A stretch of DNA of 64,000 nt from the NCBI GenBank assembly GCA_022841965.1, contig JALHQM010000003.1:50549-114548 (forward strand), written 5' to 3'. The translations under genes were made by a program, and so were the position numbers. The DNA comes from Hyphomicrobium sp. (GTDB lineage: Bacteria; Pseudomonadota; Alphaproteobacteria; Rhizobiales; Hyphomicrobiaceae). Shown piece by piece: positions 1-64,000 of this stretch. The notes beneath the pieces were generated by a model. It worked only from the letters and a program-made list of their open reading frames with translations, did not search any database and was not told the origin of the DNA. Position 1 is the stretch's first letter; each line of letters begins with the position of its first letter.

Positions 1-732
1 CGCGGCACACGCGAAATCGCGTTCACCGGAGGCGAGCCCTTCTTGAACCCCGAATTCGAGACGATCCTCACCGAGACCCTTGAGCGCGGCTTTGAAACGC
101 TCGTCCTCACCAACGCCATGGCACCGATGCAGCGTCCCGGCGTCAGAGCCTGGCTCTTGAACCTGCGCCAACGTTTTGGCGATAAACTCTCACTGCGGGT
201 CAGCCTCGACCACGCCACCGAAGCCCGGCACGATGAGGAGCGCGGACCTGGCGCCTTTGCCAAAGCCGTCGAAGGAACCGATTGGCTCTCAGGGAACGGG
301 TTCCGCCTCGCCATCGCCGGCCGCACGTGTTGGGGTGAAAGCCACGAAGACGGGATCGGCGGCTACGCCAAGCTCTTTAACGAACGGGGCTGGCGGCTCG
401 ACGCCTACGCTCCTCGCGATCTCGTGCTTTTCCCTGAAATGGACGGCTCCATCGACGTCCCCGAGATCACGCCGGCCTGCTGGGGCATCCTCAACATAAG
501 TCCAGACGCGATGATGTGCGCGTCCTCCCGCATGGTTGTGAAACGCAAGGATGCGGCGGCTCCAGCCGTCCTTCCCTGCACGCTGCTCCCGTACGATGAG
601 CGTTTCGAAATGGGCGCCACACTCAGCGACTCAGCCCGCGCCGATGGCGGCATGTTCGATCACGGCGCCGTCAAACTGGCCCACCCGCATTGCTCTCGCT
701 TCTGTGTCCTCGGCGGCGGAGCGTGTTCCTGA
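1..732 (+). CDS. Radical SAM protein with a Cys-rich C-terminal domain; 5' end lies outside the window
   Basis: Frame 1 is open from base 1 (RGTREIAFTGGEPFLNPEFE...). This is a typical radical-SAM TIM-barrel stretch, and the C-terminus is Cys-rich (HPHCSRFCVLGGGACS). Confidence 0.6.
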   Translation, partial: RGTREIAFTGGEPFLNPEFETILTETLERGFETLVLTNAMAPMQRPGVRAWLLNLRQRFGDKLSLRVSLDHATEARHDEERGPGAFAKAVEGTDWLSGNGFRLAIAGRTCWGESHEDGIGGYAKLFNERGWRLDAYAPRDLVLFPEMDGSIDVPEITPACWGILNISPDAMMCASSRMVVKRKDAAAPAVLPCTLLPYDERFEMGATLSDSARADGGMFDHGAVKLAHPHCSRFCVLGGGACS

Positions 733-766
733 CAAACGAAAACCCCGAAGCGTCGCCGCTCCGGGG
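733..766 (-). terminator. Putative rho-independent terminator downstream of mscL
   Basis: Hairpin ccccgaagcg/cgctccgggg (743-766, one mismatch). On the minus strand it is followed by TTTTCGTTTG (733-742). Confidence 0.5.
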
Positions 767-794
767 CCAGTTAGCCTCATAAAAGAAGCGTGGC

Positions 795-1187
795 TTACTT
801 CCTTGCGACCAGAGCGTCGCGGATTTCCTTCAGATACACTTCCGACTGCGGCGGTGCGGCCGGAGCGGCAGCCGGTGCCGGTTTCTTCATCGAGTTCATC
901 GCCTTGACCAGCAAGAAGATCGCGAATGCCGTGATCAGAAACTTGATGACCGCATTGAGAAACAGGCCGTACTTAATGCCCACGCCGTCACCGGTCGGCG
1001 TCGGCAGCGTCACGGCAAGCGTCGAAAAGTCGACCCCGGCCATCGCATAGCCGATCGGCGGCATGACGATATTGTCGACGAGCGTCGAGACGATGGGCGC
1101 GAACGCCGCACCCATAATGACGCCGACCGCAAGGTCGACGACGTTGCCCTTCATCGCGAATTCGCGGAATTCTTGGATCATGCCCAT
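795..1187 (-). CDS. mscL: Large-conductance mechanosensitive channel MscL
   Basis: 130 aa. N-terminus MIQEFREFAMKGNVVDLAVGVIMGAAF...IVMPPIG is the MscL signature. Confidence 0.9.
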   Translation of the reverse strand: MGMIQEFREFAMKGNVVDLAVGVIMGAAFAPIVSTLVDNIVMPPIGYAMAGVDFSTLAVTLPTPTGDGVGIKYGLFLNAVIKFLITAFAIFLLVKAMNSMKKPAPAAAPAAPPQSEVYLKEIRDALVARK

Positions 1188-1517
1188 CGTGTCTTCCCCT
1201 GTTTTCTATGCCGGCCCCAACCACGCGCCCAAATGGCCACGCGGAAATGCCGCGCGCTCGCCGGAAATCGGCGATTCGCTGACGGGACGATAGGCAACCC
1301 GACGTTCCAGAACAATCCTTGGTCTGCATTTCATTTGTTCCGCAAATGGGAATATCCTTCCCACCGGCCAACCAATTCTCAGGGCGCATGTCCGGCGCCT
1401 TGCCCGCCCGAACAAACAAAAGGCGAAAACCTGCTGGTACGTGGGTGATCCTGGGATAAACAAACCGCTCCCCTGCGCCTTAGCAGGGTCGAGCCGATGA
1501 AATGAGGGGGATGCGGG

Positions 1518-1778
1518 ATGATTGAGCGCAAGGAACGCAAGCCCTATTGGCGGCACACGAAGTGGCAGATGTTCGCCAGCTTGGTTCCGTTTCTCGCCGT
1601 GATTGTCATCCTGCCGCTCTACGCCGAGCAGCTGAATTCCAACAAATTCCTCGGCTTCCCACTCGGCTACTTTCTGGCCGCCCACGGTCTCGTTCTCATC
1701 GCTGTGATCACGGTGGCGAGCTTCGTCCGGCAGCAAGACGCGATTGACCACTGGCACGGCGCCCATGAGGACAATTGA
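1518..1778 (+). CDS. DUF4212-type small membrane protein (solute symporter small subunit)
   Basis: 86 aa with two hydrophobic helices. Its stop overlaps the start region of the following sodium:solute symporter gene, which is the usual pairing. Confidence 0.75.
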   Translation: MIERKERKPYWRHTKWQMFASLVPFLAVIVILPLYAEQLNSNKFLGFPLGYFLAAHGLVLIAVITVASFVRQQDAIDHWHGAHEDN

Positions 1779-1783
1779 CGGCA

Positions 1784-3622
1784 ATGGCCAATCTCTCCCC
1801 GTCACGCGCCGTTAATCCGCGTCTGGGCTCCTACTTTGGCATCTTTCTCAGCGCCTTCGCGGCCATCGCGTTGATGAGCCTCATTCTGTACGGTCTCGGC
1901 ATCGACGCGCCGATGTTGAGCTTAGCAATGCTGGTCGGTCCACTCGCGCTCTATGCGGGCATCGGTGCGGCCACTCACGCGACAAACCCGCTCGATTTTT
2001 TCGCCGCCGGCCGCCGCGTCCCGGCTTTCTTCAACGGCCTCGTCCTCGCCATGTCCGCTTTTGGCGCCACGGGTCTCGTCGGTCTCACCGGACTGTTCTT
2101 CCTCATCGGGTTTGACGCGCTGTTCATTGCCATCGGTGCGCTGGGCGGCTTTGTCATCATGGCGGTTCTTCTTGCGCCGTTCCTGCGCAAATTCGGTGCC
2201 TACACAATTCCGAGTTATCTCGGTCGCCGCTTCGAGTCACGGCCACTTCGCTTAGCCACGGCGCTCGTCGTCGCCGCGCCCATTCTCATGGTTCTCTCCG
2301 CCGAATTGCGCTTCGTGGCTGAAGCGGCGGTCCAGTTGTCCGGGTGGAGCCGGGGACACGTGTTCCTCCTCATCTATTTGGTGCTGCTGGCAACCCTCGT
2401 CACCGGCGGCATGCGCTCCATGACGTGGTCGGGCGTCGCACAAAGCTTGGCAGCTTTCATCGCCATCATGGTGCCGGTCATCATCGTCGCCGCCATCGTC
2501 ACGACGATGCCGGTCCCGCAGTTGACGCACGGACCTGTGCTACGCGCCGTCGGCCGCAATGAAGCGATCCAGGGCCTGCCGATCATTTTGCCGCCGATGT
2601 TGGCCTTCGACCTTCCTGGCCCCGAGTTGCAACCAATCCTGAAGCGCTTCGCCGATCCATTCGGCGCCGTTGGTGCCGGTGCCTTTGTCCTGGGCACCCT
2701 TTCGATGATCGCCGGGGTAGCGTCCGCTCCTTGGCTGCTGCCGCGATTGGCCGCCGCACCGGGAGTTTATGAAGCCCGCAAAACGCTGGGCTGGGCCACT
2801 TTTGTTTTCGGCATCGCCATGTTGACCGCCGCTTCGATCGCGGTGTTCATGCGCGATTACCTCATGGATCTCATTGCCACACCCGGCCCTGCGGTCGTTC
2901 CCCCGTGGCTTGCCGATCTGGCCAAGCGCGGCTTCGCCTCCATTACCGAAACCGGCACGCAATTCACCACCCAGAGCGTGAGCTTCGCCCGCGACAGCGT
3001 AATCCTCAGCCTTCCGGTCGCTGCCGGACTGCCGCCCATGCTGTTGGATCTAACCTTGGCAGCCATCGTCGCCGGCGGTCTGGTCACGGCCAGCGCCACC
3101 ACCACCGCACTCGGCCACATCCTGTCGGAGGACGTCCTGTTCGGCGGGACGTGGGATCCACCCCATGGTTCCTCCCGCCTCCACGCCGGCCGGGTCGGCA
3201 TCGCGGTTGCCGCCATTTCTGGCATTCTGGCCGCCGCTTTCCTAACGACTGATCCCCTCCGCGTCGTCTTGAGCGCTTTCGCCATCGGCGGCTCGGCCCT
3301 GTTCTCGGTCTTGGTGCTCTCGATCTGGTGGAAGCGCATGAACGCCTATGGCGCTCTGGCCGGCGTCCTCACAGGGTTTGCCACAGCCGTCCTTGTCGTC
3401 ATTGGTGGACAGGCCGAAGGCGCTGCCGTCCCGAGCGCGCTGGCGGCCCTAATCGGCATCCCTGCTTCAATGGCCGCCGTGTTCGCGGTCTCGTTCGCCA
3501 CCCCCGCTCCAAGCCGGCATGTCCTCGAGATGCTGCGCGATATCCGCGTCCCTGGCGGCGAAATTCTGTACGATCGCGAACTGCGCACCCAGCGGCTGAA
3601 GAAGCAGCGGCAACTCGGCTGA
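1784..3622 (+). CDS. Sodium:solute symporter family permease (VC_2705/ActP-like subfamily)
   Basis: About 612 aa and polytopic. It is paired with the DUF4212 gene. The start is either ATG 1784 or TTG 1775, which overlaps the upstream stop. Confidence 0.85.
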   Translation: MANLSPSRAVNPRLGSYFGIFLSAFAAIALMSLILYGLGIDAPMLSLAMLVGPLALYAGIGAATHATNPLDFFAAGRRVPAFFNGLVLAMSAFGATGLVGLTGLFFLIGFDALFIAIGALGGFVIMAVLLAPFLRKFGAYTIPSYLGRRFESRPLRLATALVVAAPILMVLSAELRFVAEAAVQLSGWSRGHVFLLIYLVLLATLVTGGMRSMTWSGVAQSLAAFIAIMVPVIIVAAIVTTMPVPQLTHGPVLRAVGRNEAIQGLPIILPPMLAFDLPGPELQPILKRFADPFGAVGAGAFVLGTLSMIAGVASAPWLLPRLAAAPGVYEARKTLGWATFVFGIAMLTAASIAVFMRDYLMDLIATPGPAVVPPWLADLAKRGFASITETGTQFTTQSVSFARDSVILSLPVAAGLPPMLLDLTLAAIVAGGLVTASATTTALGHILSEDVLFGGTWDPPHGSSRLHAGRVGIAVAAISGILAAAFLTTDPLRVVLSAFAIGGSALFSVLVLSIWWKRMNAYGALAGVLTGFATAVLVVIGGQAEGAAVPSALAALIGIPASMAAVFAVSFATPAPSRHVLEMLRDIRVPGGEILYDRELRTQRLKKQRQLG

Positions 3623-3851
3623 AGAGACATCCCCACCTGCCCCTGTTTTCAGGTAGCCTAAGATCAGCGAAACTCCTACTTAGGTCGCGGATGGCCTGCT
3701 GCGCGTTGCCGAGGCAAGACAGGCTTGTCAACCGCGTGAAAACTTTTCCACGGGGCTTGGTTCCAGCCTCCCGTATGATGAACCCGATGACGATCAACGC
3801 ACGCAAAATGAGCCCCGGAGCTTCAATCCGGAAATGGGAGGGCGGCACACA

Positions 3852-4529
3852 ATGATGCCCATCACCTCCGGCGCTCACGCACGCGCCACGGGCCAAAAGC
3901 CGCGCATCCTAGTCGCCGATAAGAATCCCGTCGTCCGCACCGGCTTGGCCGAACTCATCGCCCGCGATGGCCGCTTCGACATTGTCTCCACCGTCGCGAC
4001 CGGTAGCGCCTTCATCGCCGCGTGCACTGAAGGCCATGTCGACATCGGCCTCATCGGCTGGTCACTCCCCGACATGACCGGCGGGGACGTGCTCGAAACC
4101 TTAAAGCGCCGCCAGATCGGCGCGCGCGTCATCATCTACACCGGCGAGTCGGTTTCAGATGTTTTGCGCCAAACGATCAAGTCCGGAGCCTGGGGGTTCA
4201 TCTCAAAGAGCGACGAGCCCCCCGTTCTCCTCGACACCATCTCGTGGGTTGCGCGCGGCCGCCTCTGCTTCCCCTACGTCGATCTCGAAACGCTCTCGCA
4301 GGACCCGCTCGAAATGCTGACCTCGCGCGAACGCGAATTGTTGGCCGCCCTTGCAAATGGGTGGTCCAATCTGCAGATCGCGTCGCGCATTGGAATTTCG
4401 CGCAATACCGTCAAGTACCATCTGAAAAATCTGTACGACAAACTGGGCGTCAACAACCGCGCCATGGCGGTTGCGCTGTTTATGTCGAAGACCGCGCGCA
4501 CGCCGTTACAGGACACGCCGGCCGGGTAG
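3852..4529 (+). CDS. Two-component response regulator, LuxR/FixJ family (REC + HTH)
   Basis: RILVADKNPVVRTGL...D...WSLPDMTG receiver domain, then LTSRERELLAALANGWSNLQIASRIGISRNTVKYHLKNLYDKLGV HTH. GGGAGGG lies upstream of ATG 3852. Confidence 0.85.
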   Translation: MMPITSGAHARATGQKPRILVADKNPVVRTGLAELIARDGRFDIVSTVATGSAFIAACTEGHVDIGLIGWSLPDMTGGDVLETLKRRQIGARVIIYTGESVSDVLRQTIKSGAWGFISKSDEPPVLLDTISWVARGRLCFPYVDLETLSQDPLEMLTSRERELLAALANGWSNLQIASRIGISRNTVKYHLKNLYDKLGVNNRAMAVALFMSKTARTPLQDTPAG

Positions 4530-4819
4530 GGATTCCGCTACCCAAATGGATAGCCACAAACCACCTTTGTCCGGTATCAAACCCACCCATCTGAGCCGCA
4601 AATCTCTCCGCGCGGGTATTGTGATGCCCTAAGCAATCGTGAATGTTGCGCTCGACCAGCCGGTGGTATGTCGAGGGGCTCACACCGGGCCCCTGCGGAT
4701 CGCCACGGCCCGGCAGAATTCATCACCTGCAGCGAATGCCGCGCCGGAAAGCGTCCCACAAGAGGCGCTCGACAACGCGACGCCGCCGCGAGTTCGAACC
4801 GACGACTGGAGGAAATATC

Positions 4820-6025
4820 ATGTCCGTCACGCCGCATCTTTTTATCCCCGGCCCGACCAACATCCCCGACGCTGTCCGCATGGCCATGAATGTGCCCATG
4901 ATCGACATGCGCTCGGGCGAATTCCCCAAGCTCACGCTGCCGATCTTCGAAGACCTCAAGAAGGTCTTCAAGATGAAAGACGGTCGCGTATTCATCTTTC
5001 CGTCGTCCGGAACGGGCGCTTGGGAATCGGCCATCCAGAACACATTGAAGACCGGCGACAAGGTTCTCATGAGCCGCTTCGGCCAGTTCTCGCTACTCTG
5101 GGTCGATATGGCTGAGCGTCTCGGTCTTAAGGTCGAACTCTGCGACGAAGAGTGGGGCACGGGCGTTCCGCTCGAAAAGTATGCCGACATCCTCGCCAAA
5201 GATAAGGCGCACGAAATCAAGGCTGTCTTCGCAACACACAACGAAACCGCGACGGGTGTTACCTCCGACATCGCCGGCGTCCGCAAGGCACTCGATGCCG
5301 CCAAGCACCCCGCGATGTTGTTTGTCGACAGCGTGTCCGGCGTTGGCTCGCTCGATATGCGCATGGGCGAATGGGGCGTCGACTGCTGCGTCTCCGGTTC
5401 GCAGAAAGGCTTCATGCTCCCCACCGGCCTTGGCATCCTCGCCGTCAGCCAGAAGGCACTTGACGCCAACAAGGCAGGCGGCGGCATGCCGCGGTGCTTC
5501 CTCGCCTGGGAAGATCACATTAAGACCAACGATCTCGGCTACTTCCCCTACACGCCCGCAACCCAGCTCATTCAGGGCCTGCGCGCATCGCTCGACTTAA
5601 TCTTCGCAGAAGGTCTGGAGAATATCTTCGCCCGCCACCACCGCCTTGCGACCGGCGTCCGCGCCGCAGTCGACGCATGGGGCCTCAAGCTCTGCGCCAA
5701 GGAAGCCAAATGGCACTCCGATACCGTGTCGGCGATCCTCGCTCCTGAAGGGATCGACAGCGCCCAGATCGTTAAGACGGCTTACTACCGTTACAACACC
5801 TCGCTCGGCGTCGGCCTGAACAAAGTCGCCGGTCGCGTCTTCCGCATCGGCCACCTTGGTTCGCTCGACGAATTCATGGTTGGTGGCGTTCTCTTCTCCG
5901 TCGAAATGGCGCTGAAGGATTGCGGCGTACCGGTGAAGTTCGGTTCGGGCACGGGCGCTGCGGCCGAGTATTTTAACTCGACGGCGACCAAGGCCGCCGA
6001 ACTGCCGAAGGCCAAGGCAGCCTAA
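4820..6025 (+). CDS. sgaA: Serine-glyoxylate aminotransferase (class V aminotransferase)
   Basis: MSVTPHLFIPGPTNIPDAV...SGSQKGFMLPTGLG (PLP-Lys motif). Strong RBS GGAGGAAATATC before ATG 4820. Serine-cycle neighbours support the call. Confidence 0.9.
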   Translation: MSVTPHLFIPGPTNIPDAVRMAMNVPMIDMRSGEFPKLTLPIFEDLKKVFKMKDGRVFIFPSSGTGAWESAIQNTLKTGDKVLMSRFGQFSLLWVDMAERLGLKVELCDEEWGTGVPLEKYADILAKDKAHEIKAVFATHNETATGVTSDIAGVRKALDAAKHPAMLFVDSVSGVGSLDMRMGEWGVDCCVSGSQKGFMLPTGLGILAVSQKALDANKAGGGMPRCFLAWEDHIKTNDLGYFPYTPATQLIQGLRASLDLIFAEGLENIFARHHRLATGVRAAVDAWGLKLCAKEAKWHSDTVSAILAPEGIDSAQIVKTAYYRYNTSLGVGLNKVAGRVFRIGHLGSLDEFMVGGVLFSVEMALKDCGVPVKFGSGTGAAAEYFNSTATKAAELPKAKAA

Positions 6026-6163
6026 GCAAATCCGGCGGCACTCTCAGCGGTGCCGCCGATCGTCTGCCTGCCGCTCTCTATTCCGGCACAGCCACGCCCG
6101 GTCGAGAAGCGGCGCACACCTTCAGACCATTCGAAATTCAAAACGACAACAAGGAAACGTCCG

Positions 6164-7111
6164 ATGAGCTTTACCCTCTACCCGCTCAAGAAGCAGCGTC
6201 TGCAGCGCTCTGAGCTTGCCGTTCCCGGTTCCAACGTGACCATGATCGAAAAGGCGCTCGTTTCGGCCGCCGATTATGTGTTCCTCGATTGCGAAGACGC
6301 CGTTGCCCCGCCGGATAAAGAGCAGGCCCGCAAGAACATCATTCAGGCGCTGAACGACTTGGATTGGAAGGGCCACGGCAAGACCGTCTCGGTCCGCATC
6401 AACGGCCTCGACACCCACTACTGCTGCCGCGACGTTGTCGATATCGTCGAGCAAGCCGGCTCGAAGCTCGACACCATCCTCATCCCCAAGGTCGGAGTTC
6501 CCGCCGACGTCTATGCGATCGAGAGCTTTGTCAGCCAGATCGAAGTTGCCAAGGGCTTCACCAATCGGATCGGCACAGAAGCGCTGATCGAAACGCCGCT
6601 CGGCATGGCCAACGTTGAAGCCATCGCCTCCGCCAACAGCCGCCTCGAAGCCATGCACTTTGGCGTCGCCGATTACGCCGCCTTCAACAAGGCCCGCACC
6701 GTCGTCATCGGTGGCCTGAACCCCGACTATCCCGGCGACCAGTGGCACTTTGCCCTCTCGCGCATGACGGTCGCCTGCCGCGCATACGGCTTGCGTCCCA
6801 TCGACGGCCCGTTCGGCGACTTCTCCGATCCAGCCGGCTACACGGCCGGTGCCAAGCGCGCTGCCGCTCTCGGCATTGAAGGCAAGTGGGCCATCCACCC
6901 CTCCCAGATCGAACTCGCCAACGCTGTGTTCTCACCCACGGCTGCCGAAGTCGAAAAAGCAAAGCGCATCATCGCCGCTCTCAAGGAAGCCGAAGCCCAG
7001 GGTAAGGGCGCCGCCTCTCTTGACGGCAAGATGATCGACGCGGCCTCTGAGAAGATGGCAACGAACATTCTGGTGGTCGCTGACAAGATCGCGTCGAGCG
7101 GCGGCAAGTAA
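6164..7111 (+). CDS. mclA: Malyl-CoA lyase (HpcH/CitE-like aldolase)
   Basis: [10 protein letters not shown]...[10 protein letters not shown]...[17 protein letters not shown]... is CitE/Mcl-like. RBS AAGGAAAC. Lies between sgaA and mtkAB. Confidence 0.9.
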
Positions 7112-7152
7112 ACAACGACGTACGGCGGAATGCGATTCAAGGAGGTCCGACA

Positions 7153-8322
7153 ATGGACATTCACGAATACCAGGCCAAGGAACTGCTCTCTAGGTTCGGC
7201 GTCGCCGTCCCCCGTGGCGGCCTTGCCTATAGTCCTGAGCAGGCAGTTTATCGTGCAAACGAGATCGGTGGCGCGAAGTGGGCTGTGAAAGCACAGATCC
7301 ACTCCGGTGCTCGCGGTAAGGCCGGTGGAATCAAACTCTGCCGTACGGACAACGACATCGAGGAGGCTGCCGAGTCATTGCTCGGCAAGCGCCTCGTGAC
7401 GACGCAGACGGGCCCGACGGGAAAACTCGTCTCGCGCCTCTACATCGAGGAAGCGACCGACATCGACAAGGAGATTTACCTCTCCTTCGTCATGGACCGC
7501 GCCGCCGAACGCATCGTGGTTGTCGCCTCCGCAGCGGGCGGCATGGACATCGAAGAGATTTCCCACAGCCGTCCTGACACGCTCATCAAGGTCGAGGTCG
7601 ACCCTGCCGTCGGTATGCAGGGCTTCCAAGCCCGCGAGGTTGCCTTCGGCCTCGGGATTGAGCCCGAGCTCATTTCCAAAATGGAGCGCACGATCCTCGG
7701 CGCATACCGCGCTTTCCGCGATCTTGATGCCACCATGGTCGAGATCAATCCGCTGGTCATCACGAAACAGAAGAACGTCGTGGCGCTCGACGCCAAGATG
7801 AGCTTCGACGAAAACGCACTGTTCCGCCGTCCGCAGATCGCGGAATTGCGCGACAAGAGCCAGGAAGACCCGCGCGAAACCTACGCGTCCGACCGCGGCC
7901 TTGCCTACGTCGGCCTCGACGGTAACATCGGCTGCATCGTCAACGGCGCCGGTCTCGCCATGGCCACGCTCGACATGATCAAGTTGGCCGGCGGCGACCC
8001 GGCAAACTTCCTCGACATCGGCGGTGGCGCAAGCCCCGAGCGCGTGACGAAGTCGTTCAAGGCTGTCCTTCGCGACAAGAACGTGAAGGCCATCCTCGTC
8101 AACGTCTTCGCTGGCATCAATCGCTGCGACTGGGTTGCCAAGGGCGTGGTCGACGCGGTCAAGGAACTCGATATCAAGATGCCGATCGTCGTTCGGCTTG
8201 CCGGCACCAACGTCGAAGAAGGCCGTCGCATCATCGATACCAGCGGCCTCACAGTCATCAGCGCCGATTCGCTGGCGGACGCGGCGGCCAAGGCCGTCGC
8301 CGCCGCCAAGTCCGCAGCTTGA
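7153..8322 (+). CDS. mtkA: Malate-CoA ligase (malate thiokinase) beta subunit
   Basis: [17 protein letters not shown]... is an ATP-grasp succinyl-CoA-synthetase-beta-like sequence, 389 aa. It is called mtkA rather than sucC because it sits in the mcl/ppc/sga cluster. Confidence 0.85.
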
Positions 8323-8342
8323 GGGAAAGAGGAGTAGATCTC

Positions 8343-9239
8343 ATGTCGATCTTCATCAACGAAAACACCTCGATCCTGATCCAGGGCTTCACCGGCCGCA
8401 TCGGCACCTTCCACGCGCAGGAAATGATCGACTACGGGTCCAACGTGGTCGGCGGTGTCACGCCCGGCAAGGGTGGCTCCACCCACCTCGGACGCCCGGT
8501 CTTCAACACCGTCAAAGGTGCGGTGCAGGAAACGGGCGCCGAAGCCTCCATCGTCTTCGTGCCGCCGCCGTTCGCGGCTGACGCAATCATGGAAGCCGCC
8601 GACGCCGGCATCCGCTACTGCGTCTGCATCACCGACGGCATTCCCGCCCAAGACATGATCCGCGTGAAGCGGTACATGCGCCGCTACAAAAAAGAGCAGC
8701 GCATGATCCTCACCGGCCCGAATTGCGCTGGTACGATCTCTCCCGGCAAGGCGATGCTCGGCATTATGCCGGGAAACATCTACATGCCGGGCCGCATCGG
8801 CATCGTCGGCCGTTCCGGCACGCTGGGCTATGAAGCAGCAGCCCAACTCAAGGATCTCGGCATTGGTGTGTCGACCTCGGTCGGCATCGGCGGCGATCCG
8901 ATCAACGGCTCGTCGCATCGTGACATCCTTGAACACTTCGAGAATGATCCCGACACGGACGCCGTCCTGATGATCGGCGAAATCGGTGGTCCACAGGAAG
9001 CCGAAGCTGGCATGTGGGCGAAGGCCAACATGAAGAAGCCGGTTGTGGCCTACATTGCGGGCCTATCGGCGCCGAAGGGCCGCCGCATGGGTCATGCCGG
9101 CGCAATCGTCTCGGCATTCGGTGAATCGGCCGCTGAAAAGGTCGAGATCCTGAAAGGCTGCGGCGTCGCTATTGCGCCGACGCCCTCGGAAATGGGCGCG
9201 ACAATCGCCAAGGTCCTTCAGGCCCGCAAGGCCGCGTAA
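8343..9239 (+). CDS. mtkB: Malate-CoA ligase alpha subunit
   Basis: MSIFINENTSILIQGFTGRIGTFHAQ...GHAGAI is SucD-like with the phospho-His loop. RBS GAGGAG upstream of ATG 8343. Confidence 0.85.
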   Translation: MSIFINENTSILIQGFTGRIGTFHAQEMIDYGSNVVGGVTPGKGGSTHLGRPVFNTVKGAVQETGAEASIVFVPPPFAADAIMEAADAGIRYCVCITDGIPAQDMIRVKRYMRRYKKEQRMILTGPNCAGTISPGKAMLGIMPGNIYMPGRIGIVGRSGTLGYEAAAQLKDLGIGVSTSVGIGGDPINGSSHRDILEHFENDPDTDAVLMIGEIGGPQEAEAGMWAKANMKKPVVAYIAGLSAPKGRRMGHAGAIVSAFGESAAEKVEILKGCGVAIAPTPSEMGATIAKVLQARKAA

Positions 9240-9417
9240 GCCCTCGCCGCTTTTCCGAACACGAATTCGCCGTCCGCGTCCCATCGATGCGGACGGCCAA
9301 AAATGAAGCAAGCATCCGGGCCCCGGGCCGTTCGAGATCTTGCCGGGTGTGGGTCAGTGCCCCGGCCCTCAGGTTCGAAACCCTGATCTGGTCCGTTCCC
9401 TTCTGGAGGAATGCCGC

Positions 9418-12276
9418 GTGGATACCATCAATCCGCAGATCACGGTTCTCGACGAATTCAAGCTGCGCGACGAACTCAAGACCATGCGGTCCCAGATTCC
9501 CGACGCGCCGGGCCTGAACCCCATCGTCAACATAGGCTTTTATCTCTCCCGCAGCCTCGAATCCGGCAAGATCAGCTTCGAGGACTTGAAGGCGCTGGCC
9601 GACCGCCTGATGGACCGCGCGTGCGTTCGCCGCGCCGAGCGCCTGCGCGAGCAGATCGGCTACGTCGACAATCAGACCACTATCCGCGAATTCTCCACCT
9701 ACGTCGCCAAGACAGTCGGCAACGACCCAGACCAGGAAAAAGCTTTCGCAGCATTCCAAGAGCGCTGGGGCCGCGCCCGCAATGGCATCGTTTTCACCGC
9801 CCATCCGACCTTTGGCCTCTCCGAAGCGCTCAGCCGCCGCATGGTCGAAATCGCATCCGGCGAAGTGCAGGGCGCGCCGGTCATCGGCATGCCGCACCGT
9901 CCCGACAGCCCGATTACCCTCGAATTCGAACACAAGGCCGTGCAGATCTGCATTCACAACTTGCGCGATGCCTTTGAAGAACTCCTCAACGGCTTCTACT
10001 CGGTTGCTGCCGCTGGCTTCGGCGAGCGCGCCTTCAAGTTCCGTCCCAAAATCGCGACAATTGCCTCTTGGGTCGGCTACGACCTCGACGGCCGCACCGA
10101 CATCAAGTGGACCCACTCCTTCGTCCTGAAGCTCCAGGAAAAGGTCGCAGCCCTTCACGACATCCGCACCCGCTTCATCATCCTCAAGCACCGGCTCCCT
10201 GACGATGTCGACGCGCAGCGCATCGCCCGGCAGATTGTCGCCAAGCTCGATCTCGCGATTGCCTCGGCCCAAAAGCAACTCGATAGCCTGAACAACGCCA
10301 TTGACGGCAAGAACAAGCTGTCCGACGCCGCCAACATCATCACTGAGGCCGACGCGTACAATCTCACGTCGCCCGCGCCGGTCCTCGCGCTGATCGATCA
10401 GTTGATCGACGCCGTCCCGCAGCCGCAGTCCAAGCGTGAGCTGGCAGCCCTCGCAAGCCTCTTCGACCAGACTGGCATGGGCACCTCGCACATTCACCTG
10501 CGCGTCAACGCTGTGCAGCTGAATAACGCCTTCCGCGCCTTCGTTCACGAACCCTGGACGCGCGATCTCACCGAGCGCCAAGCCCTCGCCCGCATCGTGG
10601 AAATGATCCGCACCGCCGGCAAGGAAACGGTCAACTTCGAGACCCTCGATCTCGAAACCGCCACCGCCATCCGCCAGTTCGCGCTCGCAGCTCAATTCCA
10701 CAAGCATGTCGATCGCGACACACCGATCCGCTACCTCATCGCCGAGTGCGAAAGTCCAGCCACGATGCTCATCGCGCTGTTCTTCGCCAAGCTTTTTGGC
10801 ATCGAACACGTGGTAGATATCTCACCGCTGTTTGAAACGCCCGCAGCGCTCGAAACCGGTGCCCGCCTCATTGAGCGCTTGCTCGAAGAGGAGGCCTACA
10901 AGGATTATGTGCGCGGCCGTAAGCGCATCTGCATCCAAACTGGCTTCTCGGACGCCGGCCGCTTCATCGGCCAGATCGCAGCCACGCTCTCAATCGAGCG
11001 CCTGCATCAAGGCCTCGCCGAAGTCCTCGACGCCGACGATCTCGGCGGCGCCGAACTCTTGATCTATTCGACCCACGGCGAATCCATGGGGCGCGGCACG
11101 CATCCGGGATCCATGACGCGGCGCCTACGCTATGTGTTCTCGCCCAACGCCCGCCGCCGCTTTGCCGACGCCGGCATTCCGCTAAAACACGAGACGAGTT
11201 GGCAGGGCGGCGACGGCTACCTCTTTTTCGCCACCAAGCCGCTGGCGATGCGCGCACTCGCGACCGTCATTGAAGATGGCGAAACCCCCGAAGCCATCGA
11301 GGACGAGTTCTACGACGATACCAATCTCGCTCTGGACTTCTTGCTCCGGCTGCGCGCTTATCAGCAAGATCTCTTCGCCCATCCGGGTTATCGCGCGGTT
11401 CTTGGCGCCTTCGGTCCGAACATGCTGTTCAGGACTGGCTCGCGTCCCGTGAAGCGCCAGATGGAAGGCGCATCCACGGCCGACCGCGGCGATCCCGCCC
11501 GTATGCGCGCCATTCCCAACAACGCGATCCTGCAACAGTTCGGCTACATTGCAAACGTCGTGGCTGGCCTTGGCGCCGCCGTCGGCTCCGAGCGCGAGCG
11601 CTTCGTCGAAGTTGCAAAAACATCGGCCCGCCTACGGCCATTGATCGAAATGGTCGCGCGCGGCAAGCAGCTCTCCAGCCTCAACGCTATGGGCGCCAAC
11701 GCGGCCGTGTTCGATCCGGGCTTCTGGGCCATGCGCGCCTCCTGGGGCCGCGAACCGCATTTGGCTGCGGCTTTCAAGAATCTCTCGTCGTTCCTCTTGG
11801 AAGATGAGCGCAACGCCGCCATCAACGGCCTCGTCCACGAACTACGCCTCGACGCCATCGACCTGCATACGTTGCTCGAAGACATCGGCATCGACGGCGG
11901 AAAGATCCCCGACGAAAACCGGCTGGAATTGGACTTGCTCCAGGCCATCCGCTTGGCTCTGATCATGCGGGTCTTCATCCTAGCCGGCCAGTTGCCCAGG
12001 TTCACCACGCGAGACGTTAGCCACGCCCAGATCGTCGCATCGGCATTGACGCTCGAAATTCCCGAGGTCATCAACGTGATGCGTCAGGCATTTCCGAAGC
12101 GTACAGGGATGGTGGAAGATACGAACGCCTTCCGGGAAACGGCAACATATCTGCCGCAGGGCATTGACGACTACGGCCGTATCGAGACGGAAATCCTGGA
12201 GCCGATGGAGCAGGCTTACGAAGCCATCCGCGAAATCGGCACCGGCATCTCCCACCACTTCGGTGCATTTGGCTGA
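9418..12276 (+). CDS. ppc: Phosphoenolpyruvate carboxylase
   Basis: About 952 aa with FTAHPT, GYSDSGK-like (GFSDAGRF) and C-terminal TG motifs. The preferred start is GTG 9418, preceded by GGAGGA. The ORF is open from 9340. Confidence 0.9.
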   Translation: MDTINPQITVLDEFKLRDELKTMRSQIPDAPGLNPIVNIGFYLSRSLESGKISFEDLKALADRLMDRACVRRAERLREQIGYVDNQTTIREFSTYVAKTVGNDPDQEKAFAAFQERWGRARNGIVFTAHPTFGLSEALSRRMVEIASGEVQGAPVIGMPHRPDSPITLEFEHKAVQICIHNLRDAFEELLNGFYSVAAAGFGERAFKFRPKIATIASWVGYDLDGRTDIKWTHSFVLKLQEKVAALHDIRTRFIILKHRLPDDVDAQRIARQIVAKLDLAIASAQKQLDSLNNAIDGKNKLSDAANIITEADAYNLTSPAPVLALIDQLIDAVPQPQSKRELAALASLFDQTGMGTSHIHLRVNAVQLNNAFRAFVHEPWTRDLTERQALARIVEMIRTAGKETVNFETLDLETATAIRQFALAAQFHKHVDRDTPIRYLIAECESPATMLIALFFAKLFGIEHVVDISPLFETPAALETGARLIERLLEEEAYKDYVRGRKRICIQTGFSDAGRFIGQIAATLSIERLHQGLAEVLDADDLGGAELLIYSTHGESMGRGTHPGSMTRRLRYVFSPNARRRFADAGIPLKHETSWQGGDGYLFFATKPLAMRALATVIEDGETPEAIEDEFYDDTNLALDFLLRLRAYQQDLFAHPGYRAVLGAFGPNMLFRTGSRPVKRQMEGASTADRGDPARMRAIPNNAILQQFGYIANVVAGLGAAVGSERERFVEVAKTSARLRPLIEMVARGKQLSSLNAMGANAAVFDPGFWAMRASWGREPHLAAAFKNLSSFLLEDERNAAINGLVHELRLDAIDLHTLLEDIGIDGGKIPDENRLELDLLQAIRLALIMRVFILAGQLPRFTTRDVSHAQIVASALTLEIPEVINVMRQAFPKRTGMVEDTNAFRETATYLPQGIDDYGRIETEILEPMEQAYEAIREIGTGISHHFGAFG

Positions 12277-12310
12277 CAAAAGTTATTGGTATTTCACGTT
12301 TCTGGGGAAG

Positions 12311-12356
12311 AGCGGCCGGCCGCTCGGGGGCGCCATTGGCGCCCCTTCGCTTTTGT
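12311..12356. terminator. Bidirectional terminator region between convergent ppc and dctM
   Basis: 14-nt palindrome agcggccggccgct (12311-12324) and hairpin ggggcgcc-att-ggcgcccc (12327-12345), followed by ttcgcttttgtt. Confidence 0.5.
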
Positions 12357-13690
12357 TATGGCCAGTCCATCAGCCCCAACATCCGCGGCAGCGTCAGCGA
12401 CAGCGCCGGCCAGTAGGTCACAAGGATCAGAAACGCCAGCATAGAAAGCAGCCAAGGCAGAACGGCGCGCGACGTCTCCGTCAGCCCGAGTTTCGCAACC
12501 CCGCTCGTCACGTAGAGATTGAGCCCAACCGGCGGTGTGATCATGCCGATCTCCATGTTCACCACCATAATGATCCCGAAGTGCACGGGATCGATGCCGA
12601 GCTTAGCTGCCACTGGAAATAGGATCGGCGCCAAGATCAGGATGATCGACGCCGGCTCCATGAACGTGCCCGCAATCAGCAGCAGGATGTTCACGACGAT
12701 CAGGAACGTGATCCAGTTGAACCCTTGCGCGACGATCCAATCGGCGACGGCCTGCGGAATGTGCTCGTGCGTCAAAAGGAATGAAAACAGCATCGCGTTG
12801 GTAATGATGTAGAGCAGCATCGCACTCATGTTGGCTGCCGTTAGCAGCACTTTCGGCACGTCGCCCCACCCGATATCGCGATAGATAAACTTGGCGACAA
12901 CGAAGGCATAAACCGCGCTCAGAGCTGCCGCCTCAGTCGGTGTGACAAGCCCGCCATAAATACCGCCAAGCACGACCGCGATCAGCGCCAGACCCCAGAT
13001 GCAATCGACAAATGCGTCGAAGGCCTCGCCCCACGTCGCACGCGGCGCCCGCGGATAGCCCTCCTTTTGAGCGATCCACCACGTCACGGTCCCAAGCAAC
13101 GTCGCAAGCAGGATGCCCGGCACGACCCCCGCCATGAACAGATCATCGACGGCGGGCGCCGCCACCCGCTCGCCCTCCGGCCCGCGCGCACTCATCCCCG
13201 CCGTTGCCAACGCATAGAGCACCATCACAATCGACGGCGGAATAAGAATGCCAAGCGTGCCGGACGAGGCGATCACACCGGCCCCAAAACGCTTCGGATA
13301 CCCCTGCGCCACCATCGCCGGAAGGAGAATGGATCCGATGGCAATCACTGTTGCCGGCGACGACCCCGATACAGCCGCGAAGATCGCGCACGCCAGCACG
13401 GACGCAATTCCAAGCCCTCCGGCCCAGTGCCCCGTCATTGCGATTGCAAACCGGATCATCCGCTTCGCGACCCCGCCGTGGGTCAGAAACGCGCCCGCCA
13501 GAATGAAAAAGGGCACAGCCATGATCTCAAACTTTTCCATGCCGGTGAAAAGCTTGAGCGCCACGGCGTCCAGCGGCACATCGGTGATCGCAAACAGAAC
13601 CGTCAGCACCGTCAGACCAAGCGCAATTGATACCGGTGTTCCGGTGAGCAAAAGTGCAATAAGCAGACCGAAGATCAGCAGCGCGGTCAT
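12356..13690 (-). CDS. dctM: TRAP transporter large permease subunit
   Basis: 444 aa and polytopic, with typical DctM sequence. Its start overlaps the dctQ stop by 4 nt. Confidence 0.9.
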   Translation of the reverse strand: MTALLIFGLLIALLLTGTPVSIALGLTVLTVLFAITDVPLDAVALKLFTGMEKFEIMAVPFFILAGAFLTHGGVAKRMIRFAIAMTGHWAGGLGIASVLACAIFAAVSGSSPATVIAIGSILLPAMVAQGYPKRFGAGVIASSGTLGILIPPSIVMVLYALATAGMSARGPEGERVAAPAVDDLFMAGVVPGILLATLLGTVTWWIAQKEGYPRAPRATWGEAFDAFVDCIWGLALIAVVLGGIYGGLVTPTEAAALSAVYAFVVAKFIYRDIGWGDVPKVLLTAANMSAMLLYIITNAMLFSFLLTHEHIPQAVADWIVAQGFNWITFLIVVNILLLIAGTFMEPASIILILAPILFPVAAKLGIDPVHFGIIMVVNMEIGMITPPVGLNLYVTSGVAKLGLTETSRAVLPWLLSMLAFLILVTYWPALSLTLPRMLGLMDWP

Positions 13691-14307
13691 GACCGCACCT
13701 CATCCGTCATGACTTCGGATGCCGGATCGTGATGCGGCAGCTCCCCGGTCCTGGCATAATGTGCCGCGACCTGTAGGAACCGGAAGCACATCAAAAACGA
13801 CCCCAGCGGCAGGCACAGATAAACAATCCACATCGGCGCTTCGAGCACCGCCGAGACCTGGCCTGAATGAAACAGATGAGCAACCAACCGCGCCCCCAGC
13901 CATCCCACGAACGCCGTGAACGCTGCCCCGCAGAACAACCCGAACAGCACCATGCGCCGCCGCCACTCCGGCGACAGCCGGTTCACCAGAATATCAACGC
14001 CGACATGGATGCCCGTGCGCACGCCATAGGCCGCGCCAAACTTCGCCATCCACACGAACAGAAAAATGCACAGCTCCTGCGCCCACGTCAGTCGAATGGA
14101 AAGCAGCCAGAAATAGGTGGCGCGCAAAGCATCCGAGAGCCCGGCATATCCAGCATCCCGAGACCAAACCACCAAGCCGCCCAGATGCGACAGCGAATAC
14201 CGGTGGACCACCGCAATGAAGATCACGAGCGTCGCCAGCCCCATCAGGAATGCGATCAGGTTCTCTTCCAATCGGTCGAGCCAGCGCAGCCGGGGCCCCG
14301 ATGTCAT
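13687..14307 (-). CDS. dctQ: TRAP transporter small permease subunit
   Basis: MTSGPRLRWLDRLEENLIAFLMG... with 4 TM helices. ATG 14307 forms an ATGA overlap with the dctP stop. The longer ORF up to 14406 is unlikely to be real. Confidence 0.8.
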   Translation of the reverse strand: MTSGPRLRWLDRLEENLIAFLMGLATLVIFIAVVHRYSLSHLGGLVVWSRDAGYAGLSDALRATYFWLLSIRLTWAQELCIFLFVWMAKFGAAYGVRTGIHVGVDILVNRLSPEWRRRMVLFGLFCGAAFTAFVGWLGARLVAHLFHSGQVSAVLEAPMWIVYLCLPLGSFLMCFRFLQVAAHYARTGELPHHDPASEVMTDEVRS

Positions 14308-15314
14308 GGCGAAGGCCTCGCCAAGTCTTCTTCGATCCGGCGCACGAGATCCACGCCAACCCGCTCCGCCATCCGCGCGCGCGCCGGCTTGAGTGCCGCC
14401 GTCCACGCGGCCCGCTCCTCTTCGGTCGGATCGTGGAAGGCCGTTTTGCCGGTCTTCAACATCGCAGCCATAGCCTCGTCATTTTCCTTCGCCGCTTCCG
14501 CATTCGCATATGGGGTGGCCTCCCGCACAGCCCGCTCGATGCTTGAGCGAATATCCGCCGGAAGCCCGTTCCAGAAGTCACGATTGACGATCAGCGCATA
14601 GCCGAGAAAGCCGTGATTGGTCATCGTCGCGTGCGGCTGCACCTCGAACATTTTTTGATTATAGAAATTGGCCGGTGGATTCTCAGTCCCATCCACAACG
14701 CCCGATGATAGCGCCTGATACGCTTCCGAAAATGCCAGCACCTGCGGCAGCGCGCCAAGAGCGGTCATTTGTTCCTCTATCACCCGGGACGACTGGATGC
14801 GCATCTTAAGTCCCAGAAGATCGTCCGGCTGCCTGAGCGGCCTTTTCGCCGACAAGATCTTGAACCCGTTGTTCCAGTAACCGAGCCCAACAATTCCCTT
14901 CGCCTCGAGCAGCCCAAGGATCTCTTTCCCGATTGGCCCCTCGGTAATCCGCGCCAACTCCGCTGTATCCCGGAACAGATACGGAATGTCGAAAACCTCG
15001 AACGCCTTGATCCCCAGTGGCCCAAACTTAGATAACGACGGCGCCAGCATTTCCACAGCGCCAAGCTGCAACGCCTCCAGCTCTTCCTTGTCCTTGTAGA
15101 GCTGCGAGTTGGGATAGAGCTCGATGCGAACACGCCCTCCCGTGTAGGCTTCCGCAAGCTCCTTGAACCGCACCGCACCCAGGCTCTTATGAGCTTGCGG
15201 TGCCGCAACGTGACTGAATTTAATGACGATCGGGCTGCCAAGTGCCGTCTGCTCTGCCATAGCAGAGTAGGCACCGAAAATGGCCGCGATGAAAAGGAAA
15301 AGGGCGCGGCGCAT
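14304..15314 (-). CDS. dctP: TRAP transporter substrate-binding protein
   Basis: Signal peptide MRRALFLFIAAIFGAYSAMA, then a DctP-family sequence (IKFSHVAAP...LYPNSQLY...). Confidence 0.9.
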   Translation of the reverse strand: MRRALFLFIAAIFGAYSAMAEQTALGSPIVIKFSHVAAPQAHKSLGAVRFKELAEAYTGGRVRIELYPNSQLYKDKEELEALQLGAVEMLAPSLSKFGPLGIKAFEVFDIPYLFRDTAELARITEGPIGKEILGLLEAKGIVGLGYWNNGFKILSAKRPLRQPDDLLGLKMRIQSSRVIEEQMTALGALPQVLAFSEAYQALSSGVVDGTENPPANFYNQKMFEVQPHATMTNHGFLGYALIVNRDFWNGLPADIRSSIERAVREATPYANAEAAKENDEAMAAMLKTGKTAFHDPTEEERAAWTAALKPARARMAERVGVDLVRRIEEDLARPSP

Positions 15315-15377
15315 GTCGTCCGTCGGCTCGTGGTTGAGGGGCGGGCTCCGCCTATGGTGGCGCAAGAGCGGCGCCTG

Positions 15378-15569
15378 TCAAGTGCGGCGCGCGTCTTGCT
15401 CGCGCATCCGCCGGCCCTCCTCCCAGTCTTTCACGACAGCCCGAACGAACCGCAGCACCCGCCGCGTTCTCTTGGCATCATCCGGGGCGAGCCACCAGCA
15501 GCCGCAGCAAAAGCATGGCCGCTTCGCAAGCCATAGGGTCAATACGTAGTCGGGTCCTGCTGCGCGCAT
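15378..15569 (-). CDS. Small hypothetical protein (63 aa) with a Cys/Trp cluster
   Basis: The ORF fills the prmB-dctP gap. GGAG sits 6 nt upstream of ATG 15569, which is 17 nt after the prmB stop. I recognise no family. Confidence 0.35.
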   Translation of the reverse strand: MRAAGPDYVLTLWLAKRPCFCCGCWWLAPDDAKRTRRVLRFVRAVVKDWEEGRRMREQDARRT

Positions 15570-15585
15570 GGCGGGCTCCGGTTCG

Positions 15586-16521
15586 TCAGCGTTTGCGTCC
15601 GCGGCCCTCCGAGTGGGTCGCGGCCTGAAGCTCGGCGGAAGTCAACGCGAACACCTCGCCCGAACTGTCCTCAGTCTCGAGCCAAAGGAAGGGTAATTGA
15701 GGGTAGTCCTCCTCGAGGATGTCGAGCCCCGTTCCCACTTCAACGACGAGCACGCCGTCGCGTTCCAGATGCCGCGCCGCCTCGGCCAAAATGCGCCTCA
15801 CGAGATCGAGCCCGTCGACCCCGCCCGCGTGCGCCATCATCGGCTCGGCCCGATACTCCGGCGGAAACGCGGCCACGGCCTCCGCCGAAACATAAGGCGG
15901 ATTGGAAATGATCAAGTCGTACTTGCGCGAGCCAAGCGCAGCAAACAGGTCCGACTGCTGCAGCGTAATCCGGCCTTCCAGACCGTAGTCGGTGACATTG
16001 CGTTGCGCCACCGCCAACGCATCCGGCGATAGATCGACCGCATCGACAATCGCATTGGGATAAGTCAGCGCCGCCAGAATGGCGAGACACCCCGACCCCG
16101 TGCACAAATCGAGCACCGAGGTCACCGTTTCCGGGTCCGGCACCACCGACGCCAATTCCCCATCCAGCAACTCGCCGATATACGACCGTGGCACGATCAC
16201 CCGCTCGTCGACATAAAAATCTCGGCCCCGGATGTATGCGCGGTTCACGAGATACGGCGCCGGCTTGCGAGTCACAACCCGCGCATCGATGAGCCCCGCG
16301 ATGCGGACCCGCTCATCCCCCGTCAGCCGGCAATCGAGCCACGGCTCCAGTTGATCGATTGGAAGATCGAGCGCCGATAGGATCAGAAACGCCGCCTCAT
16401 CGAGCGCCGTCGAGGTCCCGTGTCCGAACACCAGCTTCGCCCCGCGAAAGCGCGACACGCCATAGCGCAACCAGTCGCGCACGGTGACGAGATCGGAGAG
16501 GCGGGTTTCGGTGGCAGTCAT
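15586..16521 (-). CDS. prmB: Ribosomal protein L3 glutamine N5-methyltransferase
   Basis: 311 aa. VLDLCTGSGCLAI SAM motif plus IISNPPYV (NPPY). Overall PrmB-like length and N-terminal domain. Confidence 0.85.
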   Translation of the reverse strand: MTATETRLSDLVTVRDWLRYGVSRFRGAKLVFGHGTSTALDEAAFLILSALDLPIDQLEPWLDCRLTGDERVRIAGLIDARVVTRKPAPYLVNRAYIRGRDFYVDERVIVPRSYIGELLDGELASVVPDPETVTSVLDLCTGSGCLAILAALTYPNAIVDAVDLSPDALAVAQRNVTDYGLEGRITLQQSDLFAALGSRKYDLIISNPPYVSAEAVAAFPPEYRAEPMMAHAGGVDGLDLVRRILAEAARHLERDGVLVVEVGTGLDILEEDYPQLPFLWLETEDSSGEVFALTSAELQAATHSEGRGRKR

Positions 16522-16590
16522 AAGGCGGCGGGCTCCTCGGATCTCGTGGCCGGCACCCTAGCGCGTCCCCCGCCGCCCCGCCAGTTCGCG

Positions 16591-17322
16591 CTAACCCTTG
16601 AATTCTTCGATCTTCCCGAAGGCTTCCCGCAATGCCGACGCCCACGCCCCCGACAGCTTCTTGAAATACTCATCATCCTGGTGAATCCGGCTGTAGCGGC
16701 GCACATCAAGGCTGTCACGCTCGTAAAGCAAAAGGTCGATCGGCATCCCGACCGACAAATTCGAACGCAGCGTCGAATCAAACGACAGCAAAAGGAGCTT
16801 GGCCGCCTCTCCCAGCCGCATACCGGGCTGAGCCACGCGATCAAGGATCGGCTTGCCGTACTTGTGTTCGCCGATCTGCAGAAATGGCGCGTCGTCCGAG
16901 GCTTCGATAAAATTTCCCTCGGAATAGATCTGGAATAGCCGGGGTGGCTCCGATCCGATCTGCCCTCCGAGAATAAAGGACGCAAAAAACCCGCTGCGCG
17001 TCGCCTCCAACGCTTCTCCGTCCACCCGTCGCACCTCGCGCACAGCATCTCCCACGATCCGCGCGGCACGATACATCGACGTCGCCGTCATAAGAGTGTG
17101 CTCAACGCCAGAGTCGTCGGCCAACTGCTCGTTCAGAATGCTGACCACGGACTGGCTGATACCCAGATTGCCGGCCGTCAGTAGTACGATCACGCGATCC
17201 CCGGGCCGGCGCCAGTAATGCAACTTCCGGAACTGCGAGATGTTATCGACACCTGCATTCGTGCGCGTATCGGCGGCAAAGACGATGCCGCGGTCAAGTC
17301 GCAGGGCGACGCCGTAAGTCAT
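16591..17322 (-). CDS. Anbu (ancestral beta-subunit) proteasome-like Ntn-hydrolase
   Basis: MTYGVALRLDRGIVFAADTRTNAGVDNIS places the Thr nucleophile right after the initiator Met. It is the last gene of the canonical ATP-grasp/alpha-E/transglutaminase/Anbu operon. Confidence 0.8.
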   Translation of the reverse strand: MTYGVALRLDRGIVFAADTRTNAGVDNISQFRKLHYWRRPGDRVIVLLTAGNLGISQSVVSILNEQLADDSGVEHTLMTATSMYRAARIVGDAVREVRRVDGEALEATRSGFFASFILGGQIGSEPPRLFQIYSEGNFIEASDDAPFLQIGEHKYGKPILDRVAQPGMRLGEAAKLLLLSFDSTLRSNLSVGMPIDLLLYERDSLDVRRYSRIHQDDEYFKKLSGAWASALREAFGKIEEFKG

Positions 17323-17339
17323 ATGAGGGCATGCTCAAA

Positions 17340-18155
17340 CTATTGTTGCTGTTGAGCGCCTTGCTGCTGGACTTCGACAACCACGTCAAGTGTCTCGTTC
17401 TGTCCGCCCCGGCGGTTGCCACGAATGGGCGCGGCAGTCGCCGCATCCAGGCCCGTCGCGAGCCGAATATAGCGCTCCGTCGGGCACATCAGGTTCGCTG
17501 GATCGAAGCCGACCCACCCAAGGCCCTCCACCCACGCCTCCGCCCAAGCATGATGTGCGTCAGACGGTTCCGGTGTACCGGACAGAAAATACCCGTTCAC
17601 GTAGCGCGCAGGTATGCCGAGCACGCGCGCGCCGGCAATGAAGATATGTGCATAATCTTGGCAAACACCGGTGCCATCAGCGAGCGCTTCTGCCGCACTG
17701 GTGTGCGAATGTGTCGTGCCAATCTCATAGGTCACCGCCTCACGGGTCGCATGCATCAAGCGGTGCAATTGATCGAGGGTGCATCCGCCTTTGCATTGTG
17801 TAGTGAGATCGCGGATCCCGTCATTAGGAGCCGTTCGCGGCGTTTCCCGCAAATAGACGCGAAGCGGCGCCGGCTCTGACAATCCCTTCGCAACGCCGAT
17901 CCGATCCCCCGTCTCGACAACGCCACCGGCCTCGATGGTGATGCTGTCGTGCTCGCCTTGGATGGCCGTCAGATGTACCAGATTGCCGAAACCATCATGA
18001 AACTGCGCGGCATTTTCAATGCCCGGCGCAGTAACTTGCCAAGAGATGATCTTTTGCCCATCGAAGGTTGGCGGTGACAGCCGCAAGCTCTCGATAGCGT
18101 AACGCGCCAGCGTGTCGTAGCGATAGGTGGTGGTATGCTTGACGCTGAGCAACAT
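17340..18155 (-). CDS. Transglutaminase-like cysteine peptidase family protein
   Basis: 271 aa with a VCQDYAHIFIAGARVLGIPARYVNGY core (Cys nucleophile), then H...D. Operon position supports the call. Confidence 0.85.
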   Translation of the reverse strand: MLLSVKHTTTYRYDTLARYAIESLRLSPPTFDGQKIISWQVTAPGIENAAQFHDGFGNLVHLTAIQGEHDSITIEAGGVVETGDRIGVAKGLSEPAPLRVYLRETPRTAPNDGIRDLTTQCKGGCTLDQLHRLMHATREAVTYEIGTTHSHTSAAEALADGTGVCQDYAHIFIAGARVLGIPARYVNGYFLSGTPEPSDAHHAWAEAWVEGLGWVGFDPANLMCPTERYIRLATGLDAATAAPIRGNRRGGQNETLDVVVEVQQQGAQQQQ

Positions 18156-18162
18156 GGCGATC

Positions 18163-19110
18163 TCAACCGTTGAAGTGGTATGCGTCTGAAATCTCCTCAG
18201 CCACGCGATTGTTGCGGCCCAGGAAGTCCGTCAAAAATTCATGCAAGCCCGACTGGAAGATAGTGTCGATGTTCCCATTTTCCAGCATCGCCAGCGTTTC
18301 ATGCGCCATGGGTACGCACGTATCGTCCTGATCGTAGAAGGCCTTTAAACCAGCCACCGCTTGATCGATCTCGATGTAACAAGCCCGCAACGACCTGGGC
18401 ATTTCAGCGCTGAGGATCAGGTAGTCCGCGATGTTCCAAGGCTTATAGTGCTGTTTGTAGACCCACCGGTAGCTGCGATGCGCCGACACGGACCTCAAGA
18501 TTGACGCCCATTGCAGGTTATCAACGCTGGAGCCGATCATCTCGTAACTCGGCAGGAGGACAAAATACTTCACATCCAAAATGCGGGCCGTGTTGTCAGC
18601 CCGCTCCAGAAACGTGCCCAGCTGGCTGAAATAGAAAGTGTCGTTGCGCAAAATCGTGTTCAGCAGCGCGCCCCGATAGGTGGCCGACCGCTCCTTGATC
18701 CAGTCCAGAAGCGCAGGCAGCCGGTCGGATGTGATGTCGCGCGGATTGATCGCCTCGAAGTCGATCCACGCGCTATTCAGGCTCTCCCACATCTCGCGCG
18801 TCAACGAGGTGCGCTGCGCCCGCGCGTTTCGCCGCGCAATAGAGATGCATGAGCGGACGCTCGCCGGATTGTCGGCGTCAAAAAGAAGGTAGTTGATCAC
18901 GTCCGACGTCGTCGGCGCGTCGTGCTTGGCCAGATATCCCGTCTCGCACCCAGCACTTTGCAAAGTGGATCGCCACTCCTCGTTGTACCCCTCACCCTCG
19001 CGCGGAAGCAACGCGATGCGATAGCCGACCTCGATCAGCCGCGCCATATTCTCCGCGCGTTCCAGATAGCGCGAGAGCCAGAAAAGATCGTTTGCCGTTC
19101 GGCCGAGCAT
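18163..19110 (-). CDS. Alpha-E domain protein (DUF403)
   Basis: MLGRTANDLFWLSRYLERAENMARL... is the typical alpha-E N-terminus. 315 aa. Confidence 0.8.
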   Translation of the reverse strand: MLGRTANDLFWLSRYLERAENMARLIEVGYRIALLPREGEGYNEEWRSTLQSAGCETGYLAKHDAPTTSDVINYLLFDADNPASVRSCISIARRNARAQRTSLTREMWESLNSAWIDFEAINPRDITSDRLPALLDWIKERSATYRGALLNTILRNDTFYFSQLGTFLERADNTARILDVKYFVLLPSYEMIGSSVDNLQWASILRSVSAHRSYRWVYKQHYKPWNIADYLILSAEMPRSLRACYIEIDQAVAGLKAFYDQDDTCVPMAHETLAMLENGNIDTIFQSGLHEFLTDFLGRNNRVAEEISDAYHFNG

Positions 19111-19156
19111 GAAAGAAACCGGAGTTTGTGTTGGTGGGCAATCGTCTGTTCGAGGC

Positions 19157-20608
19157 TTAGTCTTGCAAGATCCAGGTGTCCTTGGTGCCGCCCCCTTGAC
19201 TCGAGTTCACAACCAACGATCCCTCCCGCAGCGCCACGCGCGTCAGACCGCCGGGAACAAGTCGCACCCGATCGCCGATCAACACAAACGGGCGCAGGTC
19301 GAGATGACGCGGCGCCAAACCTGCATCGACGAGGGTTGGGCACGTGGAGAGGGCGAGCGTGGGTTGGGCGATGTAATTCGACGGTCGCGCTTTCAGTTTC
19401 TCGCGAAACGCGTCGATTTCCTTTTCTGAAGCTGCCGGTCCAACCAGCATTCCATATCCGCCCGAACCGTGAACTTCCTTCACAACCAGCTCTTTGAGAT
19501 TGTCGAGGACGTAGGCGAGTTCGTTGGGGTTGCGGCAGTTTCGCGTCGGCACATTATTCAAGATCGGCGGTGCACCCGTGTAGAATTTCACGATCTCCGG
19601 AATGTAGCTGTAGATCGCCTTGTCGTCCGCGATTCCAGCGCCCGGCGCGTTGACGATCGTCACTCGCCCAGAACGGTAAACGTCAAACAAGCCAGGCACG
19701 CCAAGCATCGACGTCGGCTCGAACACCAGTGGATCGAGAAAATCATCATCGATTCGCCGATACAGGACGTCGACCTGCTTCAGTCCCTGCGTCGTCTTCA
19801 TGTAAAGCGCACCGTCGAGGACCACGAGATCGTGCCCCTCGACGAGTTCGACACCCATCTGATCGGCGAGAAACGAGTGCTCGAAGTAGGCGCTGTTATA
19901 AAGACCGGGTGTGAGAAGCGCGATATTGGGTTCGCGGTCGAGATGCTTGTCCGCCACGCTCTCCAGCGTCTTCAAGAGATTGTCGGGATAGGTCTCGATC
20001 GGAGCGACGCGGTTCTTGGCAAACAAATCCGGAAACATGTGCATCATCGTTTCGCGGTTCTCCAGCATGTAGGAGACCCCCGAAGGCGTGCGCGTGTTGT
20101 CCTCGAGAACGTAGAACTCGTTCGGCCCCGTCCGAACGATGTCGATGCCGATGATGTGCGAGTAGATGCCAAGCGGTGGGTCCACACCGATCATCTCGGG
20201 CACAAAGGCGCTATTCTGGATGACCAGCTCTTCCGGGATTCGCCCCGCCCGCAAGATCTCTTGGCGATGGTAGATGTCGTACATAAAGGCATTGAGCGCC
20301 TTGACCCGCTGTTCAATACCCGCTGCCAGCCGCCGCCACTCGGATGCGGAAATGATGCGCGGCACGATGTCGAAGGGGATCAAGCGCTCGGAGGACTGCC
20401 CATCGCCATAGACGGCAAACGTTATTCCGGTCCGCCGGAACAGCGCTTCCGCTTCGGTTCGCTTCTTTTTCAGATCATCGATTTTCTGGGTACCGAGCCA
20501 CTCAGCCACGGCGCGGTAAGGTTCACGCACCCCCCCACCGAAGCCATTCATTTCGTCGAAGGCTTTCGACACGTCGAGCGATCCCCCAATTCGTTTGTTC
20601 TTAGCCAC
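19157..20608 (-). CDS. Circularly permuted ATP-grasp protein (type 2; DUF404/DUF407)
   Basis: 483 aa. It is the conserved first gene of the Anbu operon, and its sequence is typical of the COG2308 family. Confidence 0.85.
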   Translation of the reverse strand: MAKNKRIGGSLDVSKAFDEMNGFGGGVREPYRAVAEWLGTQKIDDLKKKRTEAEALFRRTGITFAVYGDGQSSERLIPFDIVPRIISASEWRRLAAGIEQRVKALNAFMYDIYHRQEILRAGRIPEELVIQNSAFVPEMIGVDPPLGIYSHIIGIDIVRTGPNEFYVLEDNTRTPSGVSYMLENRETMMHMFPDLFAKNRVAPIETYPDNLLKTLESVADKHLDREPNIALLTPGLYNSAYFEHSFLADQMGVELVEGHDLVVLDGALYMKTTQGLKQVDVLYRRIDDDFLDPLVFEPTSMLGVPGLFDVYRSGRVTIVNAPGAGIADDKAIYSYIPEIVKFYTGAPPILNNVPTRNCRNPNELAYVLDNLKELVVKEVHGSGGYGMLVGPAASEKEIDAFREKLKARPSNYIAQPTLALSTCPTLVDAGLAPRHLDLRPFVLIGDRVRLVPGGLTRVALREGSLVVNSSQGGGTKDTWILQD

Positions 20609-20897
20609 AATAGCGCAAAGACCGGGCCAACTAAAAAACCAAATAAAGTCAGAGAGATAAGGCGGCAGGAACGACGATCTGGCGTCTCAAGAGGCGGCGG
20701 TTGCACAAGTTTCAGTCACGCCATGTCGCACGGAACGGCCTGAGCAGTTTTTAGGCGCCCTCCAATTAACCGCAAGTCGAACGACACGTCACGGTCCACC
20801 TGTTCGACCCGTCTCTGCCGCTATTCATCATGATAGTAAGGTCCTAGGGGTTGATCGACCAGTGGGAGTGGTCAAAGCGAGAGCGGTGACGGGGGAC

Positions 20898-22955
20898 ATG
20901 GCAGAACGCAGCAGCAGCCGAAGTGGAACGTACGCGGAGCGCGCGGGTTCCAGCCCCGAGCGCGTCGGCGTTATCGTCATACACGGTGTTGGCGAAACTG
21001 AAGCTGGCTGGATCAACGACAGCCTGATTCCCCGCCTCGCTTCGGAGCCCGACACCCCGGCATTCGACAATCACAGCGAGGTCTTCAACCTTCCCGATCG
21101 GGGCCGAAACCGTCCAAACCTTCGTTTCAAAGCATTTGTTCGCCGTGGCCGCACCCAGAGCGGAGCGAGCCTTGCGTTAATGGAAATGACCTGGGCCGAT
21201 CTTTCGCGCATCGGCTCTGGCACGCTGGCCAACGCCCTCGTCATGCTGAAACTCTTCTACGAAGCGCCTCAGGTGCTCGGCGAGTGCTTCTTCGACAAGA
21301 CGCGCAATGTCTTTGCCACCGTTCTTTGGAACCTCATCCGGCTCGCCAATTGGATTCTCCGCTGGCCCATCACCGGGCTCAACATCGTTGCGCTCGTTTG
21401 CGCCCTGACGCTTCTGCTCCGGCAAAGAATGCTGGACACACCTGACCTCCAGCCGTTGTTCATCTTTAGCCTGCCGCACGTGATGATGGCGCTCCTCGCC
21501 GGTCTCGCGGTGTTGTCACTCCTGTTCGCGCGATGGCGCGTTGGCCGCGACATCGCCCTCACCGATATAGGCATGTCGACGGCAATGTTCGCCGCCCTAT
21601 CCGCGATGGCCATTTTTATCACGCAACAGGTCATGCCGGATGAACTGTTGATGAACCCGGCATTTTACCTGAAGGCAGCCGGCGTGGTCATCTTCGGGTT
21701 CTGGATGATCTGGAATTACGCCATGCTGGTCGCGATTCTGTCCCTCGCTGCCCTGGCCATCCAGCAATGGTTTGAAAAAGAGAACACCGAGCGCATTCCC
21801 ATCATCCGTCCCGTGGCCGCAGTCAGCCTCAGCGTTGCCCAGGGCGTGATCTACAAAATCGTCATCGCCCTCCTCTGGATCTTTATATTCGTCACCCTTG
21901 ATTTCAATGAACGCACCGCCGACGCCTGCCAGAATGATCCGCTACATGCGTGCAGCTACCTGGCTGACGTTCAGAAAAATCTTGTCGGAATTGTCGTTTT
22001 CAATCTCCTCGTCGTCTCCGCCCTCGCCGTCACATTCTTCGTTGTCGCAATCACCCGTTCGCTTCTGCGCATCCCCGCCCGCCGCACGCGCCGCCTAGCA
22101 TCGTTCTGGATGCCGCGCATGATCGTGAACCCGGTTGCGATCGTCATTCTCCTCCTCGGCACACTTTTCAACCTTGTGATTTTCTATTGGCGGGATGTCA
22201 TTCCGGTTGATTTCTACAAGCAGGTCGACGTACGGCTTCTGCCGTGGCAGGAGGTCGTTAAGGTCATGGTCGGCGGCGGTTCAGCCTTGACCGTCGCATT
22301 CTACGCCTTCCGGGCTTTGCAGCACGCCGCCCGCGGAATCCTTCACATCGGCCGCGATCTCGTCGACCACCAATTCACGCCGCGCTTTACATTCTCGCGC
22401 TACCTGCTTCCGAGACCCGCACATACGGGCGTCGCTCATCCCCGGCGCGCGCGCATTGAGGCTCGTCTCGATGTACTCTTGAAGGAAATCGTCGACGTCG
22501 AACAATTCGATCGCCTCGTCTTCATCGCCCACAGCCAGGGCAGCGTCATCCTGCACGACTACCTGAGCGGAAACCGGGACGACCTCGCGATCCGCAGAGC
22601 GCGCCGCATCGACATCCTGACGCTCGGCTCTCCGCTGTCCCACCTCTATCAATACTACTTCGCGAAATACGAAGCGACGAGCGCCGGTCCCGAAGCGCTG
22701 AACACGCGCCTCACCTCTTGGACCAACATGTGGCGCGTTGACGATCCCATCGGCAATCGGATCGATCTTTTCGACGGCAATTTCGTGCGCAACATTCCGC
22801 TGCGTCCCGGCGGACATGTCGACTACTGGAAAGACCCCGAGGCCATCCGCGCCATCATCGACCTCATTGAGGAACGGCCGATCTCTTATGTGCCAGTTGA
22901 AGCAAACGAGGCAATTGAGCGGCCGCTGGCCGAACCCGTACCAGCCGCCACCTAG
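20898..22955 (+). CDS. Polytopic membrane protein with split alpha/beta-hydrolase (serine esterase/lipase-like) motifs
   Basis: N-terminal VIVIHGVGE, then ~10 hydrophobic helices, then FIAHSQGS (GxSxG-type elbow), DDPIG and GGHVDYW. ATG 20898 is preferred over GTG 20862. Confidence 0.7.
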   Translation: MAERSSSRSGTYAERAGSSPERVGVIVIHGVGETEAGWINDSLIPRLASEPDTPAFDNHSEVFNLPDRGRNRPNLRFKAFVRRGRTQSGASLALMEMTWADLSRIGSGTLANALVMLKLFYEAPQVLGECFFDKTRNVFATVLWNLIRLANWILRWPITGLNIVALVCALTLLLRQRMLDTPDLQPLFIFSLPHVMMALLAGLAVLSLLFARWRVGRDIALTDIGMSTAMFAALSAMAIFITQQVMPDELLMNPAFYLKAAGVVIFGFWMIWNYAMLVAILSLAALAIQQWFEKENTERIPIIRPVAAVSLSVAQGVIYKIVIALLWIFIFVTLDFNERTADACQNDPLHACSYLADVQKNLVGIVVFNLLVVSALAVTFFVVAITRSLLRIPARRTRRLASFWMPRMIVNPVAIVILLLGTLFNLVIFYWRDVIPVDFYKQVDVRLLPWQEVVKVMVGGGSALTVAFYAFRALQHAARGILHIGRDLVDHQFTPRFTFSRYLLPRPAHTGVAHPRRARIEARLDVLLKEIVDVEQFDRLVFIAHSQGSVILHDYLSGNRDDLAIRRARRIDILTLGSPLSHLYQYYFAKYEATSAGPEALNTRLTSWTNMWRVDDPIGNRIDLFDGNFVRNIPLRPGGHVDYWKDPEAIRAIIDLIEERPISYVPVEANEAIERPLAEPVPAAT

Positions 22956-23293
22956 ACGACCGCGCTGCGCGTGCCGGGAATAGCGGGCGAGGGGCCGCAA
23001 AACGTGATCACATCTCCGTCGCTGATGGATGCGCCCAAATCCAAGTTGCCGCCCGTATAGGTGCCGGGATTCATGTCCCGCCCGTTGCACAAAACACGCG
23101 CAATTTGGTCCAACGGTATCTGGTAGATCGCAATAAGATCGCCCACGCTCGTCTCTGCAGGCACGTCAATCGTCTTGGCAAACCGTGGACGGTCGCCGAA
23201 TTTCATCAGGCTCGTCACGAATCGCACCTCGATGGACATCGTTTCGGCGGCGCGGGACGTGGCGGCTGTGATCGAGCGGTCATAAGCGGACAT
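22952..23293 (-). CDS. Small ThiS/MoaD-like (beta-grasp) protein, hypothetical
   Basis: MSIEVRFV...VLCNGRDM...ISDGDVITFCGP resembles the MoaD pattern ...VN...L.DGDEVAFFPPV, but there is no C-terminal GG. The start is uncertain (23293, 23239 or 23413). Confidence 0.4.
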   Translation of the reverse strand: MSAYDRSITAATSRAAETMSIEVRFVTSLMKFGDRPRFAKTIDVPAETSVGDLIAIYQIPLDQIARVLCNGRDMNPGTYTGGNLDLGASISDGDVITFCGPSPAIPGTRSAVV

Positions 23294-23426
23294 GGCATGC
23301 TCACGAAAAAGTTTGCGATGCCCTGCAAATCCCGCAATTCGCGGCTGCGCACAATTCCCCGAAAGTCGAACGGGCGCCGGAGTGATCCAGCGCCCGCCCA
23401 AATGCCAAGCCACGCGTGGCTAAATT

Positions 23427-25103
23427 TTAGAACAACCCCTCGATCTGCCCCTGATCGTTCAGTCGAATGGTGTCTGCTGACGGCACCTTCGGCAGTCCGG
23501 GCATCGTCATGATGTCACCGGTCACCACCACAATAAACTCCGCCCCCGCCGAGAGACGCAGTTCCCGCACCGGCACGATATGTCCCGTTGGAGCACCGCG
23601 CTTGTTCGCGTCCGTCGAGAATGAATACTGCGTCTTGGCCATGCACACCGGCAGATGGCCAAAGCCCATGGCCTCCAATTCCTTGAAGCGCGTCTCAACC
23701 GAACCGTCGCACGAGATATCTGCCGCGCGGTAGATCTCGGTCGCGATCGTCTTGACCTTATCGCGCAACGGCATCTCGTCCGGGTACAACGTCTTGAAGT
23801 TGGCCTTGCCGCTCTCGCACACCCCCACGACATGCTGCGCCAGCGCTTCCGTCCCCTTACCGCCATCTGCCCAATGCGTGCACAGGAACGCCTTTGTTCC
23901 CATGCTCTCCGCCGCCTTCATCACTTCCTGGATTTCAGCTTCGGTATCCGTGATAAACCGATTGACGGCCACCACCGCCGGAACGCCGAACTTGGCGACA
24001 TTTTCGATGTGCCGCTTGAGATTATCGCAGCCCTTGGCGACAGCAGCGACGTTCTCGCCCTTCAAGTCTTCCTTCTTCACGCCGCCGTGCATCTTGAGCG
24101 CCCGCACGGTCGCGACAATCACCGTTGCCGACGGCGCAAGACCCGCCTTGCGGCACTTGATGTCGAAGAACTTTTCAGCGCCAAGATCCGCGCCGAAACC
24201 AGCTTCTGTCACCACGTAGTCGGCCAATTTCAGCGCCGTCTGGGTTGCGAGCACCGAGTTGCAGCCGTGCGCAATGTTGGCAAACGGACCGCCATGGATA
24301 AACACCGGATTGTTCTCCAGCGTCTGTACTAGATTGGGCATCAAGGCGTCCTTGAGCAGCACGGTCATCGCGCCGTCCGCCTTCACGTCCCGAGCCCGCA
24401 CCGGCTTCTTGTCGCGCGTGTAGGCGATGATGATGTTTCCAAGCCGATTTTCGAGATCCTTGAGGTCCTTCGACAGGCACAGAATGGCCATGACTTCGGA
24501 CGCCACCGTAATGTCGAAACCGTCTTCGCGTGGGAAACCATTCGAAACGCCGCCCAGAGAGTTGACGATCGAGCGCAGCGCGCGATCGTTCATGTCAAGC
24601 ACGCGGCGCCATTCCACGCGGCGGCTATCGATGCCCAGGCTATTGCCCCAGTAGATGTGATTGTCGATCAACGCCGAGAGCAGGTTGTGCGCGGATGTGA
24701 TGGCGTGAAAGTCGCCGGTGAAGTGAAGATTGATATCTTCCATCGGCACGACCTGGGCGTAGCCGCCCCCTGCCGCGCCACCCTTCACGCCGAAGCATGG
24801 CCCGAGCGATGGCTCACGCAAAGCCATGATCGCCTTTTTGCCGATCCGGTTCAGACCATCACCAAGGCCCACCGTCGTCGTCGTCTTACCCTCGCCCGCT
24901 GGCGTCGGGTTGATGGCCGTCACGAGGATCAGTTTGCCGTCCGGGCGGTTCTTCAGACTATCGATAAAGTCCGCCGTCACCTTCGCCTTTGTCGGGCCGT
25001 ACTGCAAAAGTGCATCCGATGGGATGCCGACCTTGGCGGCCACCTCCGAAATCGGCTTCATGCTGGCTTCGCGGGCAATCTCAATGTCGGTCTTCACGGT
25101 CAC
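23427..25103 (-). CDS. fhs: Formate-tetrahydrofolate ligase
   Basis: 558 aa. [15 protein letters not shown]-loop and full-length FTHFS similarity. GTG start preceded by GAGGGA. Confidence 0.95.
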
Positions 25104-25341
25104 GGCGTTTCCCTCGAATGGAGTTTCTTATGCGTGGGTGAGTAGTTAACCGCGCGCGGCAGGCAAAGCTAGCAGCGGGAAAGGATGCTTGGCGGTTGTC
25201 CGGGAATATGTCGACTAAAGTCGCTGCCGCCAAGCGCGTTATTGTCGTCCGGGGCCTGGAGCGGTGCGGCTTTGCTTCGCACATGCGAAGGCCCACCGCT
25301 GGGGGCGGCGCGCCTGTCTTGGGGGGGCATGGTTTGCCGGC

Positions 25342-26658
25342 TTATCTCTCGCGGAAAGCCCGGTTGATCTGATCTGACATTGGCTTCATGAGGTAGGAAA
25401 GCGCTGTCCGCTCCTCGGTCGTAATATGGACTTCAACAGGGATGCCCGGCTGTAGCTTGTTGTGACCGAGCTTCGCCCGCTCGGCATCAGACATTGAAAT
25501 TCTGGCGGTGAAATAGATTTCACCCGTGATCTGGTCGCGGGTCAGATCCGGCGAAATGCTCGCCACTTCGCCGGCGATTTGCGGTGTCGTCTGCTGGCTG
25601 AACGCACTGAAGCGTAGGCGCGCCTGCATGCCGACCCGCACCTGATCGATATCCTGCGGCGCGATCTTGGCCTCGACCAGCAGCTTATCGTCTTGCGGAA
25701 CGATGAGCATGATCTGCTCGCCGGGATTGATGATCCCGCCCACTGTGAAAACCGCCAGCTGATGCACGATTCCATCCTGTGGCGCGCGGATGTCAACCCG
25801 GCGCAATTGGTCGACAGCAGCAATCTTACGTTCAACAAATTCCGCGATCTTCGTTTGTGCGTCGCGCAGTTCGTTGACCACCTCGGTCTTCATATCCTGG
25901 TCGAGGCGCGCCATCTGCAACGCAACTTCCGTCCGCCGCCCGCTCGTCTGCGCCAAAGTGGCGCCATACTGGCCAAGCTCGCCCTCAAGTCGCGCCTTCT
26001 CCCGCTTCAGCGCCGCCAGCTTCGTGGTCGTTACCAGCTGCTTGGCCTCTAGACCTGAAAGGCCCGCCAGCTCGTCGGCAATCAGTTTGATTTCGCGCGT
26101 CTTGGCATCAAGTTGCGCGGTGATGCCATCCGCCTCCTGCGCCAGTTGGCCGACACGCTCGTTGAGCTGCGACAGTTGCCCGGCCTTGGACTCCCGGCGC
26201 GAAACGAAAAGGCTTTGCTCGCCGTTCACGATCTCGGCAACATCGGCTTCGAAAGTTCTGCTGGCCAGTATCTCTGGAACAGCAATGCTGTCCGCGCCGT
26301 CCCGCTCCGCCTTGAGCCGCGCTTCGCGCATCAAAAGCTGATCGAGCTGCTTGGAGATTATCTGCTCGTTGGTGCGCGTGAGCGTCTCGTCGAGCCGGAC
26401 GAGGAGATCGCCCACGTTCACCTTTGAGCCATTTTTCACGTGGATCTCACCGACAATGCCGCCGGAGGGATGCTGAACTTTCTTCACGTTCGACTCAACG
26501 ACGACAAGTCCGGCGCCGATCACCGCGCCCGAGATCGTCGTGCTCGCAGCCCAAACACCCAGGCCACCGACGAGAAAAAATAATACTGCCAAGCCCGCTG
26601 CAATGTAACCGCGGACGTTCGCTGCAACCTCGACCTTGATGCGCTGCGGACGGGTCAT
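25342..26658 (-). CDS. HlyD-family type I secretion periplasmic adaptor
   Basis: 438 aa. N-terminal TM helix, long coiled-coil region and a C-terminal barrel. Its start overlaps the ABC gene stop by 4 nt. Confidence 0.9.
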   Translation of the reverse strand: MTRPQRIKVEVAANVRGYIAAGLAVLFFLVGGLGVWAASTTISGAVIGAGLVVVESNVKKVQHPSGGIVGEIHVKNGSKVNVGDLLVRLDETLTRTNEQIISKQLDQLLMREARLKAERDGADSIAVPEILASRTFEADVAEIVNGEQSLFVSRRESKAGQLSQLNERVGQLAQEADGITAQLDAKTREIKLIADELAGLSGLEAKQLVTTTKLAALKREKARLEGELGQYGATLAQTSGRRTEVALQMARLDQDMKTEVVNELRDAQTKIAEFVERKIAAVDQLRRVDIRAPQDGIVHQLAVFTVGGIINPGEQIMLIVPQDDKLLVEAKIAPQDIDQVRVGMQARLRFSAFSQQTTPQIAGEVASISPDLTRDQITGEIYFTARISMSDAERAKLGHNKLQPGIPVEVHITTEERTALSYLMKPMSDQINRAFRER

Positions 26659-28643
26659 TGAACACCTCCCGTATCGTGATCAGTGATCACCTTGGGCACC
26701 AAACTTGGAAAAGGCGTTGTCGAGGTTTCAGATGGCGCGGATGTCATCGGCGACACAGTGGCGACCGGCCGCAGAGACGCGGTCGGTTTGCTGGAGCCAG
26801 TCTTTCGTACAGTCCGAACGACCGGCATTGAGGCGTCTTTCGCGGCCACACCTGCAGCAGCGGGTCCGGCCGGCGCAACCGGTTCGGCTTGGTTCCGTGC
26901 GGCGACAGGCTCAGGAGTGTGCGCTGGTTGCGGCCGGTTGAGCACATCCTTCAGCACGTCGGCCTTAGGTCCGAAAGCCGCGATCTGTCCCCGTGCCATG
27001 GCCAAAACCATGTTGATGGCAGCCAGAGCTGACGGGCGGTGGGCGATGACGATCGCGATCCCGCCGCGTGCGCGAACCGACTGGATCGCTGCGGTCAGCG
27101 CGTTGTCACCGGCCGTATCGAGATTGGAGTTCGGCTCATCGAGCACGACGAGGAATGGATCGCCATAAAGCGCACGCGCCAACGCGATGCGCTGCCGCTG
27201 ACCCGCCGAAAGTCCCACGCCGCCCTCGCCGATCTTGGTCTGATAGCCGTCGGGCAGATTGACGACCATCTCGTGAACTCCGGCCGCTTCCGCTGCCTTC
27301 ACGATGGTCTCACTTGTGGCATCAGGATCGAAACGCGCAATGTTCTCGGCCACGGTCCCGGCAAAGAGTCCGATTTCCTGCGGCAGATATCCGATGTGTT
27401 GGCCGAGTGCCTCAGGCGTCCACTGGTCGAGCGCGGCCCCGTCGAGGCGCACGCTGCCAGCCGGTGTCAACGGTTGCCAAATGCCCATCAGCGCCCGGGC
27501 CAGCGTCGATTTACCCGACGCGCTGGGGCCGATGATGCCCAGGCCGTCGCCGGCGTTGAGCGCAAAATTGATCCCGTGAATAATCGGGTTGCGCTCACCC
27601 GGTGCCGCGATCGCGAGATTGCGAACACTCAGCGTCGCGGCCGGTTTGGGCAACGCCACAAGATCCGCCTCGTCCCCTCCAATATCCATCATATCGAACA
27701 TTTTCGACAGACGCTCATAGCTCTGTCGTGTCGCAACGAACCCGCGCCAATGCGCAATAGCCGTCTCGATGGGCGCCAGAGCGCGCGCCATGATGATCGA
27801 TGCGGCAACGATGGTACCGGGCGATACCTCGCCACGAATGACGAGCCAGGCGCCAAGGCCCAAGATTCCGGACTGCAAAAATAGCCGCATCACTTTCGAA
27901 ATGCTGCCGATGCCGGATGCAGCATCATTTGCTGTCATTTGATCGGTGACATGCTGCGCAGTAAGCTTCTCCCAGCGGGCCAGCATACGGTCGCCAAGTC
28001 CAAGAGCATGGATGAGCTCAGCGTTTCGCCGCGTTTCCTCGCCGAAAGCGTAGCGAGACGACGCGCTGGTGACAGCCGACATCGTCGGCTCTCGCGTCTG
28101 CTGTTCGGTTAAAAGCGTCAACGTCACGAGAATGATCGCGCCGAACAGAGCGAAGACACCGAGGATTGGATGAAACAAAAAGACGACGAGCAGATAGATC
28201 GGCACCCACGGCAGATCAAAAAGCGCTGTCGGGCCAAGCCCGCTGAAGAAGCCGCGGATGGTGTCGAGATCGCGGACCGGCTGTAGACCGTCGCCAGACT
28301 TGCGGTACTTGAGCGGCATCATGCGGATGGCCCGGTACACGCTGGCCCGCACATCGTTGTCCATCCGGACGCCCACGCGGCTCATGACCCGGACGCGAAT
28401 AAAATCAAGAAATCCGTTGGCCATATAAAGCAGCGCCATCAGAACGGTGAGACCGATCAAGGTCGGCACGCTGTTCGACGGCAGCACCCGGTCATAGACC
28501 TGGAGCATGTAGAATGAGCCGGTCAGCGCCAGCAGGTTGATGACACCCGAGAAGAGGCCAACAGCGATCAGTAGGTCTTTCGAGCGGCGAAGCGTGCGCT
28601 GCAGCGGGTTAGAAATGGGGGGACTGGACGAAAGCCGACTCAT
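26655..28643 (-). CDS. Type I secretion system permease/ATPase (PrtD-type, no C39 peptidase domain)
   Basis: Six-TM domain plus an NBD (GPSASGKST Walker A, LSAGQRQRIALARA, LVVLDEPNSNLD). ATG 28643 is preferred; the ORF is open from TTG 28679. It carries a ~95-aa low-complexity tail after the NBD. Confidence 0.9.
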   Translation of the reverse strand: MSRLSSSPPISNPLQRTLRRSKDLLIAVGLFSGVINLLALTGSFYMLQVYDRVLPSNSVPTLIGLTVLMALLYMANGFLDFIRVRVMSRVGVRMDNDVRASVYRAIRMMPLKYRKSGDGLQPVRDLDTIRGFFSGLGPTALFDLPWVPIYLLVVFLFHPILGVFALFGAIILVTLTLLTEQQTREPTMSAVTSASSRYAFGEETRRNAELIHALGLGDRMLARWEKLTAQHVTDQMTANDAASGIGSISKVMRLFLQSGILGLGAWLVIRGEVSPGTIVAASIIMARALAPIETAIAHWRGFVATRQSYERLSKMFDMMDIGGDEADLVALPKPAATLSVRNLAIAAPGERNPIIHGINFALNAGDGLGIIGPSASGKSTLARALMGIWQPLTPAGSVRLDGAALDQWTPEALGQHIGYLPQEIGLFAGTVAENIARFDPDATSETIVKAAEAAGVHEMVVNLPDGYQTKIGEGGVGLSAGQRQRIALARALYGDPFLVVLDEPNSNLDTAGDNALTAAIQSVRARGGIAIVIAHRPSALAAINMVLAMARGQIAAFGPKADVLKDVLNRPQPAHTPEPVAARNQAEPVAPAGPAAAGVAAKDASMPVVRTVRKTGSSKPTASLRPVATVSPMTSAPSETSTTPFPSLVPKVITDHDTGGVQ

Positions 28644-28820
28644 AACGGCACTCACGCTCCGGATCGCGCCGTGGCTCAATCGCGAACCGGAGGGTCCGTG
28701 ACGGTCTTCGACGCATGGTTACCGGAACATTGGTGCCAGAGAACTCTTCACAGATGGCTAACTCTGAAAAGAAAAAGCGTTTCGGGAGAGTCACTTGCCA
28801 ATTTCGCCCTTCATCTTTTG

Positions 28821-38940: not shown

Positions 38941-39180
38941 GGCCAAAGCAATTGTTTATCAAATGCCAATTGTTCATAAAATACTTCAAAGACGAACACA
39001 GTAAAAAAGCTAGTAAGCATTGCAAGGTATTGAGGCGGAATTAATTCCGAACCTACACGGAGTGAACAGCTCATATTAGCCATATAAACGAGCAAAAACA
39101 GCATATTAAGCCCACGTTTTCTATAAGATTCAATTGCAACGTTATTCCCACAATGAGCTTTTCGCAATTCAAGCGGGGAT
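38941..39180. other. AT-rich non-coding island (38% GC by hand count) between trmD and the Pro-rich protein gene
   Basis: I counted 91 G+C in 240 nt. It contains the palindrome ggaattaattcc (~39037). The surrounding window is visibly above 60% GC. Confidence 0.7.
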
Positions 39181-39492
39181 CCGCTGCAATCCCCAAACCG
39201 GCGCGTCGCGAAATGGCAACAAGGTCACTTGGCCGGGCTTCATAAGCCCGCGTGCCGCGAAACAAATAAGGTCATTAACCAACTGTTAACCAACCTGATC
39301 AATCCTTTACGAAACACTAACGGGGGCGGTGGGGATGATTCGGCAGCTCTACGATCTGGAAGACCGGCTCTTCTACCGCTCGCGTGGCTGCACACCGTCC
39401 GTGCGCCGCCTCGTCGAGAACCTGTCCCGCGCCATCGGCCATATCGCCGACCGGCTGGAAGGCCAAGCGTGGCGCGGCCGGCCAACCTGACG

Positions 39493-40218
39493 TCAATCGT
39501 GCTCCGGTTTGCGGGTCAGATCGGGCCGCCTCTGCGCAGTGATGCGCTGGGCCTCCGCCCGCCGCCACGCCGCAATCGCTTGATGATCTCCCGACAACAA
39601 CACCTCGGGGATGCCGCTCCCCTCCCACTCTCGCGGCCGCGTGTATTGGGGATATTCGAGCAGCCCCCCCTCGAAACTCTCGTGCGCCAGGCTCTCAGGC
39701 GCCCCCAGCACTCCCGGCAGCAGCCGCACGCACGCATCGATCAAAACCATCGCCGCCAGCTCCCCTCCCGACAGCACGTAGTCTCCGATCGACACCTCCA
39801 TCAGCCCGCGCCCCGCGATCACACGCTCATCGACGCCCTCGAAACGTCCCGCCAATAGAACGACACCCGGCCCCGCCGATAGCGTCTTGGCCATCGCCTG
39901 ATCAAACGGCCGCCCGCGAGGTGACAGATAGATCAACGGGCTGTCGGGGTTGGCAGCACGCGCCGCATCCACGGCTGCCCCAAGTACATCTGCCCTGAGC
40001 ACCATCCCCGCACCGCCGCCCGCGGGCGTATCGTCCACCTGCCGGTGCCGCCCCAACCCAAAGTCGCGGATCTGATGCGTCGTCAGCGACCAGACGCCCG
40101 CATCCAGCGCCTGCCCAACGAGCGAAACACCCAGTGGTCCGGGAAACATGTCGGTAAACAGCGTCAAAACGTTTGCGCGCCACGCCGCCCGCCCATCGCT
40201 CGTCGGAAAGTGTGCCAT
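39493..40218 (-). CDS. trmD: tRNA (guanine37-N1)-methyltransferase
   Basis: [13 protein letters not shown]...[12 protein letters not shown]...YLSPRG...[10 protein letters not shown]...[11 protein letters not shown] are TrmD motifs. Confidence 0.9.
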
Positions 40219-40226
40219 CTGCCGGC

Positions 40227-40514
40227 TCAGACGCCTTCCACAACTGTGATGTCGATTGTGCCGGCGCCCTGTCGGAGCGCTTTTGCCTCGGCGTATTCGG
40301 GGCTCGTCGCATAGCCGATGGCATGCGCATAGCTCGGAAACTCAAGTACGACGTTGCGCTGCACGCCATGGCCTTCGATAATTTCACATTGGCCGCCGCG
40401 CACAATCGGACGCCCCTCGAACTTATCGAGCGCGATCTTCGATTTGGCGACGTACTGGCCCCACTTTTCGGGATCGGTCACGGTGGCATGCGCAATCACA
40501 TAACCCTTCGCCAT
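40227..40514 (-). CDS. DUF1330 domain protein
   Basis: 95 aa. [22 protein letters not shown]...[20 protein letters not shown] is the typical DUF1330 pattern. The long upstream ORF extension is rejected. Confidence 0.75.
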
Positions 40515-40615
40515 TCGTCTTGTGTCCTTCTCATTGGCCCAAAGATCAAGAAGGCATAAGCCGCAGAACGGCGTCCCGCAAGCAACCGCCCTCTGGCGTG
40601 CTGAACGGCCAGCGA

Positions 40616-41320
40616 TTACATGGCCTGCCGGATGTGATGGTGGAACGTCAGCGCCGCCTGGACCGGGTCGTCCGCCTGGGTAATCGGCCGCCCAACGACG
40701 ATATGATTGGCCCCCGCACCAATCGCGTTCTCCGGCGTCATGACCCGCTCTTGGTCGTCCGTCGTGCCACCAGTGAGCCGGATCCCCGGTGTGACGATCA
40801 AAAAGTGTGGCCCCGTCGCGGCACGGATCGCTGCCGCTTCCTGCCCCGATGCAATGACGCCGTCGCACCCCGCTTCATAGGCAAGCCGCGCGCGATGCAG
40901 CACCAGGTCGCTCGGCGACAAGCGGCTCCCCTGTTGCTTCACATCCTCCGCCGTTAGGTTCGTCATCACGGTGACCGCAAGCAGCTTAAGCTGACTTCCG
41001 CCCCGTCCCGTCACCGCTGCCCGCAGCGTCTTAAGATCGTGACCGTGCACGGTCAGGAAATCGACACCCAGTTCGCGCGCATTGGAAACCGCCCGCTCAA
41101 CCGTATTTCCAATGTCGAGCAGCTTCATATCGAGGAACACGCGCTTGCCCCGCGCCTTCAAGCTGTCGGCGAGATCGAGACCACCGGCAAACAAAAGTTC
41201 CAACCCGACTTTATAGAACGTCACCGCGTCGTCGAGCTTAGCAACGAGTCGCTGCGCCTCCTCCACGGTCGGCATGTCGAGCGCAACGATCAGACGGTCT
41301 TTGACAGGTGTGTGTGACAT
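40616..41320 (-). CDS. pyrF: Orotidine 5'-phosphate decarboxylase
   Basis: LIVALDMPT...FYKVG...FLDMKLLDIGNTV...TVHG. Confidence 0.9.
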   Translation of the reverse strand: MSHTPVKDRLIVALDMPTVEEAQRLVAKLDDAVTFYKVGLELLFAGGLDLADSLKARGKRVFLDMKLLDIGNTVERAVSNARELGVDFLTVHGHDLKTLRAAVTGRGGSQLKLLAVTVMTNLTAEDVKQQGSRLSPSDLVLHRARLAYEAGCDGVIASGQEAAAIRAATGPHFLIVTPGIRLTGGTTDDQERVMTPENAIGAGANHIVVGRPITQADDPVQAALTFHHHIRQAM

Positions 41321-41411
41321 AGCGGGGATCCGGCATCCGGACCACGCGGGTCCGGAACGTAGTTGTGATCGTCAGTCCGGTTGCCGTCTGCCGGCTGCCG
41401 GATGGCGTTCA

Positions 41412-42008
41412 TTATCCATGCAGCACGTGTGCGGCGCGGGCAAGCTTTTGAATAAGCGCCTTGAACTGCTCTTGCGAGTCCTTGTTCTTTAAGTGCCCGT
41501 GGTCGTCGTATGCGTCCATGGCACGCGGCACCGCAAACTGCTCCGGTAGGACCAGCGCACTGAGCCCCAACTCCAAAACCGTCCGCACGGTATTCAGTCC
41601 GCGCAATCCACCCATGCCACCCGGTGAGGACGATCCAAGCGCGAACACACGTGTCTTGAACACGGCCAGCGGCTCTTCCCCGTCATTGCGAATGCGGCTC
41701 AACCAGTCGAGCGTGTTTTTCAAAAGCGGCGTGATCGACGCATTGTATTCCGGACACGCGATAAAGATGCCCGTGTGCACGCGCATCAGCGCCTCGAACT
41801 TGCGCGCGTTATCCGGAATACCGTCGCTATTCTGCAAGTCCGCATCGTAGAGCGGCAAAGGATAGTCTCCCAGATCCGCAAACGTAGCAGCGATACCGTT
41901 CGCCTCGGCGATCGTCGCCCCGAGCTTGGCGAGGCGCATGTTGTGCGAGCCAGTCCGTGCCGATCCGGCGAAGAAAAGAAGGCGAGGGGCGTTCGATGTC
42001 GTGGACAT
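41412..42008 (-). CDS. NADPH-dependent FMN reductase family protein
   Basis: 198 aa. LLFFAGSARTGSHN...PEYNASITPLLKN flavodoxin-like motif. Confidence 0.8.
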   Translation of the reverse strand: MSTTSNAPRLLFFAGSARTGSHNMRLAKLGATIAEANGIAATFADLGDYPLPLYDADLQNSDGIPDNARKFEALMRVHTGIFIACPEYNASITPLLKNTLDWLSRIRNDGEEPLAVFKTRVFALGSSSPGGMGGLRGLNTVRTVLELGLSALVLPEQFAVPRAMDAYDDHGHLKNKDSQEQFKALIQKLARAAHVLHG

Positions 42009-42105
42009 GGGCTCATCCCGGCTTGGAGCGGTGAATACTCAATCAATTGATAGTCCAACGGCAAGAGGCATAACGTGTCTGCGCAATGTCCAGCGGCGCC
42101 CGTGC

Positions 42106-43272
42106 TCAAGTCTCGCCGCCAAAGAGATCCTTGATACGCGCAAAGAACCCGGTGCTCGCCGGGCTTGTCTCTTTCGCGCTGAGTTTATCGAACTCCTCCA
42201 GCAACTCGCGCTGCCGCCGGGTCAAATTCTTCGGCGTCTCGACATCCACCTGAATATACAGATCGCCCGTCGTCGTTGATCTCAGGATCGGCATACCCTT
42301 ACTCTTCAGGCGAAACTGTTTGCCCGTCTCAGTCCCTTCGGGAACCTTGACGCGGCTCGTGGTTCCGTCGAGGGTCGGCACGTCAATCTGCCCGCCGAGC
42401 GCAGCAGTCGTCATCGAGATGGGAACGCGGCAAAAGACATCCGCTCCGTCGCGCTGGAACAGCTCGTGCGGCTTGATCGACAGGAAAATGTAAAGATCGC
42501 CGGCCGCTCCCCCGCGCAGCCCCGCTTCACCCTCGCCGCTGAGGCGAATGCGCGTCCCGTCCTCCACGCCCGGAGGAATGTTCACCGACAATGTCCGCTC
42601 TTTGACCACGCGCCCCGCGCCGTTGCAGGCAGTGCACGGGTCGGCAATCGTTTCACCGCGTCCTTGGCAGGTCGGGCATGTCCGCTCGATGGTAAAAAAG
42701 CCCTGGCTCGCGCGCACCTTTCCGGCACCGCCGCACGTGCCACACGTGACGGGTTTCGTGCCGGCTTTCGCCCCTGTGCCCGAGCACGTCTCGCACCCCA
42801 CATTGGTCGGAACGCGAATTTGCGCGGTCTTTCCGGAGTAGGCGTCGTCGAGGGTGATCTCCATATTGTAGCGTAGATCCGCCCCGCGCTCGCGCCCGGG
42901 TTGGCGCGCATTGCCACCGCCTCCGCCGCGGCGCCCACCCATGAACTCGCCGAAGAGATCGTCGAAGATATCAGACATCGACGACGCGAAATCCGGACCG
43001 AATCCAGGGCCGCCTCCGCCACCACCGCCGCGTCCGCCCATGCCGCCATCAAACGCCGCATGTCCAAACCGGTCGTAGGCCGCGCGCTTCTGCGTGTCCT
43101 TGAGAACCTCGTAGGCTTCGTTGAGTTCTTTAAACTTCTGCTCGGCGTCTTTGTCGCCGGGATTGCGGTCGGGATGGTGATCCTTGGCGAGCTTGCGAAA
43201 AGCGGATTTCAGATCCTGTTCGCCAGCATTTCGCGGCACCCCGAGAATTTCATAATAGTCGCGCTTGGCCAT
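42106..43272 (-). CDS. dnaJ: Molecular chaperone DnaJ
   Basis: J domain with HPD, a G/F-rich region and four CxxCxGxG repeats. Confidence 0.95.
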
Positions 43273-43445
43273 GGGGGCGTTCTATCCGAGGCGAAAATGG
43301 GCTGGCACCGTTTTGACTGCGGGCATCGCATCCAGCGGAGCATAAAGTCAGAAGGGAGGTTGCCGTCCCAACGCCGCAAAGGCGCAGAAGCGGGCCGGAC
43401 CTGAAACTGCCCCGTCGCGATGTGCGGCGGGGCAAAACATCAGGT

Positions 43446-45374
43446 TCAGCCGGCCTTCTTCTTGTCATCCTTGACCTCTTCGAAGTCGGCATCGACGACA
43501 TTTTCATCTTCCGGCTCGCGGTCCTCCGACGAACCTTCGCTCGCGTCCCCGGTGCCGGCACCGGCGGACGCCGAGTAGATCGCCTCGCCGATTTTCATGG
43601 CCACCTGGGCCAGGGCGTTGGTCGCGGTCTTGATCTTCTCTGCGTCCTCGGAGCCAAGCGTCTCTTTCACAGCTGCAATAGCTGTCTCGACATCGCCCTT
43701 CACGGCCGCAACACCAGCGTTCGAACCATTTTCGACAAGCTGCTTCTCGGTCGCATGCACGAGCGCTTCGGCTTGGTTCTTCGCCTCGACGAGTTCACGC
43801 TTCTTCTTATCGTCCGAAGCATGTGCCTCAGCGTCTTTCACCATCCGCTCGACCTCGGCCTCCGACAGACCGCCCGATGCCTGAATGCGCACCGACTGCT
43901 CCTTACTCGTGGCCTTGTCCTTGGCCGAGACATGCACGATGCCGTTGGCGTCGATGTCGAACGTCACCTCGACCTGTGGCACGCCACGCGGTGCCGGCGG
44001 CAGGCCGACAAGGTCGAACTGACCCAGCAGCTTGTTGTCCGCCGCCATTTCGCGCTCGCCCTGGCTGACGCGGATGGTCACAGCCGTCTGTCCGTCTTCC
44101 GCCGTCGAGAACACTTGGCTCTTCTTCGTCGGGATCGTCGTGTTGCGGTCGATCAGGCGGGTGAACACGCCGCCCAGCGTTTCGATACCCAGTGACAGCG
44201 GTGTCACATCGAGCAGCAGGACGTCTTTGACTTCGCCCTTGAGCACGCCAGCCTGGATCGCGGCACCAACGGCCACAACTTCGTCCGGGTTCACACCCTT
44301 ATGCGGCTCCTTGCCAAAGATTTCTTTGACAGTCTGCTGCACTCTCGGCATGCGCGTCATGCCGCCGACGAGAACGACCTCGTCGATCTCGGCAGCTTTC
44401 AGGCCAGCATCCTTGATCGCCTGCAGGCACGGGCCCTTCGTCTTTGCGATCAGATCTTCGACAAGGCTTTCCAATTTGGCGCGCGTGAGCTTCATCGTCA
44501 GATGCTTCGGACCCGATGCATCGGCCGTGATGAAGGGCAAATTGATTTCCGTCTGCGACGACGACGACAGCTCGATCTTCGCCTTTTCAGCCGCTTCCTT
44601 CAGGCGCTGCAAGGCGAGCTTATCGCCACGCAGGTCGATGCCGTTAGACTTCTTGAACTCGTCCGCCAGATACGAAACGAGCTTCATGTCGAAGTCTTCG
44701 CCGCCCAGGAACGTGTCGCCGTTCGTCGACTTCACTTCGAAGACGCCGTCGCCGATCTCCAGAACCGAAATGTCGAATGTACCGCCGCCGAGGTCATAGA
44801 CCGCGATCGTCCGGGCTTCTTTCTTTTTGTCGAGACCGTAGGCGAGTGCGGCCGCCGTAGGTTCGTTGATGATGCGAAGAACTTCCAGGCCAGCGATGCG
44901 GCCGGCATCCTTGGTCGCCTGACGCTGCGCGTCGTTAAAGTAGGCCGGAACCGTGATTACGGCCTGCGTGACGGTCTCGCCGAGCTTGGCTTCCGCCGTT
45001 TCCTTCATTTTCTGCAGGATGAACGCAGAGATCTGCTGCGGCGAGTACGATTTGCCGTCGATTTCGACCCACGCGTCGCCGTTCTGCCCCTGCACGATCT
45101 TATAGGGAACGAGCTTCTTATCCTTCTCGACCATCGGGTCGTCGAAGCGGCGGCCGATCAGTCGCTTGATCGCAAACAGCGTCCCGGTCGGGTTGGTGAC
45201 GCCCTGCCGCTTGGCGGGCAGCCCCACCAAACGCTCGCCGTCGTCCGTGAAGGCGACGATGGACGGGGTCGTGTTGGCGCCCTCGGCGTTCTCCAGAACG
45301 CGCGGCTTGCCACCCTCCATGACCGCCACACACGAGTTCGTGGTGCCGAGGTCGATGCCAATCACTTTAGCCAT
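43446..45374 (-). CDS. dnaK: Molecular chaperone DnaK (Hsp70)
   Basis: [18 protein letters not shown]... with full-length Hsp70 similarity. 642 aa. Confidence 0.97.
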
Positions 45375-45506
45375 GGTGAACTTCCTCTTTCATTGTGGCG
45401 AACCGCTTCGGACCCGTGTCATGGCATCCGGCGCCGCCCCGCGCCCGTTCAAGTGGGCCGGAGCCGCTGCGGTCCCCAGGGAGTTAATGAGACGTCGTGG
45501 TCACGT

Positions 45507-45534
45507 ATATAGGGCGCTTTTCAAGGGGTGCAAC
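45507..45534 (-). promoter_or_regulatory. Possible sigma32-type heat-shock promoter upstream of dnaK
   Basis: The minus strand reads GTTG-N17-CCTATAT (one mismatch to the alphaproteobacterial CTTG-N17-CCTATNT consensus as I recall it). It lies ~130 nt upstream of the dnaK ATG. Confidence 0.3.
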
Positions 45535-45603
45535 GGCACTCGATCACGCCGTCGTGTCTAAAATCTGCCGCGGCCAGGATGCCGCAGACCGGGAAGCCAA
45601 TAG

Positions 45604-46284
45604 ATGCCGCCTTCACAAAAAAAGAAACCCACCGCAGAGACTTCACCTGTTGAGGGTGCCCCTGCGGCAGTCCGGTTGCCGGATGGGTTTCAGCTCATCC
45701 CCGGCGCTTTGTCCGCAATTGAACAAGAAACCCTCCTGGCCGATATCCACGACATCATGCGCCGGGCCCCCCTATTCCAGCCGCGCATGCCCCGAACCGG
45801 CCAGCCCTTCTCGGTTAAAATGACCAACTGCGGCCCCCTCGGCTGGGTTTCCGATAAGGACCACGGTTACCGCTACCAGCCGACCCACCTCGACACGGGC
45901 GTGCCCTGGCCACCTATACCTCAGAAATTGCTAGATCTTTGGCGAACCCATGCTGCCGTTGAAGGCATCCCGGAAGCTTGCCTGATCAACCATTACCCCG
46001 CCGGGGCCAAAATGGGCTCCCACCGCGACCAGGATGAACATGAACCCCGCGCTCCTGTCCTTTCCGTCTCCCTCGGCGATGACGCCGTCTTCCACGTCGG
46101 CGGCCCCAAACGCTCCGGCCCCAAGGTCCGCGTCACGCTCCGCTCCGGCGACGTCTGCCTCCTCGCCGGTCCGTCACGCTTCGCCTACCACGGGATCGAT
46201 CGCATCCTGCCCGGCACCTCAAATCTCATCCCCGGCGGCGGCCGCATCAATCTCACTCTGCGCCGCGTAACGCCTTTCGATTGA
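45604..46284 (+). CDS. alkB: Alpha-ketoglutarate/Fe(II)-dependent dioxygenase AlkB
   Basis: INHYPAGAKMGSHRDQDE (HxD), ...YHGI... and RINLTLRRV are AlkB motifs. Confidence 0.85.
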   Translation: MPPSQKKKPTAETSPVEGAPAAVRLPDGFQLIPGALSAIEQETLLADIHDIMRRAPLFQPRMPRTGQPFSVKMTNCGPLGWVSDKDHGYRYQPTHLDTGVPWPPIPQKLLDLWRTHAAVEGIPEACLINHYPAGAKMGSHRDQDEHEPRAPVLSVSLGDDAVFHVGGPKRSGPKVRVTLRSGDVCLLAGPSRFAYHGIDRILPGTSNLIPGGGRINLTLRRVTPFD

Positions 46285-47146
46285 GCCACGGCCATACCTG
46301 CACCAGCAGCACCGCCGCGATCATCAAACCGGCTCCCAGCCAGGAGATCGCGCTTAAACGCTCGCCAAGCATCAGCGCCCCCGCCGACGCCGCAAACAGG
46401 CTCTCCGCCGACAGGATCACCGCCGCCTCCGGGGGCGTCGTATGGCGAATCGCGATTGTGAAAATCGTATAGGTCAGCGCCGTCGACACCAGCCCGACAA
46501 ATAGGATCGGCACCGCCGCTGACCTGAGCCCGTCCAGCGTCGGGCTTTCGACCGCAATCGCCGCAACCGCCGCCACTGACCCCACCACGGCAAACTGCAA
46601 CGCCGTATAGGTGAGCGGCCGCTGGTAGTGGCTGGCGCGTCCGGTGATTACGCAATGCGTCGCCCAGAACACCGCGCTTCCCATCACCAAGAACTCGCCC
46701 GGCCCCGACCCGCCGATGGTCCCACCGCCAAGCAGCCACGTACCCGCAAACGACAACCCGATCGCCGGCCACACGATCCGCGGCGGCACGACCCTCGACC
46801 AAACCCACGCCACCAGCGGTGTCAACACGACGTAAAGCGACGTCAAAAATCCAGTATTCGTAACCGACGCTGTCTTCAGCCCTTCCTGCTGCAGAAATGC
46901 TGCCGCGAGAAACGCAAATCCACACACAACCGAAATTGGCCCCAGACCCGGCGGCAACGCCCGCGCACCGCTTTTGCGATGCTCGAAGAAAGCCAGCGGC
47001 GCCAGCACCAGAACCGCGAGGAGGGATCGCCCCGCGATAAATGTCCACGGACCGATTGAGGTCATCGCATCCTTCTGAAAGTAGAAGGCCACGCCCCACA
47101 GCGCTGCAGCAAACAAGAGCAAAAAATCGGCCTGTATGCGTGTCAT
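46253..47146 (-). CDS. DMT-superfamily (EamA) transporter
   Basis: Ten hydrophobic helices in two EamA repeats. The start is ATG 47146 or GTG 47167. Its 3' end overlaps the alkB 3' end by 32 nt in convergent orientation. Confidence 0.8.
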   Translation of the reverse strand: MTRIQADFLLLFAAALWGVAFYFQKDAMTSIGPWTFIAGRSLLAVLVLAPLAFFEHRKSGARALPPGLGPISVVCGFAFLAAAFLQQEGLKTASVTNTGFLTSLYVVLTPLVAWVWSRVVPPRIVWPAIGLSFAGTWLLGGGTIGGSGPGEFLVMGSAVFWATHCVITGRASHYQRPLTYTALQFAVVGSVAAVAAIAVESPTLDGLRSAAVPILFVGLVSTALTYTIFTIAIRHTTPPEAAVILSAESLFAASAGALMLGERLSAISWLGAGLMIAAVLLVQVWPWLNRKALRGAE

Positions 47147-47177
47147 GCGGCCTTGTAACAGAGGCACTGCGCGTGCG

Positions 47178-47825
47178 TCACTCGCTGTTCGAGGGATCCT
47201 CAGCCGCCTGCTCTGGCGGTACCTCCGTCTTCCCCGGCTTCGGCCCGCCCTTGGCCGTCACGACCACCGCCGGCCGGATCAGCCGCTCGTCGATCACGTA
47301 GCCCGCCTGCCAAACTTGCAGGATGGTCCCGTGCGGCACATCGGGCTTCTCCACCTGCTGCATCGCCTGATGCAGATGCGGATTGAGCACTTCGCCTTCC
47401 GGCCAGATGCGCGTTACGCCGTGCCGCTCGAGCACGCTCTTCAATTGCCCGTCGATCATGCCGACGCCTTCCACGAGGCTCTGCAAAGCGGGATCGGCTT
47501 CAGCGGCCCCCGCCGGCACCGCCTGCATCGCGCGCTCGAAGTTGTCCGCCACACCGATAATGTCGACGGCGAGTTTAGAGATGGCGAATTTTGCCGTCTC
47601 GGCTTTCTCCCGATCCGTGCGCTTGCGCAGGTTGTCCATGTCGGCAACGAGACGCAACCTATCGGCTTTCGCCTTTGCGAGATCGTCGTTGGCCTTCGCC
47701 AAATCATCCTGGAGTGCGCCGATGATGGCCTTGATTTGTTCGGCACCTAACTCGGCGGCCGTCGCGTTGGCGTCTGGCGTGAGCTCAGCGGCGTTCGGGT
47801 CGGGCGTCGTATTCGGATCGGACAT
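47178..47825 (-). CDS. grpE: Nucleotide exchange factor GrpE
   Basis: Coiled-coil N-terminus plus a C-terminal GrpE beta domain (...GYVIDERLIRPAVV). Confidence 0.9.
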   Translation of the reverse strand: MSDPNTTPDPNAAELTPDANATAAELGAEQIKAIIGALQDDLAKANDDLAKAKADRLRLVADMDNLRKRTDREKAETAKFAISKLAVDIIGVADNFERAMQAVPAGAAEADPALQSLVEGVGMIDGQLKSVLERHGVTRIWPEGEVLNPHLHQAMQQVEKPDVPHGTILQVWQAGYVIDERLIRPAVVVTAKGGPKPGKTEVPPEQAAEDPSNSE

Positions 47826-47898
47826 AGGGGGCTCGATCGCTCTCTATCAATTGGGTTTTACGAGGTTAGGCGGGGTATCGGCTGTCGGACTAAAAAAA

Positions 47899-48945
47899 TC
47901 AAGAGATGAGGCGCGATATGATCTTAGCGGTGTAATCGACCATGGGAATGATACGCGCATAGTTGAGGCGTGTCGGCCCGATGACACCCAGCACACCGAC
48001 GACCTTGTGCGAATGGTTATGAAATGGCGCCACGATCAGCGAAGATCCCGACATCGAGAACAGCTTGTTCTCAGACCCGATGAAGATGCGCACGCCCTCG
48101 CCGCCTTCCGCCAGCCCGAGGATCTGTGACAATTCCTTCTTGGATTCCAGATCGTCGAAAAGTTGCCGGATGCGTTCCAGGTCTTCGATCGCCGTCAGAT
48201 CTTTCAAGAGGTTCGATTGCCCGCGCACGATCAGGCTCTGCCGGTCGTCGAGCGTACCCGACCATTCGGCCAGCCCAGCGGTCACCACCTTTTGCGTCAG
48301 CCCGTCGAGTTCCGCCCGGGCGTTAGCCAGTTCCGTTTCGATCCGGTGCCGCGCTTCACCAATCGTCAGCCCGCGAATGTGCGCGTTGAGATAATTCGCC
48401 GCCTCAATCAAAGCTGTCGGCGAAACCCCCGCCGGCAAATCGACAATGCGGTTCTCGACATCGCCGTCTTCGCTGACAAGAATCGCCAGCGCCTTCGTCG
48501 GTTCCAGCGGCACGAACTCGACCTGCTTCAACCGCGCGACCTGCTTTTCCGCCAGCACAACACCGGCGCAATGCGACAGGCCGGAAATCATGTCCCCCGC
48601 TTCGCCCAGAACCTTGTCGAGCGATGTCGAGCGGCTGGCCGCGATTTGCGCCTCGATCTGCTTACGCTCATCTTCCGTTAGGCCGCCCGTTTCGAGTAAC
48701 CCATCGACGAACATCCGTAGGCCCGTCTGCGTCGGCAGCCGCCCCGCCGACGTGTGCGGCGCATAGATGAGCCCCAATTCCTCGAGGTCCGCCATCACGT
48801 TGCGAATCGACGCTGGCGACAGGTGGAGCGGCAAAACGCGCGATAAGTTGCGCGACCCCATGGGATCGCCCGTGGAGAGATAGCTCTCCACGATTTGACG
48901 CAAAATGGCGCGGGAGCGGTCGTTCAGCTTGACGATTTCGGACAT
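47899..48945 (-). CDS. hrcA: Heat-inducible transcription repressor HrcA
   Basis: [29 protein letters not shown]... is the HrcA winged-helix N-terminus. 348 aa, upstream of grpE. Confidence 0.9.
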
Positions 48946-48997
48946 CGGCTCTCAGTGCGTGGGGCCCAGGGACGGCAGCCGCCATCTTATGTCACGA

Positions 48998-49026
48998 ATG
49001 TAGGGACGGCGGGGGAGTTCCGTCAA
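48998..49026 (-). promoter_or_regulatory. Possible sigma70-like promoter for hrcA-grpE
   Basis: The minus strand reads TTGACG (49026-49021), a 17-nt spacer, then CTACAT (49003-48998). This rests on sequence pattern only. Confidence 0.25.
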
Positions 49027-49027
49027 A

Positions 49028-49081
49028 CCTCACCCTTACCCTCTCCCCATCAAAGTCGATGGGGAGAGGGTAAGGGTGAGG
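49028..49081. repeat. Perfect 24-bp inverted repeat with a 6-nt loop (REP-like palindromic element)
   Basis: CCTCACCCTTACCCTCTCCCCATC-aaagtc-GATGGGGAGAGGGTAAGGGTGAGG, verified base by base. It lies in the divergent hrcA/rph intergenic region. Confidence 0.85.
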
Positions 49082-49254
49082 GGCAGCATCCGCACAAGTC
49101 CACGCGATGGCCCGTCGTCCCCGTCAGTGCCCCGAAAGGCAGTGAGAGGGGACAACCGGCCAGGCTTGCAGCCCCAAACCGTCCACGGTTGCGCCCGCCA
49201 AGCCCCCGGACTAGGGTCGCGCCGAAATCCACAAATCAAAGGCAAACACCCTCC

Positions 49255-49968
<714 letters not shown>

Positions 49969-49977
49969 GAGCCTGCA

Positions 49978-50412
49978 ATGACGATCGCACTTGGCCCCTT
50001 CGCGCTCGCCGTCGCGGCTGTTTTCTTTGGAGCGGCATTCTACATCAATGTCGCGGAGCAACCCGCACGTCTGATGCTGGACGATCGCGCCCTTCTGGCA
50101 GAGTGGAAGCCCAGCTACGCGCGCGGTTTTGCCATGCAGGCCACTCTGGCCGTCCTTGGCTTCGCACTCGGCACCGCCGAATGGTGGCGGACCGGCGAAA
50201 TATTGTGGCTCGTGGGCGCTGTGGTTCTCGTAATCAATTGGCCTTACACGCTTCTGGGCATCATGCCGACCAACCACGCCCTCAACGCAATTCCGATCAA
50301 CGAGGCCGGCCCCCATGCGCGGGCCCTCATCGTGAAATGGGGCGGGCTCCACGCAGTCCGAACTGCCCTTGGCGGCATCTCGATGGCTATATTTCTTTGG
50401 GCATTGATGTGA
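49978..50412 (+). CDS. DUF1772 (anthrone-oxygenase-like) membrane protein
   Basis: 144 aa with four TM helices and the pattern ...[12 protein letters not shown]...W...P.N..L. Confidence 0.7.
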
Positions 50413-51287
50413 CACGCACCCTCACACGCGGAACGAAACTCGTCGTTGCGAGCCACAACAAAGGCAAGGTCTGGGAGATCAACCAGCTGATCGCGCCCTA
50501 TGGCCTGGAAGCTGTCTCCGCCGGCGCGTTGGGCCTAGAAGAACCCGAAGAAACCGAACCCACCTTCGAGGGCAACGCCAAACTCAAAGCGTTGGCCGCA
50601 GCCAAAGGCGCAAACCTCCCCGCCCTCGCCGATGATAGCGGCCTAGAGGTGGAATGCCTCGGTGGCGCGCCGGGCATCTTTTCCGCCCGCTGGGCCGGCC
50701 CGCAAAAAGATTTCGGCCTCGCGATGGAAAAAGTCGCCCACGAAATCACCGCGCGCCACGGCTGGGCGGCACCCGGTCCCCGCGCCAATTTCATCTCCGT
50801 CCTCTGCCTCGCTTGGCCCGATGGCGAGACGGCCACCTTCGAAGGCAGAGTTTTCGGCCGCCTCGTCTGGCCCACGCGCGGCGGCAATGGCTTCGGCTAC
50901 GATCCGATGTTCGTCCCCGACGGCCACGACCTCACCTTCGGCGAAATGGAGCCAGCCGGGAAGTACGCCATCTCCCACCGCACCCGCGCCTTCGATGCCT
51001 TCCGCAAAGCCGTCCTCGGCGACCTCTCCGCCGAACCCGTCCGACCCAACGCCGATCGCGACGCCGATGGCCTCCACGCCGCCGCCGCCAATATCTCGAC
51101 CCGGGAAGAACTCAAAACGTTCGTGAAATACCTGAGCGCGGATCTCGAGCGCCGTGGCCAGCCGCGCGTCAACCTCGGCACGCTCATGGTTGCCCTCGAA
51201 GACTCAGTCGGCGAAAAATCAGACGAACCCCGCTGGCGCACTCTGGCCAAGGCGCTCCTCGCCGCAACCGAGGCCAAACAGCCGTGA
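50409..51287 (+). CDS. rdgB: Non-canonical purine NTP pyrophosphatase RdgB/HAM1 with a ~85-aa C-terminal extension
   Basis: [15 protein letters not shown]...[21 protein letters not shown]...[12 protein letters not shown]...ISHR. GTG 50409 overlaps the DUF1772 stop. Confidence 0.85.
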
Positions 51288-52594
51288 GTGCGCTCCCAGA
51301 GCGACCCGACGCGGACAAATTGTTCGGCGTCTACATCCACTGGCCGTTCTGCGCCCAGAAGTGCCCCTATTGCGATTTCAATAGCCACGTCCGCTTCGGC
51401 GGTTGGGACGAACCCCGCTTCCTCAACGCCTACCTCCGCGAACTCGACACCGTCAAAGCGCGCGTCGGCAACCAGGAAGTCTATTCGATCTTTTTCGGCG
51501 GTGGCACGCCTTCGCTCATGCAGCCGGCAACAGTTGCCGCCATCCTCGACCACATCGCCAAACTCTGGCCGGTCCAGCCAGGCGCCGAAATCACAATCGA
51601 AGCCAACCCCAACAGCGTCGAAGCCGACCGCTTCGCCGGTTATCGCACAGCCGGCGTCAATCGCGTCTCCATCGGCGTGCAAGCGCTGCGCGATGATGAG
51701 CTCAAGCGCCTCGGCCGCTTGCACTCGGTCACTGAGGCCCGCACCGCCATCGACATCGCGCGCCGCACCTTCGACCGCTTCACCTTCGATCTGATCTACG
51801 CCCGCCCCGGCCAAACGATCAATGCCTGGCGCACCGAGCTCGCCGAAGCGCTCTCCATGGGCAGCGAACATCTCTCGCTCTATCAACTGACCATCGAGCC
51901 CGACACGCCCTTCGCCGAACTCCACGCGCGCGGCAAACTGATCATCCCTGACTCAGATCGCGCCCTTGAACTCTACGCGCTCACCCAAGACATGACCGCC
52001 GCCGCCGGCCTTCCCGCATACGAAATCTCAAACCACGCCCGCCCCGGCCAAGAGAGCCGCCACAACCTGCTCTACTGGCGCTACGGCGCCTATGCCGGCA
52101 TCGGACCCGGCGCGCACGGCCGCCTCGTCCTACCCGATGGCAACCGCATCGCCACCGCCACTGAACGCAATCCCGAGCGCTGGGCCGAACAGGTCGAGAC
52201 CGCAGGCCACGGCTTCACCGAGGAAACAAAACTCTCACCCGACGAACAGGCCGACGAAATGCTGCTGATGGGGCTACGCCTCACTGAAGGCATCGATCTG
52301 GACGCGATGGCGCGCCGCTTCGGCTTCGCGCCTGCCGCTGCCGAGATCGCACACCTGCAAAAGATGAGCCTCATCGAAATCATGAATGCCGAACGGCCAG
52401 ACCCTGATCATATCCGCGCCTGCGTCGGCCCCGGCATATCCCCCGCCGCCGCGACGCCCTACACGCCCCGCCAACCCACGATCCGCGCCGTCGGCCAAGG
52501 CCGCTTCGTCCTCAACGAACTCGTCCGCCGCCTCTCACTCAAAACGGAGCCCGTCGCGGTGCCAATAAACACAACTGCAACACTTCGCACGTAG
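51284..52594 (+). CDS. hemW: Radical SAM family heme chaperone HemW (HemN-like, oxygen-independent coproporphyrinogen oxidase family)
   Basis: [21 protein letters not shown] is the CxxxCxxC motif, followed by an HemN_C-like region. GTG 51284 overlaps the rdgB stop (GTGA). Confidence 0.85.
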
Positions 52595-52628
52595 ACACGG
52601 CCTGCAACCCTCGATATTCAGCGCCTCG

Positions 52629-53210
52629 ATGATGAGATCTCTTTACGATTGGATGATGCGCCAAGCCGCCAGCGAACGCGCGCCCACGGCGTTGTTCTGG
52701 GTTTCCTTCATCGAAAGCTCAGTCTTCCCGATCCCGCCTGACGTCATGCTGATCCCGATGGCCATCGCCAATCGGCTCAAGGCCTGGTGGTATGCGACGG
52801 TGGCCACCATCGGCTCGGTGCTTGGCGGCTTACTCGGCTACGCGATCGGCTACTTCCTCTTCGATCTCGTCGGCCAACCGATCCTAGGCTTCTACGGTTA
52901 CGGCGAAAAGTTCACCGAATTCGCGGCGCAATATAACGAATACGGTGCCTGGATCGTCTTCATGGCTGGTCTGACACCGTTTCCGTTCAAGGTTATCACC
53001 ATCGCCAGCGGCACCACGTCCATGAATATCTTCGTGTTTGTGCTAGCCAGCATCGTTGGCCGCGCCTCGCGGTTCTTTGCTGTCGCAGCCCTCCTGTACT
53101 ACTTCGGCCAGCCGATCCGCGCATTCATCGAGCGCTATTTTGGCATCCTAACGGTGCTATTCTTCGTACTGCTCCTCGGAGGCTTTGCCGCCGTGAAGTT
53201 CCTGATTTAG
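52629..53210 (+). CDS. YqaA/DedA-superfamily membrane protein
   Basis: 193 aa. FIESSVFPIPPDVMLIPM motif and 4-5 TM helices. Confidence 0.75.
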   Translation: MMRSLYDWMMRQAASERAPTALFWVSFIESSVFPIPPDVMLIPMAIANRLKAWWYATVATIGSVLGGLLGYAIGYFLFDLVGQPILGFYGYGEKFTEFAAQYNEYGAWIVFMAGLTPFPFKVITIASGTTSMNIFVFVLASIVGRASRFFAVAALLYYFGQPIRAFIERYFGILTVLFFVLLLGGFAAVKFLI

Positions 53211-53239
53211 CGGGCAGCGATCCGCGCGAAGGTCAACCG

Positions 53240-53767
53240 ATGCTCGACACGAAGATCCGCCCTGACAATGCCGACGCCTATCGCCTGGGCGGGCTGGCAC
53301 TTATCATCGCCACCGGCATCATTCTGACCGCGCTGGGCTTCGAATACCTCGGTGGCTACGCGCCCTGCCCACTCTGCGTCATGCAGCGCTATGCCTTCTA
53401 CGCTGGCATTCCGCTGACCTTCCTCGCCATGGCTCTCGTCGCCGAACAACCGCGATTGGCAGCACTTCTCTTCTTCGCAGTCGCCCTTGCCTACCTCGCC
53501 AACGCCGGCCTCGCCACCTACCACGCCGGCGTCGAATGGCACTTTTGGCCCGGCCCCGACACCTGCGCGACGGCCCAAGCCCTCCCCACCAACGCAGCCG
53601 ATCTCCTCAAAGGTCTCGAAACCGCCCGCGTCGTCCGCTGCGATGAAGCCACGTGGCGCCTCTTTGGCCTCTCGTTCGCTGGCTGGAATGTCCTTATCTC
53701 TCTGGCGCTGTTCGCAATTTCACTCCAGGCCGCCTTCGCCGCCTCGTCACGCTATAAAAAAGTATAA
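53240..53767 (+). CDS. dsbB: Disulfide bond formation protein B family
   Basis: 175 aa with four TM helices, CPLCVMQRY in the first periplasmic loop, and a second Cys pair (C...C) in loop 2. Confidence 0.8.
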   Translation: MLDTKIRPDNADAYRLGGLALIIATGIILTALGFEYLGGYAPCPLCVMQRYAFYAGIPLTFLAMALVAEQPRLAALLFFAVALAYLANAGLATYHAGVEWHFWPGPDTCATAQALPTNAADLLKGLETARVVRCDEATWRLFGLSFAGWNVLISLALFAISLQAAFAASSRYKKV

Positions 53768-54020
53768 TCAGCACAGAGGCTTATAAAATGCTCGCAACGA
53801 TTTAAGCGAGCCCACCCCACCTATGCAGTGGGCGGAACTCTCCATGAACAGAATGCAAGCGAATTTCCTTGGATAGGACGAGCCTTCGCCATTTTTGCGC
53901 CTGAGTGTGGCAGTTAATTCACACCAAGCGCGGAACACAAACGGAACGCAGCGCCTTCGGGCAACGCCTCCAAAGAGTTCCAGAGCGGTGTGAAGGAGTG
54001 GTCGCGTATGGGGAACTTTG

Positions 54021-54575
54021 TTGCGTTCTCCCCCTCGTCTCCCAGGCAGGTCTTGTCGCGTTGTTTGCGTCCTGCCGGCGTCATGGAGATGAACCTGGCC
54101 AGTGATCCCGCGGATGTGTCTCCGCCAATTGGTCTCAGTAAGCGTTGCGTCCCTGTTGCGTCAGTTGCGTTTGTTGCGTCCCCAGTAGCGTCTGCGTTGC
54201 ACACCCCAAAGAGCGCGCTTCGTGGCGTGTTCCAATGTCTGAAGCGAGCGGTCTGGCGTGAAAAGTCCACGCGTCTGGCCAGACTGCTCCCCAGGAGACC
54301 ACTGCTCTCCAGGAGGCCAGTGTCCAAAGTTTCGCCTGCGATCCTCTTGAGTTTAGCGGACCGCAGTCATCTCGAAATCAGTGCCGAGCGTTCGCGTCCC
54401 AGTCCGCGAGTCAGTTGAGTTTTTGTAGCGTTGCGTACCCATCAGCGTCTGTCGCGTCAGTTGCGTCTAAAGTTGCGTGAGGAGTGCAATGCTCAAGTCC
54501 CCCGTTTCGCGTCCCTCTCTTGCGTCCCCCAAGTTGGTGTTGGTCGAAGCCCAGTGTGCGTCTGCGTCCCCGCCG
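54021..54575 (+). repeat. Same-orientation array of TTGCGT(C/CCC) hexamer repeats in non-coding DNA
   Basis: Exact TTGCGT starts at 54021, 54065, 54145, 54156, 54165, 54174, 54431, 54461, 54473 and 54520. Near-variants start at 54192, 54391, 54506, 54556 and 54562. Confidence 0.85.
54283..54318 (+). repeat. Imperfect 18-bp tandem duplication
   Basis: actgctccccaggagacc / actgctctccaggaggcc match at 16 of 18 positions. The repeat abuts the 12-bp palindrome gtctggccagac (54273-54284). Confidence 0.8.
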
Positions 54576-54887
54576 AGTGCATGGCGGCCCCTGTCGGACA
54601 TCGTGTCCGGCATCGTGCGTAATATTGAACCGAAGACGACAGTTGAAGGCCGCGAAAACGCTTTACCCCAAGCCGCGTAACGACCCCTCTGTGAAATTGC
54701 GGATCAAAACGATCTGGTTCCGCCACGAAACGGCAGGTGTATCGAGTGCAGGACCCGCAGTCCCCAACGGCACTGCATCACACAGTTCTGCGTAGTGGTG
54801 CCAACGGTACTCTTTGCACCTGCCACCCTTGTGTCTCGCGTACGTTCAGCGTCGCTGTAACCCAGTATCCCGATGGAGCAATCCCCT

Positions 54888-55115
54888 ATGGCCCACGTTT
54901 CCACCCCCGATCACGTCAATCCTGTTCAGTGGCAGCACGCCCAGGGCGTCGCCCGCCAGACGTGCGCCCGCTTCTTTCGTGATGGCGGCACACCGGCCGA
55001 AGCTCTGAAGGCTTTCGGCCTTTCGGCCGGCGAAATCTCGGGCCTCGATTGGAGCCGCGCCGTCGATACGATCGCGCACGATCTTTGCTCAGCCCCGCAA
55101 CGCCGCGCGGCTTGA
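54888..55115 (+). CDS. Small hypothetical protein (75 aa)
   Basis: GGAG lies 8 nt upstream of ATG 54888, and the ORF shows GC3-rich codon usage. I recognise no family. Confidence 0.4.
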   Translation: MAHVSTPDHVNPVQWQHAQGVARQTCARFFRDGGTPAEALKAFGLSAGEISGLDWSRAVDTIAHDLCSAPQRRAA

Positions 55116-55233
55116 TTTGCTGGCAGCCGATCCGCTGCCGGCAGCACACCATGACTTCGTCCCAATCGAACTTCGGCCCCGCTGCGCAAGCACGGGGTCA
55201 TTTTTTGCATGTCCAGATCGACACGCTGCGGAG

Positions 55234-55548
55234 CTACGGATGCTTCCGGCCCCAATCGCGCATCGCGCGGATAACCGGCCCGAGTTCGCGTCCCTTCTCG
55301 GTCAGCACATACTCGGCCCGCGGCGGATGCAGCTCATAGAACCGCCGTTCGACGATGCCGTTCTCCTCGAGCAATTTCAGCCGGTCGGAGAGCGTATTGG
55401 GCGGGATGCCCGCCAAAGAGTTCTGCAAGTCCTGATAGCGCCGCGACGGATTGAGCAGCAGATCGCGCATGATGAGCGCCGTCCACCGGCTTCCCACAAT
55501 TTTCGCCGCCCGCTCCACGGGGCAAATAATTTTTGATGCTTTTCTCAT
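55234..55548 (-). CDS. HxlR-family winged-helix transcriptional regulator
   Basis: CPVERAAKIVGSRWTALIMRDLL...RRYQDLQNSLAGIPPNTLSDRLKLLEENGIVERR is the HxlR signature. Confidence 0.85.
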   Translation of the reverse strand: MRKASKIICPVERAAKIVGSRWTALIMRDLLLNPSRRYQDLQNSLAGIPPNTLSDRLKLLEENGIVERRFYELHPPRAEYVLTEKGRELGPVIRAMRDWGRKHP

Positions 55549-55662
55549 GAGGCAAATTAAACGCTGAGATGTGTTGCGCAACACCAACATATGGACAAGT
55601 CACTATGAAAAACATAGTTTGCAATCGAGACCATTTCAAAACCTGCGTCTACGGAGCCGACG

Positions 55663-56052
55663 ATGACGATCACGCCCATCTACGCCGCCATTCTCGCGCT
55701 AATGTACGTGGCCTTGAGTGTCCGCGTCATCGGCGCGCGCCGCAGCGCCCGCGTGGCATTGGGGGACGGTGGCAACCCCATTCTTTTGCGCCGGCTGCGC
55801 GTTCACGCTAATTTCGCCGAATACGTTCCTCTGGCCCTCATCCTCATGCTGCTGGCTGAACAACAGTCGATGCCAACAGCAATCATCCACGCCATCGGCG
55901 CACTTTTGCTGACAGGCCGCGCCATCCACGCCGTTGGAGTGAGCCGTCATCCCGAACAGATCTGGCAGCGAGTGACGGGAATGGCGTTCACGTTTACAGC
56001 GCTGATCTGCGGCTCCACCGCAAACCTCGTCTACGCGCTGGGGCTCGTCTGA
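55663..56052 (+). CDS. MAPEG-family membrane protein (glutathione-transferase-like)
   Basis: 129 aa. ...R.HANFAEYVPLALILM...GR..H is the MAPEG pattern. It is divergent from the HxlR regulator gene. Confidence 0.8.
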   Translation: MTITPIYAAILALMYVALSVRVIGARRSARVALGDGGNPILLRRLRVHANFAEYVPLALILMLLAEQQSMPTAIIHAIGALLLTGRAIHAVGVSRHPEQIWQRVTGMAFTFTALICGSTANLVYALGLV

Positions 56053-56084
56053 CGGCGCCCACCCAGCCGCTGTCGGAACCGCCA

Positions 56085-56699
56085 CTACTCCTCGAGTTCC
56101 GTATCCCAATATAAATAGTCCATCCAACTCTCGTGCAGATAGTTGGGCGGGAACAGGCGGCCGTTGCGGTGAAGTTCGAAAACGGTGGGCCGGTAGGCCG
56201 GCTGCATCGGCTTCATGCCGGCGGCATGCAGCGATTGGCTGCCCTTCTTGAGATTGCAAGGCGCGCACGCAGTCAGCACGTTTTCCCACTTCGTCATCCC
56301 GCCGCGCGCGCGGGGCACCACATGGTCGAAGGTGAGGTCGTGCTTGTCGCCGCAGTATTGGCAGCTGAACCGGTCGCGCAGGAAAACATTGAACCGCGTG
56401 AAGGCGGGATAAAGCGCTGGCTTGACGTAGGTCTTGAGCGAGACGACGCTCGGCAGGCGGATTTCAAAGCTCGGACTTCGCACCATCGTGTCGTATTCGG
56501 AGACGATGTTGACGCGGTCCAAAAACACCGCCTTCACCGTCTCCTGCCAACTCCAGAGCGACAAAGGATAGTAGCTCAGAGGGCGGAAGTCGGCGTTAAG
56601 AACCAGGGCCGGACACGATGCCGGCAAGGCAGCATGAGCGTTCACGAGCTTTGCTTCCAGTCGGTTCGACATTCGAATCGGCTTATCAGGCCTCTTCAA
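56085..56699 (-). CDS. HNH endonuclease family protein
   Basis: CQYCGDKHDLTFDHVVPRARGGMTKWENVLTACAPCNLKKG is the HNH motif. The start could instead be the internal ATG 56672. Confidence 0.8.
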   Translation of the reverse strand: MKRPDKPIRMSNRLEAKLVNAHAALPASCPALVLNADFRPLSYYPLSLWSWQETVKAVFLDRVNIVSEYDTMVRSPSFEIRLPSVVSLKTYVKPALYPAFTRFNVFLRDRFSCQYCGDKHDLTFDHVVPRARGGMTKWENVLTACAPCNLKKGSQSLHAAGMKPMQPAYRPTVFELHRNGRLFPPNYLHESWMDYLYWDTELEE

Positions 56700-56902
56700 C
56701 GGGCGGGATACTAACCGCGCATGTCAGCGATGTGAAGCCTTGCGATGCCCCAGCGATCCCCGCGCACAAGTTTCTGCTGATGCTCACTTTTTTCAGAGCG
56801 AGGATGTTCTATGAGATCAAGCTCAGCCTCTGCCATGTGGCCACAAAGCGACGTGTCGCATCACCGCTTGCAACAATGAGCGGCCCCCGCGAGTATTGAG
56901 AT

Positions 56903-57445
56903 ATGACCTCGAAAAAAGCCAAGCCCGCGCCCGCCGACACGCCCGCAACCAAACGCCCCGCTCCCAAACCCATCGTCTCGACGGGCTATTGGCTCCTCAA
57001 ATCGGAGCCGGATGTCTTTTCGTGGGAGATGCTGAAAGCCAAAGGGGCCGCAGGCGAGCCGTGGACGGGCGTGCGCAATTACCTCGCTCGCAACAACATG
57101 CGCGCCATGAACCTGGGCGACCTCGCCTTCTTCTATCACTCCAACATCGGCCTTGAAATCGTGGGCATCTGCGAAGTTTGCGCACTCTCCCATCCCGATA
57201 CAACGACCGACGATCCGAAATGGGAGTGCGTGGATGTGCGCTGGGTGCGCGATATGCCCAAGTCCGTCCCGCTGCCGAACGTCAAAGCCAACCCAAAGCT
57301 CGCCAAAATGAGCCTCGTGACGTCGATGCGCCTCTCCGTTCAGCCCGTCACAGCCGAAGAGTGGCTCGAAGTCTGTAGGATGGGCGGACTGGATACGCAC
57401 GACCTTGGCACAAAAGGCCTCACCTCCATGAAACGCAAACGATGA
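56903..57445 (+). CDS. EVE (PUA-like) domain protein
   Basis: [16 protein letters not shown]...[26 protein letters not shown] is the EVE signature. Confidence 0.85.
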
Positions 57446-58110
57446 GTGCCGGCACCCGCGACGACTCCGGCTACCCCGCGTTCATCGCCGCCAACACCAC
57501 GTTGATCGCGCCACCGCACGTGCCCGAGATCAAGCTCTACCTCGCCGAAGAATCCGTGCCCATCTGGCAGAAGATGGAAGAAGAACTGGGCGAGATGAAC
57601 GTACCGCCGCCCTTTTGGGCCTTCGCCTGGGCGGGCGGTCAGGCTCTCGCCCGCTATCTGCTCGACAATCCGCACGAGGTCGCGGGGAAAATGGTCCTCG
57701 ATCTTGGCACCGGATCCGGCCTCACCGCCATCGCCGCCATGAAAGCTGGCGCCGCCTCCGTCCTCGCCGCCGACATCGACCCCATTGCGCTTGCCTCCGC
57801 TCATTTGAATGCAAACGCAAACGGGGTCGTGCTCGCGACGACGCAGCGCGACGTGCTGTCGGACGCGCCCGGCAACTTCGAAACCATTTTGGTCGGGGAT
57901 CTCTTCTACGAGCGCGATCTGGCCGAGCGAGTTCTGACCTACATCAGTTTAGCAAAATCGCGCGGCGCCCGCGTTCTCGTCGGCGACCCACAACGCAGCT
58001 ACTTTCCCAGCGAACTGTTCGTCTGCGTCGCATCATATGAGGTGCCGGTGACCCGCGAATTGGAAGACGCCCTGATCAAGAAGTCAGCCGTTTGGGCACT
58101 GAAACCATAA
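57442..58110 (+). CDS. Class I SAM-dependent methyltransferase, METTL20/ETF-beta lysine methyltransferase-like
   Basis: [41 protein letters not shown] and VGDLFYE closely track the METTL20 family as I recall it. There is an ATGA overlap with the EVE gene. Confidence 0.7.
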
Positions 58111-58259
58111 GCGCAGTTCACAGTCGGTGTTAACCTCCTGCCCCCGCATATTGCACCGCAATATGCGACGTTCCGGATCGTACCTTGTAACAGTTGTGCG
58201 CCGCCGCACGTCCCCGCATACTCGCACCAAATCAAAAAAGCACGTGGGAGGAGAGCACG

Positions 58260-60206
58260 ATGTCGGAGAAGGTGTACCCGGTCAAAGCCGACTGGGCGAA
58301 GAACGCGTGGATTGACGACGCCAAGTACCACGAACTCTATCAGCGCAGCGTCACCGATCCGCAGGGATTCTGGGGCGAGGCCGGCAAGCGTCTCGACTGG
58401 ATCAAGCCCTACACAAAGGTCAAGAACACCTCGTTCGATCCCAACAACGTGTCCATCAAGTGGTTCGAGGACGGCACGCTGAACGTGTCCGCCAACTGCA
58501 TCGATCGCCATCTCGCCACGCGCGGTGATCAGGTCGCCATCATCTGGGAAAGTGACGATCCAACCCTCGATGAAAAGATCACCTACAAGCAATTGCACGA
58601 GCGGGTCTGCCGCTTCGCCAATGTTTTGAAGGCGCACGGCGTCAAGAAGGGCGACCGCGTCACAATCTACCTTCCGATGATTCCCGAAGCAGCCTACGCG
58701 ATGCTTGCTTGCACGCGCATCGGCGCCGTTCATTCCATCGTCTTCGGTGGTTTCTCGCCCGACAGCTTGCGCAACCGCGTCGACGATGCCGAGAGCCGCG
58801 TCATCATCACCGCCGATGAAAGTATGCGCGGCGGCAAGTGCGTTCCTTTGAAGAAGAACGCCGATGTCGGCCTCGATGGCTGCCACCCCGACACCAAGCT
58901 GCTCGTCGTCCGCCGCACCGGCAATCCTATCAATTGGGTGCCCGGCCGCGATTTCTGGTTGCATGAGGAAACCGCCAAGGTCTCCGCCGATTGCCCGCCA
59001 GCGGAGATGAATGCGGAAGATCCGCTCTTCATCCTCTACACATCGGGCTCAACCGGTAAGCCGAAGGGCGTCGTCCACTCCACCGCCGGCTACCTCCTCC
59101 ACGCCTCGATGACGCATCAGTACGTGTTCGACTACCACGACGGCGACATCTACTGGTGCACCGCCGACGTCGGCTGGGTTACAGGCCACAGCTACATCGT
59201 TTACGGACCGCTCGCCAATGGCGGCACAACGCTGATGTTCGAAGGCATCCCGACGTATCCGACTGCCTCGCGCTTCTGGGATGTGGTCGACAAGTGGAAG
59301 GTCAACATCTTCTACACAGCCCCCACCGCGATCCGCTCGCTGATGGGCCAAGGCGACGACGTCGTGAAGCGCTCAAGCCGCGCCTCATTGCGCATCCTAG
59401 GTTCCGTCGGCGAACCCATCAATCCCGAAGCTTGGGAGTGGTACTATCACACCGTCGGCGAAGGCCGCTGTCCGATCGTCGACACGTGGTGGCAAACGGA
59501 GACCGGCGGCATCCTCATCACCCCGCTGCCCGGCGCCACGGCCCTGAAGCCCGGTTCCGCCACGCGTCCGTTTTTCGGCGTCCAGCCCGCCCTCGTTGAT
59601 GACAAGGGCACGGTTCTCGACGGCGCCGGCAACGGCAATCTCGTCATCATCGATAGCTGGCCCGGCCAGAGCCGCACCATCTACGGCGATCACGAGCGCT
59701 TCGTGCAGACGTACTTCTCAGCCTACCCCGGCACCTACTTCACCGGTGACGGCTGCCGCCGCGACGAAGACGGCTATTACTGGATCACCGGCCGGGTCGA
59801 TGACGTGATCAACGTCTCCGGCCACCGCATGGGTACGGCCGAAGTCGAAAGCGCACTCGTGGCCCATCCCAAGGTCGCCGAAGCGGCCGTCGTCGGCTAC
59901 CCGCACGATCTCAAGGGCCAGGGGATCTACTGCTACGTGACGCTGAACAACGGTATAGAACCGTCCGATGCGTTGAAGAAGGAACTCGTGGCCCACGTCC
60001 GCCGCGAAATTGGACCCATCGCCTCGCCCGACCTGATCCAGTTCTCACCGGGCCTGCCCAAGACCCGCTCCGGAAAGATCATGCGCCGCATTCTGCGCAA
60101 GATCGCTGAAGACGAATTCGGCAGCCTCGGCGACACCTCGACCCTCGCTGATCCGGGCGTGGTGGATGATCTGATCGAAAACCGCCAGAACAAGCGCGCC
60201 AGCTAA
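58260..60206 (+). CDS. acs: Acetyl-CoA synthetase
   Basis: MSEKVYPV..., [26 protein letters not shown], and a C-terminal [22 protein letters not shown]. Confidence 0.95.
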
Positions 60207-60228
60207 GCGGCATAGTCACCACGCAACA

Positions 60229-60259
60229 ACGGGCGGATGGAGTTTATCCATCCGCCCGT
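60229..60259. terminator. Hairpin between convergent acs and the TadG-like gene
   Basis: 13-bp stem acgggcggatgga / tccatccgcccgt with a 5-nt loop. The T-tract is weak. Confidence 0.5.
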
Positions 60260-60282
60260 CCTGATTTCCGGCCGCTCGACGA

Positions 60283-64000: not shown

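Follow-up and report, generated by a model that had tools for sequence, protein, structure and literature searches.

The locus

The window – the whole 64,000-nucleotide stretch of Hyphomicrobium sp. DNA analysed here – contains at 20898..22955 (+ strand) a single uninterrupted open reading frame, running from ATG to TAG, that encodes a putative split membrane serine hydrolase of 685 residues. An alternative start is available at a GTG (20862); the ATG at 20898, which gives the 685-residue protein, is preceded by GGGGGA, a Shine-Dalgarno-like run. The intact frame reported by the first-pass annotation is borne out by an identical 685-residue entry in a public protein collection (P0001), and every motif that it quoted was found in the translation: VGVIVIHGVGE at residues 23-33, FIAHSQGS at 542-549, DDPIG at 615-619 and GGHVDYW at 638-644. 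A search for regulatory RNA, promoter and terminator signals around the gene revealed nothing above background.

The gene had been described as divergent from an Anbu operon, and rightly so: the operon genes – CP-ATP-grasp (19157-20608), Alpha-E (18163-19110), transglutaminase (17340-18155) and Anbu (16591-17322) – all lie on the - strand. Downstream is a convergent small ORF (22952..23293, - strand; 113 aa from a conserved ATG), which is not part of the enzyme. The 4-nt overlap of stop codons claimed for this pair is real, the CTAG at 22952-22955 being common to both.

Catalytic motifs in two separated segments

The alpha/beta-hydrolase fold is among the most thoroughly catalogued of enzyme folds, and its elements occur in the window protein in two pieces. 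The N-terminal half (residues 18-108; 20949..21221, +) comprises beta3, the HGxG motif, alphaA, a beta-hairpin and beta4, and appears in the AF2 model as strands at 22-29, 55-66, 76-85 and 91-97 with a helix at 38-49. The oxyanion-hole motif H29-G30-V31-G32 (20982..20993, +) follows strand 22-29 (beta3) and stands N-terminal to the nucleophile, as the AB_hydrolase fold requires; in the 133-sequence family alignment from which all residue conservation figures are taken, H29, G30 and G32 are 100% conserved. The end of beta4, at which the chain enters the insertion, is marked by E96-M-T-W99-A-D101-L-S103 (21183..21206, +; E96 99%, W99 100% and D101 99% conserved), and the corresponding ExWWAD motif is present also in two relatives with short insertions, P0240 and P0241.

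The C-terminal half (residues 508-662; 22419..22883, +), delimited by AF2 strands, Foldseek and hhalign, runs in the order alphaB, beta5, Ser, alphaC, beta6, beta7, Asp, beta8, His, alphaF, with modelled strands at 539-545, 570-576, 605-613 and 630-635. It contains an arginine cluster, P515-R-R517-A-R519-I-E-A-R523, in which R517 is conserved in 98% and R523 in 100% of sequences. The nucleophile elbow A544-H-S546-Q-G548 (22527..22541, +) is invariant at H545, S546, Q547 and G548, and in the model strand 539-545 passes directly into helix 547-557: AHSQG is thus a small-x-Nu-x-small elbow at a strand-to-helix turn, as expected of the AB_hydrolase fold, and conforms as well to the A-x-S-x-G pentapeptide of LipA-type minimal lipases (family I.4, a lidless core of ~180 aa). 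The candidate catalytic acid, D615/D616 (22740..22745, +; 96% and 98% conserved), comes just after strand 605-613 (beta7), and the catalytic histidine loop G638-G639-H640 (22809..22817, +) follows strand 630-635 (beta8), with H640 at 99%, Y643 at 98% and W644 at 96%. The order of the putative triad therefore matches that of the AB_hydrolase fold. Judged from the alignment, the catalytic motifs are far beyond what chance would be expected to produce.

These features belong to a large and diverse family. A phylogenetic survey recovered at least 856 clusters at 50% identity (E<=1e-3), centred on the Hyphomicrobiaceae and extending to other Proteobacteria, Chlorobiaceae, Acidobacteria and Bacteroidota. 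Both the HGxG and the xHSxG motif are kept in 134 of 154 full-length homologues, at separations of 451-790 residues; in the window protein the H29-G30 segment is 516 residues upstream of Ser546. The same continuous ORF recurs in more than 100 diverse homologues from independent assemblies. The possibility that two genes had been joined by a frameshift or by assembly, raised when the gene was first described, is ruled out by the conservation of the split architecture and its catalytic motifs across the family.

Searches of the full-length protein against Pfam, NCBIfam, PADLOC and PDB sequences gave no useful match, the full family profile found only noise in the PDB (E>1), and those homologues that carry any name in our sources, including distant members reached by cluster look-up, are all called hypothetical protein. 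The failure of every Pfam alpha/beta-hydrolase model to recognise the full-length protein is attributable to the division of the domain, for which domain scans are ill suited. The PADLOC-DB defence-system HMMs returned 0 matches at E<=1, and a defence role was rejected. In the literature, searches for split or TM-inserted alpha/beta-hydrolases and for the AHSQG motif turned up no account of this family; nor did Pfam, NCBIfam, the PDB or the searchable literature yield a description of any catalytic domain divided by a whole polytopic bundle. The split hydrolases thus merit a family model of their own.

A probable single domain from two halves

A critical issue is whether the two soluble pieces belong to one domain. 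The full-length AF2 model (pLDDT 80, pTM 0.80) has the expected order of strands and helices in both halves, with pLDDT values of 74-92 for residues 21-100 and, for most of the C-terminal domain, of 80-93. The Foldseek comparison that had been suggested matched the C-half, from alphaB onward, to LipA and other minimal lipases (prob 1.0, 141-170 columns); the E-values are weak, 6e-3 being the best obtained with the full model, and TM-scores against whole lipases are only ~0.5. Because Foldseek aligns contiguous stretches only, the alignment was confined to the C-half and did not cover the N-half. The complementarity is nonetheless exact: by itself the C-half of the model has four strands and no oxyanion loop, and what it lacks is precisely the beta3-HG-alphaA-beta4 unit that the N-terminal piece supplies.

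Further evidence comes from relatives in which the halves are joined, or nearly so. A profile of the N-half matched the N-termini of P0240 (94.9%), P0230 (93.1%), P0236 (90.6%) and P0241 (87.5%), and a profile of the C-half matched the other end of these proteins. In P0230, a protein of 224 aa, the halves are contiguous, and its residues 1-198 align collinearly with the spliced query (BLASTP E 9e-12); taken by itself it exceeds the gathering score of Pfam PGAP1 (30.4 vs 24.3 bits), and an AF2 model of it that drew on the family alignment matches whole lipases over 207-238 columns (TM 0.43-0.52). P0230 is a singleton, found on a single short contig of phage-like character, and a search seeded with it for more contiguous relatives returned P0230 itself only. 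The halves are contiguous also in P0238 and P0239, where the C-half is matched and the N terminus agrees by its HG motif only, while in P0236, P0240 and P0241 they are separated by just 1-2 hydrophobic helices at the same insertion site.

Taken together, the conserved split architecture, the relatives with joined halves, the Foldseek complementarity and the confidence of the AF2 model support the claim that a polytopic membrane domain interrupts one alpha/beta-hydrolase domain. On the most plausible reading, the two soluble pieces make up a single minimal lipase-type domain with a spliced core of ~245 aa, whose halves, we infer, pack against each other. A continuous central beta-sheet, in the strand order 4-3-5-6-7-8, would then draw strands from both halves; the pTM of 0.80, the collinearity with P0230 and the lipase matches of the P0230 model give this indirect support.

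The membrane insertion and its predicted topology

Between beta4 and alphaB lie about 400 residues, about 385 of them in helices, which are continuous over residues 109-492 of the AF2 model. The first-pass annotation had placed about 10 hydrophobic helices at residues 150-500. The extent is approximately right; the count, from hydropathy, AF2 helices and family-wide K+R counts, is eight TM and two interfacial helices in place of ten TM helices. The interfacial pair occupies residues 109-155 (109-131 and 138-155; 21222..21362, +), corresponding to AF2 helices 109-131 and 138-179, and has family mean Kyte-Doolittle values of 0.84 and 0.98, below the 1.35-1.89 of the TM helices. It holds the conserved LFYEAPQVLG and, at the entry to TM1, R155-W-P157.

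The eight-TM bundle, defined by hydropathy and AF2 helices, spans residues 156-474 (21363..22319, +). TM1 to TM4 are at residues 156-178, 192-214, 222-244 and 258-290 (21363-21431, 21471-21539, 21561-21629 and 21669-21767, +) and TM5 to TM8 at 306-333, 358-385, 410-432 and 452-474 (21813-21896, 21969-22052, 22125-22193 and 22251-22319, +). The TM5-TM6 loop (21897..21968, +), predicted to be periplasmic, has more acidic than basic residues and bears a co-conserved pair, Cys344 and Cys352, that may form a disulfide; C344 is found in 72 and C352 in 70 of the 133 aligned sequences, most others being gapped at these columns. After TM8 the chain passes through a conserved motif at the putative cytoplasmic exit, H483-I-G-R-D487-L-V-D490-H491-Q492 (22344..22373, +; H491 91%, D487 90%, D490 87%, H483 and R486 82%, n=133), to which VINDPLAYL and LDVDNYLR in relatives are related.

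Loops L2-3, L4-5 and L6-7 are rich in K+R, L6-7 being the most basic (mean 6.0 K+R), and the window protein has no signal peptide. By hydropathy and the positive-inside rule, both termini are predicted to lie inside. The chain would then enter and leave the membrane on the cytoplasmic side, which would place the reassembled catalytic domain on the cytoplasmic face. The fold of the bundle has no match in the PDB or Pfam and only low-probability GPCR and MFS matches by Foldseek (prob <0.4); a 4+4 internal repeat was sought with hhalign and not found (prob 0.3%).

Comparison with known enzymes

To our knowledge, the domain insertions known in the alpha/beta-hydrolase fold are soluble lids and caps. 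A close analogue in general plan is PGAP1/Bst1, the GPI inositol deacylase (PF07819), likewise a polytopic membrane protein whose alpha/beta-hydrolase domain is small, of the lipase type and equipped with a Ser-Asp-His triad. In PGAP1, however, the lipase domain is contiguous, lumenal (extracytoplasmic) and accompanied by a jelly-roll domain (PMC10761859), whereas in the window protein it is split in the beta4-alphaB loop by all eight TM helices, lacks a jelly-roll and is predicted to be cytoplasmic. The contrast drawn earlier, that in PGAP1-like enzymes the TM segments follow the domain, identified a genuine difference in architecture but is only roughly correct: one TM helix precedes the lipase domain of PGAP1 and nine follow it (PMC10761859). 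That lipase domain is docked on the TM domain and shares with it a lateral lipid cavity, which provides a precedent (PMC10761859); by analogy only, we propose that a similar cavity may exist in the window protein. PF07819 itself does not match the full-length window protein at E<=10 (gathering score 24.3 bits) and matches one of 21 spliced domains (E 0.06), and PGAP1 is absent from the top 50 Foldseek matches.

The best structural match of the C-half is Bacillus subtilis LipA (1I6W/1ISP), a minimal lidless lipase (Foldseek prob 1.0, TMt 0.50-0.54); hhalign aligns the C-half with LipA residues 58-104, alphaB to beta6, at E 8e-6. The likeness extends to the Ala-His-Ser-x-Gly elbow (AHSMG in LipA, AHSQG in the window protein), to the HG oxyanion strand (PVVMVHGIGG and VGVIVIHGVGE), to the TLGG/TLGS strand after alphaC and to a similarly small core. 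There are, equally, clear differences. LipA is secreted, soluble and contiguous, with 181 aa, whereas the window protein has no signal peptide, eight TM helices and a split domain; it has, unlike LipA, a beta-hairpin between alphaA and beta4, and identity between the two is ~15-18%. Pfam Lipase_2 matches neither the window protein nor the spliced domains, a profile of the spliced domain searched against the PDB and LipA aligned only from the nucleophile elbow to beta6, and the N-half alone matched LipA weakly (prob 24%).

Among Pfam families, the commonest matches of the spliced domain are DUF676 (PF05057), Tle3 (PF24322) and DUF900 (PF05990), found in 9 (Tle3), 8 and 7 of 21 members and all sub-threshold. 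They share with it an HSQG(T/S)-type elbow – also carried by PDB 8BOZ – and the alphaB-beta5-alphaC segment. Proteins of these three families differ in being soluble or secreted with contiguous domains, and are annotated as lipid-directed hydrolases: putative serine esterases or T6SS phospholipase effectors. The weak Pfam similarities, which include LCAT and PGAP1 as well, are all to lipid-active families. A T6SS effector was considered and rejected: the best Tle3 match among spliced members (E 0.0014) is below the 27-bit cutoff, and no T6SS or immunity genes were found in the neighbourhood.

A likeness of role, as opposed to sequence, can be drawn with PlaF (PA2949) of Pseudomonas aeruginosa, one of the single-pass bacterial phospholipases A, inner-membrane alpha/beta-hydrolases thought to remodel the cell's own glycerophospholipids. 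PlaF has an uninterrupted catalytic domain and a single N-terminal TM anchor. The physiological role that we propose for the window protein is of this kind; no sequence relationship between the two was detected.

A proposed mechanism

We consider the chances about even that the gene encodes an inner-membrane serine hydrolase in which a split minimal lipase-type domain, capped by the TM bundle, hydrolyses or transacylates acyl esters of anionic inner-leaflet lipids. The catalytic unit would be one domain of the PGAP1/LipA/DUF676/Tle3 kind, with residues ~18-108 supplying beta3, the HG oxyanion loop, alphaA and beta4, and residues ~508-662 supplying alphaB, beta5-Ser546, beta6, beta7-Asp615/616 and beta8-His640. 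In the alpha/beta-hydrolase fold strands beta3-beta8 are parallel, with the active site at their C-terminal edge, so that an insertion after beta4 would put the bundle directly over the active site; in soluble relatives it is at this beta4-alphaB position that a lid or cap covers the active site. The bundle could thus be a cap embedded in the membrane, with an amphiphilic acyl ester as its ligand; the most likely candidates are anionic glycerophospholipids or lysolipids from the inner leaflet. The ester bond to be cleaved would reach Ser546 by way of a lateral cavity, whose walls would be formed by conserved residues at the interface (E96/W99/D101, R155/P157, R387, P406/R407, H483-Q492 and R517/R519/R523). 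The enzyme would either hydrolyse the ester or, with acyl-Ser546 as intermediate, transfer the acyl group. Neither an operon partner nor a characterised homologue nor a published report was found that constrains the substrate.

A bolder proposal, which we advance tentatively and regard as doubtful, is that the protein is the founding example of an unrecognised class of membrane-integral alpha/beta-hydrolases, in which the lid or cap has been replaced stepwise, from none to a hydrophobic hairpin to an eight-helix bundle whose fold has no solved relative. The bundle itself would be the substrate site, coupling selection of inner-membrane lipids, and possibly their flipping, to cytoplasmic acyl-ester cleavage or transfer. 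Were the split, bundle-capped domain of this family confirmed, a membrane domain serving as cap would represent a new way to build an interfacial lipid enzyme, the relatives would be a natural series of intermediates for the change from a soluble to a membrane-integral enzyme, and an unannotated serine hydrolase would be added to bacterial membrane-lipid metabolism.

Alternative explanations

A different substrate deserves attention, although we think it rather improbable: the protein may be a membrane acyltransferase dependent on acyl-CoA or acyl-ACP, in which the cytoplasmic Ser546 is acylated by a soluble acyl-thioester and the acyl group is passed to a lipid or another acceptor held by the bundle, or a thioesterase that hydrolyses long-chain acyl-CoA at the membrane. 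Acyl-CoA and acyl-ACP occur in the cytoplasm, where the catalytic domain is predicted to be, and the conserved R517, R519 and R523 at the entrance could bind phosphates. Moreover, all ten tested members of one subfamily carry an insert of ~85 aa that Pfam recognises, above its gathering threshold, as the small domain of CoA-transferase family III (33-47 vs 23.3 bits; profile positions ~225-315 of 366), which points to acyl-CoA chemistry over simple phospholipase activity. This insert, however, is missing from the window protein and corresponds to no more than part of a CoA-transferase, any contribution to CoA binding being putative; and the closest similarities of sequence and fold are to lipases and phospholipases, not to acyltransferases or thioesterases of the alpha/beta fold.

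Of the roles put forward in the first-pass annotation, a membrane-lipid esterase or acyltransferase is the one that we favour. An envelope-polymer esterase is disfavoured by the predicted cytoplasmic catalytic domain, which argues for membrane lipids or acyl-thioesters as substrates. Extracytoplasmic action is common among the membrane-anchored esterases of bacteria, and the topology of the window protein is predicted by simple rules only. Were it reversed, the enzyme would be a periplasm-facing esterase or deacylase of some envelope component (lipoprotein, LPS/lipid A, peptidoglycan or exopolysaccharide, for instance), its domain extracytoplasmic like the lipase domain of PGAP1 (PMC10761859). 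We judge this unlikely, given that an N-terminal segment of 155 residues with ~18 K+R would need to cross the membrane in a protein devoid of a signal peptide, that both catalytic halves share their side of the membrane with the most basic loop, L6-7, while the co-conserved cysteines are on the opposite side, and that no envelope-biosynthesis genes are among the conserved neighbours.

The position of the gene raises the further possibility of a functional coupling to the Anbu/ATP-grasp/transglutaminase operon: the protein might, for instance, be a peptidase or deacylase directed at the target or product of a putative peptide-tagging system. The two share a divergent intergenic region of ~290 bp, and Anbu adjacency is seen in all Hyphomicrobium-type loci with sufficient upstream sequence, even at 35-38% hydrolase identity. 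Across lineages, however, the association fails: adjacency is found in Hyphomicrobium-type loci only. No Anbu-operon gene lies within ±8 kb in loci L033-L064, the syntenic close relatives L041 and L044 excepted, nor in the independent members L003, L005, L009, L066 and L067, and in L002 two other genes stand between hydrolase and operon. Clustering of ORFs across related loci likewise revealed no conserved neighbour beyond the Hyphomicrobium synteny block. The pattern fits inherited synteny within one genus; the Anbu linkage is lineage-specific, confined to Hyphomicrobium, and we reject the functional link, whose probability we consider very low.

Scarcely credible, and largely refuted, is the notion of an artefact or non-enzyme – a frameshift fusion, or an HG segment unrelated to an incomplete or pseudo-hydrolase on a membrane protein – which could appeal to the failure of Pfam models and to our having deduced the contact between halves, but which conflicts with the recurrence of the continuous ORF, the invariance of the HG motif alongside the triad, the incompleteness of the C-half alone and the independent homology of the N-half to the N-termini of relatives that have the same C-half.

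A final observation concerns the convergent small ORF. Its description as beta-grasp-like (ThiS/ubiquitin-like) is plausible, two orthologues falling just below the Pfam ThiS cutoff (21.3 and 19.2 vs 22.5 bits), but unproven, since all scores are sub-cutoff: the window's own copy has only a weak Ub-Mut7C match (14.9 bits, cutoff 23; E 0.024). By tblastn the ORF, which has the conserved start MSAYDRS/MTAYDRS, is present at 13 of 30 Anbu-linked Hyphomicrobium-type loci.

A probable single catalytic domain from two pieces

The gene at 20898-22955 (+) is one unbroken open reading frame of 685 residues counted from ATG 20898, which is preceded by a Shine-Dalgarno-like GGGGGA run; its product is identical to a 685-aa protein (P0001) in public assemblies. 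The motifs named in the first-pass annotation – VGVIVIHGVGE (residues 23-33), FIAHSQGS (542-549), DDPIG (615-619) and GGHVDYW (638-644) – are all found in the translation. The same annotation had raised the possibility that they belong to one catalytic domain interrupted by a polytopic membrane domain, and our data support this: judged by profile comparison, each piece is homologous to one end of a single lipase-type domain. Because the N-half and C-half profiles each match relatives in which both ends lie close together, the two halves very probably form one domain, although we infer rather than observe their assembly in three dimensions.

The family is large and unannotated. An exhaustive search returned 856 representatives at 50% identity (E<=1e-3; 473 of them at E<=1e-10), most of which are 620-860 aa long and match the query from end to end. 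Word-indexed search found 50 clusters at 90% identity; no alpha/beta-hydrolase Pfam hit is recorded for any of them, and the handful with a name are called hypothetical proteins. The window protein has no Pfam-A or NCBIfam match at E<=10 except one noise match, and none in PADLOC or among PDB sequences. Among the 154 homologues that are 580 aa or longer, 134 keep both the N-terminal HGxG and the downstream xHS[QML]G, 451-790 residues apart, and a frameshift or assembly fusion is thereby excluded. Residues conserved in at least 90% of a 133-sequence alignment fall in the N-terminal piece (H29, G30, G32, G37, R82, E96, W99, D101), in the insertion (W272, R387, P406, R407, D487, H491) and in the C-terminal piece (R517, R519, R523, H545, S546, Q547, G548, D554, T575, S578, P579, Y584, Y587, W608, N610, R613, D615, D616, H640, Y643, W644). 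That the oxyanion motif is conserved together with the candidates for Ser, Asp and His is to be expected if the enzyme is active and depends on both chain ends.

An AlphaFold2 model built on a 31-sequence alignment (mean pLDDT 80, pTM 0.80) gives the N-terminal piece a strand (22-29), the HG loop, a helix (38-49), a beta-hairpin (55-66 and 76-85) and a further strand (91-97). Residues 109-492 are modelled as helices only. The C-terminal piece then runs from helix 515-535 through strand 539-545, Ser546, helix 547-557 and strand 570-576 to strand 605-613, Asp615/616, strand 630-635, His640 and helix 647-658. In the model this order reads beta3, oxyanion loop, alphaA, (hairpin), beta4, and, after the insertion, alphaB, beta5, nucleophile, alphaC, beta6, beta7, acid, beta8, His, alphaF, which places the break in the alpha/beta-hydrolase chain between beta4 and alphaB.

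The top Foldseek matches in the PDB are Bacillus subtilis LipA and other minimal lipases (prob 1.0, TMt 0.50-0.54, E ~6e-3), over only 141-170 columns. Foldseek is unable to bridge the 385-residue gap, so these alignments represent the contiguous C-terminal half only, in LipA from alphaB onward; that half by itself has four strands and lacks the oxyanion loop. We tested the one-domain hypothesis by homology, with a spliced alignment (A2) of 21 diverse members, in which residues 18-106 were joined to 508-662 and whose profile was searched against a large protein database. Aligned with LipA by hhalign, the spliced family profile recovers the alphaB-beta5-Ser-alphaC-beta6 correspondence at E 8e-6.

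The closest mechanistic precedent is the GPI inositol deacylase PGAP1, whose lipase domain, in contrast, is uninterrupted, faces the lumen and is accompanied by a jelly-roll domain. The split hydrolase fails HMM-based membership tests for PGAP1, Lipase_2, Tle3 and DUF676, and differs from all four in that it alone has a catalytic domain cut by a polytopic bundle. Literature searches on the split architecture and the AHSQG motif returned nothing relevant. The catalytic machinery is familiar; the architecture, which would surprise alpha/beta-hydrolase specialists, is undescribed, and the transmembrane (TM) fold is without a solved relative.

Relatives with little or no insertion

Besides fragments of the same family, the spliced-profile search recovered proteins whose two halves lie close together, the weaker relatives coming in at E-values between 3e-8 and 4e-4. 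P0230, 224 aa long and with no hydrophobic segment, is the sole close relative that is fully contiguous; it is collinear with residues 1-198 of the spliced query (BLASTP E 9e-12). It has in common with the split hydrolase HGVG, E..D, AHSQGS, GSPL, W.N.Y..D and a His, and on its own exceeds the Pfam PGAP1 gathering score (30.4 vs 24.3 bits). Its AlphaFold2 model (pLDDT 71, pTM 0.67) alternates five strands with four helices, beginning and ending on a strand, and over its whole length, 207-238 columns, matches A. fulgidus lipase, Legionella RavL, BlEst2 and other alpha/beta-hydrolases. P0230 is a singleton, with no further homologue in an index of 5.8 billion proteins; this, and the E-values of the weaker relatives, temper the one-domain reading.

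The P0230 gene (L065 2631-3305) lies on a 5-kb phage-like contig, where it directly follows a Peptidase_M15 gene (probably for an endolysin) and precedes HNH/AP2 and dNMP-kinase genes. By analogy of position with mycobacteriophage LysB, P0230 may be the lipase of a phage lysis cassette.

Two further relatives, P0238 (406 aa) and P0239 (376 aa), also have no hydrophobic segments, and their HG-to-HSQG distance is ~230 residues; P0236, P0240 and P0241 have just 1-2 hydrophobic helices, at the same beta4-alphaB position. Common to P0236 and P0238-P0241 are HG, ExWWAD, HSQGS, GSPL and W.N.[WY]D..DP. The N-half profile matches P0240 (94.9%, over 85 columns that extend to its ExWWAD motif), P0230 (93.1%), P0236 (90.6%) and P0241 (87.5%), and in P0238 reaches 7.3%, on the HG strand only; the C-half, by the spliced profile, scores 98.6% in P0230, 97.0% in P0238 and 79.8% in P0241. 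Across the split hydrolase and these relatives the alignments mark the beta4-alphaB loop as a recurrent site of hydrophobic insertion. They suggest that the membrane insertion grew stepwise at one loop, from no helix through 1-2 helices to an eight-TM bundle; this apparent series, with a hydrophobic hairpin as its middle term, is the most interesting lead.

Topology of the membrane insertion

Of the roughly ten hydrophobic membrane helices first counted, eight stand as TM helices by Kyte-Doolittle and family-averaged hydropathy (156-178, 192-214, 222-244, 258-290, 306-333, 358-385, 410-432 and 452-474; family mean 1.35-1.89). The other two, ahead of TM1 at 109-131 and 138-155, are less hydrophobic (0.84 and 0.98), the second running continuously into TM1 in the AlphaFold2 model. 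If both ends belong to one domain, the number of TM helices must be even.

The family mean of Lys plus Arg is 1.0 in loop L1-2, 1.2 in L3-4, 2.5 in L5-6 and 1.6 in L7-8, in all of which acidic residues outnumber basic ones; it is 1.3 in L2-3, in only 7 residues, 2.9 in L4-5 and 6.0 in L6-7. This charge pattern, the basic soluble ends and the lack of a signal peptide together indicate a predicted N-in/C-in topology with a cytoplasmic catalytic domain. Cys344 and Cys352 in L5-6, co-conserved in ~70 of 133 sequences (the remainder being mostly gapped there), would possibly form a disulfide in the periplasm.

For the bundle itself, Foldseek against solved structures gave low-probability GPCR and MFS matches only, a profile search of the PDB found no relative, and no internal 4+4 repeat was detected. 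The conserved polar residues of the insertion gather at the cytoplasmic boundary: R155/P157 where TM1 begins, R387 where TM6 ends, P406/R407 where TM7 begins and H483-Q492 where TM8 ends. Next to them, in the soluble halves, are E96/W99/D101 and the Arg cluster R517/R519/R523.

Proposed mechanism and substrate

Strands beta3-beta8 of an alpha/beta-hydrolase run parallel, with the oxyanion loop, nucleophile, acid and histidine at their C-terminal edge; the loop after beta4 comes out on this active-site edge, at a distance of two strands from the nucleophile. Inserted after beta4, the bundle would lie over the active site, and for this reason we read it as a putative membrane-embedded cap. On this reading the enzyme would work at the interface, as an acyl-ester hydrolase or a transacylase whose substrate is an amphiphile in the inner leaflet. 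The conserved arginines form a ring that is suggestive of an anionic head group, such as that of a phospholipid or lysophospholipid, or else of a phosphopantetheine thioester. Where the spliced domain shows weak Pfam similarity, it is always to families directed at lipids (Tle3, DUF676, DUF900, LCAT and PGAP1).

The main rival, unlikely in our estimation, is an acyltransferase or thioesterase dependent on acyl-CoA or ACP. It would suit a catalytic domain predicted to face the cytoplasm, and it draws on a sizeable subfamily with an ~85-aa insert after alphaA and before the beta-hairpin. In all ten members tested (P0049, encoded at L009 1257-3587, P0048, P0062, P0064, P0068-P0070, P0081, P0084 and P0089) this insert scores 33-47 bits, above threshold, against Pfam CoA_transf_3, where it covers the small domain of CoA-transferase family III (~225-315 of 366 profile positions); it may hint at acyl-CoA chemistry within the family. 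An envelope esterase facing the periplasm is a poorer prospect, disfavoured by the topology evidence, which would put the catalytic domain on the other side of the membrane.

Distribution and gene context

As had been noted, the hydrolase gene diverges from the Anbu operon, which is a complete four-gene operon on the - strand: a circularly permuted ATP-grasp (19157-20608), Alpha-E (18163-19110), a transglutaminase-like gene (17340-18155) and the Anbu proteasome homologue (16591-17322). The operon is followed by a gene for a PrmA/MTS-type methyltransferase (15586-16521) and by TRAP transporter genes. Scanned with just two conserved peptide patterns, the GTDB species genomes yielded 54 loci, mostly from Hyphomicrobium or Hyphomicrobiaceae MAGs, with a few from Rhodobacterales, Devosia, Chromatiales, Ectothiorhodospiraceae, Chlorobiaceae, Acidobacteria and Bacteroidota. 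The window is closest to Hyphomicrobium (87% identity to loci L014 and L020).

When the window's neighbours were compared with every locus by tblastn, the Anbu operon adjoined the hydrolase in all Hyphomicrobium-type loci extending far enough upstream, including those in which identity has dropped to 35-38% for the hydrolase but is still 78-83% for the ATP-grasp. Across these loci the Anbu operon, methyltransferase and TRAP proteins are 55-97% identical, and so the hydrolase is evolving far more quickly than the genes around it. Among the more distant loci L033-L064 only the syntenic L041 and L044 have the operon, which is also missing from L003, L005, L009, L066 and L067; clustering of all flanking ORFs found no conserved neighbour beyond the Hyphomicrobium synteny block. 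The adjacency is thus best read as inherited synteny, the hydrolase otherwise behaving, by its distribution, as a stand-alone gene. A role in the Anbu system, which the shared neighbourhood might have implied, is accordingly quite improbable. An artefact or pseudo-enzyme is hardly credible given the family-wide conservation.

In one Hyphomicrobium-type MAG (L002 5688-7791) the hydrolase is separated from the Anbu operon by two genes, of 219 and 470 aa and with no Pfam match. A pair of divergent split-hydrolase paralogues, at 25-31% identity to the query, occurs in each of two MAGs (L042/L052 in JANLYX01; L047/L048 in JANNSR01), and some Hyphomicrobium genomes thus hold more than one copy. A MIP/aquaporin-family channel gene lies a few kb from two distant, unrelated family members (L009 327-1016; L066 11418-12083), which may be coincidence.

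The hydrolase is also convergent, as described earlier, with a small conserved ORF (22952-23293, -; 113 aa from a conserved MSAYDRS start, the longest ORF extending to 23413), both stop codons lying within a common CTAG at 22952-22955 (4 nt); L002 keeps this ORF with the same overlap. Its core reads IEVRF..SL.KF...VP..TTVGDL...NGRD...G.Y.GG...DGDVI.F.GP. Two orthologues score 21.3 and 19.2 bits against Pfam ThiS, just below the cutoff of 22.5, and the window copy matches only Ub-Mut7C, at 14.9 bits (cutoff 23). It ends in GTRSAVV in the window and GYGAPVV in the orthologues, with no C-terminal GG. Encoded ~2.3 kb from an Anbu/ATP-grasp/transglutaminase operon, a ubiquitin-like beta-grasp protein may merit separate study.

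The small ORF is the downstream neighbour of a formate-tetrahydrofolate ligase gene (23427-25103, -). Beyond this lies a type I secretion pair, an HlyD/AprE-type membrane fusion protein (25342-26658, -) and an ABC exporter (26655-28679, -), and in the syntenic loci L001 and L007 there is, in addition, a gene for an HlyC toxin-activating acyltransferase; together these indicate an RTX-type toxin export locus. G+C is raised locally at 32001-34000 (0.679 vs ~0.61 for the window), a segment that overlaps an 819-aa ORF (32290-34749, +).
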